Assembly (NCBI GenBank): GCA_964645485.1
Contig: CAZXZO010000002.1
Coordinates: forward strand, 138,312 to 151,766
From: an uncultured Candidatus Poseidoniales archaeon
Lineage (GTDB): Archaea; Thermoplasmatota; Poseidoniia; Poseidoniales; Thalassarchaeaceae
Direction of reading: 5' to 3'
DNA length: 13,455 nucleotides
Below the pieces are notes generated by a model. That model was given only the letters and a program-made list of their open reading frames with translations, did no database searches and was not told where the DNA came from. Shown in pieces: positions 1-13,455 of the stretch. Within the stretch, counting starts at the first letter, position 1, and every line of letters begins with the position of its first letter. Both the position numbers and the translations under genes were made by a program.

Positions 1-6
1 GACCAT
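1..6 (-). CDS. Possible 5' end of a further operon gene (ATG GTC...), running off the left edge
   Basis: Minus strand reads TGA(27-25)-agcaatcgccgatAGGAc-ATG(6-4)-GTC. The ATG is 18 nt after the upstream stop and is preceded by AGGA. Only two codons are visible. Confidence 0.3.
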
Positions 7-24
7 GTCCTATCGGCGATTGCT

Positions 25-588
25 TCAGTTTTCACGGCCATAAGCGGCTAAAGCCGCCTGAAACAATCTTTGACGCGGTACATCATGTTCTAAGAAACAG
101 GTAAATGGGGCTAATTCCTTTACTAGTTCAATACTAGAAATGTATGCCCCATATACGAAGGCATCTACATTCTCAGACCCAGGAATCTCAAAGCCCAATT
201 TTGCAAGTCCTTTTCGTGTGTCCTCATCCCAAATTGTGTAGGTGTGGTGCATGAAGTGTAGGTAGCCAGATATTCTTTTCATGTCTGAACCTGCATCACT
301 AGAGAGACTCTCAAGAAGAAGCGTGTCAGGGTAACGAATTGCGTAGAGCATGAGCATCACCTCACGGTCCACCTCTTTTCTCCAAGACCGAGGCTCGTGC
401 CCCATCCACTCATCAATCATGTCCAACATGTTCTCGGAATAAGGCCTGTAAACACGATACAATAATTCTTCATATCCTGCATCATTTTGAGAAGAATGAT
501 GGTGGTGTGCCGCGAATAATTCCGGTACACGTTCGAAGAACGGTCTCAACTTTTCCCGATTTACATTCAGCAGGGCGAATGCCTGCAT
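25..588 (-). CDS. Hypothetical protein (187 aa), translationally coupled to the boxB-like gene
   Basis: The track start at 648 overlaps boxB. A better start is ATG 588, preceded by GAGGTGG overlapping the boxB stop (TGAGGTGGTAGATATG). It contains SGYLHFMHHTYTIWDEDTRKGL, loosely resembling the 'LHF..P..YPI.D' segment of HhH-glycosylase-like proteins. Function is unassigned. Confidence 0.8.
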   Translation of the reverse strand: MQAFALLNVNREKLRPFFERVPELFAAHHHHSSQNDAGYEELLYRVYRPYSENMLDMIDEWMGHEPRSWRKEVDREVMLMLYAIRYPDTLLLESLSSDAGSDMKRISGYLHFMHHTYTIWDEDTRKGLAKLGFEIPGSENVDAFVYGAYISSIELVKELAPFTCFLEHDVPRQRLFQAALAAYGREN

Positions 589-590
589 AT

Positions 591-600
591 CTACCACCTC
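591..600 (-). promoter_or_regulatory. Shine-Dalgarno GAGGTGG overlapping the boxB stop codon
   Basis: Minus strand TGAGGTGGTAGAT-ATG(588); matches the archaeal SD consensus GGAGGTGA. Confidence 0.7.
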
Positions 601-1759
601 AGTCCTTCCACTCTCGGTATTGAATCCACTCTTCTTTGAAGTATTCATTGAGTTGTGCTACATCTTCATCGTTAGGCAACTGGTCGTCTAGGTATTGCTC
701 CCAAGCAGCGTCGTCTCCCTCAAATGGTTCCCCTCGGACTGTGGTTCTAATGTCAACATACTTCCCAACGCTGCGGTGGAATTTATCTGATGGAATGAAT
801 AATTCAGGCTGCCCTTCATGACGGCCTTTGTTAATTCTCTCCATCTCTTTTGCGAGTTCATCAAAGTAGTGCATTCTGCTTTCTTCGTTCAGGTGCTCAC
901 GGTCTGCAGGAATTCCTGCCTCTCGTTCATCATATCTACCTTTGATTCCGTAAACATAAGCCCACTGTGCCGATGTTGATTCATCAACGCCAAACAAATC
1001 CAGTCCTGTTGAGACCCATTTGTTCATGTATTTTTGAAGTAGAGAAATTGGTATTACTCCCTGCTTTACAATTCGGCGCAAGCCATTTGCGCCGGTGCCA
1101 AGATGGAATGATTCTTCCTTTAGCATCGGGCCCATGCTTGCAGCAAGTGGTTTGAAAGAAGAAGTACTCAACATTTTGAGTTGGAATTTTCCATCACGGT
1201 CTATGAAATGAGTGAAGCAGAAGAAATCAAGCCAGTTGTCAATTGGTTCATTGAAAGAACCTAAGAGTCGGGGTCTGTCTTCCTCGCCACGAATTGGGTT
1301 TGCAGCAGAGTTACGCTCAAGCAATTTTTGTGCTTCACGAATTCCGTGTTCGCCAAAATAGTTGCAAAGGACATAAGCCATTTGCCAACCATGTCGTTGT
1401 TCTTCGCACATGATTCTGAGGGCTGACTTTCGGTCATACTCAGTTGGTGCGCTGTCGAGTAAATGCCATTGTTGCTCAACACTGCCAAACTCGGTATCAC
1501 CTTGAACGCTAATCATACTGATGATTGCATCACGAACGCTCTGTTGTGGGATTTGCATTCTTCGCTCCCACTTTGGCATTCCCTCGAAATCTCCGAATTC
1601 AATTTCATCTCCAGCACTGTCCCAGTCAAATTTGATATCGAATCTGTAGTCACCAAGCCACGAAGGGTCAAACCCGATTCTTGTTTGCCATTCAGCGAAT
1701 TGTTCAACCCAAGCTTGAAAATTCGGCTCATATTTTTCTACAATTTCTGTGGAACTCAT
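599..1759 (-). CDS. boxB: BoxB-type benzoyl-CoA 2,3-epoxidase-like class I diiron protein (compact, 386 aa)
   Basis: Diiron ligand motifs QGDTE(E90), CEEQRH(E120/H123), DRDGK(D187/D189) and KEESFH(E216/H219). BoxB-specific segments include SVEQQ.HL..AP..YD, YFG..G.REA..LLER, PRLLGSFNE, LQKY.N, DLFG.D.S and GIKGRY. SD AAGGAGAG lies upstream at 1768-1775. Confidence 0.88.
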   Translation of the reverse strand: MSSTEIVEKYEPNFQAWVEQFAEWQTRIGFDPSWLGDYRFDIKFDWDSAGDEIEFGDFEGMPKWERRMQIPQQSVRDAIISMISVQGDTEFGSVEQQWHLLDSAPTEYDRKSALRIMCEEQRHGWQMAYVLCNYFGEHGIREAQKLLERNSAANPIRGEEDRPRLLGSFNEPIDNWLDFFCFTHFIDRDGKFQLKMLSTSSFKPLAASMGPMLKEESFHLGTGANGLRRIVKQGVIPISLLQKYMNKWVSTGLDLFGVDESTSAQWAYVYGIKGRYDEREAGIPADREHLNEESRMHYFDELAKEMERINKGRHEGQPELFIPSDKFHRSVGKYVDIRTTVRGEPFEGDDAAWEQYLDDQLPNDEDVAQLNEYFKEEWIQYREWKD

Positions 1760-1782
1760 GATTTATTCTCTCCTTGATTTAA

Positions 1783-2640
1783 TCAGTTGCCGGTAAAGCG
1801 AGGAGTACGGCGTTCTGTGTACGCCGCAATTCCTTCTTTTGCATCATCACTGTTGAACAATGCTGCTTGCAATTCTCTCTCGAAAGCGAGGTGGTACTCA
1901 AATGGCATTTCTGGTCCTGATTGACAACTACGCTTGATGTTACCAACCGCTTTGGTTGCTTTGTATGGTAGTGTAAATTGGCCGGCCCAGTCAAGAATGT
2001 CTTGTCGGAAGTCAGCAGCGGATCCATCCCAAAGATGGTTGATGAGGTTCAACTCAACACCCTTTTCAAAAGCCAAAAGTTCTCCTGAAACCATGTATTC
2101 AAGGGCTTTTGCTTTGCCAATTAATCGGGTTAAGCGGGCAGTTCCGCCTGTACCAGCAAGAACCCCGAGGTTTATCTCTGGTAGACCCATTTTCCCTGCA
2201 TCTTTGCGAGCGATTCGGATGTCACAAGCCATTGCGATTTCAAGTCCACCACCTACTGCGTGACCATTTAATGCTGCAATTACCAGTTTTGGAGTCTGTT
2301 CTAAACGACTTAGAGTTTCATTTGCGTGGAGACAAAAATTGTACTTGAATCCAGGTGTTACGCTGTTTAGCATGTCGATGCTTGCACCGGCTGAAAAGAA
2401 TTTCTCGCCATGCCCTATCATTACGATAACATGAACATCATCATCAAAACGTGCCTTGACAACTGCTGTGTCGATATCTCTCATCATTTCGTGAGTGTAG
2501 GTATTTGGTCCCATTGCACCTTCTTCCAAAGGAGCGCCAGATGAATCAGACGCGAGTTCAATTATCGCTATTCCATTATCGGTCACACCGTAGTTCACAA
2601 GTTTGTTCGGCATTGCTTCAAGTTCGGGCCAGTTTGTCAT
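1783..2640 (-). CDS. Crotonase-superfamily enzyme corresponding to the N-terminal catalytic domain of BoxC (single domain, 285 aa)
   Basis: Crotonase motifs FSAGASIDML, ALNGHAVGGGLE (E134) and GLPEINLGVLAGTGG (E155). FKYNFCLHANET (C103) matches the BoxC segment WKVNFCKFTNET as recalled. The gene lies 23 nt upstream of boxB on the same strand. Confidence 0.85.
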   Translation of the reverse strand: MTNWPELEAMPNKLVNYGVTDNGIAIIELASDSSGAPLEEGAMGPNTYTHEMMRDIDTAVVKARFDDDVHVIVMIGHGEKFFSAGASIDMLNSVTPGFKYNFCLHANETLSRLEQTPKLVIAALNGHAVGGGLEIAMACDIRIARKDAGKMGLPEINLGVLAGTGGTARLTRLIGKAKALEYMVSGELLAFEKGVELNLINHLWDGSAADFRQDILDWAGQFTLPYKATKAVGNIKRSCQSGPEMPFEYHLAFERELQAALFNSDDAKEGIAAYTERRTPRFTGN

Positions 2641-2685
2641 AGGCTATCGGCCTCGCGACTTGTGCTCAACATATCAATTGTACCC

Positions 2686-2702
2686 CACTCCCATAGGGAG
2701 TG
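2686..2702. promoter_or_regulatory. Perfect inverted repeat CACTCCC-ata-GGGAGTG, candidate operator
   Basis: A 7-bp palindrome with a 3-nt spacer, 46-62 nt upstream of the crotonase ATG. It is followed by an imperfect IR GTGAAGTT...AATTTCAC (2702-2723). Confidence 0.45.
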
Positions 2703-2703
2703 T

Positions 2704-4600
2704 GAAGTTGCGAAAAATTTCACCCGATCTGAATATGATAAATTATCTTACATTCTAAATCTTGCTTTGGACAATTCATAATATACAAGAATTCGCCTCG
2801 ATCATTTATTGCGTCTTTCGATAAAAATCAGTTAGAAAGACATAATTATGAATCACGCTTACCAAATTTATGTGTTTCAGATGTGTTTTAGGAAAAGCAT
2901 TAAATTTTTTCCTTATATTTATAATGGCTTCAAGCATTATTATGATAGTTGGTGGAGTTCAGGATCTCCTTACTATGAACTGAGTTTTGAACTAGACGCC
3001 CAATTAAAAAGAAACAATGATGTAGTTTATTCAACATCACCGGTTTTCAAAACTGAATATGTAGTCATTTGATGTTACGGGGGTGAGTTCATTATTCAAA
3101 ACAAACCATACTTTAATTATTCTATCAAATATAAAGCGACTTTATTTTATTTATTGATTTTTTTCCTTTCAATTTCAATATATATTCAAACCCATTCTTC
3201 AATAAACAATTATGAAGGTAACCCCGATAACGATGGATTTGACTTCAAAATAAATGAGTCTAATCAATCAATTTTGGGAATAGCAGGTGAAGAATTAAAT
3301 TTGTACAGTGAGATGGCTATTGACTCATATGGAAATATTTACACTGCTTACTACAATGAAAACTCATCACAGATTAGTCCATCTAAATCCCTTATTGTAT
3401 CCAAAATAGATAAACATGGAATAATTATTTGGAGTAATAATCTCTCTGTGAAGAGCTTTGGAATGAAAGATATTGAAGTTGATTACAATGGTAATCTGTA
3501 TGTCGCAGGGATTCAATTCGTTGACAACGAAATAATTGAATCTTACCAACAATATTATGACTTAGCCAATGATTGTGTTATAATAAAATACTCAAGTATT
3601 GGTGAATTAAAATGGGTCCAGAGTGTTGGCGACTCTTTGACTGTAGATATTTTTGAAATATCAATTAATCAAAAAAATGACATCTTTGTTGCAGGTTCTT
3701 TTTCCTCTGGGTCAATCACCATCGGCGAAACCGAATTAATTAACCGGAACCTTACAGGAGATACCGCCGATTCCTACATCGCCAAACTGGATGACAGAGG
3801 AAATTGGAATTGGGCAATATCATTTGGTGGTAAGGGACATGAGGGAATTTCGTCAACTTATGTAACAAATAACGGAGAGATATTAATTGGTGGAACTTTT
3901 GATTCAGATTTGATTGTCATAAATGATGAATTTACAATCAAAAGTAATAACTCATATTCTGATTCATTCGTGGGAAAGTTAGATCATTTTGGAAATATAA
4001 TTCATTTCACAACTTTAACTGGACAGGATGATGAGAAGATACTGGACATTAGCGCAGATAACAATGGAGGAGTTGCAGTGGTTGGAACTTTTAGATCTGA
4101 TATTCTGAATTCAGACTGTGGTACAAATATCAGAGGTACAGGGGTTGTAGATTCATATGTGGTAAAATATGATTCAAACCTCAAGTGTGAGTGGGTAAGG
4201 ACATTCTCATCAGATTCCTATACTTTTGCCAATCAAATTGCGATTGATAAAAATCTTGATTCAATCTTTATTGCAGGATTTTATTATGGCGAGCACCTTA
4301 TTATTGGTAATGATATAATCTCGAACCCACATAATGAAGAATGTGTACCCCATATGTCAGATGATTGTTTTGATATCTTTTTAGTACAACTTTCAGAAAC
4401 AGGTGATAATATAGGTGCAATGAGTTTCGGCGGACCGTCAACAGATATTTCTGAGGACCTATTAGTGTCTGAGAATGTGTATCTAACAATGTATTCAAAA
4501 TCTCCAGTCATTAAATTGAATAGTTTTGATTATACGATCAATGAAAGTTTTGATATTTACTTGATTGAGTTTGAAATGGATCAGCAAGAGACTCCAAACT
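2704..4600. other. AT-rich (low-GC) segment, probable horizontally replaced region
   Basis: Hand-counted 60-nt lines: 2641-2700 53% GC, 2701-2760 28%, 3121-3180 18%, 3181-3240 32%, 4501-4560 25%, 4681-4740 47%, 4741-4800 47%. Confidence 0.7.
2848..3072 (+). CDS. Dubious small ORF (74 aa) in the AT-rich segment
   Basis: Listed in the ORF track, with no recognisable motif. A competing 37-aa hydrophobic ORF (2870-2983) overlaps it in another frame. Confidence 0.2.
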   Translation: MNHAYQIYVFQMCFRKSIKFFPYIYNGFKHYYDSWWSSGSPYYELSFELDAQLKRNNDVVYSTSPVFKTEYVVI

Positions 4601-4842
4601 ATTCTGAATTGGCAATTGGAAAAACTGGCGCGGAAATTAAAAGTGTAGCATGGAAATTAGCATTCTCCTTAGCAATTCTGATTACAGTTTGGATAGCAAT
4701 CTTAAATCCGATACCTGAGCACTGGACTGCCGGCATCGGAGACAGTCTGAAGGAAGTGCGAAGGTATGCGCGAACTGAACATCAAACTGAATCAAGACTG
4801 TTCGCGCCGAGATTGGGGCTAGATGAATCGGAAGAGGAATAA
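3154..4842 (+). CDS. Membrane-anchored seven-bladed beta-propeller (SBBP-like repeat) surface protein; true start probably upstream of 3154
   Basis: Seven blades of the type (I/A)xDxxGNxYVAGxF...D(S/I)(Y/F)(I/V)xKxDxxGxxxW, e.g. AIDSYGNIY, VDYNGNLYVAG, INQKNDIFVAGSF, VTNNGEILIGGTF, ADNNGGVAVVGTF, AIDKNLDSIFIAGF and LLVSENVYL. There is an N-terminal hydrophobic stretch and a C-terminal TM helix (VAWKLAFSLAILITVWIAIL). The frame is open back to 3073. Confidence 0.85.
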   Translation: MIFFLSISIYIQTHSSINNYEGNPDNDGFDFKINESNQSILGIAGEELNLYSEMAIDSYGNIYTAYYNENSSQISPSKSLIVSKIDKHGIIIWSNNLSVKSFGMKDIEVDYNGNLYVAGIQFVDNEIIESYQQYYDLANDCVIIKYSSIGELKWVQSVGDSLTVDIFEISINQKNDIFVAGSFSSGSITIGETELINRNLTGDTADSYIAKLDDRGNWNWAISFGGKGHEGISSTYVTNNGEILIGGTFDSDLIVINDEFTIKSNNSYSDSFVGKLDHFGNIIHFTTLTGQDDEKILDISADNNGGVAVVGTFRSDILNSDCGTNIRGTGVVDSYVVKYDSNLKCEWVRTFSSDSYTFANQIAIDKNLDSIFIAGFYYGEHLIIGNDIISNPHNEECVPHMSDDCFDIFLVQLSETGDNIGAMSFGGPSTDISEDLLVSENVYLTMYSKSPVIKLNSFDYTINESFDIYLIEFEMDQQETPNYSELAIGKTGAEIKSVAWKLAFSLAILITVWIAILNPIPEHWTAGIGDSLKEVRRYARTEHQTESRLFAPRLGLDESEEE

Positions 4843-4912
4843 TCCGTAATGAATGTTTATTTCCGCATTACTCAAGGGTGAGTGGCTTGTCCCGAGAGCC
4901 GGAGAGAGGGGT

Positions 4913-6139
4913 ATGCGCGAGGTAGTTGTTGTCTCAGCAGTCCGCACTGCAATTGGTAATCACGGTGGTGCTTTAGCGACAATTAGGCCAGATGATTTAG
5001 CCTCGCTTGTTATCAAAGAGGCTGTAGAGAGAGCAGGAATCAAAGGAGATGAAATTGAAGAAGTCTATTTTGGTTGCACCAATCAAGCCGGTGAAGATAA
5101 TCGAAATGTTGCCCGGATGGCATTACTCCTCGCCGGTTTGCCAACATCTGTTGGAGGGGTCACCTTCAATCGATTATGTGCTTCTGGATTGACTGCGATT
5201 AATGCTGCTGCGAGAGCTATTCGTTGCGGCGAAGGCGATGTCTACGTAGTCGGTGGAGTAGAATCTATGTCGCGGGCCCCATATGTAATGGCAAAACCAG
5301 AGAAGGGGTTTGCTATTGGTAATCCGATGGTGCAAGATACCACTCTAGGTTGGAGGTTTTCAAATCCACAATTAAAGGAGGACTATGGTAATGATGGGAT
5401 GGGTGTTACTGCAGAAAATCTGAGGGAATTATCCACAGTTGATTTGAAGAACACCTCACGAGAATCACAGGACAAATTCGCCCTGAACAGCCATAACAAG
5501 GCGGTTGAAGCGATAGATTCGGGGCGCTTTGATGATGAAATAGTCGCTGTTGAGATACCTCAAAGAAAAGGAGATCCAATAACCTTCGATACTGATGAGA
5601 GGCCTAGGCGTGACAGTACAATGGAAAAGTTGGGTAAATTGAAACCGGCTTTCAAGAAAGGTGGCAGTGTTACTGCTGCTAATTCTAGTGGCATCAATGA
5701 TGGTGCCGCCGCCTTAGTCATGATGAGTGCAGATAAGGCGGCTGAATTGGAGTTAGAACCGATGGCAACTTGGGTAGCAAGTGGCGCTGCGGGTGTTGAA
5801 CCACGAACAATGGGTTGGGGCCCGATTCCAGCGACTAGAAAAGCACTTGAAAGAGCGGATATGAAAATTTCAGACCTTCATTTGGTTGAACTAAACGAGG
5901 CGTTTTCCCTTCAAGCATTAACTTGTATTGATGAACTAGGCCTTAATGAAGAAATAGTCAATGTCAATGGTGGAGCGGTTGCTCTTGGACACCCACTTGG
6001 TTGTTCGGGAGCGAGGATAGTCGTAACCTTACTTCATGAGATGTTGAGAAGGTCAGAAAACCATGATGGTGAAATGAATGGGCTGGCAACTTTATGTGTT
6101 GGTGTAGGTCAAGGCGAAGCAGCAATTTTTCAGCGCTGA
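4913..6139 (+). CDS. pcaF: Acetyl-CoA C-acyltransferase of the PcaF/PaaJ/BoxE (3-oxoadipyl-CoA thiolase) subgroup, 408 aa
   Basis: Catalytic motifs NRLCASG, NEAF, GHPLG and LCVGVG. Subgroup signatures [39 protein letters not shown] and [10 protein letters not shown]. Start moved to ATG 4913 ([12 protein letters not shown]), preceded by GGAGAGAGGGG. Confidence 0.88.
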
Positions 6140-6227
6140 ACCGCCTGAATACGGGTGCCGAAAAACGGTGTTAGAAACGCTATACGGTACGTTCCCAAAA
6201 CCACTTACTGAATGGCTATTTGTTAGG

Positions 6228-6299
6228 TACGAGCGGCGGGAGTTGAACCCGCGTTCAAGCGTTGGCAACGCCTGGTGATAACCACTACACTACACTCGT
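6228..6299 (-). tRNA. tRNA-Gly (anticodon GCC), no intron, CCA not encoded
   Basis: Minus strand ACGAGTG TA GTGT AGTGGTT ATCAC C AGGCG TTGCCAA CGCTT GAAC GCGGG TTCAACT CCCGC CGCTCGT A. The cloverleaf is complete, the anticodon is at 6264-6266 and the discriminator is A. Confidence 0.95.
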
Positions 6300-6324
6300 G
6301 TCAAGCCTCGCCAACAGCCCCTAC

Positions 6325-6331
6325 TTCATAA
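6325..6331 (-). promoter_or_regulatory. TATA-like box (TTATGAA) for tRNA-Gly
   Basis: Located 26-32 nt upstream of the tRNA 5' end, the canonical archaeal distance. Confidence 0.5.
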
Positions 6332-6362
6332 CCGCTATGTTTCTGCATTAGTGATTTAGACA

Positions 6363-6453
6363 TCAAACTCAAATTCAATATTTACAAACTTCAAAGTTCA
6401 ATCAATTCCTTCAAGTCAAGAACCTCCCTCGGGAGTGTCAAGGAGACAGTCAA
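6363..6453 (+). repeat. Dispersed TCAA tetramer cluster (10 copies) between the divergent tRNA-Gly and alba genes
   Basis: TCAA occurs at 6363, 6369, 6375, 6391, 6398, 6402, 6411, 6416, 6438 and 6450. Confidence 0.55.
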
Positions 6454-6765
6454 ATGCGAACCATATATGTTGGAAGAAAGCCAGTACACGCTTATGTTGC
6501 CGCAGTGTTGAGAGCAATGCAAGATGGTGACCGGGATGTTGAATTAGTTGCAAGAGGTAACTCAATGAGAACAGCAATTGATACTGCTGAAATATGCCGT
6601 AGACGTAACGGAAACATCGCAAGCAATCTTCCTGCTGAGATGTTCAACAGGGGAGTTGAAATTGGCACAGAAGAGATTGAGATGGAAGATTCTGTCCGAG
6701 TTCTTTCATATGTCAAGATTCACTTAGAAGGCATTGGTGAGATGCCTGATGATTCCGAAGAGTAA
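6454..6765 (+). CDS. albA: Alba-family nucleic-acid-binding protein (divergent, net acidic)
   Basis: IYVGRKPVHAYV, VELVARG, AIDTAEI, VEIGTEEI and LSYVKIHL align with the Alba pattern IGxKPxxxYV...IKARG...AVDxAE...IxIGTE...SxIEIxL. SD AGGAG lies upstream. Confidence 0.88.
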   Translation: MRTIYVGRKPVHAYVAAVLRAMQDGDRDVELVARGNSMRTAIDTAEICRRRNGNIASNLPAEMFNRGVEIGTEEIEMEDSVRVLSYVKIHLEGIGEMPDDSEE

Positions 6766-6823
6766 TTCACTAATTTCACACCATCAGAGAATTCGGTAGC
6801 AAGTCGCTCCATTCATCCCCGAC

Positions 6824-7192
6824 TTATTCGTCCACAACTAGTTGGCGGACATTACTTTCAATCTCATCACGTATTTCTTGATACTTCTCAAGAACTCCGC
6901 CAACAGGGTCATCTAATTTCCAATCAGCCTTGAATTTCAGGTTAGGGCATGAAACACCACATCCCATTGAAAAGATTAGGTCAAAAGATTCTGTATCCAC
7001 ATCATCTAGATTGGTCGGTTCTTGATTGGAAATATCAATTCCCTTTTCAGCCATTACTGCAATTGCATTCTTGGCTACAGATTGCCCTGGGTGGGTGCCT
7101 GCAGATTGCGCTTCCAACCCGTGATATTTTGCCCAACCTTCAGCCATCTGGCTGCGGCAGGTGTTGCCAACACAAACGAATAATACACGCAT
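6824..7192 (-). CDS. arsC: LMW phosphatase family protein / arsenate reductase ArsC-like
   Basis: P-loop CVGNTCRS (C7, C12, R13), QMAEG, AGT, MGCGVSCP (C78, C82) and W..DDP. SD GGTGAT at 7199-7204. Confidence 0.8.
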   Translation of the reverse strand: MRVLFVCVGNTCRSQMAEGWAKYHGLEAQSAGTHPGQSVAKNAIAVMAEKGIDISNQEPTNLDDVDTESFDLIFSMGCGVSCPNLKFKADWKLDDPVGGVLEKYQEIRDEIESNVRQLVVDE

Positions 7193-7214
7193 AAAATAAT
7201 CACCAATCTGACCC

Positions 7215-7222
7215 TTAATTAA
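7215..7222 (-). promoter_or_regulatory. TATA-like box TTAATTAA upstream of the arsC-like gene
   Basis: AT palindrome 23-30 nt upstream of ATG 7192. Confidence 0.45.
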
Positions 7223-7240
7223 TGTTGCAGAACTAACTCA

Positions 7241-10200
7241 TCAGAGTTGTTTTTGGAACTCGTTATTCAAACCTAGTTGTTCATCAAGGCTTCCACCTCG
7301 TCGCATCAGGACTACGATAGCAACTCCACCACCAAGCATCACAACACCCAAAATAATCATGACAATCATCACCGTTGACCCCCAATCACTCAATGCATCT
7401 GTTGGATTTGTTAGGGGGTCAACCTCCTTGTCAGAAAGTTCCACAGTTGCCTCAAATACAGGATTTGTGCTCTGGAGATAGACATCGATTCCTCGGAAAT
7501 CAAGAACTAAGGTGTCAACCGGCAGACCTTCTCTGACAGTCACTTGAATGGAGTATATTCCATCACCCGCAATCTCATCTCCTTGTTGTCCGTCGTCTCT
7601 CATGGTTTGCCATGTTGTGTCTTGACCAACTGGTGCAAGCATTCGCAACCTACCTTGTACTACGGTTATTGGATCGTGGTCTGTCGCATTAACAGTTAAC
7701 ACATAATTTGAGGCACCATCACCAACATCTGGTATGATTATTTTTTCAACTTCTGAACCATCTTTTAGGATTCGGAAATCAGAAATTACCGGCGCACCAT
7801 TTTCTATTAGAAGTGGGGGGATACTTGCGGTGGCCGCATCCCATGCATCACCACCAACTCCGGCCACAGAACTTGGCGAGTTTAGATGTGTCAGAATCGC
7901 CCAACCACCTCCGCTATCAATCGTCTTGACGGGAAGATACAGGTCTCCAGGGCTAACAGTTTCTGGAATTGTTACCTCACCACTCCAATAGTCGCCACCA
8001 TCGTGCGTGAGTGGGTAGATTTCGCCGCCTTCGGCGATTAAATCAATGCCAACACTCTCGATTGAAAGGCTGTCAAATACCTTGACAGTCACCGTCACAT
8101 TTTCACCCCGTTCAGCCTGTTCACTGCCGAGTGTGAAATCAACAATTCGTGGTGCTCGGTGCACTACTTCCATCGTTACATCTTCTGCCGTGCTACTCCA
8201 AGCATCAACCGCGGTTGGGGTGATTGTTAAGTTGCCGGCATCGGTCCCGTAATAGACAAATGAGCCGGTGAAATTGTCATCGTGAACAATGATATCACCA
8301 TCTTGGCCGAGATCATTCAATTCGATTGTTCCTAGTCCCAATGTTGACAAATCAACAGTGACTTCACGCATATTCCAATCCGGGTCATTGATTTCAACTT
8401 CAATGTGAACTAAGTTGCCACCCTCGTTGAGGACTCTGTCTTCTTGAAGGCGGACTTCAACTATTTCTGGCGCGGTATTTTCACTAGCAGAAATGATACT
8501 GGGTGAAAGCACTCTTTCAAGGGATTGGTTTTCCCAAAACCAAGCATCTTCTGTAGCATTGAAATCAAGATAAACTTCCCTTGAGACTTCAGCTATCAAG
8601 CCAGCAAGTATTCCATCGTTGATGACTAATCCTGTTGCACTGCTCAAGTCACTCAAGTATGTACCACTCCACGAAGTAACGTCCATTGTGTGCCCGTCAC
8701 GAGTAAAAGATTGGTAAGAATTTGCAGTTAATTCCAATTTCATCAAGTTTCCAGAATAAAGCCCTACATTATCTCCGATTTGCAGTTCAGTAGGAGCCAA
8801 ACCCGTCTCTCGACTGATGTTTATGTCCCCTAGTCCAGAATCATCTGGCTCTGTGCTATTCACCACTTCTACAGGTATTGGGGAATTGGGTGGCCACTCT
8901 TCACCCTGACTTGGGTCGTCACTCTGTTCATACCAAGAATAGTAGATTGTGCGGTTAGTATAATTCTCGTAAATCACTTCATGGTCCCACGTTTCGTTGT
9001 AGGTTTGGGTAGGTCCCATGCCCTCTAGCAAACCACCTCCAGTTAGGTTTAGCCAATCCTCTTGGTGGATACGATTGACCTCCCACATTTGGCCAGTAGA
9101 GTTAGCGGATTGGCCGCTGTCTTCAATTCGGCGCCACATGCCGAATTCACCAGTGGTAGCACCAGTGATGTCCGCGTCAATGTGGATCGTGTCGGCAACC
9201 TTTGTGCCATCTTGTGTTTCTTGATGAAGAAGTATTACTTCCCCATCTATCACGATTGAACCATTTTCATCGTTAGTATCTGAAAAGAAAAATGTACCAT
9301 CACCGTAGGTTTTGTCATGTTGGAGAACTATCTCACCGTCTTCATATCGTTCAAGAGATATTAGTTGCTCAAGGTCAACATAAATGTAAGAACCAGACGA
9401 TTGAATTTCTAATTCACCAGTTGCTTGAAACTCGGTGTGCTCAAGCACTCTTACACCATCAACATCGTGTAATTCAACTAATAATAATGAGATTTCAGCG
9501 TCAACGTACATTTCTTCATCTTCATCAACATTAGTGATGTTCAAGTTGCCATTTGCTTCCATTCGAAGTTGTTCTTCGATTGAACCATCAATCATCGAGC
9601 GTAGTATGTAAGCATCCTCAACAGATGCTGAAATTGTTAAGTTTCCATCAGTATCATCAGTGATGGTCATGTTTCCAGCACCAGCCATCTCAAAGATTTG
9701 GCTAGTGAGTTCTTCACCAACCATTGTTTCATTGAGCCAAATTCTGTTTAAGTCAAGGACAATCAGAATATTACTTCCATCCTCAGATACCTCATCAATC
9801 GTCAGTGTTCCCGAACCCAATTCATCGTGTATCAACACTCCATCAGTTCGTTGTTGCCATCCTTGTCCATTGAATTCAAGGAGATATTCTTCAGTAGTTT
9901 GATTTTCTATTTGATGCCGTAAGGACCAATCAGTTGTGACAGTGATTTCATGGTCGGATATGGGTTGATTCCATAGCGTGGCTTGGACGGTTCTTGAAGA
10001 AAGGAGGGTGGAAGTAGCGTTGTCAAACACTTCTAGGACAATTTCATCGCCAAAAGAAAGGTTACTCGGGAGGGTGATGCGGTGGTGAGTCAGGTTCACT
10101 GGTGAAATTGTGTAATTTTCATCATTCCAAAGGAAAGTCCAGGTTCCAACTTCGGTTCCGTTGACGTCTGTGTGAGTTGCATTAACGAAAAATTCTGCGG

Positions 10201-10387
10201 AATTTGTAGTTTCATCGAACGAAATCAGGTATGAGTGGTCCGCTTCTCCGTCCTCATTATGGTCAAGCCAATCTACCGAGATTAATGGTGGAGTAGAGCC
10301 AGATGCTAAAGTCAGTGGAAGCGCTAGTGAAGTCAAGAAAAGTAGCATCAATACAATTGCCGGTCGACCACTCGCATCTCTTCTCAT
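7241..10387 (-). CDS. Large acidic secreted, membrane-anchored surface protein (1048 aa) with internal beta repeats, Ig-like modules and choice-of-anchor-X-like motifs
   Basis: Signal peptide MRRDASGRPAIVLMLLFLTSLALPLTLA. The protein is D/E/T-rich with many NxS/T sequons, carries LNDLGQDGD...DDNFTG and MRDDGQQGDEIAGDGIYS motifs, and ends in a TM helix (VMIVMIILGVVMLGGGVAIVVLM) followed by RR. Confidence 0.9.
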   Translation of the reverse strand: MRRDASGRPAIVLMLLFLTSLALPLTLASGSTPPLISVDWLDHNEDGEADHSYLISFDETTNSAEFFVNATHTDVNGTEVGTWTFLWNDENYTISPVNLTHHRITLPSNLSFGDEIVLEVFDNATSTLLSSRTVQATLWNQPISDHEITVTTDWSLRHQIENQTTEEYLLEFNGQGWQQRTDGVLIHDELGSGTLTIDEVSEDGSNILIVLDLNRIWLNETMVGEELTSQIFEMAGAGNMTITDDTDGNLTISASVEDAYILRSMIDGSIEEQLRMEANGNLNITNVDEDEEMYVDAEISLLLVELHDVDGVRVLEHTEFQATGELEIQSSGSYIYVDLEQLISLERYEDGEIVLQHDKTYGDGTFFFSDTNDENGSIVIDGEVILLHQETQDGTKVADTIHIDADITGATTGEFGMWRRIEDSGQSANSTGQMWEVNRIHQEDWLNLTGGGLLEGMGPTQTYNETWDHEVIYENYTNRTIYYSWYEQSDDPSQGEEWPPNSPIPVEVVNSTEPDDSGLGDINISRETGLAPTELQIGDNVGLYSGNLMKLELTANSYQSFTRDGHTMDVTSWSGTYLSDLSSATGLVINDGILAGLIAEVSREVYLDFNATEDAWFWENQSLERVLSPSIISASENTAPEIVEVRLQEDRVLNEGGNLVHIEVEINDPDWNMREVTVDLSTLGLGTIELNDLGQDGDIIVHDDNFTGSFVYYGTDAGNLTITPTAVDAWSSTAEDVTMEVVHRAPRIVDFTLGSEQAERGENVTVTVKVFDSLSIESVGIDLIAEGGEIYPLTHDGGDYWSGEVTIPETVSPGDLYLPVKTIDSGGGWAILTHLNSPSSVAGVGGDAWDAATASIPPLLIENGAPVISDFRILKDGSEVEKIIIPDVGDGASNYVLTVNATDHDPITVVQGRLRMLAPVGQDTTWQTMRDDGQQGDEIAGDGIYSIQVTVREGLPVDTLVLDFRGIDVYLQSTNPVFEATVELSDKEVDPLTNPTDALSDWGSTVMIVMIILGVVMLGGGVAIVVLMRRGGSLDEQLGLNNEFQKQL

Positions 10388-10511
10388 GAGATTACCTTCG
10401 CTGTATTCCCTAATGAATCCTAACCCTTCACGTTAAGTTGTATTTGGCTTACTCTTCAGACGTGTGGTGCACCAAAGGGTCAATTTTTACAGAGATTATT
10501 GAAGGGCTGTC

Positions 10512-10913
10512 TTAGAACAGTGGTTCTTCATAACCATCATCAGTACGGTTCCAAATATCAGTGGCTAAATCATCGTAGATATTGAATTCAGGAGAATCAA
10601 CTTCTTCCTCTTCCTCTTCCAAGTATCCGAGCGCTTTTTGGGCTAATTCAGCCTTAAATCTCCAATAGTGAATACGCCACTCTCTGCCATCCCAAAGAGT
10701 AGTTTCTTCGGATTCAGTAGTCAACAGGTTGTAATCTTGAAAAATATAAAACAAATTTCTGTCAGTTGGCTCCAAAGCATTATCGATGATACGGTCATAA
10801 TAACCAAAGAATCCTAGAGCATGTTCTGCCATGCTCTCTGCGACAGTCTTTTCCATTTCTTTGTCAATATGCCGTTGAATTGCAGCAGTTAATCCCGCCA
10901 TTGTCATTCCCAT
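10512..10913 (-). CDS. Conserved Thermoplasmata-type hypothetical protein (DUF6015-like by recollection), 133 aa with acidic tail
   Basis: Core FFGYYDRIIDNALEPTDRNLFYIFQDYNLLTTESEETTLWDGREWRIHYW resembles a conserved Thermoplasmata family. Start moved to ATG 10913, preceded by SD AAGGAGAG. Confidence 0.75.
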   Translation of the reverse strand: MGMTMAGLTAAIQRHIDKEMEKTVAESMAEHALGFFGYYDRIIDNALEPTDRNLFYIFQDYNLLTTESEETTLWDGREWRIHYWRFKAELAQKALGYLEEEEEEVDSPEFNIYDDLATDIWNRTDDGYEEPLF

Positions 10914-11091
10914 GAAAATCTCTCCTTGTTTGAGTGCTCCGTCAAAACTATCGCACTCGGGTACACCTATTATTTGTACACCGCAATATATCAACAATCC
11001 GGTGGAAAAGACCCATTACATCGGTTGAGCACCGGTTTTGAACCGGCGAGAATGCATAAAACCAAACAAGCCGGGCAGTGCTTTGAGAGAT

Positions 11092-12018
11092 ATGGCAGAT
11101 GACTCAATCAGCGGCAATTTTCTCGGCTTGAAAGAGTCAGGCAGAGATGGTGCTGATATTGCAATACTTTCGCTTCCCTATGAATTGACAGTTTCATATG
11201 GACAAGGCACCGAAAATGGTCCAGCAGCTTGTATTGAGGCGTCAGCTCAAGTCGAATTACACGATCCATTATTGAGTGAAGATTTGCCCGCAGGTCGAAC
11301 AATTTTCACAGCAGAACCTTGGGATGGTGAAGGTGGTTCATTAGAGGAACAGTTAGAGGGTATTGAGAAGTATCTCCAAGAGTGGACAGATGGCCAAGTT
11401 TTCCCTGTCGTTTTGGGAGGTGAGCATGGCTGTCTCCCAGCGATAATGAGAGCCCTTTCGAAACACCCAAGTTTAGCCGGTGATTTGAGTCGTCTAACAG
11501 TTGTACAGATAGATGCACACGCAGATTTGAGAGACCAGTTAGATGGCGACAAATTTAGCCACGCCTGTGCTGCGCGGAGGGCCTTGGATGAGGGGGTTGG
11601 AAACCTGATTCAAATCGCGGTGCGTGCGTACTCAAAAGAAGAGGACGAATTTATCAAATCAGAGAAGCGTGTACAGACCTATTTCGCTCGTGATTTATTA
11701 ACACAAATTGGCGATGAGAATGGCTGGCAGTCATTGCTCCGTAATTTGTCTGAACTCAAAGGGCCAGTATGGCTAACTTTGGATATTGATGGATTAGATG
11801 GTTCGATTGTGCCGCATACAGGTACTCCGGTTCCAGGTGGATTGGCTTATTGGCAGGCTGTTGAGGTGATTGAAAGCCTGTTTTTGGCCAACCGCACACA
11901 GGTGATTGGTGCTGATGTAGTGGAGATTGTACCGGGTACAGATAATAATTTGACGCAGTTTACTGCGGCCATGCTAGCGACAAAAATTGTTGCCGCACAC
12001 ATCGCTTCTCTTCCTTAG
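11092..12018 (+). CDS. speB: Agmatinase / ureohydrolase (arginase family), 308 aa
   Basis: Metal-binding motifs GGEHG, DAHADLRD, SHAC, LDIDGLD, TGTPVPGG and GADVVEI. The N-terminal PYELTVSYGQGTENGP is typical of agmatinases. Start moved to ATG 11092. Confidence 0.88.
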   Translation: MADDSISGNFLGLKESGRDGADIAILSLPYELTVSYGQGTENGPAACIEASAQVELHDPLLSEDLPAGRTIFTAEPWDGEGGSLEEQLEGIEKYLQEWTDGQVFPVVLGGEHGCLPAIMRALSKHPSLAGDLSRLTVVQIDAHADLRDQLDGDKFSHACAARRALDEGVGNLIQIAVRAYSKEEDEFIKSEKRVQTYFARDLLTQIGDENGWQSLLRNLSELKGPVWLTLDIDGLDGSIVPHTGTPVPGGLAYWQAVEVIESLFLANRTQVIGADVVEIVPGTDNNLTQFTAAMLATKIVAAHIASLP

Positions 12019-12097
12019 ATTGTGGTTGATTCTTCAATGATAGTGCAACTTGGTTGTAATGCTAAGGCTAAAATCATCCTGCCATTAGCGACCATTT

Positions 12098-13455
12098 GTG
12101 TCACGCATTACGCCAGTCTTAGTTCTAGCCGTTTTGCTACTATCAAGTGCACCTACTACAGTTGCCCAACAACCGGATATTGTTCAGGAACATTGGTACC
12201 ATTCCTATCTGACACTTACAACTGATGTCCACTCCTGGGTAACTGATTACCCCGAAATAGTAACTCTGACTTCTGCTGGACAAACCGAACTCGGACGGAA
12301 TCTCTGGGTTGTTCAAATCTCTGATTGGAGCGTGGAACTAAAGCCAGATGGGGCGAAAAAAGAGATTGTCTACATTGATGGTGGTCACCATGGGAATGAG
12401 CACTTGGGGACTGAATTGGCTTTCTTGACAGCTGAATATTACATTGAGGGTTGGGCTGCTGGTGATCAGGAAGCCATTGATGTTCTGACTACTACTGAAC
12501 TCCACATACTCATCATGCTCAATGCAGATGGCAATGATATCGACACCCGTTGGAATATCAACCAAGTAGACTTGAACAGAAATTACGACCATTACTGGGA
12601 TACTTGTCCAGTTACCCAACCTGGTAGTGCTGCCTTTAGTGAATCAGAAACTCTTGCTAATTCGATTTACATGAACACAGTTGTTCCAGATGCTGACTTG
12701 TATGTCACTATGCATACTGGGGTGTGGATTATGCTCTACCCTTGGGGTAAATGGCCGGAGCAACCTTCAGATTGGGAATTATATCATGGCATCAGAGAAG
12801 ATGTTCACGCAAATATCTCAGACATTCCTATTCAAAATGCAAATCAAGGATTATACCCAAATTGTGGAACTAGTAGAGATTATGGCTATGGGGTGATGGG
12901 TTTCCCAACATTCACCTTTGAAACTGATGATGAACAATGGGCACTTGGTACTGTTGAGCCTTTGTCACAACGCCTTGGCGAAGAGTTGGATGTTATGCAA
13001 TATCTGATTTCTAATATCTGGTATTGGCGGGCCCGACTCTCAGTCACATCGTTTGAGTACAGTGGAGATAACATCGAACTGAAGGTTGACAATTTAGGGA
13101 GGGCAAGCACTTCAAATGCCACGGTCCGATACATCGAGGGTAGTGAAGTGATGTGGACGTCGGAGTTGTTTAGTGTTAATGCAACCAACAGTTCGCACGT
13201 TTACCTAGATTCGTCGAATCTGAGTCTAACAGATTCTGGTCACTTTGAATTGTATTATCAAAAGCGAGTAATTGATGCAAGCCTTTGGGTCAACGAATCA
13301 ATTCCAGACGAGGTTCTTCGAGTAGTTGAAACCGCTAGCAAAGGATTACTTCCCGCGCCTGGAATCTTCATTTCTCTCCTTGCGGCATTCGGGGCAGCAA
13401 TCGCTTCGGAACGGCGTGAAACCATGTTTTTCCATGAAAAAAATGCTGGCCGAAC
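12098..13455 (+). CDS. Secreted M14-family zinc carboxypeptidase with C-terminal membrane anchor (3' end outside window; not in ORF track)
   Basis: Hand-translated open frame from GTG 12098 (in-frame TAG at 12086) to the window end. Signal peptide (M)SRITPVLVLAVLLLSSAPTTVA; Zn motif GGHHGNE (H98, E101); NADG; DLNRNYD; MHTG (H206); FTFET (E275); C-terminal LLPAPGIFISLLAAFGAAIASERR. Confidence 0.92.
   Translation, partial: MSRITPVLVLAVLLLSSAPTTVAQQPDIVQEHWYHSYLTLTTDVHSWVTDYPEIVTLTSAGQTELGRNLWVVQISDWSVELKPDGAKKEIVYIDGGHHGNEHLGTELAFLTAEYYIEGWAAGDQEAIDVLTTTELHILIMLNADGNDIDTRWNINQVDLNRNYDHYWDTCPVTQPGSAAFSESETLANSIYMNTVVPDADLYVTMHTGVWIMLYPWGKWPEQPSDWELYHGIREDVHANISDIPIQNANQGLYPNCGTSRDYGYGVMGFPTFTFETDDEQWALGTVEPLSQRLGEELDVMQYLISNIWYWRARLSVTSFEYSGDNIELKVDNLGRASTSNATVRYIEGSEVMWTSELFSVNATNSSHVYLDSSNLSLTDSGHFELYYQKRVIDASLWVNESIPDEVLRVVETASKGLLPAPGIFISLLAAFGAAIASERRETMFFHEKNAGR

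Follow-up and report, generated by a model that had tools for sequence, protein, structure and literature searches.

The window, i.e. the whole 13,455-nucleotide stretch of DNA that was analyzed, encodes the core of an oxygenase module that resembles the epoxide strategy of the Box and Paa pathways but is not the Box pathway, as neither BoxA, BoxC nor a dedicated ligase was found in the 82%-complete host genome. In our estimation, there is a roughly even prospect that this short-BoxB module is a variant of the aroyl-CoA epoxidase theme, with a benzoyl-type CoA ester as its presumed substrate. We observe membership in the BoxB family, an intact metal site and pocket, gene linkage in two domains of life, phyletic co-occurrence and a predicted complex with a partner protein. 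The literature that we searched touches on high expression of MGII boxB only in passing; a Red Sea metatranscriptome study names the gene among those that Euryarchaeota express highly (PMC5069720).

The diiron protein and its partner

An archaeal host is confirmed by near-identical homologues bearing the name Candidatus Thalassarchaeaceae (MGIIb) and by Alba, which the window also encodes, in agreement with the Marine Group II origin that an earlier note on this DNA had suggested. At the BoxB-like locus the gene order is the same as in other MGIIb genomes, and the contig is not chimeric there.

The diiron protein (386 aa; 599..1759, minus strand) is a short-form BoxB-family oxygenase by its matches to TIGR03225, PF05138 and PDB 3PER. 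The 3PER match covers residues 35-283 (E 3.5e-49), while the TIGR03225 score is 219.6 bits against a cut-off of 499.1, with only model positions 63-322 and 354-440 being matched. All six BoxB iron ligands (E120, E150, H153, D211, E240 and H243 in BoxB numbering) are kept, in the window protein as in every Poseidoniales row, and the intact ligand set described in the earlier note is thus borne out. The roles of the second-shell residues that orient the benzoyl group in BoxB have been described (PMC5489048), and six of the seven benzoyl-pocket residues are kept (Q116, T119, S123, F193, F203 and F206). The seventh, T210, is replaced by Ile in this protein, and by Ile or Val in Poseidoniales as a whole; every canonical BoxB row has Thr at this position, whereas the non-canonical rows, except two (P0204 and P0207), do not. 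A quick maximum-likelihood tree of 35 rows unites canonical BoxB in a clade of 21 rows (SH-aLRT 99, branch 0.86) and places the window protein across from it, in a Poseidoniales clade among the short forms. The protein is thus placed outside canonical BoxB; judged by its sequence, it is a BoxB-family member retaining a putative benzoyl pocket. Two assignments were rejected, namely the canonical BoxB equivalog, given the score under the TIGR03225 cut-off and the separate short-form clade, and PaaA, given a TIGR02156 score of 29.1 bits against a cut-off of 280.

BoxB of Azoarcus/Aromatoleum evansii (PDB 3PER and 3PM5; TIGR03225), the oxygenase part of the benzoyl-CoA 2,3-epoxidase BoxAB, shares PF05138 with the window protein and is about 45% identical to it over the four-helix-bundle core. 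The two differ in size (about 473 aa for BoxB), and the window protein is without the N-terminal 60 or so residues and without the insertion after the second ExxH helix. It also differs in the T210 to Ile change and in its setting, with no BoxA found in the 82%-complete genome and with a lineage-specific 187-aa partner instead. A shorter archaeal relative is the SSO1313-type PaaA/BoxB-like protein of Sulfolobus (PDB 4MUD, a structural-genomics entry), which belongs to the same family and matches in the diiron core (E 4.3e-16), but has only 235 aa and is a much weaker match. Forms of 260-310 aa resembling this protein are found in some Thermoplasmatota.

The partner gene (25..588, minus strand) lies directly downstream of the BoxB-like gene. 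Its start was placed at Met21 of a 207-aa open reading frame (25-648), 10 nt past the BoxB-like stop and preceded by a Shine-Dalgarno-like motif, GAGGTGGT. The 187-aa protein has no Pfam or NCBIfam match. Its gene occupies this same position in 10 of 10 Poseidoniales loci and in 9 of 11 loci from other Thermoplasmatota (19 of 21 in total), and was not found in the bacterial short-BoxB operons. The AlphaFold2 model of the partner alone has a pLDDT of 87. When predicted together with the BoxB-like protein, the complex reached an ipSAE of 0.82, with 0.19 for the best control, where the mark applied to this score was attained by 58 of 80 solved complexes and by 2 of 110 mismatched pairs. Three runs were concordant, with partner pLDDT of at least 85, and the predicted interface is made of invariant stretches of both proteins. 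The partner is a putative Thermoplasmatota-specific subunit of the short-BoxB module, and is predicted to bind the short BoxB and to dock on the helix bearing its second iron-ligand motif.

As for the fold of this all-helical protein, VIA-align returned a weak HhH-GPD-like match (3N0U, Z 7.0, 159 aligned residues, rmsd 4.6) and several further glycosylases at Z 3.4-5.1, while Foldseek returned nothing at E 0.001 or better. The best, albeit weak, fold matches are DNA glycosylases and a queuosine hydrolase. The protein also resembles the N-terminal domains of McrB and NucS-type proteins, and of its HhH-like features only a 'GLxKLG...P' stretch is conserved.

Crotonases, thiolase and gene linkage

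The crotonase gene ECH_A (285 aa; 1783..2640, minus strand) lies 23 nt upstream of the BoxB-like gene on the same strand. Its product matches PF00378 with 137 bits (cut-off 27), and its best matches are PRK07658 in NCBIfam (174.7 bits) and, in the PDB, the plain enoyl-CoA hydratase 2PPY (220 bits). Both hydratase glutamates are kept, in GGGLE and GLPEINLG. BoxC, the 2,3-epoxybenzoyl-CoA dihydrolase, also belongs to the crotonase superfamily, and ECH_A is the most constantly linked gene of short BoxB, as boxC is of boxB. Nonetheless, BoxC consists of two domains and about 550 aa, whereas ECH_A has one domain; against TIGR03222 it scores 77.6 bits, with a cut-off of 712.3 and only positions 7-175 of the 548 in the model being matched, and BoxC itself (PDB 2W3P) ranks 57th at 66.9 bits. 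These scores, together with the single domain and the two glutamates, rule out ECH_A as BoxC, and the BoxC likeness seen in the earlier note ends at superfamily membership. From its sequence features, ECH_A is best described as a putative hydratase of the ordinary two-glutamate enoyl-CoA type, and as the constant companion of short BoxB.

Just beyond the window edge lie genes for a 3-hydroxyacyl-CoA dehydrogenase (HCDH), an isomerase-type crotonase (ECH_B) and an aldehyde dehydrogenase (ALDH); an AlkB-like desaturase/hydroxylase is also near the locus in the host genome. ECH_B is without both hydratase glutamates, and its top family matches are the alternative oxepin-CoA hydrolase and PaaG. 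Each of the 10 Poseidoniales loci compared has HCDH, ECH_B and ALDH near the BoxB-like gene, along with the partner, so that synteny across this order holds for these four genes but not for the thiolase.

The thiolase (428-aa open reading frame; 4853..6139, plus strand; probable start Met21, base 4913) is encoded on the strand opposite to the BoxB-like gene, behind a low-GC surface-protein gene. It exceeds the cut-off of the general thiolase model TIGR01930 (447 bits, cut-off 240), and PcaF/PaaJ (TIGR02430) is its best-scoring subtype, although both PcaF models remain under their cut-offs (TIGR02430, 494.8 bits against 597; PRK09050, 503.3 against 605). Orthologues (at least 57% identity) are found only in its own genus and in one other family, where they are not syntenic. 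None of 10 other Poseidoniales loci examined shows it linked to the BoxB-like gene, and among the archaeal loci compared the two lie near each other in this genome only. Of the PcaF/BoxE-type thiolase proposed earlier, the best-scoring subtype therefore stands, but neither the cut-offs nor the linkage; the thiolase belongs to the accessory genes of this genus and is no fixed part of the archaeal system.

The BoxB-like gene itself was found in 148 of 151 Poseidoniales genomes, being a single-copy core gene of these streamlined (1.3-2.2 Mb) genomes. Among 197 genomes of other Thermoplasmatota, 21 carry both the BoxB-like gene and ECH_A, 5 the former only, 3 the latter only and 168 neither. In bacteria, orthologues of ECH_A (56-67% identity) adjoin short BoxB in 48 of 67 loci, which also include ALDH (23), HCDH (21) and PcaF-like thiolases (14, at 50-57% identity); the association of such a thiolase with the system, as the earlier note had it, is thus real in the bacterial operon versions. 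The Gemmatimonadota operons contain ECH_A, ALDH, a PcaF-like thiolase, a second ECH, the BoxB-like gene and HCDH, which covers the lower Box route in all its enzyme classes. Bacterial operons additionally contain an enzyme of the Amidohydro_2 family, which is rich in aromatic-acid decarboxylases and lactonases. Of five bacterial genomes carrying the operon, two have a benzoate-CoA ligase above cut-off, and BoxA was found in none. Five more distant bacterial relatives of the BoxB-like protein stand alone, without CoA-ester neighbors. With synteny in two domains of life and phyletic co-occurrence, the diiron protein is functionally tied to the crotonase and to beta-oxidation-type enzymes.

Pathway genes in the host genome

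The host genome is 82% complete, and the gene absences that follow should be read against that figure. The search for an aryl-CoA ligase and reductases, suggested in the earlier note, revealed neither an aryl-CoA ligase nor BoxA, the reductase with two 4Fe-4S clusters and FAD that works with BoxB: the sole AMP-forming ligase is of the FadD type, and the best TIGR03224 match (83.6 bits, cut-off 459) is a CysJ-like flavoprotein with an FNR domain on another contig. No reductase is linked to the BoxB-like locus. Ring-opening enzymes of known type, namely BoxC (77.6 bits against 712) and a MaoC hydratase, were not found, nor were an ADP-forming acyl-CoA synthetase, a family III CoA-transferase or an indolepyruvate oxidoreductase. 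As no acyl-CoA dehydrogenase lies within the locus and contig 16 encodes a canonical set of acyl-CoA dehydrogenase, FadB-like protein and thiolase, the locus enzymes come on top of ordinary fatty-acid oxidation.

The module shares its logic with the Paa system of E. coli and Pseudomonas (the phenylacetyl-CoA 1,2-epoxidase PaaABC(D)E with PaaG, PaaZ, PaaF, PaaH and PaaJ), as both comprise a diiron CoA-ester epoxidase, an isomerase-type crotonase, ALDH, a hydratase, HCDH and a thiolase. ECH_A matches PaaF, HCDH matches PaaH and ECH_B matches PaaG, all under the cut-offs, and in both systems the catalytic subunit pairs with a protein that is not catalytic, a pairing that in the module is predicted. 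By sequence and fold search, however, the partner is unrelated to PaaB or PaaC, and unlike in the Paa system, PaaB, PaaC, PaaD, PaaE, PaaK and a PaaZ-type MaoC domain were not found in the 82%-complete host genome.

Candidate reactions and their meaning

In the mechanism that we propose, the core of the module would consist of the diiron oxygenase, the 187-aa subunit and ECH_A, with HCDH, ECH_B and ALDH nearby and, in this genus, the PcaF-like thiolase. The diiron enzyme, using O2 and electrons from an unlinked donor, would epoxidize or hydroxylate a CoA thioester of the benzoyl type (aroyl or near to it in shape), the product would be opened or rearranged by crotonase-family enzymes, and ALDH, hydratase, dehydrogenase and thiolase would lead to central CoA esters. 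Substrate, reaction type and electron donor are inferred, as are the roles assigned to the individual neighboring genes. Several observations count against this proposal: one would not expect streamlined genomes to keep a peripheral aromatic pathway as a single-copy core gene, and ECH, HCDH, ALDH and thiolase are generic enzymes that would equally serve a non-aromatic substrate. To these should be added the lack of a linked reductase and, in the 82%-complete genome, of a known ring opener or aryl-CoA-forming enzyme, the T210 change, the separate clade and the lone bacterial relatives.

A minimal Box pathway for benzoate, close to the stripped-down Box-type system of the earlier note, would have the BoxB-like protein form 2,3-epoxybenzoyl-CoA, ECH_A act as a half-size BoxC ring opener and the PcaF-type thiolase end the route at 3-oxoadipyl-CoA. 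The conserved BoxB pocket and ligands, the constancy of ECH_A as partner of short BoxB in two domains of life, the complete lower Box enzyme classes in Gemmatimonadota and the benzoate-CoA ligase in two of five such bacterial genomes are consistent with it. We nonetheless consider it unlikely, since ECH_A keeps both hydratase glutamates, is far nearer to plain hydratases than to BoxC and has one domain rather than two, most Poseidoniales keep the oxygenase, yet the thiolase orthologue was not found there, neither benzoate-CoA ligase nor BoxA was found in the 82%-complete genome, and the BoxB-like protein is in a distinct clade with T210 changed. The earlier proposal is supported in part: the host, the BoxB family with its pocket and the tie to a crotonase stand, whereas the diiron protein lies outside canonical BoxB, the crotonase is not BoxC, BoxA and an aryl-CoA ligase were not found in the genome at this completeness and the thiolase is accessory. 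Two of the outcomes that the earlier note had named as refuting it were thus observed, namely the grouping outside BoxB and an aryl-CoA ligase not being found, while an oxygen-dependent attack on an aromatic CoA ester, as the wider idea, may still apply.

Somewhat less doubtful, although still improbable in our view, is the oxidation of a non-aromatic CoA ester (an alicyclic, branched, unsaturated or otherwise beta-oxidation-resistant acyl-CoA) by a hydroxylase, desaturase or epoxidase that would feed a specialized beta-oxidation branch in lipid or dissolved organic matter catabolism. Every neighbor is of beta-oxidation type, the BoxB-like gene is a core gene, an AlkB-like desaturase/hydroxylase and ALDH are nearby, T210 is changed, and a FadD-type ligase is present while an aryl-CoA-forming enzyme was not found in the 82%-complete genome. 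MGII are, moreover, known to degrade lipids and proteins, and the six genes that showed high transcription in each of three Poseidoniales MAGs include one for a 3-hydroxyacyl-CoA dehydrogenase (PMC9723583). Such a substrate is, however, at odds with the six of seven benzoyl-ring-orienting BoxB residues that are kept, three Phe among them, and with the Amidohydro_2 enzyme of the bacterial operons. To our knowledge, the only characterized PF05138 members act on aromatic CoA esters, and this specificity argues against it as well. Far more remote is action of the BoxB-like protein and its HhH-GPD-like partner on a non-CoA substrate, such as a nucleotide or nucleic-acid base, with the CoA-enzyme neighbors as bystanders. 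Diiron four-helix-bundle enzymes that modify tRNA exist (MiaE), and the glycosylase, queuosine hydrolase, McrB and NucS likenesses of the partner point the same way, but those fold matches are weak for an all-helical protein, with Z no higher than 7.0 and none by Foldseek, the partner was not found in bacterial operons whereas the ECH_A linkage is general, the acyl-CoA pocket residues are conserved and phyletic co-occurrence with ECH_A is strong.

The aroyl-CoA proposal can be drawn further, to an uncharacterized aroyl-CoA dearomatizing system of Poseidoniales, other aerobic Thermoplasmatota and many soil Acidobacteriota and Gemmatimonadota, in which a trimmed BoxB would act without BoxA, a new HhH-GPD-fold effector subunit would, in archaea, cap the iron-ligand helix and a single-domain crotonase would replace BoxC for ring opening; we regard this wider form as rather unlikely. 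If true, the epoxide strategy of Box and Paa would acquire a third and simpler architecture that dispenses with BoxA and BoxC and that common soil phyla share. If the substrate is instead non-aromatic, the family would still add a reaction new to the PF05138 diiron enzymes, along with a partner subunit of a new kind.

Marine Group II archaea, which are uncultured, rank with the most abundant surface-ocean heterotrophs. As the BoxB-like gene is single-copy in nearly every genome searched and MGII boxB was among the highly expressed genes of Euryarchaeota in one metatranscriptome study, the module substrate is probably a major carbon flux for these archaea. If benzoyl-type CoA esters are dearomatized, MGII would count as a further sink for aromatic dissolved organic matter, which the most abundant planktonic Euryarchaeota of the ocean would then consume.

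Host genome and gene layout

The source genome has a size of 1.94 Mb and is 82% complete, and the window lies on its contig 2. Near-identical homologues of the central protein carry the names Candidatus Thalassarchaeaceae, Poseidoniales or Thermoplasmatota, and Alba and DUF6015 proteins are encoded in the window. This identifies the host as a Marine Group IIb (MGIIb) archaeon and bears out the Marine Group II (MGII) origin that the earlier note had taken as probable. Three closely spaced genes, all on the minus strand, form the core of the locus. These encode a 285-aa crotonase (ECH_A, 1783-2640, minus strand), a 386-aa BoxB-like diiron protein (599-1759, minus strand) and a 187-aa protein of no known family, here termed the partner (25-588, minus strand), with 23 nt separating the first from the second and 10 nt the second from the third. 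The true start of the partner is Met21 of a 207-aa frame; it is preceded by a GAGGTGGT motif, which shares bases with the stop codon upstream. About 230 nt beyond the partner gene, on the same strand and already outside the window, lies a 3-hydroxyacyl-CoA dehydrogenase (HCDH) gene, followed in the extracted locus (L014) by genes for a 135-aa protein of unknown type, a second crotonase (ECH_B), an aldehyde dehydrogenase (ALDH), a P-loop kinase-like protein and an AlkB/fatty-acid-desaturase-like membrane protein, the last three being grouped beside ECH_B (L014:12865-16036; 2.3-5.4 kb before the window).

On the other side of ECH_A, a surface-protein gene (3154-4842, plus strand) stands between the crotonase and a thiolase gene (4853-6139, plus strand). 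The 562-aa surface protein has a hydrophobic anchor at its C terminus and weakly matches a beta-propeller repeat. Together with its upstream gap (2641-3153), the surface-protein gene has a G+C content of 32%, as compared with about 44% in the remaining window, and looks like an inserted island. In other Poseidoniales, this side of ECH_A is occupied by a FAD oxidoreductase. A 1048-aa ORF without a Pfam family (7241-10387, minus strand) probably encodes a large surface or secreted protein, while 6454-7192 and 10512-13453 contain ordinary archaeal neighbours, namely Alba, a low-molecular-weight phosphatase/ArsC-like protein, DUF6015, agmatinase and an M14 carboxypeptidase.

The oxygenase-like protein, its partner and the crotonases

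The description of the central protein as BoxB-like held at the level of the family but not of orthology. The protein matches Azoarcus BoxB (PDB 3PER) over residues 35-283 (E 3.5e-49), with PaaA matching only weakly, and retains all six iron ligands. In BoxB, seven second-shell residues position the benzoyl ring (PMC5489048). Six of them are kept here (Q116, T119, S123, F193, F203 and F206), while the seventh, T210, is Ile in the window protein, Ile or Val across all Poseidoniales sequences and Thr in all canonical BoxB sequences. The BoxB equivalog model, however, gives the protein 219.6 bits (cut-off 499.1), and some 60 N-terminal residues and the insertion behind the second ExxH helix are missing from it. 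A quick maximum-likelihood tree unites canonical BoxB in a well-supported clade of 21 sequences, whose checked members score 509-908 bits; the Poseidoniales proteins group in a clade apart, surrounded by further short forms of 350-395 aa. Given the below-cut-off score, the truncations and the separate clade, the sequence comparison thus places the window protein as a member of the BoxB family and not as a BoxB orthologue. BoxB-like proteins of the MGIIa subgroup carry a conserved extra C-terminal tail (…ARQIASGIGA…) that is not found in MGIIb (L055:9432-10589, L052:9483-10640).

The partner matched no Pfam or NCBIfam family and was found only in Thermoplasmatota. From 18 sequences, AlphaFold produced a confident, all-helical model of the partner (pLDDT 87). 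Foldseek returned no match to it in the PDB at E <=0.001. An exhaustive structural aligner placed HhH-GPD glycosylases on top (3N0U, Z 7.0 over 159 residues; 8A5G, 5.1; 1PU6, 4.9), and the ESM Atlas search with the partner returned N-terminal domains from McrB and NucS-type proteins as neighbours, though such scores may reflect a shared helical arrangement alone. When the partner was modelled with the BoxB-like protein, ipSAE values of 0.82, 0.82 and 0.79 were obtained, the best control reaching 0.19. The ipSAE mark is attained by 58 of 80 solved complexes and by 2 of 110 mismatched pairs, but this calibration is rough here, as our own alignments were used. The runs share at least 80% of contacts, with a partner pLDDT of at least 85. 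The predicted interface comprises residues 198, 209-225 (the helix bearing E215, E216 and H219) and the C-terminal 380-386 of the BoxB-like protein, and the invariant 159-171 stretch of the partner. Effector proteins of multicomponent diiron monooxygenases likewise sit over the ligand-bearing helices, which offers a possible analogy for the partner. A cluster of His residues (HHHH) in the partner is specific to MGIIb. Script output indicating a fusion of the two genes in two MGIIa genomes was rejected, as direct translation revealed stop codons between them.

The crotonase of the window gave a different picture from the one first proposed. ECH_A has the features of a standard enoyl-CoA hydratase, with 2PPY as top PDB match (220 bits) and both catalytic glutamates retained. 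BoxC appears among its PDB matches only at rank 57 (66.9 bits), and with the BoxC model ECH_A reaches 77.6 bits (cut-off 712). The earlier view of a BoxC-like crotonase is therefore unsupported at the sequence level. ECH_B possesses neither hydratase glutamate and has alternative oxepin-CoA hydrolase and PaaG as its top matches, which is compatible with an epoxide/oxepin route.

Conservation of the gene set in archaea and bacteria

Of 151 Poseidoniales genomes, 148 possess a single copy of the BoxB-like gene, and every one of the 22 genera is represented among them. In each of the 10 Poseidoniales loci that were inspected, the 187-aa gene comes directly after the BoxB-like gene, and genes for HCDH, ECH_B and an ALDH stand close by; in other Thermoplasmatota families, 9 of 11 loci have the 187-aa gene in this position. 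The ALDHs in the slot beside ECH_B share only about 34% identity between MGIIa and MGIIb, so the slot is held by different ALDHs in the two subgroups. ECH_A adjoins the BoxB-like gene in three of four MGIIb loci and in family f2, and lies some 5-8 kb from it in four of five MGIIa loci; it was not found inside the 20-kb loci L054 and L059. The BoxB-like/187-aa pair of MGIIa is flanked by genes for an HTH_10 regulator, on its 5' side, and an EamA transporter, on its 3' side. Across Thermoplasmatota, 79 of 251 genomes carry the BoxB-like gene, which was not found in eight genomes of family f4 (same class) nor in several large families, and the distribution of ECH_A orthologues is nearly the same. 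Among 197 non-Poseidoniales genomes, 21 have both genes, 5 only the BoxB-like gene, 3 only ECH_A and 168 neither; as the genomes are related, these counts are descriptive and do not amount to a statistical test.

A scan with one genome per species revealed more than 580 relatives of the BoxB-like protein. The best 67 bacterial loci among these (47-54% identity to the window protein) come from Acidobacteriota, Gemmatimonadota, Binatia, Eremiobacterota, Thermodesulfobacteriota and others. There, relatives of the window-genome proteins are found as neighbours of the short BoxB: an adjacent ECH_A orthologue in 48 of 67 loci (56-67% identity), an ALDH in 23 (37-44%), an HCDH in 21 (30-54%) and a PcaF-like thiolase, its type checked separately, in 14 (50-57%). 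It is these closer relatives that carry the operon, five more distant ones (P0127, P0129, P0133, P0165 and P0174) having orphan contexts. In Gemmatimonadota, the order is TetR, ECH_A, ALDH, thiolase, ECH, BoxB-like, GDPD, HCDH, ECH, Amidohydro_2 and DASS transporter. The regulator at the head of this operon is of the TetR_C_24 type, and an Amidohydro_2 enzyme and a DASS-type carboxylate transporter stand last. A GDPD-family phosphodiesterase fills the slot behind the BoxB-like gene (L118:8095-8772 and five other Gemmatimonadota loci); this gene, of about 225 aa and lying 3' of the BoxB-like gene, had been considered as a diverged partner and was rejected.

The proposed link of oxygenase, crotonase and PcaF-type thiolase thus recurs as a bacterial operon, but not in 10 other Poseidoniales loci, none of which has the thiolase within 10 kb of the BoxB-like gene. 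PcaF-type models score highest for the window thiolase, yet under their cut-offs. Its orthologues (>=57% identity) are confined to its own genus, where they lie 14 kb off or on a different contig, and to family f2; the rest of the Poseidoniales possess paralogues only (<=49%), and the thiolase is lost or replaced in most MGII. In the thiolase tree, the window protein stands beside the Eremiobacterota operon thiolases on a long branch (SH-aLRT 86), which is no more than suggestive.

Possible substrate and role of the module

We searched the host's own genome for enzymes of CoA-ester and electron supply; the negatives that follow refer to a genome that is 82% complete. BoxA was not found, the top match being the FNR domain of a CysJ-like flavoprotein, and neither was BoxC. 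As routes to aryl-CoA, IOR gave only weak matches to a generic two-subunit 2-oxoacid oxidoreductase, and ADP-forming acyl-CoA synthetase (ACD), family III CoA-transferase and MaoC hydratase were not recovered. The only AMP-forming ligase is of the FadD type. Five acyl-CoA dehydrogenases are encoded, none at the locus, and contig 16 holds a canonical ACAD/FadB-like/thiolase set; those of the locus thus come on top of the usual beta-oxidation machinery. One candidate for the electron donor, or for a second oxidoreductase of the module, is a 420-aa FAD/NAD(P)-binding protein encoded directly before ECH_A in six other Poseidoniales loci (e.g., L052:875-2137) and on contig 3 in the host (C3:104706-105941). 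It shows only weak geranylgeranyl-reductase-like similarity, and no relative was found in the PDB. Among five bacterial genomes with the short-BoxB operon, BoxA was found in none, and a benzoate-CoA ligase above cut-off in two, on other contigs.

In a Red Sea metatranscriptome, MGII boxB was among the highly expressed euryarchaeal genes and was labelled as aromatic degradation without further analysis (PMC5069720). A separate study lists a Poseidoniales 3-hydroxyacyl-CoA dehydrogenase among the most transcribed genes (PMC9723583). Our literature search found no biochemical or comparative study on short-form BoxB. That the substrate is non-aromatic should be regarded as a serious rival to the aromatic reading, as the BoxB-like gene belongs to the core of streamlined genomes and the neighbouring enzymes are generic. 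On the reading that we propose, the short BoxB-type oxygenase would attack a CoA thioester with a benzoyl-shaped acyl group, and the crotonases, ALDH, HCDH and thiolase would then process its product. The short-BoxB set fits a conserved module that has probably been shared horizontally, and the GDPD, TetR_C_24, Amidohydro_2 and DASS genes of Gemmatimonadota provide clues to its substrate.
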